From: Promethearchaeota archaeon | Lineage (GTDB): Archaea; Asgardarchaeota; Lokiarchaeia; Sigyniarchaeales; SOKP01 | Assembly: GCA_019058245.1 (NCBI GenBank) | Contig: JAHPZJ010000008.1 | Span: forward strand, 1 to 64,000 | Reading direction: 5' to 3' | Length of the DNA stretch: 64,000 nt | Shown here: in pieces, positions 1 through 64,000 of the stretch | How positions within the stretch are numbered: position 1 is the first letter of the stretch | Layout: every line of letters begins with the position of its first letter | Notes under the pieces: model-generated | Told to the model about the DNA's origin: nothing | What the model saw: the letters and a program-made list of their open reading frames with translations, nothing else | Databases searched by the model: none | Program-made: the position numbers and the translations under genes

Positions 1-167
1 GCATCCCAAAAATCTGAGATCTGATTCACAGACCATCTATAAAGATCTTTTCCACCTTTAAGGTTTAAGTTATAATTCTTATTAACAAATTCAATAAAAT
101 GGGTTACTTCTGCATTCTTAATCCATTTATCAGAGGGTTCCCATAGTTTTTTTCTATTTCCACTCAT
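1..167 (-). CDS. Acetoacetate--CoA ligase (acetoacetyl-CoA synthetase), N-terminal part; runs off window start
   Basis: Manual translation MSGNRKKLWEPSDKWIKNAEVTHFIEFVNKNYNLNLKGGKDLYRWSVNQISDFWDA matches the LWxPS...DLYxWSV...DFW N-terminus of this family; alternative in-frame ATG at 176. Confidence 0.75.
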   Translation of the reverse strand, partial: MSGNRKKLWEPSDKWIKNAEVTHFIEFVNKNYNLNLKGGKDLYRWSVNQISDFWD

Positions 168-448
168 AATTTTCATTTTTTATAAATCTATTAAGAGTTA
201 TTAAAATTAAATTTAGAAATTTTAGTATGTAACAAGATAATACTATCATATAATAATCATTATGTTGAGAGTCGCACTTTTAGAACTATGATAATCTTAA
301 ATAAATCCTTAATAAATTACTATAAAATAATATACAGTAGAACAAGTTTAAAAAAAATAAGTCACATACTGGAGAAAGAATAGTAAAAAAATAAATTAAA
401 GAGATAATACTTCTAATTAACAAGATTTTTATATTAAATAAGAATAAT

Positions 449-649
449 TTGGTGCTGATTATAGAAGAAAAAGATGAAAAAAAATCTCAAAAAAAAGAGT
501 ATACAAGTGAAGAACTTAACAATATAATGATTGAAAGCATGATGGCTAAAGTAATTGAACCTGGTTGTTGTGAGGCAAGATATAACAGATTACAAAGAGA
601 ATCTGAAAAAATTTTAAAGAAGAGAAATAAAACTGAGAAAACTCCATAA
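449..649 (+). CDS. Small hypothetical protein (PGCC motif)
   Basis: 66-aa charged ORF; start uncertain (TTG 449, GTG 452, or ATA 461 behind GGTG). Confidence 0.55.
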   Translation: MVLIIEEKDEKKSQKKEYTSEELNNIMIESMMAKVIEPGCCEARYNRLQRESEKILKKRNKTEKTP

Positions 650-1076
650 TAAATCCTCTAATATTTTACATAAAGGAATATTGATGACAAGATAAAATAA
701 ATAAGAATACTTTTTAGACTATGGAAATCAGTATTTGAATTGAGATTTATTTAAATATCATCTCAAACATTAAATGATACTCCAGAATTATAAAGATTCG
801 ATTTGTGAGTTAATAGCTAAATTATAATATGATCCTAATAAAAAAGAATATATAAATTTGATTAATTTTAATCAAATGACTTAAGAAATAATTTAATAAA
901 TAATATGTTGAAATATATAATTAAATTAATAAAAGGATTCATTTTATTTAATGAATATATATAAATAAGCTTGATTATAACTTATTTTTTTTACTAATTT
1001 AGGCATGACTAAATTTAAATATAATATTGAATATTTATAATTAAGGAAAGAAAATCAGCTTATTTGGTGAAAAATT

Positions 1077-2003
1077 ATAAAAATATTAATATATGGAGCA
1101 GGAGTAATTGGTAATATTTTTACGTATAAACTTAAAAGCGGTGGAAATGATGTTTCTATTCTTGCGAGAGGAAAGCGTTTAGAGGATTTAAAAAAACATG
1201 GTCTTATTATTCAAGATGATATTTTTCATAAAGAATACAAAACGGATATCAAGGTTGTGGATAGTTTAAAAAAAGAAGATCTTTATGATATTATCTTAGT
1301 AATTATGCAGCGTCAACAAGTTAGTCAAATTCTACCTATTTTAAAGGAGAATATTAGTCCTATCATAATTTTTACTGGAAATAATCCTTCAGGAGCCACT
1401 GAATATTTAAACATTATTGATAAAAACAGAATTCTTCTTGGATTTGGGGGTCCTGGGGGTTATCGAGAAGACTATAAAATAATTGCAGCTTATGTAGACG
1501 ACGCAATTTTATATATTGGTGAACTTGATGGAAGAATAAGTGAACGATTAAAAAATATCGAACAGAATTTTACACAATCTGGAATTAAGGTTGATATCAG
1601 TAAAGATATCGATGCTTGGTTAAAGACTCATATGACCTTTATAAGTCCATTGGCAATGGCAGGTTATGCTGCAAAAAAACGAAATAAGACACTCGGGACA
1701 GATTTTGAACTAATTAATTTAGCTCTTAAAGGCATCAGAGAAAATGTGAAAGCATTAAAGGAGCTTAATATCCCTATTCTTCCAAAAAAATTTAAATTAT
1801 TTTCTTGGGTTCCCTTAGCTATATTCAGGAAAAAATTTCTGAACCTTATAAATTCTGAGTTTGGGAGGATTGCATTGTCAGGTCATGCTACTGCTGCGAA
1901 AAATGAAATGAAAAAACTTTCAGATGACCTTTTTGAAATAGTAAAAGATGTAAAAGCAGATTTAAGTAGCAATAAAAAGCTTTATGAATTAAGCTTTGCA
2001 TGA
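1077..2003 (+). CDS. Ketopantoate reductase (ApbA/PanE) family oxidoreductase
   Basis: Frame is open upstream of the track start (1257) and encodes the Rossmann motif KILIYGAGVIG...DVSILARGKR; GGTGA at 1066-1070 followed by ATA at 1077; in-frame TGA at 1068. Confidence 0.8.
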   Translation: MKILIYGAGVIGNIFTYKLKSGGNDVSILARGKRLEDLKKHGLIIQDDIFHKEYKTDIKVVDSLKKEDLYDIILVIMQRQQVSQILPILKENISPIIIFTGNNPSGATEYLNIIDKNRILLGFGGPGGYREDYKIIAAYVDDAILYIGELDGRISERLKNIEQNFTQSGIKVDISKDIDAWLKTHMTFISPLAMAGYAAKKRNKTLGTDFELINLALKGIRENVKALKELNIPILPKKFKLFSWVPLAIFRKKFLNLINSEFGRIALSGHATAAKNEMKKLSDDLFEIVKDVKADLSSNKKLYELSFA

Positions 2004-2160
2004 TATTTAAAAATTTTAGGAGTTTTAACTACTTTATTTCAAAAAATACGAATTTTAGGGTTGGTATTTACAAAAATTGGATTTCATTTTGTTTATATTC
2101 TATTAAGTATATTTGAAATGCAAAAATAACTATTAATTTTTAAAAGAAAAACGATGATTA

Positions 2161-2727
2161 ATGATGAGTAAAGTCTTAATTTTATATGGAACAAGGTATG
2201 GTACTACTAGAGGAATATCAAATAAAATTGAAGAAATAATCCAAGAAAAAGGGATAACAACAGAAAATTACAATTTAAAGGGATATAACTTGAAAGAAAT
2301 TCCTCCATTAGAAGAATATGATGGCATAGTAATAGGAACTGGTATAAAAATGAAAATGTGGACAAAAGTAGTTAAGAAATTCGTTCAAAAAAGAAAATTA
2401 GAACTGAAGAATATGCAAAATGCCTTAGCATTTTATGTTTGCTGTGGAGAAGCTACAGATAAAAATAACATACAGAAAGCGATTTTTGAATACATTACAC
2501 CAAAACTCCAAAAATTAGGATTAAATCCTATTTTAATAGATGCTTTTGGAGGTGCTTATGATTTAACAGAAGGGTCTGCAATATCTGGTATGACAAGAAA
2601 AATCGTTATAGGCATTCTTCAAAAAGAGGAAGGAATTGAAAATCCTGATGGTAAAATGCATGACTATAGAGATTGGGATCAGATTATAGATTTTGCTAAT
2701 AAATTCGTTGATTTATTGAAAAAATAA
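2161..2727 (+). CDS. Flavodoxin-domain protein (HemG-like, Flavodoxin_5)
   Basis: KVLILYGTRYGTT FMN-binding loop, YDGIVIG, C-terminal DYRDWDQI. Confidence 0.85.
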   Translation: MMSKVLILYGTRYGTTRGISNKIEEIIQEKGITTENYNLKGYNLKEIPPLEEYDGIVIGTGIKMKMWTKVVKKFVQKRKLELKNMQNALAFYVCCGEATDKNNIQKAIFEYITPKLQKLGLNPILIDAFGGAYDLTEGSAISGMTRKIVIGILQKEEGIENPDGKMHDYRDWDQIIDFANKFVDLLKK

Positions 2728-2909
2728 CAAATTTATTAATAAAATTATGCTTGAATTCGGTTATAAGAATAATGTATTTTATTAAACATTATTGTATTAT
2801 TACTAAAAGATAAAAAATATATAAATTAAGAAAAGAACAAAAAGAAGTATGAATTTTAATATTTTAGAACATTATTTAAATAAATACCTCTAAAAAGTAG
2901 TGAAAGAAA

Positions 2910-3206
2910 ATGAGTAATAATGGGGAAGAAAAAGAAAATTTCATAGATAAGTTGAATAAACAATTTACAGATTTCGTTGGAAATGTTTTTGGAGAATCTG
3001 GAAAAGATTTTATTGAAGAAACTTCTGAAAAAATAAAAGAGTTCAGTTCTGGCGCTATTGAAAAATTTATGGAATTCAGTGATGATGTAATTGAAAAACT
3101 TAATTTAAATGAAAATGAACAAGTAATTAAAGCTCGTGATAGCGTTGAAGATATGCTAAAACAAGCTGGACTCCTAAAAGAAGACGAGGAAGAAGAGGAC
3201 TTTTAA
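2910..3206 (+). CDS. Hypothetical acidic helical protein
   Basis: 98-aa ORF with ATG, amphipathic-helix pattern and acidic tail. Confidence 0.7.
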   Translation: MSNNGEEKENFIDKLNKQFTDFVGNVFGESGKDFIEETSEKIKEFSSGAIEKFMEFSDDVIEKLNLNENEQVIKARDSVEDMLKQAGLLKEDEEEEDF

Positions 3207-3284
3207 TCTATTATTTAAAATTTAGGATTTAAAATTTTATTATTTCTTTATTTATTTTGATTTTAAATATTTTTTTTTAAAAAA

Positions 3285-3527
3285 TTATAAAATTTTAGCA
3301 TTTTTTAAGAAGGATTTAATTTCTTCCTGAGTCGCATTAAATAATTCTGATATAACCATTAAGGAGGTTGCCTCATCCATCCCTAAACCTGTATAATCCT
3401 GATATAATTTTATCCAAGTTTCTTTTTGAGTATACTTATCTGGATGAGTAGTTTGAATATGTTGCCAATAGGGATGTTGTAACTCAATCCCACAATATGG
3501 GCAAAATCTGGATTCGTCTTCACTCAT
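3285..3527 (-). CDS. Small protein with C2H2-like zinc finger
   Basis: CPYC-x9-H-x4-H spacing followed by a helical segment. Confidence 0.7.
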   Translation of the reverse strand: MSEDESRFCPYCGIELQHPYWQHIQTTHPDKYTQKETWIKLYQDYTGLGMDEATSLMVISELFNATQEEIKSFLKNAKIL

Positions 3528-3656
3528 ATATTTAATCCCTTAACATTATATTTAGTTTATTTTTTTTCTGAATAATTGTAACAAACCAATGTTAATTTAA
3601 AAAACTTATAATTTCAAAGATTAAAAAAAAGTATTTAGAGATTTTTGTAAAAAATA

Positions 3657-4172
3657 TTACTCCCAATTATTTTTTAATTCTTCTGCTGTTATTTTTCTTA
3701 TTGTATCTACCGCCCAAACAACAAAGTGATAACATTTTTTTGCCCATGTTCCATTTTTTCGATATTCTATCATACCTTCAGGTTGACTAAAATCATAACC
3801 ACAGAGTTCTGCGCATATTACTGATCCAAATTTTTTTTCAAATTTATGTGCAAATATAGCTGCCTTCTTAGAAGCTACCATCGCAGTTTCATCATCCATT
3901 CTTTTATGACCTCCTAAAATAATACCTATTGCGGAACTCCCGCCAGATACAGGCCCACACGCTCCTTGCCATCCCTTTTTTGATTTATAACCTCCAAAAC
4001 CACCTGAAAGAGGAATCATAGCATTATGGAATAGGGGGTCATCAATTCCTAATACTTGAAGAACACTGGTTAATGTTAATTCGGCACAATTCACATTTTT
4101 TTCACGTGAAGGCAACGATTTTTCAAGTTCTTCAATTTTTTCATCAAATCTTTTATCAAGTTTTTGTTGCAT
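3657..4172 (-). CDS. C-GCAxxG-C-C family putative redox protein
   Basis: NCAE, GACGPVSGG, FGSVICAEL and KKC motifs. Confidence 0.85.
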   Translation of the reverse strand: MQQKLDKRFDEKIEELEKSLPSREKNVNCAELTLTSVLQVLGIDDPLFHNAMIPLSGGFGGYKSKKGWQGACGPVSGGSSAIGIILGGHKRMDDETAMVASKKAAIFAHKFEKKFGSVICAELCGYDFSQPEGMIEYRKNGTWAKKCYHFVVWAVDTIRKITAEELKNNWE

Positions 4173-4296
4173 TATTATACGCTAGTTTTTAATTATTCTT
4201 TTTAATAATATTAATTTATAGTCTAAAATTAAATATGAAAAAAGCTATTAATTTCTTAACAAAAATTTTAAGTATAATAATCATAATTCAATATTT

Positions 4297-4755
4297 TTGG
4301 ATTCAAATTTGAAGGAACTTTACGAGTTAGGTTTTGTTTTCCGTGGATTTGTTCTTGTCAATCATATCTTAAAAAAATTACCTGTGCAAAAAGAAAAAGG
4401 TGTAAATAAGGATCTTAGAGGTGCTTTCATCTCTGCTATTAATACATTTGCTGATACCGCTTTTAATAATAACTCCTTAGAATATCTAGAATCAGGAAAT
4501 ATATTATTTATTTTCAAGATATCAGAAGTCCAATCAGAAGATAATTTTATGAAAGAACCAATAATTTTATATGGATTAGTTGATAAATCCAAGAAGAAAT
4601 CTGATAAACTTGTAAAAAAATTTTTCGAACGTGTAGATCCTATGATACAATTATTTATCCAAAAATATAATTTAAAGGATTTTACTGAATTGAATCAATT
4701 TGAGACATTTAAAGACGTAATGGAAGATTTCTTTATAAAAAAGCCTCAAATATAA
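4297..4755 (+). CDS. Stand-alone longin-like domain protein
   Basis: beta-beta-alpha-beta-beta-beta-alpha pattern; DLRGAFISAINTFA helix typical of Asgard longin domains. Confidence 0.6.
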   Translation: MDSNLKELYELGFVFRGFVLVNHILKKLPVQKEKGVNKDLRGAFISAINTFADTAFNNNSLEYLESGNILFIFKISEVQSEDNFMKEPIILYGLVDKSKKKSDKLVKKFFERVDPMIQLFIQKYNLKDFTELNQFETFKDVMEDFFIKKPQI

Positions 4756-6429
4756 TTATTCGCCCAAACACCAGCCTTTCGGTTTGACACGAGAATATTG
4801 AATTTTACCCTGATCTTTTAATAAAGAAATTTCTTTTTCAATTTGAATATTAGAGAAACCTTTTGCTTTAATATCATTAACCAATTGGGCTTTTGTTGCC
4901 ACAACTTTTTGTTCCTTTAGATATGCTAGAATAACTTCCTCTAAAGATTCACTAACAACGGCTTTTTCTTTAGAAATTGGTTTTTTAGTTTCACTTTCAA
5001 GAGCAGCTCGTAATTTCTCTTTTTTAAGTTCAACGGGTTTTTCAATAACTAATGGTTGTACTTTAGGTTTTGATTTTTCCTCAATTAAAACTTCTGCTTT
5101 AACTTCTTCAGGCATCTCCTTTGAGATTTCTTCTTCAGGTAAACTCCATATAGGATAAGAAACTTTTTCATAAATAACTGATTTTTGTGTTTTAAGAAGT
5201 GCAAATTCATCCAAGATTTCATCCTCAGAATACCCTAAATCTTCTAAGTCTTTCATTAAATCTTTTAAATAACCTTTATCTTGTAAAATAGTATAGATAT
5301 GCTCTCTTAAATTAGAAGGGATGTCCTTGATCTTTGCTATTTCTGTAATTAAATCTCCTTTTTCGGTTTCTTGAATTTCAGGGACTTTAATTTCTTGAGG
5401 AATATCCAGTGATTCTTTCTGGCCCCATTCAAAATCTGTAACATTTCGAATTGTACGATCATATCCTCCAAATATAATCTGTTTTAAATTTTGCTGTTCT
5501 TCTATACGGTAACACACTTTTTTAATCGATGTTGAGACTTTAGTCTTCCATTTCAGCTCAAAATCCTGAGAATTCAAAGAAGGATTATGAAAGATTTTTA
5601 AAGATCCATCGGCGCATCCAACAACAATTTCTTTTGCATTATCACCATCAATATCTTCAATCAATAATGAAAGAGGACGTCCTTCATCTGTTTGAATCTC
5701 TTTAATCAGTTCTCCCTCACTACTTAGAATCTTTATATGTGGCTCATCTGTACTTATGATAATTTCATTGAATCCATCATTTGTAACATCTCCAACTTTA
5801 ATATCATTAACTTGAGAATTAAAATTTCTTTGCCAAATAATATCTGGCTTATTGTTTTGAAATTGAACCAATTGAACTAAACCATTTTTTGTGCCAACTA
5901 ATAACCCATTAATAGGATCTTCAATATCTGGTATTTTTAAAAAACTTAAAGTGCAAGTAGTAACCCAAGAATCATAATAAAGTACATACTTAGGTTCTAT
6001 AGCCTTTATATTATCAAATATTCTAAGTGTTTTATCTTCACTTCCAAAAATTAGTTCAATATTTCCATCTCGAGTGAAATCTCCCGCGGTACAACAGTTT
6101 ATCCTCTTAGAGGCTTTATATCGCATTAATCCGATAAATTTCTTGGTTTCTAGATTTATTTTTAAAACCATAAAATTTCCATCACCAGCCCCAACTAATA
6201 TTTCGTCACATCCATCTCCATCAACATCAATTGGATATGTACACCTACACCATCCATCAAAAGTTCTATCATCAACGATATTTATTGTTTCATCCATTAA
6301 ATAAAGAGTTTTATCATGTCCACCAAAAGCTAAGAATTGCGTACCATTTTTGCATTTTAAAATTGAACAAGTCAGTATCGCATCCGGACATTCAAACATC
6401 CAATTTAATTGATAACGTTTTCGTATCAT
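4756..6429 (-). CDS. FG-GAP/WD-type beta-propeller protein with charged linker and probable C-terminal winged helix
   Basis: Repeats DVDGDGCDEILVG, GDFTRDGNIELIFGSED, GDVTNDGFNEIII, DIDGDNAKEIVVG, FGGxDxT; no signal peptide; C-terminal helices plus GKIQYSRVKPKGW wing. Confidence 0.75.
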   Translation of the reverse strand: MIRKRYQLNWMFECPDAILTCSILKCKNGTQFLAFGGHDKTLYLMDETINIVDDRTFDGWCRCTYPIDVDGDGCDEILVGAGDGNFMVLKINLETKKFIGLMRYKASKRINCCTAGDFTRDGNIELIFGSEDKTLRIFDNIKAIEPKYVLYYDSWVTTCTLSFLKIPDIEDPINGLLVGTKNGLVQLVQFQNNKPDIIWQRNFNSQVNDIKVGDVTNDGFNEIIISTDEPHIKILSSEGELIKEIQTDEGRPLSLLIEDIDGDNAKEIVVGCADGSLKIFHNPSLNSQDFELKWKTKVSTSIKKVCYRIEEQQNLKQIIFGGYDRTIRNVTDFEWGQKESLDIPQEIKVPEIQETEKGDLITEIAKIKDIPSNLREHIYTILQDKGYLKDLMKDLEDLGYSEDEILDEFALLKTQKSVIYEKVSYPIWSLPEEEISKEMPEEVKAEVLIEEKSKPKVQPLVIEKPVELKKEKLRAALESETKKPISKEKAVVSESLEEVILAYLKEQKVVATKAQLVNDIKAKGFSNIQIEKEISLLKDQGKIQYSRVKPKGWCLGE

Positions 6430-6580
6430 TTTTTCTCAAGATTATTTATGATTATAGAAAATAATAACAGTAGATAAAATAAATTTCATTCTTTATTCAT
6501 TTAAAACTTATTATCCTAAGTTTATTAAGCTATTAGTGCAATATAAAAAAAAATAAAAAAATAAAAAATATTTTTTAAAT

Positions 6581-8734
6581 TTAAAGTGCTAATTGAGCAT
6601 CAGATGGACTATATGCTCCAGTACCAGTTATTTCATATGTGATTTCCAAACTTTCTCCTGCTTCTAAAACTTCAATATCCCATTTCAATGTATCTTGTCC
6701 AACTTCGTCTGTGATTTCAGGGGTTGTTGAATAATTCCCATATTCAAATGAATCGGGAACTTTATCAAGTAAAACAAGTTTAGTTAATTTAGATTCACCA
6801 ATGTTTTCAACTGTTAATATAATTCTGTAATTTCCAAGATCTCCAAATGCTTGTACTTCCTTTCCAATTCTGAATTTCCGTCTGATGTGCATTGCCTCAA
6901 TTACAGGAACTTCAGGTTTAAACTCCAATTCTTGACTTACTGGAAAAGTGTTAGCAAGATATGTAATTTCAGATTCAAAAGTAGATTCACGGGCAGGATT
7001 TACACAATGAATAGGATATTCAAATTCCATAGTAGATTCTGGCATAAACATACCAGAACTACTATCTTTTAAGTCTTTAAGATCAATATTGAATACATTG
7101 TTATCAACACTGACAGCAGCAGCCGATACTTCAATTTCTTCTCCATCCCATGTTAATTTTATCTCATCAGCTTTAGGTGGTTGATACTCATCAGAGAACT
7201 TTTCTTGTATAACTGAAACCTCGTTCAAAGGTGCTGAACCATTATTAACAATCTTAAGTGTAGCCATAACATCTTTAGTTCTAAAAGTAGGAACTTCTAT
7301 TATATCATATGACATTACACCAGTGATACTACCAATTTCTAAAATAACATCTGAAAGAACAGCTGTTCCATTTACAATAGTTTGAAAATCAGGCATTACT
7401 CTAAATTCTAATTTCTTCCTGAATGTAGGATATTCCTCACTCTCATATTCCCATTTTCTTGAGTGCCATTGAGCTCCGCTTGGTAAAAGAGGTACATCAT
7501 TTGGATCAATATCTACAAATTTATTTGATTCATCTTCAGGAGCATATACATCAGCATTGAATAATTGAATAATAAATTCTGAAGAATTATCAAATACAAG
7601 TTTGCAGTCAAACATACCTGGTTCTTCGTCTCTTTCAACTGTATCAACATAAAATTTATTTCTTGTATATGCATCAAATTTCCCAATATCTAAACCTTCA
7701 GCAAAAGAAGACGCACTCTGGTAGGTCATTTCTATTGTTCCTGTTCTTCTTTTAGTAATGTCTGTAACCGTAATGTTACATGTAAATTTCAACATCACTG
7801 TATACTCCGGAGCTAACTTATCAATTGTCCAAACTATTTGATTTCCTTCAATATTAGCTCTTCCTTCAGTTGTATCTAAAATTCGGGGATTTGTGAAATC
7901 ACTTGGAATATTTTTTACTACTTTAATATTAGAAACTGGTTTATCAAACATACTTCTAAGAGCAATAGCAAAATGAACAACATTTTCTTTATCTATAGAG
8001 ATTCCGAAAGATTCCATACTTGATTCAGCAAGAGTTCCACCATCTCCCCACGTTTCACCCTCATTCTCCTCCTCATTCTCCTCCTCATCCTCGTCTTCTT
8101 TAACTTTAGGCTCTTTTTTGTTGGATTTACCAGAAACTCCACTTTTCTTATCCTTTAATTTTAATAATTCTTTTTCAATATCATTTATATTTAAAACATC
8201 ATCAGCGTTTGGATTAGTATTGATAAATTCCTTAACAAGAAATAAGTTTTTTATATCCTTTTTGATTTTAAAGTTCCTTGAATCAACATTTTCAGGATCT
8301 TCGGTGCCCAATTCTCTTATTGAAATGTCTTTTGATTTTAAATCAGTGCTTCCAATATTTTCAAGTGAAACGTCAATGTCCCATAATCTATCTACTTTAC
8401 TTGGATTTTCTATATTAAATTTTCCGCTATGAGTAAAAGATTCAACATTTGCATCATGATCTTGTTTTACATCTACTTCTTCTATTATTTTCACTAATGC
8501 TAATAATCCTTCTCTATTGCCATCTTTTAAAACAATACTTCCCTCGAGTTCCCCTGTATCCTTATCGTATGTCTCTATGACAGGAGTCGATGTATCTCGA
8601 TCCAGTAGTTCAACACGACCTGTATCCATGTCCTTTCTTTTTAATGCATCTGCAATAAGTTCTTCATCAGCCTCAGTTTTATCAAAGCCCATTTGCGATC
8701 TTGATTCAGGCTTTTTCTTATCTTTTCTAGCCAT
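6581..8734 (-). CDS. Cytoplasmic multi-Ig beta-sandwich protein with putative mu-homology (adaptin-mu/delta-COP/muniscin-like) domain
   Basis: 717 aa, beta-strand rich, acidic insert, no signal peptide or TM; GGTGA SD 11 nt before ATG; motif order resembles the MHD. The CDS is secure, the function is tentative. Confidence 0.55.
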   Translation of the reverse strand: MARKDKKKPESRSQMGFDKTEADEELIADALKRKDMDTGRVELLDRDTSTPVIETYDKDTGELEGSIVLKDGNREGLLALVKIIEEVDVKQDHDANVESFTHSGKFNIENPSKVDRLWDIDVSLENIGSTDLKSKDISIRELGTEDPENVDSRNFKIKKDIKNLFLVKEFINTNPNADDVLNINDIEKELLKLKDKKSGVSGKSNKKEPKVKEDEDEEENEEENEGETWGDGGTLAESSMESFGISIDKENVVHFAIALRSMFDKPVSNIKVVKNIPSDFTNPRILDTTEGRANIEGNQIVWTIDKLAPEYTVMLKFTCNITVTDITKRRTGTIEMTYQSASSFAEGLDIGKFDAYTRNKFYVDTVERDEEPGMFDCKLVFDNSSEFIIQLFNADVYAPEDESNKFVDIDPNDVPLLPSGAQWHSRKWEYESEEYPTFRKKLEFRVMPDFQTIVNGTAVLSDVILEIGSITGVMSYDIIEVPTFRTKDVMATLKIVNNGSAPLNEVSVIQEKFSDEYQPPKADEIKLTWDGEEIEVSAAAVSVDNNVFNIDLKDLKDSSSGMFMPESTMEFEYPIHCVNPARESTFESEITYLANTFPVSQELEFKPEVPVIEAMHIRRKFRIGKEVQAFGDLGNYRIILTVENIGESKLTKLVLLDKVPDSFEYGNYSTTPEITDEVGQDTLKWDIEVLEAGESLEITYEITGTGAYSPSDAQLAL

Positions 8735-8904
8735 TAGTTTTCACCTAGCCTTTATACCATATTAAATTGAAAATTATTTACCAATTAATATAAATTAATC
8801 GATAAAATAAAATTATCATCAAAATATAAAAAATTTATTAATCTAAGGTATAAGAGTTGTCTTGATTTTAAATGAAATCATATTTGTTCTTTCAAAAATT
8901 TTTA

Positions 8905-9054
8905 TCATAATTTTTTAAATGAAAGATTATAAGTATTAGGGTCTCCAAATTTATGATTACACATAGGACATTTAATTGTAAGAGCTCTTTTTTTTATATC
9001 CAACTTAAAGCTAAAACCACAAACAGGACAAACTATTATATCACTTTTTTTCAT
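8905..9054 (-). CDS. Small zinc-ribbon protein (49 aa, not in ORF track)
   Basis: Manual translation MKKSDIIVCPVCGFSFKLDIKKRALTIKCPMCNHKFGDPNTYNLSFKKL; two CPxC motifs. Confidence 0.75.
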   Translation of the reverse strand: MKKSDIIVCPVCGFSFKLDIKKRALTIKCPMCNHKFGDPNTYNLSFKKL

Positions 9055-9084
9055 TATATTTATTAAGAATCTTATTAAATCAAA

Positions 9085-19251: not shown

Positions 19252-19536
19252 ATGCCAATCTATGTTAAATTATTTGGAGATTTACGGAAGAAAATAGATC
19301 CTCATATTTCAGGAACTGATTCAGTACGACTAGAAATTAATGCTCCAGAAGTGGATAGAATTAGTGATCTTCTGAAAAAGTTAAACATAAATGAGAATGA
19401 GGTTACTCATATATTCGTAAATGGAAGATATGCGGGATTAAAAAAAAAAATACAAAATGGAGAAACTGTAGCACTATTCCCTCGAAATATGGCATTATTA
19501 TATAAATGGTATTTTACACGAGAAGAAGATGAATAA
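19252..19536 (+). CDS. MoaD/ThiS-like beta-grasp protein lacking the C-terminal GG
   Basis: VKLFGDLR, IFVNG, GETVALFP, then an extended non-GG tail. Confidence 0.8.
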   Translation: MPIYVKLFGDLRKKIDPHISGTDSVRLEINAPEVDRISDLLKKLNINENEVTHIFVNGRYAGLKKKIQNGETVALFPRNMALLYKWYFTREEDE

Positions 19537-19774
19537 CTCTACCATTTCGATTACGGTAAAATTTTTTGCTACATTAAGACAATATGGACCAGATAAGGAA
19601 GTATTAACAATTCCAAAAAATAGTGAAGGTAAGTTTCTATTCGATAAGTATAATATCCCAAAAAACGAGAGAAAAGCAATTATTTTAATTAATGGAAGGC
19701 CTCATAAAAATCTGAAGACAATTCTTAATGATGGAGATATAATTGCGATTTTCCCCCCAATAGGGGGAGGTTAA
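19529..19774 (+). CDS. MoaD/SAMP ubiquitin-like sulfur carrier
   Basis: VKFFATLR, ILING, DGDIIAIFPPIGGG. Confidence 0.92.
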   Translation: MNNSTISITVKFFATLRQYGPDKEVLTIPKNSEGKFLFDKYNIPKNERKAIILINGRPHKNLKTILNDGDIIAIFPPIGGG

Positions 19775-20034
19775 TCCTTTAAATTACTAAATCTTTTTTT
19801 TTTCTCATTTCATTATAAAATATAAAAATTCCTATTTATTTTTACTTCTTTGTATAATATAAAATTAAGGCTTTTAACTCCACAATATTGAAATTTAACA
19901 TAAATTTGACCCGTTTTCTCAAGATGTTAAAAATTGTGCGTGTTATCGCAACAGAAATTATTTTATGTTTATATAATATTAAGAAAAGCCTAAAATAATT
20001 TTATTGATATTATCAAATAAATCAGAGATTATTT

Positions 20035-23000
20035 GTGAGTGATTTCATAATAATGACATTAACAGAAAAGAAACTTCAGGAATCTGAAGAAAAGTTTAAA
20101 ATTCTATTTAAGAGTGGTTTAATTCCAGCCTATGTTTGGCAAAAAGCTGATAAAGACTTTATCATGGTTGATTATAATTATGCCGCTGAAGATATTACAA
20201 AAGGTAGTGTTAAAAAGTTTTTAGGAGCTAAGGCTTCGGAATTATACAAAGATAATTCCCGTATATTAGGAGAAATAAGCGATTGTTTTAAAAATAAAAC
20301 GACTATTATTCGTGAAATGAAATATAGGATGCAGATTACAAAAGAAGAGAAAGATTTACTTGTGAAATATACCTATTTACCTCCAGATTTAGTTATAGTC
20401 CATACTGAAGATATTACTGAAAGAAAAAATTTTGAACAAAAATTAAAAGAATCTGAATTTAAATTCAGATCATTGTTCGAAGCGATTCCAGACCTATATT
20501 TTTTACTCTCTGAGAGCACTAAGGTTTTAGAATATCGAGGGTCAACTGAAGATTTATATATTAAGACAGAAGAATTTATTGGAAAAAAATTGAGCGATAT
20601 ACTACCATCTCCTCTAGGAGAAAAGACATTAGAATTTGTAAAGAATACCATTGCAACAAAGCAAACTCATAGTTTTGAATATGAATTACTGGTTGAAAAT
20701 ATAATACATTATTATGAGGCAAGATTCTTTTATCTTTCTCAAAAAAGAATCTCTTGTTTTATTCGAGATATTACTGATAAAAAAAAAGCTGAAAAAGTAA
20801 TTTATAATTTAGCGAAATTCCCTTCAGAAAATCCAAATCCCGTAATGAGGGTGAATAAAAAAAAAATCCTCTATATTAATGAATCTGGTAAAAATTTGTT
20901 GAATGCAACTGAAGGTGGTAAGATTCCAAAACAATTCAAACAAATTTTAAAGCAAGTTTTTAAGGAAAAGATTACCCAAAAATTCGAAATTGAAATTGAC
21001 GATAAATATTTTTTATTTGACTTTAAACCGATAAAACTAGAGAATTATGTTAATATCTATGGTCAGGATATAACGAAAATAAAGCAATTTGAAAATGATC
21101 TATTACTTGAAAAGAAATTTTCAGATGATTTGATTAATACTTCTATTGACACCATTTTTGTATTTAATCCTCAAACTGGAAAAGCAATTCGTTGGAATAA
21201 GGCATTTAAAGGTATTAGCGGTTATACTGATGAAGAAATATCTTCAATGAGAGCACCCGATTCTTACTATAATGATGAAGATTTAAAACGAGCAGAAGAG
21301 GCCATAAAACAGGTTGCAGAAGATGGTTCAACAAAAGTTGAAATGTCATTAATTACAAAAAAAGGTAATTCTGTACCTTTCGAATATAGTGGAACATTAA
21401 TAGAAGATATTAAGGGTAATTCATTAATTATGTCTATAGGAAGGGACATGAAAGAACGAAAAAAAATCGAACTAGAGTTAAAAGAATCTGAGGAAAAATT
21501 TAGAAATATCACAGAACAATCTATAGTGGGGATATTTATATTACAAGATAACACTTTGAAATATGTTAATAAAAGAGCTTGTGAGATAGTTGGTTATTCA
21601 GCAGAGGAGATGCAAAGCTGGGGACCTGGTGGAACTTTAAAACTTGTCCATCCTGATGATAAAGAATTTATAATAGAACAAGTACGTAAAAGGCAAGCGG
21701 GTGACACAGATTTTATAGAACAATATCAATATAGAATAATAACAAAACAAGGAAAGATTAAATGGCTCGAAATTTTTTCAAGAGAGATAAATTATGAAGA
21801 ACGTTCAGCGATTTTTGTGATATTAATTGATGTTACCAAAAATGTTGAGGCTGAACAACAATTAATAGAATCAGAAGAAAAGTTCAGAAAGATCGCAGAG
21901 CAATCTATAATGGGGATTACAATAATACAGGATGGGTTAATTAAATATTTTAATAACCGAATTAGTGAAATTAATGGATATACTGAAGAAGATGTAAAGA
22001 AGTGGGGACCTAATGACTTTCAAATAATTTTTCATCCTGAAGATCGGAAGTTTGTAATGGAACAAGCACGTAAAAAACAAATTGGTGATCCAGATGCTAT
22101 TCCTAACTATCAATATAGAATAATAAGGAAAGATGGAGAGATTAGGTGGATTCAGATTTTCTCGAAATCTATAAATTATGAAGGCCGTCCCGCGGATTTA
22201 GCAATGACTATTGACATTACTGATAAAATAAAGACTGAACAGCAATTAAAAGAATCAGAAGAGAAATTTAGGTCTATAACTGAACAATCATTAGTGGGAA
22301 TAGCTGTATTGCAAAATGGTCTATTTAAATATGCTAATAGTACTTTTTCTGAGAATAATGGATATTCATTAGAGGAGATGACCACTTGGGGTCCTAATGA
22401 CTTTGAAAAGACTATTCATCCTGAAGATCGGAAATTTGTAATGGAACAAGCACAAAAAAAACAATCTGGTGATATAGATGTTATCAATCAATATAAATAT
22501 AGATCAATAACGAAAAACGGGGAGATCAGATGGATAAACCTTTTCTCGAAAACGATAAATTATGAAAATCGTCCCGCGGATTTAGTAATAACAATTGACA
22601 TTACTGATAAAATTAAGGCTGAGCAACAACTAAAAGAATCAGAAGAGAAATTTAGAATTATTGCAGAACAATCCCTAGTTGGGATAACAATAATACAAGA
22701 TGATCAATATAAGTATTATAATAAAAGAGTTTTTGAGGATAGAGGATATCTGCCGGAGGAAATGAGGGATTGGACCCCTTCTGATTATTTAAAAATAATC
22801 CATCCTGAAGATAGGGAATTTGTTGAAGAACAAACACGTATAAGACAAATGATGATCCCGAATTATCTTAATCGATATCAATATAGGATTATTAAGAAAA
22901 ATGGAGAGAGCGCATGGCTTGAACTTATTACAAGAACAATAAATTATAAAGGACGTCCTGCGAATTTATCTATGAGTCTTGATATTACTGATAAGATAAA

Positions 23001-24906
23001 AGTTGAACAACAAATAAAAGAATCAGAAGAAAAATTTTCTAAAGCATTCAATTCTAATGCGTTAGCAATGTGTATAACTACATTTGAAGAAGGTATAGTA
23101 ATTGAAGCAAACAAAGCCTTTTTGGAGATTCTAGACTTTACTACGGATGATTATATTGGTAAGCCAATAGAAGAATTACAGGGATGGCGCCGTCAACCAG
23201 AAAGAAGAGGTTTAATGCTGAAACAATTAAGGGAAGAAGGAATTATAGTTAATGTTGAAAGCGAGTTTGTATCATTTAAAGGAGAAAGTAAATATGGTTT
23301 ATTTTCTTTTGTTAAAATTGAACTCAATGAAAAGCCTCATATTCTTACTATTATAAATGATATTTCGCCATTGAAACTAGCTGAACAGAAAGTAAAACAA
23401 TCTGAAGAAAAATTTTCTAAAGCGTTCAATAGTAATGCTTTAGCGATGTCGATAAGTACCTTCGAAGAAGGTAGATTTATTGAAGTAAATGATGCCTTTT
23501 TAGAGTATCATGGCTATACTACTAAAGAAGAAGTTCTTGGTAAAAACGCAATAGAACTACAACTTTGGGATGGAGGTAAGAGATCTCGTGATAGAACTTT
23601 AAACCTTCTTAAAGAAGAAGGACATATAGTTAGTGTTGAAGGTAGTATTATATCAAAAAAAGGAAAAGAGAAAAATGGTTTATATTTTTTTGTTAAAATT
23701 GAGCTTAATAAAGAGCTTTATATTCTCGGCATTATAAATGAGATTACTCAGATAAAATTAACTGAAAAAAAACTGACAGAATCAGAAAAACGCTATAGAT
23801 TAATTTCTGAAGCGACTAGGTCAGTTGTATGGACAGCAGATATGAATCTGAACTTAACATATCTCAGTTCTAATACGTTTAATATTTTTGGAGTTACAGC
23901 TGAAAAGGCATTGTTACTTCCATTGATTTCAATGGTTACTCCAGAATCCTATAAAATAGTGAAAGCTAATTTTGAGGAAGAATTAAACATTGAAAAGGAA
24001 AAAAATATAGATTTAAATCGTTCTCGAACGTATGAAATAGAACAAATACACAAAGATGGGTCAATAATTCCTATTGAGCTAACTTTCACTTTTCTCCGTG
24101 ATGAAGATGGAAGAGCTAAAGGTATATTAGGTGTTTCGCAAGATATTTCTGAACGTAAGAAAGCCGAAATCCAATTAAAAAAATCTGAGAAAAAATATCG
24201 AGAAGCTTATGATATGATGATTTTCTATAAAGATCTGTTTACGCATGATATGAATAACATCCTGCATATTATCGGTTCTTCAGTTGAAATTATTGGACTC
24301 CAACTTGGCGAATCTGAGAAGTCAGTATTTATTGAAAATATGGCGAAAATGATTAGAAGTCAAGTGGAACGGGGTGCAAAATTAATATCTGATGTCAGAA
24401 CCCTAACTGAACTCGATGATGCTGATATCTCCATTAATCGAATAAATATTACCAAATTTTTAACACACTCGATAGATTTTATTAAAAAGTCATATAATGA
24501 AAAAAATCTATCTATTTTTGCTGAAGATCTTGATATGAAATATTATACTACTGGTAATGAACTACTTCAAGATGTTTTTGATAATGTATTGAGAAATGGC
24601 ATAAAGCACAATGAAAACTCTGATATTCAATTATCAATCAAAATTTTCAAGCAAACAGTAGATGGAAAAAACAATATTAAAATAGAATTTATTGATAATG
24701 GAATTGGAATTCCTGAAGACAGAAAAATCGAAATATTTCAACCAAGTAATAGAGAAACCAAAGGATCCAAGGGAATGGGCATAGGTCTTTCTTTAGTTAA
24801 AAAAATACTAGACATTTTTAAGGGAAAGATATGGGTAGAGGATAAAATTGAAGGGGATTACACTCAAGGTAGCAAATTTATTGTACTATTACCTGAAGCA
24901 ATCTAG
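20035..24906 (+). CDS. Cytoplasmic multi-PAS (about 11) sensor histidine kinase
   Basis: Repeated ESEEKF...DIT PAS/PAC units; H-box THDMNN; N-box NVLRNGIKH; DNGIGI; GMGIGL. Confidence 0.93.
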   Translation: MSDFIIMTLTEKKLQESEEKFKILFKSGLIPAYVWQKADKDFIMVDYNYAAEDITKGSVKKFLGAKASELYKDNSRILGEISDCFKNKTTIIREMKYRMQITKEEKDLLVKYTYLPPDLVIVHTEDITERKNFEQKLKESEFKFRSLFEAIPDLYFLLSESTKVLEYRGSTEDLYIKTEEFIGKKLSDILPSPLGEKTLEFVKNTIATKQTHSFEYELLVENIIHYYEARFFYLSQKRISCFIRDITDKKKAEKVIYNLAKFPSENPNPVMRVNKKKILYINESGKNLLNATEGGKIPKQFKQILKQVFKEKITQKFEIEIDDKYFLFDFKPIKLENYVNIYGQDITKIKQFENDLLLEKKFSDDLINTSIDTIFVFNPQTGKAIRWNKAFKGISGYTDEEISSMRAPDSYYNDEDLKRAEEAIKQVAEDGSTKVEMSLITKKGNSVPFEYSGTLIEDIKGNSLIMSIGRDMKERKKIELELKESEEKFRNITEQSIVGIFILQDNTLKYVNKRACEIVGYSAEEMQSWGPGGTLKLVHPDDKEFIIEQVRKRQAGDTDFIEQYQYRIITKQGKIKWLEIFSREINYEERSAIFVILIDVTKNVEAEQQLIESEEKFRKIAEQSIMGITIIQDGLIKYFNNRISEINGYTEEDVKKWGPNDFQIIFHPEDRKFVMEQARKKQIGDPDAIPNYQYRIIRKDGEIRWIQIFSKSINYEGRPADLAMTIDITDKIKTEQQLKESEEKFRSITEQSLVGIAVLQNGLFKYANSTFSENNGYSLEEMTTWGPNDFEKTIHPEDRKFVMEQAQKKQSGDIDVINQYKYRSITKNGEIRWINLFSKTINYENRPADLVITIDITDKIKAEQQLKESEEKFRIIAEQSLVGITIIQDDQYKYYNKRVFEDRGYLPEEMRDWTPSDYLKIIHPEDREFVEEQTRIRQMMIPNYLNRYQYRIIKKNGESAWLELITRTINYKGRPANLSMSLDITDKIKVEQQIKESEEKFSKAFNSNALAMCITTFEEGIVIEANKAFLEILDFTTDDYIGKPIEELQGWRRQPERRGLMLKQLREEGIIVNVESEFVSFKGESKYGLFSFVKIELNEKPHILTIINDISPLKLAEQKVKQSEEKFSKAFNSNALAMSISTFEEGRFIEVNDAFLEYHGYTTKEEVLGKNAIELQLWDGGKRSRDRTLNLLKEEGHIVSVEGSIISKKGKEKNGLYFFVKIELNKELYILGIINEITQIKLTEKKLTESEKRYRLISEATRSVVWTADMNLNLTYLSSNTFNIFGVTAEKALLLPLISMVTPESYKIVKANFEEELNIEKEKNIDLNRSRTYEIEQIHKDGSIIPIELTFTFLRDEDGRAKGILGVSQDISERKKAEIQLKKSEKKYREAYDMMIFYKDLFTHDMNNILHIIGSSVEIIGLQLGESEKSVFIENMAKMIRSQVERGAKLISDVRTLTELDDADISINRINITKFLTHSIDFIKKSYNEKNLSIFAEDLDMKYYTTGNELLQDVFDNVLRNGIKHNENSDIQLSIKIFKQTVDGKNNIKIEFIDNGIGIPEDRKIEIFQPSNRETKGSKGMGIGLSLVKKILDIFKGKIWVEDKIEGDYTQGSKFIVLLPEAI
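21481..23016 (+). repeat. Four tandem PAS-coding repeats with a 384-nt period inside the kinase
   Basis: Equivalent (K/I)ESEEKF codons begin at 21481, 21865, 22249, 22633 and 23017. Confidence 0.85.
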
Positions 24907-25007
24907 GTAGATAAATTTAGGAAAAAGAAAATTAATATTTGTTTTTTAATAATTTGTTTTATCTAAATATTCCCTAATTTATTAGATTTCAGACAATCTT
25001 CTTAATT

Positions 25008-26090
25008 CTATTTAAATAAATTTTGAATAAATTCACCGATTTTACTAATTGCTTCTTTCGCTTCAGGTAAATCATGAAAGCCAAAACCTTGGAAAACATG
25101 TATAGTATCATTCCATTCTTGTAAAGTGATATCCACACCAGCGTTCTTAGCTCGTTCTACTAAGCGTGTTGAATGGTCATATAACATTTCACTCGTACTT
25201 ACTTGTATTAAAATTGGAGGTAATCCACTTAAATTTGCATTTACAGGTGATAATAATGGATTATTTGGATCAGCTCCGGCAAGATAGCATGTTGTCCACC
25301 AAAAAATCCCAACATCCCCTAAAATTGGATCTGTTTTTGCATTCTCATAAATAGTTTTACTCCCATCCGTAAAATCTGTTAGCGGTGATAATGCTACTGC
25401 TCCAATGGGCAAATCAATTCCTTCATCACGTAGTTTAATTAAAGAACTTATTGTCAACCAGCCTCCAGCAGAATCACCAGCAATGGTTATATTTTTGGCT
25501 TTAAATCCTTGTGATAGAAGCCATTTATAAGCATTTACACTATCCTCTAATGATGCAGGAAATGGATGTTCTGGGGCAAGACGGTAATCAACACTTAATA
25601 TCCGCATTTTGGTAAGTTGAGCAATTTCTATTGTCAATTCTCTTTGAGTTTTTGGTGACATTAATACCATACCACCACCATGAAAATATAAAATCACTTT
25701 ATCAGCATCTGCTCCAGGTACTATTTGCCATTCTGCAGGAACACCTCCAACATTTATTTCCTCTATTTTTACATCTTCCGGAAGTGGATGTTGTTTTAAT
25801 CCTTCTTCTATACTATAATTTACGACAAAACGTACGAATTTTGCGATTTTACGCAATTCCTCATCAGAAAAGACTCCATAAAAATCATCTATAGTTCCTT
25901 CCTTGCTTGATAGCATTTGGAAAAATTTCTCGTTATATTCTGCTGTTTTTTTCATATAAGCTTGTAGATTAAATCCTTTACTTTCCTCAGTTTTAAGAAA
26001 TTCTAATGCTCCTTTTAATTGAATTTTCTGGCTCTCATCTATGAATTTAAGAACTTCAGGTCGAAGTTTTGATCTATCTAATATTGGCAT
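25008..26090 (-). CDS. Alpha/beta hydrolase, HSL family esterase
   Basis: HGGG, DYRLAPEHPFPA, GDSAG, HVF. Confidence 0.93.
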   Translation of the reverse strand: MPILDRSKLRPEVLKFIDESQKIQLKGALEFLKTEESKGFNLQAYMKKTAEYNEKFFQMLSSKEGTIDDFYGVFSDEELRKIAKFVRFVVNYSIEEGLKQHPLPEDVKIEEINVGGVPAEWQIVPGADADKVILYFHGGGMVLMSPKTQRELTIEIAQLTKMRILSVDYRLAPEHPFPASLEDSVNAYKWLLSQGFKAKNITIAGDSAGGWLTISSLIKLRDEGIDLPIGAVALSPLTDFTDGSKTIYENAKTDPILGDVGIFWWTTCYLAGADPNNPLLSPVNANLSGLPPILIQVSTSEMLYDHSTRLVERAKNAGVDITLQEWNDTIHVFQGFGFHDLPEAKEAISKIGEFIQNLFK

Positions 26091-26247
26091 ATTTTTCTCT
26101 CTGAATAACTAGATTTAAAATTATAATCAATTAATATTAATATTACTTTAAATTTTGTCTTTAGAAAAATCTTTTTATTTCTTTAAATTGTTTAATTAAA
26201 AATCATTGAAATTAATGTAATTTTAATTTTGAAAAAGTCCTTTTATA

Positions 26248-26913
26248 TTATTCAATTACTTCAAATTGAAGTTCTGTACCATTTTTATCAAAACATTTAA
26301 TATTATTTAAACTATAAGGAAATCCTACAATAAAATGAAATCTGTTTCCTTTAAACACACTATTTAAATCTTGCAAAGAAGGGATAACATTTCCAGATGG
26401 ATGGGAATGAATCGTTCCTTGATAATCTCGACTTATCGGGATTCTACCAGGAAAAAAAACTCCTGAATTTCTTGAAGTAATTGCACCTGGGGGCAGTATA
26501 AATTCTGTAAATACAAATCTATCCATTTTAAGGAGTCCTACAAATTCTTTTGGATGGTGTGCTTTACATAACGCTAAAAACCCAGTTATTAAATCCTTTT
26601 TTATTTTGACTGTACTTGATTGTAGATTTTCTAAAATAAACTTAATTTCATTAATAATATTTAAAATAGACTTATTCTCTATTATTTTCCAATCTTTTAA
26701 GGAAATGATATCTTTATTTAAATTTTTATAAACTTTTCCAGATTGATTAATAAGCTTAATTTTTGGCTTTTTAGGATATTTAGAATAATCAATTTCTGCC
26801 ATAATCCCATTGATTAATTCAATTTTAATGTGAGAAATTTTATTTTCAATAGTTTCACAATTGGGAAAATGCTCTATAATACTTTGATATTGTGTCTCAA
26901 TTTCTTTAATCAT
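26248..26913 (-). CDS. JAMM/MPN+ metalloprotease with N-terminal UEV/E2-like domain
   Basis: HPKEF catalytic Glu, HSHPSGNVIPSLQD (HxH-x7-S-x2-D); N-terminal IDYSKYPKKPKI...SLKDW. Confidence 0.8.
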   Translation of the reverse strand: MIKEIETQYQSIIEHFPNCETIENKISHIKIELINGIMAEIDYSKYPKKPKIKLINQSGKVYKNLNKDIISLKDWKIIENKSILNIINEIKFILENLQSSTVKIKKDLITGFLALCKAHHPKEFVGLLKMDRFVFTEFILPPGAITSRNSGVFFPGRIPISRDYQGTIHSHPSGNVIPSLQDLNSVFKGNRFHFIVGFPYSLNNIKCFDKNGTELQFEVIE

Positions 26914-27123
26914 TATTTAAATATAGATTCAATTTTTAAAGAATTTTTTTTATTTTTGAAATAATTTATAATTTATTTCTTAATTGTGGATTTGATTTTG
27001 AAGAAAATAAGCCCAATAGAACAAAGATAAAATTAAGTAATGCTATTTTGACTAATCAAATTCATTATTTTGAAAAAGAAATAAAAAAAAGAATATTATT
27101 AAATTAATTTATGCTACTTCCCT

Positions 27124-27336
27124 TTATACTATCTTCATTGCCAGGTCCATGTCATCAAGAGTTAGTTTCTTTCTACCGGCGTGTCGGGTCATCTCAAGAG
27201 CTTTATTTGTCATGCCTTTAGCTAATTTTTCTAAATAATCAATTAAGGCATCAACTGCATCTCGAGCTACCATCTCTGCGCCATTATCTTTCATCAACTT
27301 GCGGACGGGAGACCAGGCAAAAACCTTCTTTGCCAT
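27124..27336 (-). CDS. Archaeal histone
   Basis: SPVRKLMKDNGAEMVARDA...HAGRKKLTLDD histone fold; GGAGG SD upstream. Confidence 0.95.
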   Translation of the reverse strand: MAKKVFAWSPVRKLMKDNGAEMVARDAVDALIDYLEKLAKGMTNKALEMTRHAGRKKLTLDDMDLAMKIV

Positions 27337-27646
27337 TTTCTTATTCCTCCACTTTTTAATTTTTTATATAATTATTCAAAAGCTCATAATTTTTAATATG
27401 AACTTTATTATATTATATTACTTCTTTCAAATATTTAAAAGTTGTGTTAAATTTTCGATAGGATATGTTTCGGTTAATAAGATTATCAGAATAATAAGAT
27501 CACGATGTCAGAGAAGAACGCTGAGAGATATTAATCTGAGCCATTAGATCTGAGATCTTTTCTAACTATAAAATTTGTAATCAAAGAACACCACATAATT
27601 ATAATTAATATCCAATTTAATAAAACAGAATGCATTTATATTTTTA

Positions 27647-28207
27647 TTAAAGCTTTTTATGCACTACATAATAATCCTTTAATTCTTTATATATAGAAAA
27701 TCCTTCAGATTTATATAATGAAAGTGGTCCATGATAACTATGAGCCTCTGATAACTTCTCCACTTTCCGAGGATAAGCTTCGATTAAATCATAACCATTA
27801 TTTTGAGAAAATGAACACGCAAACTTCAATAATTTTTTTGCTATTCCTTGTCTTCTATGAGAAGGTGCAACAACAAAGCATACAATAGAAGCAGTCTTGA
27901 CTTTTGAACTTTCTTCATAAAGAATTTTAGCAAATTTATCTTTAGAATTAACATTACACCATCCAACTGGTTTTTCATCAAGATAAGCAATCAAACCATT
28001 CATTTTTTTTACACGAATTAATTCCATTGAAGCATTTCTATTCTGTTCATTAGATCTTTCACCCCATTCTTTAATGTTTCCTGAAAAATGGTAAAAATGA
28101 CAATAGCAGCCAGCCCAATCAGGATTATCAGTAAATCCAATATTATCAAAAAAGTAGAGAAAATCTTCGATATTTTCGGGGGTTAATGGTTTGATATTGA
28201 TTTCCAT
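27647..28207 (-). CDS. GNAT family N-acetyltransferase
   Basis: CFVVAPSHRRQGIAKKLL acetyl-CoA motif; WAGCYC; EAYP. Confidence 0.9.
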   Translation of the reverse strand: MEINIKPLTPENIEDFLYFFDNIGFTDNPDWAGCYCHFYHFSGNIKEWGERSNEQNRNASMELIRVKKMNGLIAYLDEKPVGWCNVNSKDKFAKILYEESSKVKTASIVCFVVAPSHRRQGIAKKLLKFACSFSQNNGYDLIEAYPRKVEKLSEAHSYHGPLSLYKSEGFSIYKELKDYYVVHKKL

Positions 28208-28246
28208 GTTTAGATTCTCCTTGAAAGAAGAAGTTTTGATTGATAT

Positions 28247-29815
28247 TTAATATTTATCATCTATAGCAGATAGAAATACTTTCAATTGATCGAATATATC
28301 TAAACGAAAGTCAGTACCAATTCTAAAGAAAAAGAGGTCAATAGTTTTGTTATTCAGATATTCATCAACATTAAATTGTTCAATTATTTGCGACCAATTA
28401 CTACTTTCAGATGCTTTAATTCCCACTAGAATTACTAAATTTTCTTTTCCATTTTCAATTATTTTAATAAGAATATTTCTCAAACTGGAATCAATTTGGA
28501 TTTTATCATGTGTATCAAAAATACAAAATACTCCGTCTGTACCAGAAATATCCTCAATAGCGGAATATTCATGTTGTTTTACAATCATTCCATTTACATA
28601 CTGAAAAACTTGTTCATCATCATAATCTCTGATAATTGATTTTTCTCCTAAATCTTTAATATTTGTTATAATTTGTAATCCAGGACTCCATTGTAAGTTT
28701 TCAGTTATGAATGACAAAGTAAATACAATCTTTTTTTTCAAAATAGATTTAATAATTTCTAACAAGACATTACTTCGTCGTGTATCTTCTATTTCTTTAC
28801 TCCTCATAACATAATGGTAAGAAATTAAATTAAAAGCGTCCTGAACATTGTCTCCTGTCAATGCACTTGTCTCAATATAAGAGAGCTTAATTTTTTCGTG
28901 TTCTGACAATGTGTTAGCTAGCTTTGCTCCTTCTTGATACAATATTTTTCTATCATCAATTAGATCAGTTTTGTTTCCAACAATTATAATTGGGATATTT
29001 TGCTCTGGTATAAATAGTTTTAATTCTTCATACCACTCCTTTACATTTTCAAATGATTCACGATTAGTTAGATCAAAAACAATAAATGCTGCTTGGGCAC
29101 CTAAATAGTATACTTTACGAAATCGTTTAAAATATTTTTGTGCTCCTAGATCGTACAAATTTACTCCAATATTATTTCCAAAAAAATCATATTCATGAAA
29201 GAGTATATTAATACCTAATGTAGCTCTATAATCTACAGAAAATCTATTTTCAACAAATCTTCGAATAATTGACGTCTTTCCTACTTCATGATCCCCTAAA
29301 ATTACGAATTTAAATCTATAATCTCCCTTAATACCCATAGGCATCTGATATAATTGATTTTTTAGACGCTCTACATTGCCAGCTTCATATTCAAAATTAG
29401 GTATTGAAACTTGAATTAAAGATTTTTCATCACTCGTGAGAATTTGAGCGGTTTTTTCTGCTAAAAAAAATCCATATGGAGAGATTTTTTCAATTGATGC
29501 CATATCTTCTAAAACTAAACTCAAAATTCTTTCTTCATCAACAGAGATAAATAAAAGACGATGATCCTCTGTGTCAAAACTAGCATTTCCAAATTTCTGA
29601 AATTCAAATTCATTTCGCATTCTTTCTAAGATAGGATTTATTATTGAAGTTAAAACTGAAACAAGTTCCATATCTATATCTTTTCTTTTCTCTCCTGCAA
29701 TTACTAATCCTTCAGAATCAGAAACAATTACTGATTCTACTTCTCTGTTAGCTTCTAAAAAATCATTAAATAATTCTTTAAAGAGCTTATTTTTTTGCAC
29801 AGGCACATCTCTCAC
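28247..29815 (-). CDS. Roadblock/LC7 + Rab-like GTPase + degenerate second G-domain (paralog A)
   Basis: VESVIVSDSEGLVIA roadblock; GDHEVGKT, YRATLG, YDLGAQ, GNKTD, ETSAL; C-terminal DGVFCIFD and VILVGIK. Confidence 0.88.
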   Translation of the reverse strand: MRDVPVQKNKLFKELFNDFLEANREVESVIVSDSEGLVIAGEKRKDIDMELVSVLTSIINPILERMRNEFEFQKFGNASFDTEDHRLLFISVDEERILSLVLEDMASIEKISPYGFFLAEKTAQILTSDEKSLIQVSIPNFEYEAGNVERLKNQLYQMPMGIKGDYRFKFVILGDHEVGKTSIIRRFVENRFSVDYRATLGINILFHEYDFFGNNIGVNLYDLGAQKYFKRFRKVYYLGAQAAFIVFDLTNRESFENVKEWYEELKLFIPEQNIPIIIVGNKTDLIDDRKILYQEGAKLANTLSEHEKIKLSYIETSALTGDNVQDAFNLISYHYVMRSKEIEDTRRSNVLLEIIKSILKKKIVFTLSFITENLQWSPGLQIITNIKDLGEKSIIRDYDDEQVFQYVNGMIVKQHEYSAIEDISGTDGVFCIFDTHDKIQIDSSLRNILIKIIENGKENLVILVGIKASESSNWSQIIEQFNVDEYLNNKTIDLFFFRIGTDFRLDIFDQLKVFLSAIDDKY

Positions 29816-30093
29816 TCCAAGTCAAGCGTTTTATTTTTTGATCTAGTCCTTAAAAATATTATATTATTTTGAGTTTATTATTATTATTGATTATAAAATC
29901 TAAATGATAGTTGTTTAGAGGAACCATTTTTTGAAATATAATAAAAACTATCTTAAAGATATTTACTAAAGTAAAAAATTACTATTACTATATTATTTAC
30001 GAATTCCTTAAAATATCCTTTTTTTTTTAAAAATTTATTAATCCATTAGTCTATAACTCTTAAATGTGATAATATAATTTTTTATAGGGAATC

Positions 30094-31065
30094 ATGATTT
30101 CCAATTTTTTAAAATATGATATATTGAATGAAATAGTCATTAGAGAGATTGAAAGAAAAGATATAAATCAAGTCATTCAACTTATAAAGGTAGTGTATAA
30201 AGAAGCTTATGATGAAAAATACTATCATAATGACTATCTTAAAAGGTATGCTAATAAAATTGAAAAATCACAATTAATTTTTTGGAAAGGGGTATTTCTA
30301 AAGGAAAAACTAATAGCTCAGATGCTTTTTATTATTAAGAACGGATTTGGGAAGTTAAAGCTAACGATGGTAGATCCCGAATTTGAATCAATGGGCGTGA
30401 TGTCATATTTAGGATTTCAAATGGAAAAGGTTTTACAACTTCCAGAAGTAAAAGATTCGAATTTACAAATTGTATATGCCTATGTAGAAAATAATAACCT
30501 TCCGATGATCAAAATTTTAGAAGAATATCAATTTAATATATTTGGTCGTACTCCCAATTATAATATTAACTCTTTTTATAAAATCTATGGAAGAGTTATA
30601 AATATAAAAACGTGGAAATATATAACACCTCATTTTAATATAAGTAGATTTATTCAAAATATTAATATTAAATACAATTTAAAGAGATTATTATCCATTT
30701 TTATACCTATAATTTTATTTTCTTTTGCAAAACAAGATATTAAAATTGAACAAGTAAAAAAGAAGAAGAAGACTATCTTATTTATCGTGGAAAGGAGAAC
30801 TTATGCAAAAATTCATGAGAATAATCAATCTTGGTATTCTTTTAAATTTATTAATAATCCTTCTATAGAGCTAAAAGTATCTATATTAGCAATACTTATT
30901 GAAAAATTTGAGAAAAATGAAAAAATTTTATCAATTTCATTGTTTATAAATATGAATGATTATCATTCTCAACATTTTCTGTTAGAAAAAGGATTCAAAT
31001 TTTTTGCTTATTTACCTTGTTACCATGAATGTGATAATATCTTAATGGGAAAAAAAAAAAGGTGA
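30094..31065 (+). CDS. GNAT-fold protein (probably two GNAT domains)
   Basis: IVIREIERKDINQV start, TMVDPEFESMGV motif A-like; C-terminal FLLEKGFKFFAYLP. Confidence 0.6.
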   Translation: MISNFLKYDILNEIVIREIERKDINQVIQLIKVVYKEAYDEKYYHNDYLKRYANKIEKSQLIFWKGVFLKEKLIAQMLFIIKNGFGKLKLTMVDPEFESMGVMSYLGFQMEKVLQLPEVKDSNLQIVYAYVENNNLPMIKILEEYQFNIFGRTPNYNINSFYKIYGRVINIKTWKYITPHFNISRFIQNINIKYNLKRLLSIFIPIILFSFAKQDIKIEQVKKKKKTILFIVERRTYAKIHENNQSWYSFKFINNPSIELKVSILAILIEKFEKNEKILSISLFINMNDYHSQHFLLEKGFKFFAYLPCYHECDNILMGKKKR

Positions 31066-32588
31066 GATTAATAAATAAAATAAAAATAGCATTTTTAAAG
31101 ACTATTAAATTTGACGATAGATCAACAGAACATATGGCATTAGAAGTATTAAATGATCCTAAATATGATAATTCTAAATATGTAGATAAAGATGAGATCC
31201 AAAGAGCTTTAGATGATTATGGATATAGATTAAATCCCTTCAATGCAAATACCTATAGTTCTATTATGTTATCCCCAAATATAGAAGGTCATTTTCTTAA
31301 AACCAATCTACCAGAAATAGAGTCAATTGTATTTGATGAAGTATGTGATATAAACTACCTAAAAAGAGTAATGAATGAACATCCAGATATTTCTCATTTT
31401 GCTTTATCAACCTATGCAATGGGGATGGATAATACCATTGAAGTTATAAAAACAATGAAAAAAAATTATCCTGATCAGGAAATTCTTTTGGGAGGAATTG
31501 GTGTTTTATACCCTTACTTCAAAAAATACGTAGACCAAAAAAACATTTGCTATGGAAACGGTGTTCATTGGTTACGTAATTATTTTAAATTGAAACCATA
31601 TCAAAATAAAGATATTAAAATTCCAATTATTATCTCTGATAAAGGTATTTTTAATATAAGTACAGCTTATCTTGTAACTCAGATAGGTTGTCCAAATAAA
31701 TGCGATTTTTGTATTACTAACGCCTTCTTAAATTATAATCCTTTTTGTCAAAATAGCAAAAAAATAATTGATGTTTTGGAGAAAATAAGAAATGCATCTA
31801 ATGGAGATATTTTCTTATTTCTTTGTGATCCGAATGCACTCTATCCAACTAATATTTGGAAAGAAGTATTTGATTATTTCATAGAGCATAATGAGGGAAA
31901 TATAATATATTTATTTTGTCTAATCTCTTTAAATCATTTATATTCCTTTAATATTGATAAAATCCAGAATAAAAGTGCTTTAAAATTTATAATGGTTAAT
32001 TTTGGAATAGAATCTGTATTGGAAGGGGGCTATAACAAGAATAAAAATATAACTAATGAACATATAAAAGGAATGAATAATTTAGGAATTGGTACTTTTC
32101 ATAATTTCATTTTAGGTCTAGAACACCATACTAAAGAATCAATTAACTTAGAAATAAAAAGAAATCTTGAATTCGATTCTGTATGGTTTTCAATAAATAC
32201 TTTAAAACCACTTCCGAAAACAGATGTTTATATCAGATTAAAACGAGAAAATAGAATCTTTGGAGATGATATGCCTCCAGAATTCCTATATCGAGAAGGA
32301 TATTTCCCATTCGAGCATCCATATTTAGGAGGGGGTTTTTCTGCTTTAAAATATGCATTTAAATCCTATTACGATTGTGAAAGGAAAATTCTGGATTCGT
32401 ACTCACGATTTATAGAAACAATCTCAAAAATACCATCTTCAGAATCTTCGAATTTTATTAAATATATAAAATTTCTTTTTAAAGATATAAGTAAGAAAAA
32501 TTATAAATTAACTAAACTAAGAATGCCTTCAAGTTTCGTCGAAAAATACCAAGAACATTATGAAAGAATATTTGCTACTAAAATTTAA
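31062..32588 (+). CDS. Radical SAM protein with probable N-terminal cobalamin-binding domain
   Basis: GCPNKCDFC (CxxxCxxC), ILLGG, FGIES, FILG; start/stop overlap with upstream gene. Confidence 0.85.
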   Translation: MRLINKIKIAFLKTIKFDDRSTEHMALEVLNDPKYDNSKYVDKDEIQRALDDYGYRLNPFNANTYSSIMLSPNIEGHFLKTNLPEIESIVFDEVCDINYLKRVMNEHPDISHFALSTYAMGMDNTIEVIKTMKKNYPDQEILLGGIGVLYPYFKKYVDQKNICYGNGVHWLRNYFKLKPYQNKDIKIPIIISDKGIFNISTAYLVTQIGCPNKCDFCITNAFLNYNPFCQNSKKIIDVLEKIRNASNGDIFLFLCDPNALYPTNIWKEVFDYFIEHNEGNIIYLFCLISLNHLYSFNIDKIQNKSALKFIMVNFGIESVLEGGYNKNKNITNEHIKGMNNLGIGTFHNFILGLEHHTKESINLEIKRNLEFDSVWFSINTLKPLPKTDVYIRLKRENRIFGDDMPPEFLYREGYFPFEHPYLGGGFSALKYAFKSYYDCERKILDSYSRFIETISKIPSSESSNFIKYIKFLFKDISKKNYKLTKLRMPSSFVEKYQEHYERIFATKI

Positions 32589-33608
32589 TTATTCTGTTAT
32601 AATTTCATATTTTTTTAAAAAATAACGTAATAAATCATACTCCATCCTATCTTCTGAAATCAAAGAAGAAAAAGAAGAAAAATCATTTTTAATTCTATTA
32701 GGTATAATTATCCAATTTAGTCTACTAAATAATCTTAAAAGATCAGCTTTTAAATTTTGGTCTGAATTAATTAAAAGATCATCGATTATTTCTTCAATAA
32801 TCTTTTTTCCATACTCATAATTTTTAAAACTAATAATCGCGTTTTCAAATTGTTCCATTCTAATCCACGTATGTACTTTTATATCATTTAGAAGAGTATG
32901 AAAATTTAAGAATTTCTTTAAATTTTTTCTTAAAAGATTAATCCTTTTGTCCATACTAGCTTTAGGTTCATTTAGAAGAGACGTCTTTTTCAATGAAAAT
33001 TTTATATATCTTGGAGAATATAGGTAAGAAGTCAATTCGAATCCAAAAAGTCCACCTAATGCAATTAATCCTTTTGATTGTTCAAAATGAATATTTTCAT
33101 AAGTTCCACTATAAGTTAGGACAAATTCATTACCAAGAACTTCAATTTCAAATTGTTTTGTTAATTTATTTCCTAATAAAAAGTCTTTAAATTTATTGAA
33201 AAAATCTATAATTTTCTTTTCATCAAATCTCCCTTTTTTTAAGATGAGATCAATGTAATTCATCATAATAGAATATGATCCATCTTCATAATAATAATAT
33301 TTATTTAATTTTATATATTCTTCCTGTAATATTGTTATTTGCATATGCGAGTTTTTTTTTATATATTCTCTAAGGTCCATACTAAGAACTTTTTTAATAT
33401 CCTCGAAAGTTTTTCCCGATTCAAAAATCTCAATAAAAAAAACCAAGATTCTTCTTACAAGATCTGATAAATTTTTATAATCAATATTCTTATCTTTCTC
33501 TTTTAGAGAATCATAAATTTTCTTAAGTTTATATTTATTATATGGTGAAATAGCAAGATTTAGTCTTTCTGTTAATTTTTTTGATAAAAATTCTTCTGTT
33601 GCTTTCAT
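32589..33608 (-). CDS. Hypothetical protein with probable N-terminal ribbon-helix-helix
   Basis: RLNLAIS...NLSDLVRRIL pattern. Confidence 0.55.
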   Translation of the reverse strand: MKATEEFLSKKLTERLNLAISPYNKYKLKKIYDSLKEKDKNIDYKNLSDLVRRILVFFIEIFESGKTFEDIKKVLSMDLREYIKKNSHMQITILQEEYIKLNKYYYYEDGSYSIMMNYIDLILKKGRFDEKKIIDFFNKFKDFLLGNKLTKQFEIEVLGNEFVLTYSGTYENIHFEQSKGLIALGGLFGFELTSYLYSPRYIKFSLKKTSLLNEPKASMDKRINLLRKNLKKFLNFHTLLNDIKVHTWIRMEQFENAIISFKNYEYGKKIIEEIIDDLLINSDQNLKADLLRLFSRLNWIIIPNRIKNDFSSFSSLISEDRMEYDLLRYFLKKYEIITE

Positions 33609-33853
33609 ATATCAATAATAAATGTCATATTTAAAAATTTATCTTAAACGGTAGATTATTTATCATTATTGAATTTATAACTTTTAAAACAATTATTGAG
33701 AAATGATTTCTCTCAGGAGTGAAAATAAATAAATATTTTAATTATTTCAAGTAGAACTCATTGTTTTTTATATCTTTTCGATTTAAAAAATTTCCTAAAT
33801 TTATTTAAATATATTGAAAATATGAGATTGTCACAAGATAAAAATTAGCTACC

Positions 33854-34117
33854 TTGGCAATTATGCTATCAATTAAATTTCCAAAATCTAAAAAAGACAA
33901 TGAAAAAATTATAAGATATAAATGTCCAAGTAGCCATATTTTGTCAAAATTATACTTATCTTTTTATATTTATAGAAGTGGATTAAATTATAAATTAATA
34001 AATAATAACCATATACAATTTGGTCATTATTATAGGTGCCCCGAATGCAATACCTTATATTATGAAGATGAATGGGAAGTTATAGATTTAAATAATAATA
34101 ATTTTGAATTTAAATAA
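33854..34117 (+). CDS. Small putative zinc-binding protein
   Basis: CPSSH and CPEC motifs. Confidence 0.55.
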   Translation: MAIMLSIKFPKSKKDNEKIIRYKCPSSHILSKLYLSFYIYRSGLNYKLINNNHIQFGHYYRCPECNTLYYEDEWEVIDLNNNNFEFK

Positions 34118-34135
34118 TTCTAGCGTAAAAAGAAA

Positions 34136-34357
34136 ATGTTCTGTATTCCAGAGAAGGAAAAGAAAAGAGAAAAGGAACCAATTTTCATTATAGAATATGA
34201 TAATATAAAAATGGGTAATATACAAAAAAAGAGATATAAACTTTCAGAAATATTATTATCTTCCATTAAGACGACAACAGATTTGTATAAAGCAATGGAA
34301 GAATATGAAAATAAGTATGAAAATATAAGAAAAATTACAGATAAAAGTATCATCTAG
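34136..34357 (+). CDS. Small hypothetical protein
   Basis: 73-aa ATG ORF directly after 33854-34117. Confidence 0.4.
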   Translation: MFCIPEKEKKREKEPIFIIEYDNIKMGNIQKKRYKLSEILLSSIKTTTDLYKAMEEYENKYENIRKITDKSII

Positions 34358-34617
34358 TTTAAAAAGAGTTTTTCAAACAGAGTAAAAAAAAGAGGGGAGA
34401 ATTTAGAGGGTCGAATCCTTCACTCTGTGACATTCACAAAAAGATAAATAATTATATCTGTCTCATTTTAAAGATTAGAACTTTCTAAAGTAAGTTAAGA
34501 TTTGATTGAAAAATTTCAGGTAATTGATACGAAAGCACTATAGAGTATTATATGTCAATAATTTAATTATTCTTCTGAAAAGTATAGGTTAAGAAGAAAT
34601 AAGTAATAGCATGTTTT

Positions 34618-36204
34618 TTAATAGAATCTAATAGTATTTAGCATTACTTTAAGCTGATCAAAAATTTCTAATCGATATTCAAGTCCTATTTTAAAAAATA
34701 ATAAAGATACCATCTTTTGTTCAAGTAGTTCATTTACACTCAATTGTTCAAGTATTTGTGACCAATTAGTATTTTCAGAGACCCTAATACCTATTAGAAC
34801 AACACCATGTTCCTCTATATCGTTAATAATTTTTATTACAACCTCCTTCCATTTCGGATCAGAATGTTCTTTATTTCTGGCATCAAAAATGCAGAAAACC
34901 GCGTCAGAATCATTAACTTCGAGAGTCTCATATAAATAATTTTTCAATATTATACCATTTGAAAATCTATATATTTTTTCATCTTTACCGTCTTTAATTT
35001 TTTCAAGCTTATATTCAGAATTAATATCTAAAAGTATTTGAAAACCAGGACTCCAAAATTCATTTTCAGAGATAGATGTTAAAATTAATAATTTATCTAA
35101 ACTTAAACCTTGTTTTTTCCTTTTCTCTAATATCAAATTTATTTCTTCTAATAAATCTAACTTAACCCTATCCTCTTCATCCTCTTTGCTTTTCGTTATA
35201 TAATGATAAGCAATCAATGTAAAGGCATCTTCAACGTTTTCACCCGAAAGAGCACTTGTTTCTATATATGAAATCTTGATATTAGGTTTTTGAGATAGAG
35301 AATTAACTAAATTTACTCCATCTTGATATTCAATTCTTCTTTGATCTTTTAAATCTGTTTTATTTCCAATAATAATAATTGGAATTTCTTTACCACCAAT
35401 GAAATTTTCTAATTCTTCATACCAATTTTTTATATTCTCAAAAGATTCTCTATTAGTTAAATCAAAAACTATAAAAGCTGCTTGTGCACCTAAATAATAT
35501 GTCTGTCGAAAGCGTTTAAAAAAGGTTTGAGCTCCTACATCCCATAAACTATAAATAATCTGATTTCCAAAGAATTGAATTGAATGTGATAAAATATTAA
35601 GTCCAATTGTCGCTCTATAATCATGAGAAAATTTATTTTCCACAAATCGCCTCACTAATGAAGTTTTACCTACTTCATGATCACCTATAATTACAAATTT
35701 AAATCTAAATATTCCTCCTTCATCTAACCTCATTTGATAAATTTGATTTTTTACCCTTTCATAATGAGTTGCCTCATCAGTTTCATATTCGAAATTGGGG
35801 ATATTGAGCTGAATCTTATCACCTACTTCTGCATTTAAAATCTGTGATGATTTTTCTGCTAAAAGATAGGCATATGGACTTGCTTTATCGACAGAAGCTA
35901 AACTATTCAATACAACACTAAGAGTTCTACTTTCATCTAAAGAAATGAATAAAAATCTATATATATCAGCATCAAAACTCGCAGTTCCAAATTTTTTAAA
36001 CATAAATTCATCTCGAATTCTTTCAATAATAGGATTTATTATAGACGTTAAAACTGATACAATTTCCATATCAACATTACTCCTTTTTTTACCTGCAATT
36101 ACAAGCCCCTGTTTATCGCTAACAATTACTGCTTCTACATCACTATTACGTTCTAAGAATTGGGTAAATAGTTCCATAAAAAGTGCTTTTCTATTTATTG
36201 ACAT
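34618..36204 (-). CDS. Roadblock/LC7 + Rab-like GTPase + degenerate second G-domain (paralog B)
   Basis: VEAVIVSDKQGLVIA; GDHEVGKT, YRATIG, WDVGAQ, GNKTD, ETSAL; collinear with 28247-29815. Confidence 0.88.
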   Translation of the reverse strand: MSINRKALFMELFTQFLERNSDVEAVIVSDKQGLVIAGKKRSNVDMEIVSVLTSIINPIIERIRDEFMFKKFGTASFDADIYRFLFISLDESRTLSVVLNSLASVDKASPYAYLLAEKSSQILNAEVGDKIQLNIPNFEYETDEATHYERVKNQIYQMRLDEGGIFRFKFVIIGDHEVGKTSLVRRFVENKFSHDYRATIGLNILSHSIQFFGNQIIYSLWDVGAQTFFKRFRQTYYLGAQAAFIVFDLTNRESFENIKNWYEELENFIGGKEIPIIIIGNKTDLKDQRRIEYQDGVNLVNSLSQKPNIKISYIETSALSGENVEDAFTLIAYHYITKSKEDEEDRVKLDLLEEINLILEKRKKQGLSLDKLLILTSISENEFWSPGFQILLDINSEYKLEKIKDGKDEKIYRFSNGIILKNYLYETLEVNDSDAVFCIFDARNKEHSDPKWKEVVIKIINDIEEHGVVLIGIRVSENTNWSQILEQLSVNELLEQKMVSLLFFKIGLEYRLEIFDQLKVMLNTIRFY

Positions 36205-36390
36205 GAATTTTTAGACTCCAGATAATTTATTTACTGGTTAAATAGTTTTTATCCTTATAATAAAGCTAGTGTTTTTAAGATTTATTAAATCGTTGTTTGG
36301 AAAAACATATGTTTAAAACTTCTGATTTTGTTAATTTATTATACTTGACTTTGACTACTGCAAATCTTAATAAATTAAAATATAAGAATT

Positions 36391-36975
36391 ATGCCCTCTT
36401 GTATAATTTGCCATTTAAACGTTGATGAAAATACAGATTCCCATTATACCTGTAATAATGGTCATCCAGTTCATAGATATTGTCTAGCGGAATGGTTAAT
36501 GCATTCGCAAAATTGTCCCTTATGTAGTGAACCTTATTCTCAAAATTTAATTAATCAATTTAAAGATTATATGGAAAAAAAGGAACAAGAAAAACAAGAA
36601 GCTTTAGATAAGAAATTAGAATTAGAAACGATAAAAAAAATGCAAGAAGCTACCAAAAAAATTATATTTCAGAAATATTTTGAGATTAATGAAAAACAAC
36701 TTAAGCAAGGGCAATATGAAGAAGTAATTGAAAAACTCTTAAATCGATATGACGAAAATTCTGTTGATGAAAATAATTTAAAAGTTCTCTTTTTGTTAGG
36801 AAAAGCAAACTATTTAAAAGGACGATATGATTTAGCAATAAATTTTTTATTTAAATTAGTTAAAATTAAATTTGACTATCCTGATGGATTTTTATATTTA
36901 GGAAAAGCATATGAAAAATTAGGACTTAAAGATAAAGCCCAATGGGCTTATGATCGCGTCAAAGAAAGTAAATAG
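36391..36975 (+). CDS. RING-H2 finger + TPR protein (putative ubiquitin E3)
   Basis: CIIC...CNNGHPVHRYCLAEW...CPLC; C-terminal TPRs (LGKANYLKGRYDLA, LGKAYEKLG). Confidence 0.85.
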   Translation: MPSCIICHLNVDENTDSHYTCNNGHPVHRYCLAEWLMHSQNCPLCSEPYSQNLINQFKDYMEKKEQEKQEALDKKLELETIKKMQEATKKIIFQKYFEINEKQLKQGQYEEVIEKLLNRYDENSVDENNLKVLFLLGKANYLKGRYDLAINFLFKLVKIKFDYPDGFLYLGKAYEKLGLKDKAQWAYDRVKESK

Positions 36976-37003
36976 ATTTATTCTTTTTTTACCTATATAT
37001 CTT

Positions 37004-38407
37004 ATGAAACCTATTTGTTTAACAATAGCTGGTGCTGATCCTACTTCTGGTGCAGGAATTCAAGCAGATATCAGAACTTTTGACAGATGTGGTGTTCATC
37101 CTTTTTCTGTAATTACTGCAATTACATTTCAAACAGCTAACAAACTTTTTGGGTATAAATCATTATCAGATGATTTAGAAAGTCAATTGGATGCACTATT
37201 AACAACATATCCGATTAAATATACAAAAATCGGAATGGTTCCAGATTTTAAAACATTAGATATAATTATTAAATATATTAAAAAATATAATTTTGAGATA
37301 GTATTTGATCCTGTTTCAATTTCTAGTGCAGGAGGAAGGCTTTCTAGCGAAGGTTTAGAAATAGAAATTGAAAAAAAATTATTTCCATATGTTAAAATCA
37401 TTACACCAAATAAATCTGAGGCGATTTATTATTCAAATAGAGAGATATATAACACAAGCGAAGAAAATATCGATAATCTTAAAAAAGTAGCTGAAATATT
37501 ACTTAAAAAGCTGTATGGAGATGAAAATTCTCAAAATATTGAAAAAGCTGTTGTAATTAAAAGTGCAATAAGTAGTCACGATGAAGTAATGGACTTAGTC
37601 TTAATTAATAGGAAAAAAAATGATCATTTAGAAAAAGAGTTTCAAACGTTCAAAAAAAATAAAATTCCAGTTAAAGGAAATATTCACGGCACGGGTTGTG
37701 TTTTTTCTTCTGCGATTACCGCATTTTTAGCTAAACAATATTCAATAAAAAAAGCTATTAGCAAAGCAGAATCTTTTTTTAATGAAAAATTTCAAAATTT
37801 TATTCAAATTCCAAAAGAAGGCAAAATCATCGATTTGACTATTCCCGATGAGCATTTAAAAGTAATTAATCAAATAAAACAAATTTATAATTTTATCGCT
37901 CCACTGAAAAAATTTAGCAATCTAATCCCTGAAGTGCGAATGAATATATCTTGTTCACTACCAAATGCGAAATCAAAAACCGATATTGCGGGAGTTGATG
38001 GCAGAATTACAGTTCGTGATGGATATCCTTATGCTTCAGGAGATATTAGTTTTGGTGTTTCTAACCATACTGCTAGATTACTTCTTACAGCAAAAAAGTT
38101 TGATAATTCAGTAAATATAGTAATGAATTTAAAATATAATCCTGAATGGATCAAAGCACTTCAAAATACCACAGATCTTGAACTTCAAGAAATTCATAGA
38201 GAACTTCAACCTAATAAGATTATGATTAAGGAAGAATCTACAATGCAATGGATAATTAAGGAAAGTCTAAGAAATTTAGGAGAAATTCCAGACATTATAT
38301 GGGATAAGGGTTCAATGGGTAAAGAACCTATGATGAGGCTCTTTGGAAAAAGATCAGAAGATATAATTAAGAAATTGAAGTTAATTATAGAAACTATAAA
38401 AATATAA
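37004..38407 (+). CDS. thiDN: Bifunctional HMP/HMP-P kinase + thiamine-phosphate synthase (ThiD-ThiN)
   Basis: LTIAGADPTSGAGIQAD, ITPN, HGTGC; ThiN LIPEVRMN, FGVSNH, GKEP; likely start ATG 37004. Confidence 0.92.
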   Translation: MKPICLTIAGADPTSGAGIQADIRTFDRCGVHPFSVITAITFQTANKLFGYKSLSDDLESQLDALLTTYPIKYTKIGMVPDFKTLDIIIKYIKKYNFEIVFDPVSISSAGGRLSSEGLEIEIEKKLFPYVKIITPNKSEAIYYSNREIYNTSEENIDNLKKVAEILLKKLYGDENSQNIEKAVVIKSAISSHDEVMDLVLINRKKNDHLEKEFQTFKKNKIPVKGNIHGTGCVFSSAITAFLAKQYSIKKAISKAESFFNEKFQNFIQIPKEGKIIDLTIPDEHLKVINQIKQIYNFIAPLKKFSNLIPEVRMNISCSLPNAKSKTDIAGVDGRITVRDGYPYASGDISFGVSNHTARLLLTAKKFDNSVNIVMNLKYNPEWIKALQNTTDLELQEIHRELQPNKIMIKEESTMQWIIKESLRNLGEIPDIIWDKGSMGKEPMMRLFGKRSEDIIKKLKLIIETIKI

Positions 38408-38462
38408 ATAGTACTAAACTATGTCCAAACACATAAGGTGTTAAATAAAAATAAGAAATCTC

Positions 38463-39779
38463 TCACTTCTTAGATTTTTTTTTGTTTTCCAAAGCTTCTT
38501 TTAATAATTTTATCGCACAAAAATCTCCACACATAGAACATTCATCATCTTCTTGAGTAGCACCATTTCGATAATGTACTTGTCGGGATAATTCAGGATC
38601 AATTGATTGATTTATCATTTCTTCCCAGTTGAGGTTTTTTCGAGCAATATCCATTCTATAATCCCAGTCTGAGACTTTTTTACCGTATTTAGCTATATTT
38701 ACAGCATGAGCAGCAATTTTTGAGGCAATTACACCGTGTTTTACTTCCTCTCTATTTGGTAAGGCTAAGTGTTCTGAAGGAGTTACATAACATAAATAAT
38801 CTGCACCCGCTAAACCTGCTATAACTCCTCCAATAGCGCTGACAAGATGGTCATAGCCAGGAGCAATATCAGTAACTAAAGGTCCTAATACATAAAATGG
38901 CGCCTCATCACATATTGATTTTTGAATTTTAACATTTCTTTCAATTTCATTGGCAGGAATATGTCCAGGTCCTTCGACCATTACTTGAATATTTGACGCT
39001 CTTGCTCTTTTCACGAGTTTAGAAATTTCAATTAATTCTTGTATTTGAGAATAATCTGTAGAATCAAAAATCGCTCCTGGTCTAAATCCATCTCCTAATG
39101 AAAGCGTAAAATCATATTCTCTTGCTAAATCTAATAAATAGTCATAATTACGATTAAAAGGATTCTCACTATCATTTTCTAAAATCCAAGAGGCTAAAAA
39201 TGTTCCTCCTCTCGATACGATTCCCATTGTCCTTGGATGATCAACTAAATAATTTACAATTTCTTTTGTTACGCCTACATGAATGGTAAAGAAGTCTACG
39301 CCTTCTTTTGCTTGCTCTTCAACAACGTGGAACATATCATCTTCATCCATATGGATAATTGCTCCCTTATTTTCAATAGCACGTAAACCAGATTGATAGA
39401 TTGGAACTGTTCCAAGAGGAACTTTTATTTCATTAAGAATTCTTTTTCGAATAGTCTGAACATCTTTTTCAGTAATTCCTGTACTTAAATCCATAACTGT
39501 ATCTGATCCATATTTAACCGCGATTCTAGCTTTTTCAATCTCTTCTTCAACATTACATACTGTTTTAGAAGAACCAATATTCGCATTAATTTTCACAAGT
39601 AGTCCTTTCCCAATACCTATAGGAGGATCTAATTCTCTTCTATTCGATTTAGGGATAACTATTCTTCCATTTTCGATTCCTTTTCTTATAAATTCAACAT
39701 CTACCTGCTCGTTAGTAGCAACTATTTCCATTTCTTTAGTAATTTTTCCATTTTTGGCAATTTTCATCAATGTGGACAA
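38463..39779 (-). CDS. thiC: Phosphomethylpyrimidine synthase
   Basis: KINANIGSS, MDLSTG, GTVPIY, SRGG, EGPGH, CYVTPSEH, CSMCGDFC. Confidence 0.97.
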   Translation of the reverse strand: MSTLMKIAKNGKITKEMEIVATNEQVDVEFIRKGIENGRIVIPKSNRRELDPPIGIGKGLLVKINANIGSSKTVCNVEEEIEKARIAVKYGSDTVMDLSTGITEKDVQTIRKRILNEIKVPLGTVPIYQSGLRAIENKGAIIHMDEDDMFHVVEEQAKEGVDFFTIHVGVTKEIVNYLVDHPRTMGIVSRGGTFLASWILENDSENPFNRNYDYLLDLAREYDFTLSLGDGFRPGAIFDSTDYSQIQELIEISKLVKRARASNIQVMVEGPGHIPANEIERNVKIQKSICDEAPFYVLGPLVTDIAPGYDHLVSAIGGVIAGLAGADYLCYVTPSEHLALPNREEVKHGVIASKIAAHAVNIAKYGKKVSDWDYRMDIARKNLNWEEMINQSIDPELSRQVHYRNGATQEDDECSMCGDFCAIKLLKEALENKKKSKK

Positions 39780-39969
39780 ATTATTGAACCTTTAAATGAT
39801 TTCTTTTTCCTATATCATTAAATTGTACTCTATAACATTATAATATTGTTAAAATTATATTTTTTTGTTTTATGAACTAAAATAGTTGATGATTAGAAAA
39901 ACTAAAAGCAAAGAAAATTTGAAATTAATATCAATTTGGATAATATAGGGTAAATATCAAATCCACAAA

Positions 39970-41394
39970 TTATTTAGAATGAGTGATAAGATATTCTCTA
40001 AATGTACACATCTTATCTAAAGCCTTAGCTAATAAATCCACTGACTCGAATACTGGAATGTTTAATTTAAATAGCTCTCTTTTGAAAAGTATTTTATCAG
40101 CAAAATCGCTCGTATCATCTATAACTTTATATGCTAAACAAATTAGTGGTTTTTTCATCTTCTTATAAGCTCGCTTAATAGTTTCAAGATACTCATGACC
40201 ATATCTATGGGTTTTAATGAAAATTACTCCAGAGATATTAGGATCAGAATCCAAGGTTATTAGAGTTCTATAGAATATTTCTGAGTTATTCATACTTCCA
40301 CCTAGATCCAGAGGATTTCGAAAAATTGTATTCACATCAGGAACAAATTCTCTAAATTCCTCAACCGTTTGGGGTGATAATTTAGGCACTCTTAAATTAT
40401 TTCTTTCAAAAATATCAGTAGTTTCAATTGAAGCACCACCTCCTCCCGTAGTAATTGCCACATTTCTATCCAGAGGTTTGTTGCTGATATGTTGAAATAA
40501 CATTGCTAAATTAATTAATTCAGTTGAATTATTTACAATTAAGGCACCAGTTTGTTTAGCCACAGCATCCCATATTTTTAAAGATCCTGCTAAACCCCCA
40601 GTATGGGACATGATTGTTTCTCTTGTAGCCTCTCCACTACCTACTTTCCAAAGGATAACAGGCTTTCCCTTCAATGTTAATTCCTTAACAACTTTCATAA
40701 ATTTTCTACCAATGTCTATACTTTTAATATTTTCAACGTAGAGCCCAACAATTTTTGTCTCCATATCATGTAAAAAATATTGCAAGAAATCTACGAAATT
40801 TAAATCGATTTGATTTCCAATTGATACAACTTTGCTAGGATATGTACCATAGACTGATTGCGCTTTTGCTGAAATATGAATTGCTAAACCTCCAGATTGA
40901 AAAATACCTGCAAAATTACCAGATTGATTAGTTAAAAGTGTACGTGAAAATGAAACATGATTTTTAGGGATAAAAGTCCCTAGACAATTTGGTCCAATTA
41001 TTCGAATTTTATATTTTCTTGCAATTTCAAGAACCTCTACCTCTAAATGACGATTTCCTACCTCTGAAAATCCTGATGCAAAAATAGTAACAAATGGGAC
41101 ACTTTTCTTTCCACATTCTTCTAAGACCAGCGGACAGATTCTTGCAGGAACCGCAAGTATGACATAATCAAGAGATTCTTCTTCGGGAACCTCCAAAATA
41201 GAACCATAAACAGGAATATCCATAATAATGCGCCCTTTTAAGTTTGGATTTACCAGATAAATAGGCTTCTCATAACCAATATTTAAAAGAGCTTCAATAA
41301 AAAAAGTCCCTGCGGATTTTTCATTGGCACCTATTATAGTTATACAGCTAGGATTGAACAATCTTTCGAAATCAGTCATCACAAAACATATCAA
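39970..41394 (-). CDS. Acyl-CoA synthetase (ADP-forming) alpha-subunit family
   Basis: CoA-binding N-terminus, IIGPNCLG, QSGG, SIGNQID, SHTGGLAG phospho-His, NPLDL. Confidence 0.9.
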   Translation of the reverse strand: MICFVMTDFERLFNPSCITIIGANEKSAGTFFIEALLNIGYEKPIYLVNPNLKGRIIMDIPVYGSILEVPEEESLDYVILAVPARICPLVLEECGKKSVPFVTIFASGFSEVGNRHLEVEVLEIARKYKIRIIGPNCLGTFIPKNHVSFSRTLLTNQSGNFAGIFQSGGLAIHISAKAQSVYGTYPSKVVSIGNQIDLNFVDFLQYFLHDMETKIVGLYVENIKSIDIGRKFMKVVKELTLKGKPVILWKVGSGEATRETIMSHTGGLAGSLKIWDAVAKQTGALIVNNSTELINLAMLFQHISNKPLDRNVAITTGGGGASIETTDIFERNNLRVPKLSPQTVEEFREFVPDVNTIFRNPLDLGGSMNNSEIFYRTLITLDSDPNISGVIFIKTHRYGHEYLETIKRAYKKMKKPLICLAYKVIDDTSDFADKILFKRELFKLNIPVFESVDLLAKALDKMCTFREYLITHSK

Positions 41395-41668
41395 TTTTGA
41401 TTTAGAATTACTAAAATCAAAAAAATGAATAAAGTTAAAACTTTGCTTATTTTTTTTTGTTATATCAATCCTAACAACAAAAATTTATTTTTTTATCAGA
41501 AAAATCAAAGTGAACTACACCAAACCTAAAAATCGTGATATACTACAAGTATGCAACTATTCCTAATACGGGTTAGTCTTTATGTCTTAAATAACCTACG
41601 AAATATTCTCTTTAAATCAAAATTAAATTAAAGTTAAATAAATAATTTTATTTGGTGGATTAAGATTA

Positions 41669-41989
41669 TTAGGGCATCCTTTTTCCTATCACAGTCATAG
41701 CTTCTTCTACAGTTGCCCAAACTTCAATTGAATATTCAAATCCTTCAATACTTTGGAACATCGCCATTTGAGTGCGAGCACGAGTTAGAGCTTCTTCCAG
41801 TTTTCCTTCCTTAACCTTACTGATACCAAGGGTTTTTATCCCTTCAGAACCTGTTTTTACTGCAGCAGGGACAATCTCTTCAACCAAAGATTCATCTACA
41901 GGAAATTTATTTAACATTTCAAGATAAACTTTAACAACTTCTTCGGTCTTATGGCTAGGATACCAAGTATATACAAAAATATATGTCAT
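41669..41989 (-). CDS. Hypothetical protein
   Basis: 106-aa ATG ORF with GAGGT SD. Confidence 0.75.
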   Translation of the reverse strand: MTYIFVYTWYPSHKTEEVVKVYLEMLNKFPVDESLVEEIVPAAVKTGSEGIKTLGISKVKEGKLEEALTRARTQMAMFQSIEGFEYSIEVWATVEEAMTVIGKRMP

Positions 41990-42139
41990 AATTTACCTCT
42001 TTTAAATTTTATTTTAAATAATTTGAATTCGATGTGATTAATACTATGATTTTTTATTATAAAAATCCTTACATTTTTGTATAGAAAATGGTCTTATGAA
42101 TATGAAAAAAGAATGGACGGTTTTAATAAATCATAGGTT

Positions 42140-42610
42140 TTAATCATATCCAATTTTTAATTGTTTTAAGAGTTCTATCAAAGATTTTGTTAAGTTGTAA
42201 TTTTTCAATTCCTCAAATGGGACAAATTTTGCATCTAAGGCATCATCTGCAGCTCTAGGTGGTTGATTAAGATCCCCTTCGATTTGTTCGATAAAGTAAT
42301 TAAGTAATACATAATGATATTCGATTTTTCCATTCTTATCATACATAATCTTATCAATAATTCCTGCTAATTTGGTCACTTTCACTTTAAAACCTGTTTC
42401 CTCATATGCTTCTCTCTCCGCTGCCTTTTTGACTTCTTCTCCTAGATCTAAATGCCCTCCAGGAATACTCCAATATCCTGCATCTGGATCGTATTTTCTT
42501 TTTACTAATAATAAATGGTTATTTCGAATTAAGAGTACTCCTACTCCAACGTGGGGCCTAATAGGATATTTCCTTGTATCAAAAGCAGTTAAATCTTCTC
42601 TATTTACCAT
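42140..42610 (-). CDS. NUDIX hydrolase
   Basis: PGGHLDLGEEVKKAAEREAYEETG Nudix box. Confidence 0.95.
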   Translation of the reverse strand: MVNREDLTAFDTRKYPIRPHVGVGVLLIRNNHLLLVKRKYDPDAGYWSIPGGHLDLGEEVKKAAEREAYEETGFKVKVTKLAGIIDKIMYDKNGKIEYHYVLLNYFIEQIEGDLNQPPRAADDALDAKFVPFEELKNYNLTKSLIELLKQLKIGYD

Positions 42611-42688
42611 AATTCTATATTTAATAATCTTTAATAGGTATTAATACGATAGAAAGAATATAAGGATTCATTAATATTTATTTCTCAT

Positions 42689-43174
42689 ATGGTTCGTCCA
42701 TGGTATTGGCCAAAAAATGGTATGCCCGATAGAGCGGTTCCTTTTTCATGGATAGTTAAAAATAAGATGGCAGCTTCATGGTGGCCAGATAAGGAAGTAA
42801 TTGAGAGATACAAAAAAGAAGGAATTAAGGCTGTTGTGAATTGCTCTGAGTTTAACAATGAGAAAGAAATCTCTCCTTATTTTAAATATTTTCATATTAA
42901 TATCCCCGACTATGGAACTCCCACAGAGACTCAAATAAAAAAATTCCTAGAAATTACCAGCAAATTTGGAGCTAATAGGGATCCGATTGTTGTTCACTGT
43001 GTAGCAGGTTGCGGAAGAACGGGGATAATGATTGTAGTGTGGGCTGCGTATAATGGCTATATTCCAAATGGAGTGGATCCAGTAAAATGGATTCGAAACC
43101 TTAGACCTTGTTCTTTAGAAACAAAGGAACAAATGGATTTAGCACGAAAAATGGCTAAAAAGTATCAAAAATAA
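42689..43174 (+). CDS. Dual-specificity protein phosphatase
   Basis: VHCVAGCGRTG (HCx5R), IPDYGTP acid loop, IRNLRP. Confidence 0.93.
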   Translation: MVRPWYWPKNGMPDRAVPFSWIVKNKMAASWWPDKEVIERYKKEGIKAVVNCSEFNNEKEISPYFKYFHINIPDYGTPTETQIKKFLEITSKFGANRDPIVVHCVAGCGRTGIMIVVWAAYNGYIPNGVDPVKWIRNLRPCSLETKEQMDLARKMAKKYQK

Positions 43175-43261
43175 CTTTAATGTAAAGTATTTAAGAGTGG
43201 AATATATTTTATTATTAGGTATATAATTTTTTGATTGTAAAATTTGTTTTAAGGCGGGATA

Positions 43262-44428
43262 TTGATGCAAAAATCTGACTATATATACATGATTACGGAT
43301 AATATAATGGTTTATCAGATTAATCTGCCAACAGAACTACAGGGAAATAATCTAAATGAGCATTTAAATAGATATAATGATGAATATCTTAAAATTATTG
43401 CAGGATTTAATAAAAATTTCTTAGAACATTTTTTAATTATATCAAAAGGACGAAATCCGCAAGATTTTATAGAGATTCTTAAAAAAATGGAAAAAGTTTC
43501 TTTCATGATTGGTCCTACTGGAAATTTAAGTTATCTTACATCTAATCAAATCCAATATATTCTTACTCAGTTAGGATCTTTAAATTTAAGAGAGATAGAA
43601 GAAATTAAAATAAGTAAAATTGCAGATGAACAGATAGAAAAAGAATTTGGATCATCACATGATGGTTCATCGGCATTAGAACGCCAATTATCTAGCGCAG
43701 CATTTTATTTACAATCTATTGGATATTCAAATCAAGATATACAAGAACTATTTAATGAAGTGAGACAGGATCCTTTGAAGATAGATGCTTTATTCAACTT
43801 ACAACCTAAAGAAATTTACAGTATGCCAGAAGAAATACACCCAAGAAGTAATCCGCCATCGAGATCTCAACCAACTTCAACTACTCAATCTACGTCTATT
43901 GAAAACAGTCAAGAAACTCAAAATGCGATTGATCAACACGTTCAAGCAGTTCAACATGAAATTTCCGGAGAAAGAGCTAAAAAAGTTGAAGAAATAATGC
44001 AATCAATAAAGGATCATGTTAAAGAGCATATGAATGAGCGTTATGAGAGAGTATTTAGACAGATTCATCCTGATCGGTTAAATCGAGCTTTCAAAATGCT
44101 GAAAGAGACAAAAAGGAAATCAAAAAGGATGAGTCTTTATTTAGAATGGTTTTTTTGCTCTCATCTTTTAGCCAATATTGAAGTAAAGGTTGAACATTGG
44201 CAAACTAGTAGTGCCGCGGGTCATGGACAAACAGGAGTATATACTGCGGGAATAAGTTTTTCTCGATATGACAATATTATAAGGGATTTTCCAGATGATA
44301 AATTAACAAAAGTAATAAACATATCAAGAAAGATACTTCAAAATCCGACTAAAAAAGCAATTCAAAAGTTAGCTACAGACTTAGTAGCTGAAACTGGATT
44401 CGATGAGCATCTTTATTTTACAGATTGA
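43262..44428 (+). CDS. Hypothetical protein, two domains with S/T/Q/P-rich linker
   Basis: 388-aa ORF; no recognised family; start may be a later Met. Confidence 0.75.
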   Translation: MMQKSDYIYMITDNIMVYQINLPTELQGNNLNEHLNRYNDEYLKIIAGFNKNFLEHFLIISKGRNPQDFIEILKKMEKVSFMIGPTGNLSYLTSNQIQYILTQLGSLNLREIEEIKISKIADEQIEKEFGSSHDGSSALERQLSSAAFYLQSIGYSNQDIQELFNEVRQDPLKIDALFNLQPKEIYSMPEEIHPRSNPPSRSQPTSTTQSTSIENSQETQNAIDQHVQAVQHEISGERAKKVEEIMQSIKDHVKEHMNERYERVFRQIHPDRLNRAFKMLKETKRKSKRMSLYLEWFFCSHLLANIEVKVEHWQTSSAAGHGQTGVYTAGISFSRYDNIIRDFPDDKLTKVINISRKILQNPTKKAIQKLATDLVAETGFDEHLYFTD

Positions 44429-44582
44429 TTAGGTCACTAATCTTGAATAGATAGATTAAATAAAGACAAACTTTAAATATTAATCTTACAAAATTGTAAT
44501 TAATTTATTTAATCCAACTATAAACCCCAAAAATTAAATATATTTCATAACCAAGTTTAAGAATTTTAAAGGTGAAATAAAA

Positions 44583-45869
44583 ATGGATTTACAGTTTCTT
44601 GCTATATCCGACACTCATGTGGGTGAAGATACCTCTTTGCTTTCATTTCCTCGCGGACGCCAGCATTTATGGCGTACTTTACTAGAAAAATTTGGCAATG
44701 GACAAAAATTTAATATTAAAGAACTTATTTTAGTGGGAGATATCCCTGATACAGCACTATCATCAATATCTCAAGCTATCACTCAAACAAATGCTTTTAT
44801 TCAAACTATGGGAAGTGCTGCTGACATTGATAAAGTTATATATATCCCTGGAAACCATGATCATACGTTATGGACAGATTACATAAGATTACGATCTAAT
44901 AACCCTAAGCTGAAATATCGCATAACTCCTCCACAAGGTGAATTTATTGTTGAAAAAAATAAAAAATGCGATGATCCCGGTAGTGAATATCTTCTAACTC
45001 TATTTTTTGGTTATCCCTTTGGCCCAGCCTGGACAAAAATTCAAGATCAGAATACAAATAGAAAATTCGATTTTATTATCGCTAACCCATTATATGCCAA
45101 AGAGTATAATAATCGTACCTATATCTTCACTCATGGAACGCATTTTAAAAGTGTAGTCACTGCTCCTGTAATTATAAAAAAAATTATTGATTATTCACAA
45201 TTAGATAAATTGCTTGCGAATCTCAATATTGAGTCAGATTGTGATGTAAGTAAAGCTACAAGCTTAGAAAATCTTGAAGAAATTGTGGCCCCTTTTGTGG
45301 ATTCCCTTTGGATCAGTTCAAAAAATAATCCTAACTCCAGATCAGATAAATTGTGGTATCTTTTTTCTGTTTTAAGTAAAAGATTTGAAAAAATCAGAAA
45401 GGTTCCACTTCAAAGTGATCGTTTTAATTTTTCGAATTTTCAAGATGTTAGTGAAGATAGAATCATAAAATTCAATGGAAATAACTCAATAAAACTACTA
45501 AAAATTTACTTTCTTAATCATTTATTCTCTTTCCTTAAAGATTATAGACTACTAAAAGAAAATCTAACATTTGTATATGGAGATACACACGATGGGGGTT
45601 GGGGAGAAATTGAAGAAGAATATATTGATCCACCAAAGATTAATGTACGGATTTTTAATTGCGGAGCTTGGGTTGTTCATGATGAGAAAAATCATCCTCC
45701 TTGTCATGTTTTTGCTGTTGATAACCCTGGAAATGAATATCTTCTTGACGTTTCGTTCAAAGATGTGAAAATGTTAGATACATCACTACTCAAACTTGCT
45801 GCTACTGATTTTGAGAATCATAGTGAAAGTGTTAGCCGTTTATTACGTTTTGTACTGGATAGGTTTTAA
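44583..45869 (+). CDS. Calcineurin-like metallophosphoesterase
   Basis: SDTH, VGDIPD, PGNHDH, THG, YGDTH; GGTGA SD. Confidence 0.85.
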   Translation: MDLQFLAISDTHVGEDTSLLSFPRGRQHLWRTLLEKFGNGQKFNIKELILVGDIPDTALSSISQAITQTNAFIQTMGSAADIDKVIYIPGNHDHTLWTDYIRLRSNNPKLKYRITPPQGEFIVEKNKKCDDPGSEYLLTLFFGYPFGPAWTKIQDQNTNRKFDFIIANPLYAKEYNNRTYIFTHGTHFKSVVTAPVIIKKIIDYSQLDKLLANLNIESDCDVSKATSLENLEEIVAPFVDSLWISSKNNPNSRSDKLWYLFSVLSKRFEKIRKVPLQSDRFNFSNFQDVSEDRIIKFNGNNSIKLLKIYFLNHLFSFLKDYRLLKENLTFVYGDTHDGGWGEIEEEYIDPPKINVRIFNCGAWVVHDEKNHPPCHVFAVDNPGNEYLLDVSFKDVKMLDTSLLKLAATDFENHSESVSRLLRFVLDRF

Positions 45870-46018
45870 TAATTTTTAACTAAACTCTCTATCAATTTTA
45901 TTTTTATTTTTTGGAGATTACCTATAGCATCAATTTTCTCTCTTTTTATAACTCCAGCATCAACAAGAGGCTGATTATCATTGACAGTGATAATTGATCC
46001 CCCATAATAAATACTCAT
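45866..46018 (-). pseudogene. N-terminal fragment of a YtcJ-like amidohydrolase (50 aa)
   Basis: Manual translation MSIYYGGSIITVNDNQPLVDAGVIKREKIDAIG resembles the amidohydrolase N-terminal beta domain, then stops. Confidence 0.55.
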
Positions 46019-46081
46019 ATCTCATGATCTCTAATATTTTAATCAGCTTAAGAATTCTTAAAAAAGATTATAATAATATTA

Positions 46082-46663
46082 TCATTGTTTTCTCTTAAGT
46101 TTTAATTCTATCGATTTAGCTGCTGCTCTCGTAGTAAAGTTTTTTTTTAGAACTCTAGATTTTGTCTTTAAATCTTTTGCATCTACTTTTTCTACTAATA
46201 TTTGCTGTTTACTTTCCTGCAGTCCTTTTTCTAAGTCATCTATAGGAAGTAAAGCAGTTGAAATACAAAAAAAACTCTTAGATCTACCTTCATTAAATTC
46301 TTGCAACATTTCTTCAAGAAGTTCAATTCTTCGTTTCTGTTGAATTATAAAAGATTCAATTCCTTTCTCTTTAATTAACTTTAGATTTAAAAGTGAGACC
46401 TTATGAGTTATAAATGAATCAAATTTATCCCACTTATCTATCTTTGAGCAAGGAAATTCATTACATTCTGCACACGTCTCAAAATTATGCTTTTTTATAC
46501 AACATGTTATAATTGTACAAGATGGATGTCTATTAATGAAATCAGTTCCGCAACATCCAGGACATCTTGATGGTCCTCTTGTATAATATGTAGGACATAA
46601 CCCGCAATCTAAACCACAACAAGCAATTGTAGGATACTCTTTTAATGGAAATTCTTTAGTCAT
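46082..46663 (-). CDS. DUF3795 family cysteine-rich protein
   Basis: CCGLDCGLCP...CPGC...CxIxxCC...CAECNEFPC. Confidence 0.85.
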   Translation of the reverse strand: MTKEFPLKEYPTIACCGLDCGLCPTYYTRGPSRCPGCCGTDFINRHPSCTIITCCIKKHNFETCAECNEFPCSKIDKWDKFDSFITHKVSLLNLKLIKEKGIESFIIQQKRRIELLEEMLQEFNEGRSKSFFCISTALLPIDDLEKGLQESKQQILVEKVDAKDLKTKSRVLKKNFTTRAAAKSIELKLKRKQ

Positions 46664-46797
46664 AATTTAGTGTTCTAAGTATAGAATTTAATATTTATTA
46701 TTTACTTTTTAAAAAATAAAAAGATTATAAGAAAAATATTAAAGAGATGAAATAATTCTTAGGATTAATCAATAGGGAAAAATGTAATATTAAGAAA

Positions 46798-49140
46798 ATG
46801 AAAGCCTCACTTTTGAAAAAATTTAATTTAATAATTGAAGAAGCTAACGCTTTAAAAGATAAAAGCGATTTTCAAAAAGCTATTAGAAAGTTCCAAGAAG
46901 CATTAAACTTTATCAATGATAAAGTAAAAGAAGAAAGAGATAAAAATACTGAAATTGAGAATATTAATAATGCTATTAATCAAACTTATTCCATCCAAAT
47001 CGATAATATAGTTCAAGGAGGAATACGTTTCACAGCTCAAAAAAAATTTGATAAAGCTAAAGAAGAATTTCAAAATGCCTTAATGATTGTTGAAAAAATT
47101 GACGATCCAGATCTTCAAGGAGCTGAAAAAGATGAGATTAGTAAATTAATAAGTGAGAATGAAATAGAAAAACTTATGTTAAAAGGAATAGAATCAAAAA
47201 AACAGAATAAAACAGATGAAGCTGTAGAAATATTTAAAAGTGCACTGGTTATCGCTGAGGAGATTTATAAATCAGATTTCGCAAATGAAGGTTTGGCGAG
47301 AATTAGAAATGAAATTACAAGTATATATGATTCCAAAATTGATGAGATCGTTGAACAAGGCCAGAAATTTAAAAGTGAAGGTCAAAATGGGAATGCGATT
47401 AAATCCTTTCAAAATGCTCTTCAAACAATTGAAAAATATTTCGATCTGAATGTTAAGAAGGCACTGATTTCTACAATTAAAAAATCTACTAATGAAATCT
47501 ATTCTAACCAAATTAAACCAATTGTTGATAAAGCTAAAGAATTATTAAAACAAAATTTAATTGAACAAGCAATTTCAAAATTTAATGAGGCATTACCTTT
47601 AGCAGATAAAATGTATGATTCTGAGCTTAAAAATTCTGAAATCAAACTTATTGCTGAAGGATTAAATCCAATTTATATAGAGAGGATTAACCCTATAGTA
47701 GAAAAAGGAAAAGAAGTAACTTCTAAAGAAAAATTTGAAGAATCAATAAATTTAATTGATGAAGCTGTTGATCTTTTCCATCAAGCTCTTGATATTGCTC
47801 ATTCTATGGCTGCTTCAGAAAAAAAAGAATTAGAAATTGAAGAAATTAATGAATTAGTTAACAGTGCCTGTAGTTCAGGTATAAATGTAATTAAAGAAAA
47901 ATCAATTCAGTTTATTGTTCAAAAAAAATATGAGGACGCTATAAGTGATCTATATATAGCATTAAGTTTAGCAAAAAGAATGGCATATCCTGAAGAAGAA
48001 AACCCAGAACTTACAAATCTAAAAAACTTAGTTAATAAAGTATATTCTGCTGAGGTTAATGAAGTTGTAAACCACGGTAATAAATTGGTAGAACAAAAGG
48101 AATTTGAAAAAGCAATTGAAACATATAATGAAGCTTTAAATATGACGAACAAAATGTATTTAACTGATGAAATGGAAAAAGAAGTCGGTATGATTAAAAG
48201 TTTAATTTATGAAACTGAATTAAAGCAATTAGTGGGAAAGGGTGGATTAGCAGAAGAACAAAAATTGAAAGAAAAAGAAATTGAAAAACTTAAGAAACGG
48301 TTGGATTATGCTCAATCGATTGATGATCCAGAAAGAAGAGCAACAGAAATGGCTAAAATTAAATTGTTGATAGATAATGTTCATTCTGACGAGATAAAAC
48401 TGTTAATGGAGCAAGGTAATCAACTTGCAGAGATAAAGAAATATGATGATGCCTTCAAATTCTATGAAAGAGCATTGAAAATTAATGAAATGATGGAATC
48501 ACCAGATATTAAAAATAAAGATTTGATTAAAACATCTTATAAAAAAGAACTTATCAATAAGGCTAAATTAGATATTGAAGCTGAAGAATATGATAAAGCA
48601 ATAGAAACTTGCCGAAGAGCTTTAGAGCTTGATGAGATCTTTGTTGAATCCTATTATCACATTGGCCTATCATATAATTATAAAAAAGAATATGATAACG
48701 CAATAGAGAATTTTGAGAAAGCAGTTAGGTATGATAATAAACATGTTACTTCATGGAATTCTATGGGTTTGGCATATGAAGCAAAAGAGGATTATGATAA
48801 GGCTTTAGAGAATTTAGAAAAGACAGTGGAGATTAATCCTAACTTTTCTGAAGGATGGTATAATCTTGGAAATATATTTAAACTAAGAAAGGAATTTGAT
48901 AAAGCTATTACGAATTATAATAAAGCTACAGAGATAACCCCAGAATTTGCAAAAGCATGGTTCTTTAAAGGTGCTGCTTATTTTGATAAGAAGGATTATA
49001 ATAATACTATCCAAAATATTGAAAAAGCAATTAATATTGATCCAAATCTCGCTAAGGAGATTCATCCAATTATTAAAGATTTAAAATCTAATCTTGATAA
49101 ACTTTATGAAAAGCTTTCAGTGTCTTTTATTAATAGATAA
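46798..49140 (+). CDS. Long TPR/alpha-solenoid protein
   Basis: Canonical TPRs in the C-terminal quarter; longer TPR-like helical pairs N-terminally. Confidence 0.9.
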   Translation: MKASLLKKFNLIIEEANALKDKSDFQKAIRKFQEALNFINDKVKEERDKNTEIENINNAINQTYSIQIDNIVQGGIRFTAQKKFDKAKEEFQNALMIVEKIDDPDLQGAEKDEISKLISENEIEKLMLKGIESKKQNKTDEAVEIFKSALVIAEEIYKSDFANEGLARIRNEITSIYDSKIDEIVEQGQKFKSEGQNGNAIKSFQNALQTIEKYFDLNVKKALISTIKKSTNEIYSNQIKPIVDKAKELLKQNLIEQAISKFNEALPLADKMYDSELKNSEIKLIAEGLNPIYIERINPIVEKGKEVTSKEKFEESINLIDEAVDLFHQALDIAHSMAASEKKELEIEEINELVNSACSSGINVIKEKSIQFIVQKKYEDAISDLYIALSLAKRMAYPEEENPELTNLKNLVNKVYSAEVNEVVNHGNKLVEQKEFEKAIETYNEALNMTNKMYLTDEMEKEVGMIKSLIYETELKQLVGKGGLAEEQKLKEKEIEKLKKRLDYAQSIDDPERRATEMAKIKLLIDNVHSDEIKLLMEQGNQLAEIKKYDDAFKFYERALKINEMMESPDIKNKDLIKTSYKKELINKAKLDIEAEEYDKAIETCRRALELDEIFVESYYHIGLSYNYKKEYDNAIENFEKAVRYDNKHVTSWNSMGLAYEAKEDYDKALENLEKTVEINPNFSEGWYNLGNIFKLRKEFDKAITNYNKATEITPEFAKAWFFKGAAYFDKKDYNNTIQNIEKAINIDPNLAKEIHPIIKDLKSNLDKLYEKLSVSFINR

Positions 49141-49171
49141 GTATAAAAGAATTAGTAAAAAAGAAAAAAAA

Positions 49172-50788
49172 TTATTCGATTTTCTTTAATTGTCTTATTC
49201 CCATAAAAAGTAAAGGAAGAGCAATCACAATATGAATAGATATGAATAGTATAGTGGGAGTTAATTCCCAAGCAATGAAAATAGGGAACTCCTGCCCTAA
49301 CCAAATTATCAAGAATATAAAACCCATAAACACCCCAATTTGGATTATCATCAGCTTAAAAATGGAAAATCCCATGTGTTTTCCCTTCTCTTCGAATGCT
49401 GGGCTAAATCCTTGAATTCCAATTGCTTCAAGTAGAACTAGTATGCCATATGATAAATAAGCTATGAAAAAAACAACCGCTAAAAATATATCAAATTCAA
49501 ATAGGAAAGTATAGAATATTGTTATTCCTAGAGCTAATATTATATTGATTATTATCATTGCTATAATATAGGAATAAACTAAACCGTTTACATTTCTTGG
49601 ACTCTTTTTATATACCCAAAGTAAGTCTTTACTCCCCACAAAGATGAAACTTCCAAGCATCAGCCCATAGAGCATCCCACCTACGAACACTACGATTAAT
49701 ATTAAAAATCCTCCTGATAATAAATCATTAGCAACTGTTTCTCCCATAGAAAGGGAGTAAATTAGTCCATAAACGCAAGCTAATCCTCCTAAATATATTA
49801 ATTTCATGATATTTTCTTTCTTTCGGAAAAATTCTTTGAATTGGGTGATAACTAAACCTTCCCATTTTGAACCCAAAATACGTCTGTTAAACTTGTAAAA
49901 GCTATTCTCTTTTTCTATTACAGAGGTGAATTTCTCGACGCCGCTCTCAAGTGTGTAGAATTTGTTAGCTCCTTTATAGGATATATATAAAATAAGCACA
50001 GGTACTAAAATTGCAAGTACCAAACTAGCCCAAATATTCAGGATATAGGTATTCAATAATGTAGCATCGAATGTATAAAGAATTATATTTGAGAACCATA
50101 GAGCAGGATACCACATAAAATAGTTTTTTAATTCTGGATGCTCCAAAATGAACTGAAAGCCAAACTGAAGAGAATAAATGAGAGCAACCATGCCAATTGA
50201 TAAGAGAAATAAAAGGGCTTTAGCAATGTCTCTTGCTTTCGCGCTCTGAGTTATTTTATGTTCTATCCAACTCATTAGTATTGTACCAATTAATGTTGCC
50301 ATAAATACAAGACCAAATACACAACAATAAATAACAAAAGTTTGGATGAATGTCAGATTAAATATTGGATTCAACATATTTACAAAAACAGGAGTAAGAG
50401 CAAAGACATAGGAAAAGAGTATTGGAATTTTTCCAAAAAATTCTCCTAAAAAGATATCTCCAGCTGTTACTGGGGATGCTAACAAAATTTCTTTAAAACC
50501 TATCTCAGTCTGACGATAAATATTATTTAATGGGTAGATAAGTATTGCTATAAAAAATATCATCATCAAAAATTCTATAATCATTGCTATAGATGGGATA
50601 ATAAACTCAGAAAGATTCTCCATCCCTGCTATGGTCGGCATAAATAGGTCGAAAATCATAGGACATAGAAAGAACGCCCAGAAGATAAGAATAGAATATA
50701 AAACTATGAAAAATGTTAAACGATTTTTACGAAATTTAGAGGTTCTAACCATTACTTCATTTTTAGCAATTTTCAGCCATAGTGCCAT
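49172..50788 (-). CDS. ABC transporter permease
   Basis: About 12 TM segments; directly follows the ABC ATPase. Confidence 0.82.
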   Translation of the reverse strand: MALWLKIAKNEVMVRTSKFRKNRLTFFIVLYSILIFWAFFLCPMIFDLFMPTIAGMENLSEFIIPSIAMIIEFLMMIFFIAILIYPLNNIYRQTEIGFKEILLASPVTAGDIFLGEFFGKIPILFSYVFALTPVFVNMLNPIFNLTFIQTFVIYCCVFGLVFMATLIGTILMSWIEHKITQSAKARDIAKALLFLLSIGMVALIYSLQFGFQFILEHPELKNYFMWYPALWFSNIILYTFDATLLNTYILNIWASLVLAILVPVLILYISYKGANKFYTLESGVEKFTSVIEKENSFYKFNRRILGSKWEGLVITQFKEFFRKKENIMKLIYLGGLACVYGLIYSLSMGETVANDLLSGGFLILIVVFVGGMLYGLMLGSFIFVGSKDLLWVYKKSPRNVNGLVYSYIIAMIIINIILALGITIFYTFLFEFDIFLAVVFFIAYLSYGILVLLEAIGIQGFSPAFEEKGKHMGFSIFKLMIIQIGVFMGFIFLIIWLGQEFPIFIAWELTPTILFISIHIVIALPLLFMGIRQLKKIE

Positions 50789-50794
50789 ATCATA

Positions 50795-51610
50795 TCACTT
50801 CCTATACTTTTTTTCTTTCTTTTTATGAGTTTCACCATTTGGACCATTTTCGCGCCAGGATAATAAGTCCTCAATATGAGTTGCACCCATAATTTTAAGA
50901 TATGCGTCTTCTAAGTCTTTTGCATTTTGAGATTCTATAATTTCTTTAGGGCTACCTTGTAATTTCAATTCTCCTTTATCAATAATTCCAATAATATCAC
51001 AGAGTTCTTCAGCCGCATCAAGCAGATGAGTACATATAAAAATTGTCTTATCAGCTTTCTTGACTAAATCAGAAATGAGGTCCTTGACCATTCTTGCTGC
51101 TGCAGGATCCAGATTTGACGTAGGCTCATCTAAAAAAATAATCTTGGGATCCTGAATTAACGCTGCACATAAACATACTTTTTGCTTCATACCGCGGGAA
51201 TATCCCTCAAGCAAGTCGTTTTCTCGTCCCTCAAGATCAAATATTTCAAGAAGTTCATCAATACGAGTAGATATGGTGACTTTTGGTAAATAATAAAGCT
51301 CACCAATGAATTCCAAGAACTCTTTAGCCGTTAATTTTGCGTATAATCCAGGAGATTCTGGTAAAAATCCGCAAATCATCTTTGCATCATTGGCTTGGGT
51401 GAGAATATTATACCCCCCTACTAAGGCAGTACCACTTGTAGGAGTAATAATGGCATTTAACATCCTAACGGTTGTCGTTTTGCCTGCTCCATTTGGTCCT
51501 AATAGCCCATAGGTAGTACCATATGCGATTTCAATATTTAAGTTCTGCACAGCTCTAATATTACCAAAAATCTTTGTGAGATCTCTGGTAGCTATTGCCA
51601 ATTTTTCCAT
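50795..51610 (-). CDS. ABC transporter ATP-binding protein
   Basis: GPNGAGKTT, YSRGMKQK, FLDEPT, CTH. Confidence 0.95.
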   Translation of the reverse strand: MEKLAIATRDLTKIFGNIRAVQNLNIEIAYGTTYGLLGPNGAGKTTTVRMLNAIITPTSGTALVGGYNILTQANDAKMICGFLPESPGLYAKLTAKEFLEFIGELYYLPKVTISTRIDELLEIFDLEGRENDLLEGYSRGMKQKVCLCAALIQDPKIIFLDEPTSNLDPAAARMVKDLISDLVKKADKTIFICTHLLDAAEELCDIIGIIDKGELKLQGSPKEIIESQNAKDLEDAYLKIMGATHIEDLLSWRENGPNGETHKKKEKKYRK

Positions 51611-51676
51611 TTTGTATTTTTACACTTCCAAAATTTTTATTTTAATTATTTAATTTTTATTATTTTTTTTTTTATT

Positions 51677-52096
51677 TTAATCTTCAGCTTCTTTTTCGAA
51701 TAAATCCTCAAATTCCTTTCTTAATTCTTTAGCAATTTTGACTAATAATTTTTCGTCATAACTTGAATTTAACTGTTCATCATCTATTTCACTCAATGAA
51801 GCTAGCTTTTCGAAGCCAATATTAGCCACTTCAGCAATTTCTTTTAATTCTGCTAATGATTTACCCTCTAAGATATCTTTAATTATTGGTTCTTGATAAA
51901 ATATATTTTCTAGTGATTTTTGAAAAATTTCAGTCAATTTAAAGGATAACGTTAATGATGGGTTATAATCCCCTTTCTCCAAATAATAGATCGTTTGACG
52001 AGAAACACCTACTTCATCAGCTAATTGTTGCTGCGTTAAGCCAAGTTCTTCTCTGAAATCTTTAACTCTTGACTTAATTGATTTTTTAAATTTCAA
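51677..52096 (-). CDS. XRE/HTH_3 transcriptional regulator with degenerate second HTH
   Basis: LTQQQLADEVGVSRQTIYYLEKGDYNPSL; second half repeats the helical pattern. Confidence 0.9.
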   Translation of the reverse strand: MKFKKSIKSRVKDFREELGLTQQQLADEVGVSRQTIYYLEKGDYNPSLTLSFKLTEIFQKSLENIFYQEPIIKDILEGKSLAELKEIAEVANIGFEKLASLSEIDDEQLNSSYDEKLLVKIAKELRKEFEDLFEKEAED

Positions 52097-52168
52097 GTAT
52101 TTCTCACCACTCTTTTACTTTTTTTGGAGTTAAAATAATCACAATAATAATAAAAAAAATATTGAATT

Positions 52169-52996
52169 TTATACCAATTTAAACAAATCTTCTATTTTAC
52201 ACTGAAGTACTTCCGCAATTCTATACGCTAATGCTAAACTAGGATTATACCGCCCTTCTTCTAAGAAATTTATAGTTTGAACTGGAACACCAACCTTTTC
52301 AGCTAAAGCTGCAACAGAGATATTAATATCTTCTCTTTTTTCTTTAATAGTTGTTTTTAAATGCTCTCCTTCTCGCATTTTCGAAAGGACATAACTAATA
52401 AAGTTGTCAAATGCAAGTTCTTCCGGTTTGAAAATTTTATCTTCTAATCCACTTGGTATTGCCGAATATTTAATTATTCTTTCCTTTATTTTTTCCTCAA
52501 TAATAGTAGGGTTCAATAAGCCAGGAATATAACCTTCTGGACGGGCAATACCATGTTGTGCACTCGCAGCTGCTGCACTAGATCCTGCTGTTTCAATCTT
52601 CACTGTAAATGTTTTAAACATCCTGTCAAAAACTCCGTTAGTGATATTTATATTTTGAATTCTACTAAAAGGAATAGTCGCTCGAGTTCTGTTAAAAACT
52701 CCGTGATGAATTACTATATCATTTTCTAATATTCCAAAGGAAAACATCCTTACATATCGATAAGAATACCAGATTATTGATAATAAAACTACGAAAAATG
52801 GAATCACCACCGAATAAAAAAGTATCCATATCATCCATTCGAATAGGAATTCTGGTTCAAAATAGTACACTAACCACAATGTCAAGACCATCCACGATGT
52901 GTAAAATAAAAGATAACCAATAATAGTCTTAAAGATCTGCTTTTTCGCATAATTTCGAGAAATCGTTCCTTCATATATTTGATTTTTTTCGCTCAT
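52169..52996 (-). CDS. Two-TM + bacterial PH domain (YdbS-like) fused to an XRE HTH
   Basis: HGVFNRTRATIPFSRIQNINI...IETAG; C-terminal ALAEKVGVPVQTINFLEEGRYNPSL. Confidence 0.85.
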   Translation of the reverse strand: MSEKNQIYEGTISRNYAKKQIFKTIIGYLLFYTSWMVLTLWLVYYFEPEFLFEWMIWILFYSVVIPFFVVLLSIIWYSYRYVRMFSFGILENDIVIHHGVFNRTRATIPFSRIQNINITNGVFDRMFKTFTVKIETAGSSAAAASAQHGIARPEGYIPGLLNPTIIEEKIKERIIKYSAIPSGLEDKIFKPEELAFDNFISYVLSKMREGEHLKTTIKEKREDINISVAALAEKVGVPVQTINFLEEGRYNPSLALAYRIAEVLQCKIEDLFKLV

Positions 52997-53188
52997 TTTT
53001 TTCCTCCATTTTTTTTTAATTTTTTATTTATGTAAACTTTAATTATACTAGGATATTGTTATTATAAATCCTACAACATTAATTTTTAAAAAAATATTTC
53101 CTATGTAATATTTATTGATGTTGATATTTAAATGTTTCTATCCTGATCTGAGTTCAAGGATTAGAAAGGCTAAAATCATAATTTGACT

Positions 53189-53210
53189 GATGTAAAGTAT
53201 AATTTACATC
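53189..53210. promoter_or_regulatory. Palindromic operator candidate GATGTAAA-N6-TTTACATC
   Basis: Perfect 8-bp inverted repeat in the divergent intergenic region upstream of the XRE/ABC operon. Confidence 0.55.
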
Positions 53211-53330
53211 CCTATTAATATCAATATTTTGCTATAAACTATATTTTTATATGTTTTTATTTGTGTTCATTTTTAATGTTGCTTTCCTATTTTTTTTTTT
53301 ATTTAAATATATTTATTCTCAATAGATATT

Positions 53331-53762
53331 GTGTCAGTACAAGGAGATAAAATTGAAAAAACAAACACAGATCTTAGGAAATTTTTGCCATTAGTACTCA
53401 CTAGGTTTGGTACTAGTATTTTTAATCCCGAACTTATCTATCAATCCTTACTAAAAGAAACCAAAATATCAAAAAATGATGCTCATAAGATAATGGAACA
53501 CGTAATTCGATTTTTAATCTCTGCGAACTTGAAAATTATCACCGCTCCATTAATCAGGGAAGTAGTTAACGTACATCTCTTAAAAAACGGATTCGAAAGA
53601 GAAAGATTGCAATATACTCGAATTGGATTACCTTATTTTGACTTGAACGAGATTTTTACCAATACTGAAAATCTTCAAAACTGTGAAGACGTCGTTTCAA
53701 AAATTCTTAACTGGGTTATTGAGGAGTATTATGCTGTAGACAAGTTAATCGAGGAACGATAA
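53331..53762 (+). CDS. Stand-alone ATP-cone-domain protein (NrdD N-terminus-like)
   Basis: FNPELIYQSLLKET...ITAPLIREVVNVHLL..G.ER...YTRIGLP resembles the archaeal NrdD ATP cone. Confidence 0.75.
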   Translation: MSVQGDKIEKTNTDLRKFLPLVLTRFGTSIFNPELIYQSLLKETKISKNDAHKIMEHVIRFLISANLKIITAPLIREVVNVHLLKNGFERERLQYTRIGLPYFDLNEIFTNTENLQNCEDVVSKILNWVIEEYYAVDKLIEER

Positions 53763-53818
53763 TTTTGATTCCTACCTTTTTTTATTATAATAGGTATTTA
53801 TATACGATTAATAAATGC

Positions 53819-55087
53819 TTATAATAATAGAGCCCTAAAGAATTTTGGACTTAGTGTTATTTTTGAAAGGGTAGGAAGTTTACCAAACCATTTTTCTCCA
53901 ACATATCTATCATTACTGGTATTATGAGTTGATAAATCGTGATTGATATATGCTTCATAAATGTATTGTCTTGCTAACTTATTTTCTTTAAGAAGTTCTG
54001 TATATAATCTCCATAATGTCTTTACATGAGAGCCTTCATTATAAATCAAGTACTCAAGGGCATTTCCATTTTTATAATATGTCAAAAGAACACGTCTTAC
54101 TTCTTCATCATACTTATGTAATTCAGAGTTGGTAAAGTTACTATCCTTTTCAAGTAAGGGTATTAGAGTCTTAGTTGCTATATCTGCACATGCTACACCT
54201 GATAATAATCCTTCGTAAAAAAAGGCAGTGACTAATCCTGCTGCTTCACCAAGAACGAGAACTCGGTCTTTAGTGAAACTTTTAATAGGGTGTTTGGATA
54301 TATCTCCCACTACTGCAGTCGATAAATCATATTTCAATCCATTCAAAACAGGTTGGATTGGTTTATAATTATTTAAAATTCTCTCGAGTTTAGAAAGGAT
54401 ACTTTCTTTAGTTTCACCCTTCTGACCTAAATATCCAGTAGAAATACGCTCCACTCCCTTGTTAAAGAAGAAAGGACCATCACGCGAAATTTTAGGATTA
54501 ATATGAAAGGTATAATCATACTCTAAATTTTCATTGATTTTATCCTCATCACCAAATAAATGGAGAAAAGTCCCTATGTAATGATCTGGAATTTCAAATC
54601 CTAAAGATCTTTGTAAATCAAAACCACGTGAGCCAGTTGCTAAAGCTAGGACTTTAGTTGTATATAATTCTCCCTTATCATTTATTATTTCTAAGTGATC
54701 AGTGTGCCTATTAATTTTAGAGATTTTTTCATTTGCTTTAAATTCACCTCCCTGTTCTTCAAGTTGATTAATCAGTACCTCTATAATATTTTCTGTATAG
54801 CAAATATTTCCTAGAGGAATTCCAAATTCTTTAGAATCAATAACACCATTGAACTCATCACTCATATAATTAGATTTAATGTGGAGACTTGGAAAGATTT
54901 TTTTATTATTCCAATCAATTTCATCTTTAATAAAGGGTCTATTATGTTCAGGAAAAATATTCGTTTTTATTGGAATTTCTTTATGGTAATCTTGAGTTTC
55001 AATTAGAAGCGTTTTAGCGTATTTTGAGATTTTGGATGCAAATGTTGCACCTGCAATTCCCGCACCAATAATAATTACATCATACAT
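53819..55087 (-). CDS. FAD-dependent oxidoreductase, geranylgeranyl-reductase-like (divergent)
   Basis: YDVIIIGAGIAG, ATG, LVLGEAAGLVTAFFYEG. Confidence 0.8.
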   Translation of the reverse strand: MYDVIIIGAGIAGATFASKISKYAKTLLIETQDYHKEIPIKTNIFPEHNRPFIKDEIDWNNKKIFPSLHIKSNYMSDEFNGVIDSKEFGIPLGNICYTENIIEVLINQLEEQGGEFKANEKISKINRHTDHLEIINDKGELYTTKVLALATGSRGFDLQRSLGFEIPDHYIGTFLHLFGDEDKINENLEYDYTFHINPKISRDGPFFFNKGVERISTGYLGQKGETKESILSKLERILNNYKPIQPVLNGLKYDLSTAVVGDISKHPIKSFTKDRVLVLGEAAGLVTAFFYEGLLSGVACADIATKTLIPLLEKDSNFTNSELHKYDEEVRRVLLTYYKNGNALEYLIYNEGSHVKTLWRLYTELLKENKLARQYIYEAYINHDLSTHNTSNDRYVGEKWFGKLPTLSKITLSPKFFRALLL

Positions 55088-55254
55088 AGAAAATTACTCT
55101 TCTCAAATGAATTAGAATAATTTGTTATAATTATCCTATTGATTTTAAATTTTAGTTAGAAAGTTTTTATAGGTGTGTATTCGTAGATATCATGAATAAA
55201 AATTTTTATAATTTAAACAAAAAAAAAATTTAAATATAATAAAGGTGGTAAATT

Positions 55255-56961
55255 ATAGGATTAAAATTAGCTTCGGGGCTTGCAATAACCTCTTTATTTG
55301 CCTTGATGTATGCTGTAATTTTCGTAGTAGGTGTTTGGTTCTTACCCTCGACCATATTTGGCTTACTCTTTATGGTGGGACTTACAATTCTAATTGTATT
55401 ATTTCAGTATGGAATATCTCCACTGTTAATTGGTTGGCTTTACAGAATAGATTGGATACCCTATGAGCAATTTGTAAGGCAATTTCCACATTTAGCAGAG
55501 TCACTCGAAAAAGTAGTTGCTTATAACCGAATTAAGATGCCAAGGCTCGGGATAATTCATGATCTCAATCCAAATGCTTTTACATATGGATGGACTAAAA
55601 ATTCAGCAAGAGTTGTTCTTACGGATGGGATTTTAAAATATTTAAACAAAAAAGAGCAAAATGCTGTGTTTTCACATGAGTTAGGGCATGTGGTTCACTC
55701 AGATTTCATTTTAATGACGGTAGTATTTGCAATTCCACTACTCTTATTAAGTGTCGCTCGATGGGCATATTATGCCAGCTTTTTTTCAAGGGGTAGTTCA
55801 AGAGATGATGAGGGTGCTTTACTTGGTATTGCTCTAATCGCTATAGCTGTATTATCTTACTTAAGTTATTACATAAGTTATTTGATATCACTTATAATAA
55901 GCAGAATTAGGGAATATTACGCGGATGAACATAGTGCAGAGGTTTTAGAGGATCCAAATGCATTAGCAACTGGACTTGTTAAGATAGCATATGGTTTATT
56001 GGTTGATGGTAATATTGAAGAAAGAAAGAAATCCCGTGTACTAGCACTGAGAGGATTAGGAATCTTTGATCATAGAGCGGCAAAAGGCTTGGGTATTATT
56101 AGTGTGGGTCAAACAGGAGTTCTTTCAATGGAAGCTATACAAAAAGCTGCCGCTTGGGATTTATATAATCCTTGGGCTAGATATTATCAAGTTTTCTCCA
56201 CTCATCCATTACCTGCAAAAAGAATAATGCGATTAAATATGTTATGCGAAATTTATGGTATTAAACCTGAAATTGATTTCTCTGATGCAAAAAGACTAAA
56301 AGAAGAACAAGCAGGAAAATCATTATGGGATGAATTTCTATGGGATGTCTTTATAAAAGCGCTCCCTACACTGGTTTTCATTGCTTTACTTGGTTTAACA
56401 ATAGTATGGATATTTGATCTAGTTTTTGATGCTTTCAATGTAGCTTTTCTGGCGCCCGTTTATGCAAACATGTGGCTCGTATGGGCAATCGGTTTTTATA
56501 TTATAGGAATTATGACAATTATCAAAACAGGATACATGTATAAAGGTGGTTTCGAAGATAAAACAGTACTGGACTTAGTTACTAACGTGAAAGTATCCCC
56601 TATAAGAACTATTCCAGCATTTCTGGAGGGAAAAATTGTTGGGAGAGGAATTCCGGGGTATTACTTCAGTGAGGATATGTACTTCCAAGATAACACAGGA
56701 TTGATGTATGTAGATTATCGATTTGGAATTGGAATAGCAGATCTTATATTCGCCCTTAGGACTGTTAATAAATTAATCGGTCAAAGGGTTAGAATTAAGG
56801 GATGGTATCGAAGAGGTCCAAGTCCTTATATTCAGGTAAATACTATATGGTCTGAATCAGGAACTCGACATAAAAATTATGCAAAGTCATTTAGGTACTT
56901 TTGGACAGTTCTAGCTTTTATCCTTGGCATAGGGTGTTTATATTTTTACTTTATGGGTTAA
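55255..56961 (+). CDS. M48/HtpX membrane zinc protease with C-terminal TM + OB-like extension
   Basis: PNAF, HELGH, SRIREYYAD, FSTHP; frame is open back to ATA 55255 behind AGGTGG (track start 55303). Confidence 0.88.
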   Translation: MGLKLASGLAITSLFALMYAVIFVVGVWFLPSTIFGLLFMVGLTILIVLFQYGISPLLIGWLYRIDWIPYEQFVRQFPHLAESLEKVVAYNRIKMPRLGIIHDLNPNAFTYGWTKNSARVVLTDGILKYLNKKEQNAVFSHELGHVVHSDFILMTVVFAIPLLLLSVARWAYYASFFSRGSSRDDEGALLGIALIAIAVLSYLSYYISYLISLIISRIREYYADEHSAEVLEDPNALATGLVKIAYGLLVDGNIEERKKSRVLALRGLGIFDHRAAKGLGIISVGQTGVLSMEAIQKAAAWDLYNPWARYYQVFSTHPLPAKRIMRLNMLCEIYGIKPEIDFSDAKRLKEEQAGKSLWDEFLWDVFIKALPTLVFIALLGLTIVWIFDLVFDAFNVAFLAPVYANMWLVWAIGFYIIGIMTIIKTGYMYKGGFEDKTVLDLVTNVKVSPIRTIPAFLEGKIVGRGIPGYYFSEDMYFQDNTGLMYVDYRFGIGIADLIFALRTVNKLIGQRVRIKGWYRRGPSPYIQVNTIWSESGTRHKNYAKSFRYFWTVLAFILGIGCLYFYFMG

Positions 56962-56998
56962 AATCGCATTTTTTTTTTACTTTTTTTTTTTTATTATG

Positions 56999-57757
56999 TT
57001 AAATTATATTAGTAAGTTTATTAGCTACTTTTCTTAAATTTATTTCTGCCAATCCTAATTGCACGTTGTTGTCATAGAGAGCAACAAACAAAAGGGGGTC
57101 TAATTTCCACGGAATATCTATTATTTTTGAAAATACTTTTTGTCCATTCTCTAATCCATAATACATTTCAGGAAAATATAAATCGTCTACCATATACCTG
57201 ATTTCCAATTCTTTTAAAGATTTAACTAAGATTTCATGTGGAAGAGAAGTATAAATTACATTTCCTTTTGTGGTTAGAAGAGCAACACCAACAACTTCAT
57301 CATTATACAATAATTCTTCAAATAATTTAATAGCTTTTTGATAGAAAGTTTTGCTCATATGTATTTCATCTTCTCCTTTAATTATCGAATCAATTAGTTC
57401 ATCTAGTTTTTGATTCTCAATCTGTTGGTAATCTTTTATTTTACTAATATCGGGATATTCAGCTATAAAAACTTCAGCTATTTTTTCCAGACGAGTAGAG
57501 ACAAATAAGATACTCGCTGTAGAATCAGATAAGAGAGAGAAAATAAGATCATTTTGAACCTTAAAAACAAATCTTAATTCCCTCATTTCAAGGACTTCAG
57601 GAGTTTTACGTGATATTACATTCTCTGAAAAAGAAAAAATTGCTGAAAAGAAAGGAGTAATTAAGTTAACTTCAATATTATCAAAATCTTTTGTAAAATT
57701 TTTATGGAAGATACATATTCCTGTTTTTTTGAGAATAAAAAGAGAATGAATTTTCAT
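56999..57757 (-). CDS. Longin + roadblock/profilin-like fusion protein
   Basis: MKIHSLFILKKTGICIFHKNF...LITPFFSAIFSF longin; VVGVALLTTKGNVIYTSLP second domain. Confidence 0.7.
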   Translation of the reverse strand: MKIHSLFILKKTGICIFHKNFTKDFDNIEVNLITPFFSAIFSFSENVISRKTPEVLEMRELRFVFKVQNDLIFSLLSDSTASILFVSTRLEKIAEVFIAEYPDISKIKDYQQIENQKLDELIDSIIKGEDEIHMSKTFYQKAIKLFEELLYNDEVVGVALLTTKGNVIYTSLPHEILVKSLKELEIRYMVDDLYFPEMYYGLENGQKVFSKIIDIPWKLDPLLFVALYDNNVQLGLAEINLRKVANKLTNII

Positions 57758-58104
57758 TGCGAGTTACCTAAAATATCGTATAAGGTTTTTATATAAATAC
57801 AGTCTTTTAAGTATTTTTAATATAGATTCTATTAAAACTCATATTAATGAATAGAGTTAAATTTTTTTTAATTTTAGGTGCAATTTATTTCCATGATACT
57901 ATTCTTTTATTATAGGATTTTTGTAATCAATATTCTAAATATAATTAAATCATTTATGTTATTTTAAAAAATCCGTTCTAATATCTTGGGTTTTTTTTTA
58001 AATCCAGATATTTAAATAAAAATTCTAATAATTTTAATTTAGGGAAAAAGTTGAAGGTTTATTATTAATTTTCAAAGAATTCTTTAAAACGAGTTAACAT
58101 TAAA

Positions 58105-58506
58105 ATGTGTGAAGAAGAAATGGAGAAGATAAGAATTAAAAAAGAAGATATGTTACCAAAGCTTCAGAGAATGCCTGGAAAAATAGTTGAAATTGATTAT
58201 GATCATGATCTAAATGTATTAGTTAAGGAGTATCATGAAAAAATTGTAGTTATTGATTTTTGGGCTAATTGGTGTATCCCATGCAAGTCATATGCTCAAA
58301 TTTTTAAAAAAGCTTTCAAAGAATATTCAGATGATTTTGTTTTTATAAAAGTGAATGTAGATAAAACACCAAATATTGCCCAGTATTATGGAATTACTTC
58401 AATTCCTACAACTGCTTTAATAAAAGAAGGAGAAATCTTGCGAAAATTTGTAGGAGTTGTAGATTATGAAGTATTAAAGCAAATTCTTGAGAGATTTAGA
58501 CAATAG
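58105..58506 (+). CDS. Thioredoxin
   Basis: DFWANWCIPCK, KVNVD, SIPT. Confidence 0.92.
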   Translation: MCEEEMEKIRIKKEDMLPKLQRMPGKIVEIDYDHDLNVLVKEYHEKIVVIDFWANWCIPCKSYAQIFKKAFKEYSDDFVFIKVNVDKTPNIAQYYGITSIPTTALIKEGEILRKFVGVVDYEVLKQILERFRQ

Positions 58507-58684
58507 AACAGTGTATCTGTTTAAAAGAATTAGTTTTCTTAAACTCTGTACTAACGACTTTTCCATTAATAACTTTATATACTCCATCAGGGCATATATT
58601 TTGGCAATGTCCAGATCTCATACATCGATCTATATCGATCTCTACCCAATGATTATCTTCTTTCCACTTCTTAATGTTTGTCAT
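58496..58684 (-). pseudogene. Truncated or degenerate 4Fe-4S ferredoxin
   Basis: IDIDRCMRSGHCQNICPDGVY first motif present; second cluster motif absent; end overlaps the thioredoxin stop. Confidence 0.55.
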
Positions 58685-58786
58685 AAATAAATATTACATC
58701 TAATTTCCCTATTATGTAAAAAAATCTATATTATTTATAATGGTAAGAATAAATAATTTTCTAGTATTTTCTAGTTTGTGATATGA

Positions 58787-59914
58787 ATGGAATTAATGAA
58801 TCTTTTTAGCCCTGAAAAAATAGCAAATGTTCAAATAAAAAATAGAATTGTGCGCTCCGCCACGTTCATGGCAAGTTCAGAAAAATATGGTTATGTTGGA
58901 CAGGATCTTATCAATATTAACAGTAAATTAGCAAGTGGGGGTACAGGTTTAATAATATCTGGTTATACAGCTGTAGATCCGGGTGGTACTGCGAGTCCAT
59001 ATCAGGAATGCTTATATGATGACTCTTTTATCTCAGGTCAAAAGAAATTGGTGAAAGCAGTTCATGAATACTCAGACGTAAAATTTGCACTTCAAATTGC
59101 CCATACAGGTCGTTTAGGTTATCATCCTAAATATCCAGCAGTAGCACCATCACCTATCCCCGTAAAGGAAACAGGTATAACACCACGAGAATTAACATCT
59201 GAAGAAATTAAAGAACTAATAAAGAAATTTATAGAGGCTGGAATTAGAGGGTATGAATGTGGCTATGATGTGGTTCAGTTACATGCCGCTCATGGATACT
59301 TTTTGAGTAATTTTATTTCACCATATACAAATAAGAGAACTGATGAATTCGGTGGAAATATTGAAAATAGAGCTAGAATTATAATTAATATATATAATGG
59401 TTTAAGAGATGAATTAGGTAAGAAATTTCCTATAATGATTAAACTCCAGATTGATGATTTTATCCCAGATGGGCTTCAATTTGAAGAAGGGATTAAATTT
59501 GCTGAATTATTCTCTGAAATTGGTTTTGATGCTATTGAACCAAGTGGAGGTAGTGAAGAAACAAGAGTGCTAACAAAAAAATCATATCCCTGTCTAATTA
59601 TTAAATCTTCTGATGATGAGAACTACTTTTTACCTTACGCCAAAAAAATAAAACCATTAATGAAGAATTGTAAATTAATTTTAGTAGGTGGTATTAGAGA
59701 TCCATTACAAGCTGAAAAAATCATTCAAGATAAAAATGCAGATTTTATTTCCTTATGTAGACCTTTAATATATGAACCAAATCTTCCAAATCGTTGGAAA
59801 GAAGGAGATCTTTCGCCAGCAAAATGCATTAGTTGCAATAATTGTTTTCCAAGATTTAGAGATGATGCAGTTTGTTGCGTAACTAAAAATCAGTTAGAAA
59901 AAAAAAAAAATTAA
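58787..59914 (+). CDS. NADH:flavin oxidoreductase (Old Yellow Enzyme family), copy 1
   Basis: KNRIVRSAT, QLHAAHGYF, NKRTDEFGG, LVGGIR, CISCNNC. Confidence 0.93.
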   Translation: MELMNLFSPEKIANVQIKNRIVRSATFMASSEKYGYVGQDLININSKLASGGTGLIISGYTAVDPGGTASPYQECLYDDSFISGQKKLVKAVHEYSDVKFALQIAHTGRLGYHPKYPAVAPSPIPVKETGITPRELTSEEIKELIKKFIEAGIRGYECGYDVVQLHAAHGYFLSNFISPYTNKRTDEFGGNIENRARIIINIYNGLRDELGKKFPIMIKLQIDDFIPDGLQFEEGIKFAELFSEIGFDAIEPSGGSEETRVLTKKSYPCLIIKSSDDENYFLPYAKKIKPLMKNCKLILVGGIRDPLQAEKIIQDKNADFISLCRPLIYEPNLPNRWKEGDLSPAKCISCNNCFPRFRDDAVCCVTKNQLEKKKN

Positions 59915-60082
59915 TATAATTGTTAGGAAATACTATAGATCCTTAAGGTTCTGTGTATGGAATGGTGTTATCATTATGAATCTCAATATCCCATCTTTTT
60001 ATTTTATTCATTAATATCCCTTCATTTTAGTAAAAAAAGCATATAATTTATTTTTATAAAAAAATTATCAAAAACGATTAAA

Positions 60083-61207
60083 ATGGCATTGGAAACATTA
60101 TTTAGTCCAAAAAACATTAGAAACGTTCAAATAAAAAATCGCATAGTACGAAGTGCGACTTTTACTAATACTGCAGAGAAATATGGTTATATTGGAGATA
60201 GATTCATTGAACTTTATGAGACTTTAGCTGAAGGAGGTACTGGATTAATCATTACAGAAGCAACAGCAGTCGATCCAAGTGGAACTGGAGGTCCATATCA
60301 AGCATGTTTGTATGATAATTCACATAATCCTGGACACAAAAAATTAGTTAATAAAGTTCATGAATATAGTGATACAAAAATTGCTATTCAACTTGTACAT
60401 ACAGGTCGTTTAGGTTATCATCCTAAATATCCAACAGTCGCGCCATCACCTATTCATTCAGAAAGTACAGGGATTACACCAAGAGAATTATCTACTGAAG
60501 AGATTTATGAATTCATACAAATATTTGTTGCATCTGGTATAAGAGCTTATGAATGTGGATATGATATGGTACAACTTCACGCAGCTCATGGCTATTTTCT
60601 TTGTAATTTTATATCACCTTTTACTAATAAGCGAAATGATGAATTTGGTGGTTCAATCAAAAATAGGACTAAAATTTTGATAGACATATATAATGGACTA
60701 AGAGATGAAATCGGAAAGAATTTCCCTATTTTAATAAAACTCCAAGTTGTAGATGCCATTCCAAATGGCCTAATAGAGGAAGAAGGTATTAAACTTGCGA
60801 AAAACCTCGCTGAAATGGGTTTTGATGCAATTGAACCAAGTGGAGGAGGTAGAGAATCACAGATGTTTGAAAAAAATACTTTTCCCAGTAAAGTTGTTAA
60901 AAAACCTAAAGATGAAAACTACTTCTTACCAATAGCAAAAAAAATAAAACATAATTTGAAAAATTGTGCTTTAATACTTGTAGGAGGAATTAGAAATCCC
61001 ATCTCGGCAGAAAAGATACTACAAGATAATGAGGTTGATTTTATCTCATTGAGTAGGCCTTTAATTTATGAACCAGAACTTCCTAATCGCTGGCAAATGG
61101 GTGATAATTCACCAGCGAAATGCATAAGTTGTAATTCCTGCTATACGATTATGGAAAAAGGAGTTCCTGTTTATTGTGTAACTAAAAAGAATTTAGAGAA
61201 AAAATGA
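60083..61207 (+). CDS. NADH:flavin oxidoreductase (Old Yellow Enzyme family), copy 2
   Basis: Same motifs; collinear tandem paralog. Confidence 0.93.
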   Translation: MALETLFSPKNIRNVQIKNRIVRSATFTNTAEKYGYIGDRFIELYETLAEGGTGLIITEATAVDPSGTGGPYQACLYDNSHNPGHKKLVNKVHEYSDTKIAIQLVHTGRLGYHPKYPTVAPSPIHSESTGITPRELSTEEIYEFIQIFVASGIRAYECGYDMVQLHAAHGYFLCNFISPFTNKRNDEFGGSIKNRTKILIDIYNGLRDEIGKNFPILIKLQVVDAIPNGLIEEEGIKLAKNLAEMGFDAIEPSGGGRESQMFEKNTFPSKVVKKPKDENYFLPIAKKIKHNLKNCALILVGGIRNPISAEKILQDNEVDFISLSRPLIYEPELPNRWQMGDNSPAKCISCNSCYTIMEKGVPVYCVTKKNLEKK

Positions 61208-61295
61208 AATAGGAAAACAGTTTAATAAATAATAATCAAAAAATCTTTAAATAAAACATGGTAAATTAAATTTTAGGAACAAATAAGTTAGAATT

Positions 61296-62207
61296 ATGAG
61301 CAATAATGCATATACAGACCATTTATTGCAATTTCGCTCTGTAGAGAGGAAGAGATTGATTTTATCCCTCTCAATTACTTTAATTGTTATGATTTTAGAG
61401 ATTATTGGAGGATTAGCAACAAATAGTATTGCTTTAATTAGTGATGCTGGTCATATGTTTACACATTCTTTCGCAATTGGGTTAAGTTTATTAGCAAATT
61501 TTATTGCAAGAAAACCATCATGTCATCATAAAACATTTGGTATGTATCGTGCAGAAGTTTTAGCTGCTTTTATTAATGGAATAATTCTAATTCCAATTGT
61601 AGGATTTATATTATATGAATCTATTCTAAGATTTATCAATCCTCAAGAGATTTTTGGATTTTATATGTTAATAGTGGCTTTTGTTGGTCTTGGTGTGAAT
61701 TTATCAAGCATTATTATACTTCAAGGAAGTCAAAATGTGAGTTTAAATGTTAGAAGTGTATTTTATCATATGATTGCTGATGCTGCATCATCTATAGGAA
61801 TTGTAATTGCCGCAGTTATTATTATATATACTGGATTAGTTATTCTTGATCCTATAGTAAGTATTGGGATATCAATAATTATTATTTATTGGGCATATGG
61901 AATTTTAAAAGAATCAACCCGTATTCTACTTGAGATGGCACCAAAAGGTATGAATATAAATACTATCCGGGAGGATTTAAAAAAAAATTTTCCAGAAATA
62001 ATGGATTTGTACAATGCTCATTTATGGACAATCATTCCAAATATGCTTATATATTCTGTGCATATTAAATTAAATGATCAACTGAGAGAGGCAAATCAGG
62101 AAGAACTTATTCTAAAAATGAATGACTTCCTGTCTAAAAATTATAAAATTATCGAATCAACTATACAGATTATACCGAATGATGCGGTAGAAACATGTAA
62201 TATTTGA
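61296..62207 (+). CDS. Cation diffusion facilitator (CzcD/ZitB-like metal exporter)
   Basis: SIALISDAGHM, TFGMYRAEVLAAFIN, HMIAD, HLW. Confidence 0.92.
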   Translation: MSNNAYTDHLLQFRSVERKRLILSLSITLIVMILEIIGGLATNSIALISDAGHMFTHSFAIGLSLLANFIARKPSCHHKTFGMYRAEVLAAFINGIILIPIVGFILYESILRFINPQEIFGFYMLIVAFVGLGVNLSSIIILQGSQNVSLNVRSVFYHMIADAASSIGIVIAAVIIIYTGLVILDPIVSIGISIIIIYWAYGILKESTRILLEMAPKGMNINTIREDLKKNFPEIMDLYNAHLWTIIPNMLIYSVHIKLNDQLREANQEELILKMNDFLSKNYKIIESTIQIIPNDAVETCNI

Positions 62208-62292
62208 AAGTTAATATTTCAAAAATATAAAATAAACATTTAAATACCATTTTAAACCTAAATTATTAACATAAAAACAAAATCTGATTAAA

Positions 62293-62742
62293 ATGTCTGA
62301 AAATCAAGCTTCAACTTATTTCGTAGGTGCTCTAATTACTAGCGCTGTAGGTTGGATATTACTCCTAGCAACTGATTTCGGTGGATTTAATGGATCAAAT
62401 TATTATCTTGGAGTGTATATGTACGGTGGTATAGGAGCATGGTCAGGAGTATATGGTTTACCAATTCTTTTAACTGCGTTTTGCCTCATTTATTGTACAA
62501 TTATATCTATTCTAATCCTAAGATTTCCTGAAAAAATCCCTGATAAGAAATTTGTGCAGTATGGATTTTTTTTAGCCGTCATTTCATTTATTCTTTCAAT
62601 AATTAATGGAATTGTTTTTGCTGTTGTGGCAGAAAGTGAAGGCTGGTGGTGGTGGTTTGACGCTGGTTTTTATGCGGGAGTAATAGGTGGATTATTAACT
62701 GCAATCTTATTTTATTTAGGAAAAAAATCAGTTAACTTATAA
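62293..62742 (+). CDS. Four-TM membrane protein
   Basis: Four hydrophobic segments, WWWWFDAGFYAGVIGG. Confidence 0.75.
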   Translation: MSENQASTYFVGALITSAVGWILLLATDFGGFNGSNYYLGVYMYGGIGAWSGVYGLPILLTAFCLIYCTIISILILRFPEKIPDKKFVQYGFFLAVISFILSIINGIVFAVVAESEGWWWWFDAGFYAGVIGGLLTAILFYLGKKSVNL

Positions 62743-62836
62743 TTATTCTTTTTCTTTTTTTTTGAATAATCTGATTGACTAAATTGAGATAAAATAACTT
62801 TTTTAAATTAGAAACTTTTTGTTATTCCATAAAATA

Positions 62837-64000
62837 ATGGAAAAGTATAATATGGAAAGAAGTTATAAATCAAATATTTTTAAAATCTATTTTTTTTCGT
62901 TTATTTTAGGTATTCATACAGTTAGAGCTGTGTATATTCCATTTATGATGGATTGGGGGGGACTTTCATTTTTCCAAATCATGATTTTACAAAGTTACTT
63001 TACAGCAATGATCGTTATACTTGAAATTCCTTCTGGGGCAATTGCAGATCTCTTGGGGCGAAAAATAGCATTGATTTTATCCGCCTTTTCAATTGCTAGC
63101 GCAGCATTTACCTATAGTATCATTCCTAACTTTTTTTTGTTTATGCTTGCTGAAACTTTATGGGCTTTTGGTGTTGCATTAAGTTCTGGAACGAGTGACG
63201 CTTTTGTATATTTCTCTTTAAAGTCTTATGGTAAAGAAAAGAAACTTTCTACGATTTTGGGAAGATCTCAGATGATAAATTTGATTGCATTGACAATTTC
63301 TGCACCTATAGGTTCTCTTATTGCACAATTTATCTCTTTACAATTTACAATGACATGTTTGGCAATTATATATATTGGTGCCTTGATTGTAGCTCTTACA
63401 TTTAAAGAGCCAAAACTGATAGATAATTATTATAGACAGGAGCACTATTGGAAAATAATAATTTCTGGATTTAAAGAATTGAAAAAAAATAAAATACTTA
63501 GGATTTTAGCTTTTGATTTGGTTCCAATAAATGTCTTGATATTCTTTTTATTTTGGACATATCAAGTATACTTAGAGGCTATAAACATTCCAATATTCGT
63601 TTTTGGCTTTATCTTATCTCTAATGAATATTATAAATGCGATTTTTTCCTTATTAATCCCCTTTTTATTAAAGAAATCCTCCAATAAAAGGATGTTCTTA
63701 ATTCTACTCAATTTAATAAATGGTGTAGCTTTCATCTCATTGGGATTCACTAGAATCATTCCTATCGGTATTGTTATCCTTCTATCAATTGTAGCTTTTG
63801 GGTACACAAGATATTTTATATTTGTTGATGGGATAAATTTACAAATTGAATCTGAAAATAGAGCCACAGTCCTTAGCACAATAAATATGTTTGGGAGCCT
63901 TATTAGAGCGCTTATTTATCCTTTTGTTGGACTTATCGTAGAGTGGAGTGTGTTTGCGGTTTTTATTATAATAGGAATATTAATATTAGTCTTGACAATT
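62837..64000 (+). CDS. MFS transporter (runs off window end)
   Basis: Manual translation includes LEIPSGAIADLLGRK (motif A), SSGTSDAF and ESENRATVLS; alternative ATG at 62852. Confidence 0.9.
   Translation, partial: MEKYNMERSYKSNIFKIYFFSFILGIHTVRAVYIPFMMDWGGLSFFQIMILQSYFTAMIVILEIPSGAIADLLGRKIALILSAFSIASAAFTYSIIPNFFLFMLAETLWAFGVALSSGTSDAFVYFSLKSYGKEKKLSTILGRSQMINLIALTISAPIGSLIAQFISLQFTMTCLAIIYIGALIVALTFKEPKLIDNYYRQEHYWKIIISGFKELKKNKILRILAFDLVPINVLIFFLFWTYQVYLEAINIPIFVFGFILSLMNIINAIFSLLIPFLLKKSSNKRMFLILLNLINGVAFISLGFTRIIPIGIVILLSIVAFGYTRYFIFVDGINLQIESENRATVLSTINMFGSLIRALIYPFVGLIVEWSVFAVFIIIGILILVLTI

What the first reader, a model, noticed from the sequence alone, without database searches (positions are those of the whole stretch)
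6581..8734. 717-aa protein with an apparent mu-homology domain but no N-terminal longin
Three segments occur in MHD order: ALVKIIEEVDVKQDHDANVESFTHSGKFNI (cf. the first strands of delta-COP/AP-mu), VHFAIALRSMFDKPVSNIKVVKNIPSDFTNPRILDTTEGRANIEGNQIVWTIDKLAPEYTVMLKF (cf. mu subdomain B) and TIEMTYQSASSFAEGLDI (cf. the mu/muniscin PxxVxFxS..SGxxI strand). An acidic loop is inserted and about three further Ig-like sandwiches follow. There is no signal peptide or anchor, so an S-layer or adhesin role is unlikely. The resemblance is judged by eye.
Basis: inference. Interest (0 to 1): 0.78.

Follow-up and report, generated by a model that had tools for sequence, protein, structure and literature searches.

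The report
Asgard mu-homology-domain scaffold protein
This Lokiarchaeial gene encodes a soluble protein predicted to have the whole "mu-homology" fold that eukaryotic vesicle adaptors use to grip cargo, without the usual N-terminal longin; its family is already published as an Asgard candidate relative of those adaptors.

Summary

- **Sequence:** residues 75-462, scanned alone, pass Pfam PF00928's own threshold (32.2 vs 31.6 bits).
- **Architecture:** a 74-residue non-longin N-terminus, then the MHD with an acidic loop and an extra beta insert, then two CnaA/DUF11 ("CLIPPER") Ig domains. There is no signal peptide or membrane segment.
- **Cargo site:** the Asp of the mu2 tyrosine-motif pocket is not conserved.
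- **Link to DUF11:** MHD subdomain B is also an internal DUF11-type repeat (hhalign 97.9%).
- **Neighbours:** the gene is followed by a BBS7/ITFG2-like propeller gene in 20 of 20 orthologous loci. The adjacent gene encodes a true longin fold, but it persists in genera where the pair was not found.
- **Paralogues:** one of two sits inside a chemotaxis operon.

Direct orthologues are listed as Adap_comp_sub candidates in Eme et al. 2023, and this scan has already reported the locus in many other genomes. Verdict: real, correctly read, already known.

The parts
6581..8734 (-). Whole gene: 717-aa cytoplasmic MHD plus Ig-domain protein (P0001); GGTGA Shine-Dalgarno-like motif 7 nt before the ATG
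8513..8734 (-). Residues 1-74: Lys-rich, partly disordered N-terminal extension; not a longin
   Evidence: pLDDT 36-84 with a short helix and four short strands; no Pfam family
8147..8512 (-). Residues 75-196: first half of MHD subdomain A; holds E85, G104, N110, R116, W118 and D119, all conserved across the family
   Evidence: VIA ranges start at 74-77; column counts; weak HMMER alignment to mu2 strands beta1-beta2
8006..8146 (-). Residues 197-243: acidic disordered loop inserted in the MHD (16 D/E in 47)
7694..8005 (-). Residues 244-347: MHD subdomain B; matches both PF00928 and DUF11; holds K274, W302, G332 and Y338
   Evidence: scanned alone: PF00928 E 2.5e-6 (27.5 bits) and DUF11 E 1.6e-4 (22.4 bits); hhalign against residues 616-717 gives 97.9%, E 6e-13
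7349..7693 (-). Residues 348-462: return to subdomain A, with an extra beta insert of about 85 residues (about 358-447; N383 invariant)
   Evidence: VIA ranges end at 461-464; strands listed; invariant columns
6890..7348 (-). Residues 463-615: one CnaA-type (pilin-like) Ig domain
6584..6889 (-). Residues 616-717: DUF11/CLIPPER Ig domain
   Evidence: PF01345 E 1.7e-10 for the whole protein, best stretch 639-703; 27.3 bits when scanned alone
4756..6429 (-). Downstream gene on the same strand: 557-aa FG-GAP propeller like BBS7/BBS2/ITFG2, with a helical and winged-helix tail (P0002); fixed partner gene
   Evidence: PF23743 E 5.3e-22; adjacent in 20 of 20 orthologous loci; found only in the genera that hold the P0001 orthologue
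4297..4755 (+). Convergent gene for a 148-152-aa longin-fold protein (P0273); fixed neighbour but not dependent on the pair
8905..9054 (-). Unannotated 49-aa zinc-ribbon ORF (CPxC, 16 residues, CPMC) directly upstream on the same strand
   Evidence: conserved at the same place in about 18 orthologous loci

Best explanation
P0001 is a soluble cytoplasmic scaffold. Its residues 75-462 form a mu-homology domain homologous to those of AP mu subunits, delta-COP and muniscins, and two CnaA/DUF11-type Ig domains follow. It lacks the fused longin of true mu subunits, and it lacks the conserved Asp of the tyrosine-motif pocket. Its most likely mode of action is therefore that of delta-COP or muniscin MHDs: a protein-protein docking platform that binds short motifs or partner domains, not a YxxPhi cargo reader. 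Shown here: the fold, the sequence match to PF00928, the domain order, the absence of export signals, and the fixed adjacency to the propeller gene. Inferred: that it binds the BBS7/ITFG2-like propeller protein encoded downstream and acts with it as a two-protein unit. Any role at membranes or in trafficking is speculation.
For: - **Sequence:** PF00928 at 32.2 bits for residues 75-462 scanned alone; 33-34 bits in orthologues; 22 of 57 family members hit it. A canonical 32-repeat DUF11 protein does not hit PF00928.
- **Location:** no membrane-like segment.
- **Cargo pocket:** the HMMER alignment puts mu2 D176 at column K82, which is K/E/R/I in the family, and the mu2 K341/K343/K345 patch is not conserved.
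- **Propeller neighbour:** directly downstream in 20 of 20 loci. Propeller orthologues were found only in genera g1, g4, g5 and g6, which hold the P0001 orthologue, and in none of the six g2 and g3 genomes, which lack it.
- **Distribution:** family found in 126 of 151 genomes of the phylum.
Against: - Sequence similarity to PF00928 covers only profile positions 123-241 (subdomain B and the next strand). The first half of the domain is supported by structure prediction only.
- The profile search against PDB sequences is weak (mu2 E 0.63).
- The same stretch also matches DUF11, so part of the signal could reflect a shared Ig-type ancestry.
- An oligo-T tract follows the stop codon, so the propeller gene may be transcribed separately.
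- P0001-like proteins in two other families of the phylum have no adjacent propeller.
- No binding test could be run.
Confidence: 0.72

Rival explanations
1. The protein is a string of prokaryotic CnaA/DUF11 (CLIPPER) Ig domains that only converges on an MHD-like arrangement. On this reading it is not a true homologue of eukaryotic MHDs.
Confidence: 0.13
2. It is a split mu subunit: the neighbouring free longin supplies in trans the N-terminal longin of a mu-like subunit, and the two act as one adaptor medium chain.
Against: The longin orthologue is present in 25 of 25 genomes of the family. These include genera g2 and g3 and genome G144, where neither the P0001 orthologue nor the propeller was found. 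It is transcribed convergently. VAMP7, synbindin and sedlin longins match as well as or better than mu or sigma.
Confidence: 0.1
3. It is a secreted or surface-layer adhesin, like most proteins that carry DUF11/CLIPPER domains.
For: DUF11 domains typically form the stalks of fibrillar adhesins (10.1101/2025.04.25.650565). Pilin domains are the best matches for residues 465-616.
Against: The N-terminus is hydrophilic and Lys-rich, and there is no membrane-like stretch. The neighbours are cytoplasmic-type proteins. A paralogue lies inside a chemotaxis operon.
Confidence: 0.03

Closest known systems
Asgard Adap_comp_sub (PF00928) candidates of Eme et al. 2023 (PMC10307638, Supplementary section 4.3.1 and Table S3)
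   Same: Same orthogroup. The table lists Lokiarchaeales entries (for example Bin_204 and AMARA_7) that share long near-identical stretches with P0001, and the paper states that the domain is not fused to Clat_adaptor_s.
   Different: The parts of the paper read here (the passages, Supplementary section 4.3.1 and part 1 of Table S3) report Pfam hits only and call the distribution sparse. Added here: the whole-domain fold match, detection in 126 of 151 genomes with a family profile, the DUF11 nature of subdomain B, and the propeller pairing.
Mu-homology domains of AP-1 to AP-4 mu subunits (PDB 5wrk, 4mdr, 4ikn, 1w63)
   Different: No fused longin; the Asp of the tyrosine pocket (mu2 D176) is replaced; the basic lipid-binding patch is not conserved; an acidic loop and an insert of about 85 residues are added; two extra Ig domains follow.
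Delta-COP and muniscin MHDs (PDB 4o8q, 5fjw, 5awt, 3g9h)
   Different: In eukaryotes these are fused to a longin (delta-COP) or to F-BAR or other modules; here the domain is fused to CnaA/DUF11 Ig domains.
DUF11 / CLIPPER domain (PF01345; PDB 9ifr; 10.1101/2025.04.25.650565)
   Different: CLIPPER proteins are exported adhesin stalks, often with a Lys-Asn isopeptide bond. This protein has no export signal, and the bond-forming triad was not established.

Membership tests
Mu-homology domain (Pfam PF00928 Adap_comp_sub) | Sequence match at or above the family's gathering score | tested here: met
   32.2 bits against a 31.6-bit cut-off for residues 75-462 scanned alone; 33-34 bits in orthologues. 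The full-length scan misses it. The match covers profile positions 123-241 only.
Mu-homology domain (Pfam PF00928 Adap_comp_sub) | Complete fold: subdomain A split by an inserted subdomain B, about 250 residues | tested here: met
Mu-homology domain (Pfam PF00928 Adap_comp_sub) | Sequence similarity of the first half (profile positions 1-122) | tested here: inconclusive
   Only a weak HMMER alignment to mu2 172-203 (domain E about 300). E85 and G104 sit at the positions of the mu E and G.
AP-complex medium (mu) subunit | N-terminal longin (Clat_adaptor_s) fused to the MHD | tested here: not met
   Only 74 residues precede the MHD, with no longin pattern and no Pfam hit.
AP-complex medium (mu) subunit | YxxPhi pocket residue (mu2 D176; also F174, K203, W421, R423, from my own knowledge of Owen and Evans 1998) | tested here: not met
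   The D176 column is K82 in P0001 and K/E/R/I across the family. This rests on a weak sequence alignment. W421 and R423 could not be mapped without model coordinates.
AP-complex medium (mu) subunit | Partner large subunits (Adaptin_N trunks) and a sigma subunit in the same genome | tested here: inconclusive
   Only generic HEAT-type hits to PF01602, which also appear in non-Asgard control genomes. One sub-threshold PF01217 hit. The genome is 76% complete.
DUF11 / CLIPPER adhesin-stalk proteins | PF01345 match | tested here: met
   E 1.7e-10; residues 616-717 give 27.3 bits and subdomain B gives 22.4 bits when scanned alone.
DUF11 / CLIPPER adhesin-stalk proteins | Signal peptide or anchor; cell-surface location | tested here: not met
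   Hydrophilic N-terminus and maximum hydropathy 1.38. This is a sequence reading only.
DUF11 / CLIPPER adhesin-stalk proteins | Lys-Asp-Asn isopeptide triad | not tested
   K625 and D657 are spaced as in CLIPPER (32 residues against 33), but no conserved Asn was seen near the domain end.

The most novel reading that the evidence does not exclude
The eukaryotic mu-homology domain was built in Asgard archaea from prokaryotic CnaA/DUF11 (CLIPPER) Ig repeats, and this family is the surviving intermediate. Its subdomain B still scores as both DUF11 and PF00928, and it is a clear internal repeat of the C-terminal DUF11 domain. If so, this nearly universal Asgard family, and not a mu subunit, is the ancestral context of the MHD.
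Probability: 0.3. Interest if true: 0.6.

Novelty: already known. Interest (0 to 1): 0.45.

Why it matters
The MHD is the cargo- and partner-binding module of clathrin adaptors, COPI and endocytic pioneer proteins, and its origin bears on how eukaryotic trafficking arose. This report confirms at whole-domain level what was published only as a sub-domain Pfam hit. It shows the family to be common across the phylum rather than sparse. It also gives two testable leads: a fixed MHD-propeller gene pair, and a sequence bridge from DUF11/CLIPPER repeats to MHD subdomain B. None of this shows vesicle trafficking in the archaeon.

Tried and rejected

- Complex prediction (MHD 25-470, propeller 1-350 and the longin) was not available, so binding was not tested.
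- The 'atlas' library of fold search was not installed.
- The protein-atlas search was busy for the MHD region.

**Searches that found little or nothing**
- The profile search against PDB sequences gave only E about 0.6 for mu2.
- A six-frame PF00928 search of the window's own genome found nothing, and it found nothing in the control genomes either, so it is uninformative.
- Full-text searches pairing Asgard with 'mu homology domain', 'u homology', 'Adap_comp_sub' or 'PF00928' found no paper. Only the supplement of Eme et al. 2023 holds the information.

**Ideas weakened or rejected**
- The split-mu idea is weakened, because the longin persists where the pair was not found.
- A four-part locus that includes the Arf-type GTPase at 10707-12059 is rejected: that gene is upstream in only 5 of the 18 orthologous loci with a full upstream flank and is absent from L001 and L002.
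- The surface-adhesin reading is rejected for lack of any export signal.

Full report
**Observation**

The window has low G+C (about 28%). It holds one ORF at 6581..8734 on the minus strand: 717 codons, an ATG start, and a GGTGA motif 7 nt upstream. A 47-residue loop with 16 Asp/Glu (197-243) separates the first two, and the model shows it as disordered. The N-terminus is Lys-rich and hydrophilic. The most hydrophobic 19-residue window scores 1.38, so I see no signal peptide or membrane segment.

**Organism and family**

The closest database proteins (67-92% identity) are all from Promethearchaeota/Lokiarchaeia metagenome bins. An exhaustive search gave 349 cluster representatives; the conserved core corresponds to residues about 240-717. 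Named distant members are again Asgard, with one labelled Bathyarchaeota. A profile of 57 diverse members (A1) finds the family in 126 of 151 sampled genomes of the phylum and in 46 of 52 genera.

**Is it a mu-homology domain?**

*By sequence*
- The full-length protein hits only DUF11, PF01345.
- Close orthologues hit PF00928 (Adap_comp_sub) at E about 1e-8 and 33-34 bits, over residues about 250-365 against profile positions 123-240.
- Of the 57 family members, 22 hit PF00928 (best E 1.9e-10), and one hits muHD, PF10291.
- The window's own residues 75-462, scanned alone, give E 9.2e-8 and 32.2 bits, above the 31.6-bit curated cut-off.
- A protein with 32 canonical DUF11 repeats gives no PF00928 hit at E 10, so the signal is not a generic property of DUF11.

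*By structure*
- An AlphaFold2 model built on A1 has mean pLDDT 85.4 and pTM 0.70.
- Foldseek ranks long multi-Ig proteins first, but with TM below 0.25. The mu2 MHD chains superpose with a target-normalised TM of 0.58-0.66.
- VIA-align on Foldseek's candidates puts MHDs in all 50 top rows:

|---|---|---|---|
| mu2 (5wrk), model 75..462 against mu2 169..435 | 19.3 | 225 / 245 | 3.6 A |
| mu4 | 17.9 | 209 / 245 | 2.8 A |
| mu3A | 17.3 | 218 / 249 | 3.5 A |
| delta-COP | 16.8 | 212 / 242 | 3.0 A |
| SGIP1 | 15.5 | 214 / 266 | 3.6 A |

- Because 85-92% of each target aligns in sequence order from its first to its last residue, both halves of subdomain A and the inserted subdomain B must be present. 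I could not inspect coordinates, so the strand-level topology is inferred from this coverage.

**Architecture**

| Residues | Element | Evidence |
|---|---|---|
| 1-74 | Short, partly disordered extension; not a longin | |
| 75-196 | Subdomain A, first half | |
| 197-243 | Acidic disordered loop | |
| 244-347 | Subdomain B | |
| 348-462 | Return to subdomain A, with an extra beta insert of about 85 residues | |
| 616-717 | DUF11/CLIPPER domain | |

**What kind of MHD?**

HMMER's alignment to mu2 places the nearly invariant E85 on the Glu of the mu 'DViE' strand. It places mu2 D176, the Asp that binds the tyrosine of YxxPhi signals (my own knowledge of Owen and Evans 1998), on column 82. That column is K in P0001 and K/E/R/I across the family. 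The basic mu2 patch K341/K343/K345 is not conserved either. That alignment is weak, so this is a provisional 'not met'. The domain therefore looks more like delta-COP or muniscin MHDs, which dock partner motifs.

**Link to DUF11/CLIPPER**

- The same stretch of subdomain B scores with both PF00928 (27.5 bits) and DUF11 (22.4 bits). In several orthologues it is the best DUF11 stretch of the whole protein.
- Profile-profile comparison of column slices of A1 gives subdomain B against residues 616-717 at 97.9% (E 6e-13), B against 463-615 at 93%, and 463-615 against 616-717 at 96%. The first half of subdomain A matches none of them.
- DUF11 was recently renamed CLIPPER and shown to be a CnaA-like domain of adhesin stalks that often carries an isopeptide bond (10.1101/2025.04.25.650565).
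- So this family bridges CLIPPER repeats and MHD subdomain B at sequence level. Whether that reflects the origin of the MHD is open; I give it as the novel case.

**Neighbourhood**

- *Propeller.* The gene directly downstream on the same strand (4756-6429) encodes an FG-GAP propeller that matches the BBS7, BBS2 and ITFG2 propeller families, plus a helical and winged-helix tail. This type is already catalogued as an Asgard signature protein (10.64898/2026.10.28.762692).
- *Gene order.* tblastn over 22 orthologous loci shows glycerate kinase, then the MHD gene, then the propeller gene, with the longin gene convergent. This order holds in all 20 loci with enough DNA. A 49-aa zinc-ribbon ORF lies just upstream of the MHD gene in about 18 of them.
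- *Arf-type GTPase.* The gene at 10707-12059 is a variable neighbour, present in 5 of the 18 loci with a full upstream flank.
- *Co-occurrence across the phylum sample.* Propeller orthologues occur only in one family, in genera g1, g4, g5 and g6. Where the contigs allow, they lie directly beside the MHD orthologue; genera g2 and g3 lack both. The longin orthologue is in 25 of 25 genomes of that family, including those without the pair. This weakens the idea that it is a mu longin supplied in trans.
- *Limits of the pairing.* P0001-like proteins in two other families have no adjacent propeller. An oligo-T run follows the MHD stop codon, so co-transcription is not assured. The complex predictor was unavailable.

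**Paralogues**

The genome holds two further family members. One lies between cheA and a cheW/cheC fusion gene inside a chemotaxis operon. That position is kept in two other assemblies at about 44% identity. This subfamily retains the family's signature residues. So the family seems to serve as an adaptor in more than one cytoplasmic system.

**What is known**

Eme et al. 2023 report Adap_comp_sub hits in most Asgard lineages, not fused to Clat_adaptor_s. Their Table S3 lists direct orthologues of P0001. Earlier reports of this scan reached the same reading on many other genomes. I reached Eme et al. and the fold result before reading them, and I tested their claim about the longin myself.

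**Verdict**

The core finding is already known. The added value is the whole-domain fold evidence, the wide distribution, the CLIPPER bridge and the test of the gene pair.

Noticed in passing
G000 contig C27:20593-22542 (L006:7916-9943, + strand): A 675-aa paralogue of the MHD family sits inside a chemotaxis operon. The order is cheW, cheY, cheA, the paralogue, a 280-aa unknown gene, a cheW/cheC fusion, a gelsolin-like gene, then cheB. The same position is kept in L008 and L009 at about 44% identity. The subfamily keeps the family's signature residues.
   Followed up: partly
window 8905-9054 (-): A 49-aa zinc-ribbon ORF (CPVC, 16 residues, CPMC) lies between the glycerate kinase gene and the MHD gene. 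It is conserved at the same place in about 18 orthologous loci, and no gene is called there in L001.
   Followed up: partly
window 6540-6578 (-): A long oligo-T tract directly after the MHD stop codon, followed by A/T-rich TATA-like sequence before the propeller gene. This may be an archaeal terminator plus the propeller gene's own promoter.
   Followed up: no
window 10707-12059 (+): A 450-aa protein with an Arf-family G domain at residues 125-259 (E 8.7e-21), an uncharacterised N-terminal domain of about 120 residues, and a long C-terminal tail. It is divergent from the glycerate kinase gene and is present upstream in only 5 of the 18 orthologous loci with a full upstream flank.
   Followed up: partly
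P0001 residues 110, 274, 383, 644 (window about 8403-8405, 7911-7913, 7584-7586, 6801-6803): N110, K274, N383 and N644 are invariant in all 57 diverse family members. K625 and D657 are spaced like the Lys and catalytic Asp of CLIPPER isopeptide domains. Whether any intramolecular cross-link forms is unknown.
   Followed up: no
P0001, whole protein against residues 75-462: hmmscan of the full-length protein reports no PF00928 hit even at E 10, yet the excised MHD region passes the gathering score. Full-length scans therefore under-detect this family.
   Followed up: yes
P0255 (1322 aa) and three members of alignment A1: Some distant family members carry extra modules. P0255 combines the MHD/DUF11 core with a NACHT NTPase. 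Three members of A1 have HEAT repeats (PF13646, best E 3.1e-15).
   Followed up: no
G000 contig C22:70852-72615 (L007:8050-10161): A third paralogue (703 aa) with no informative neighbours: a UvrD helicase, a CxxCxxCC protein, and PEMT and DJ-1 genes.
   Followed up: partly
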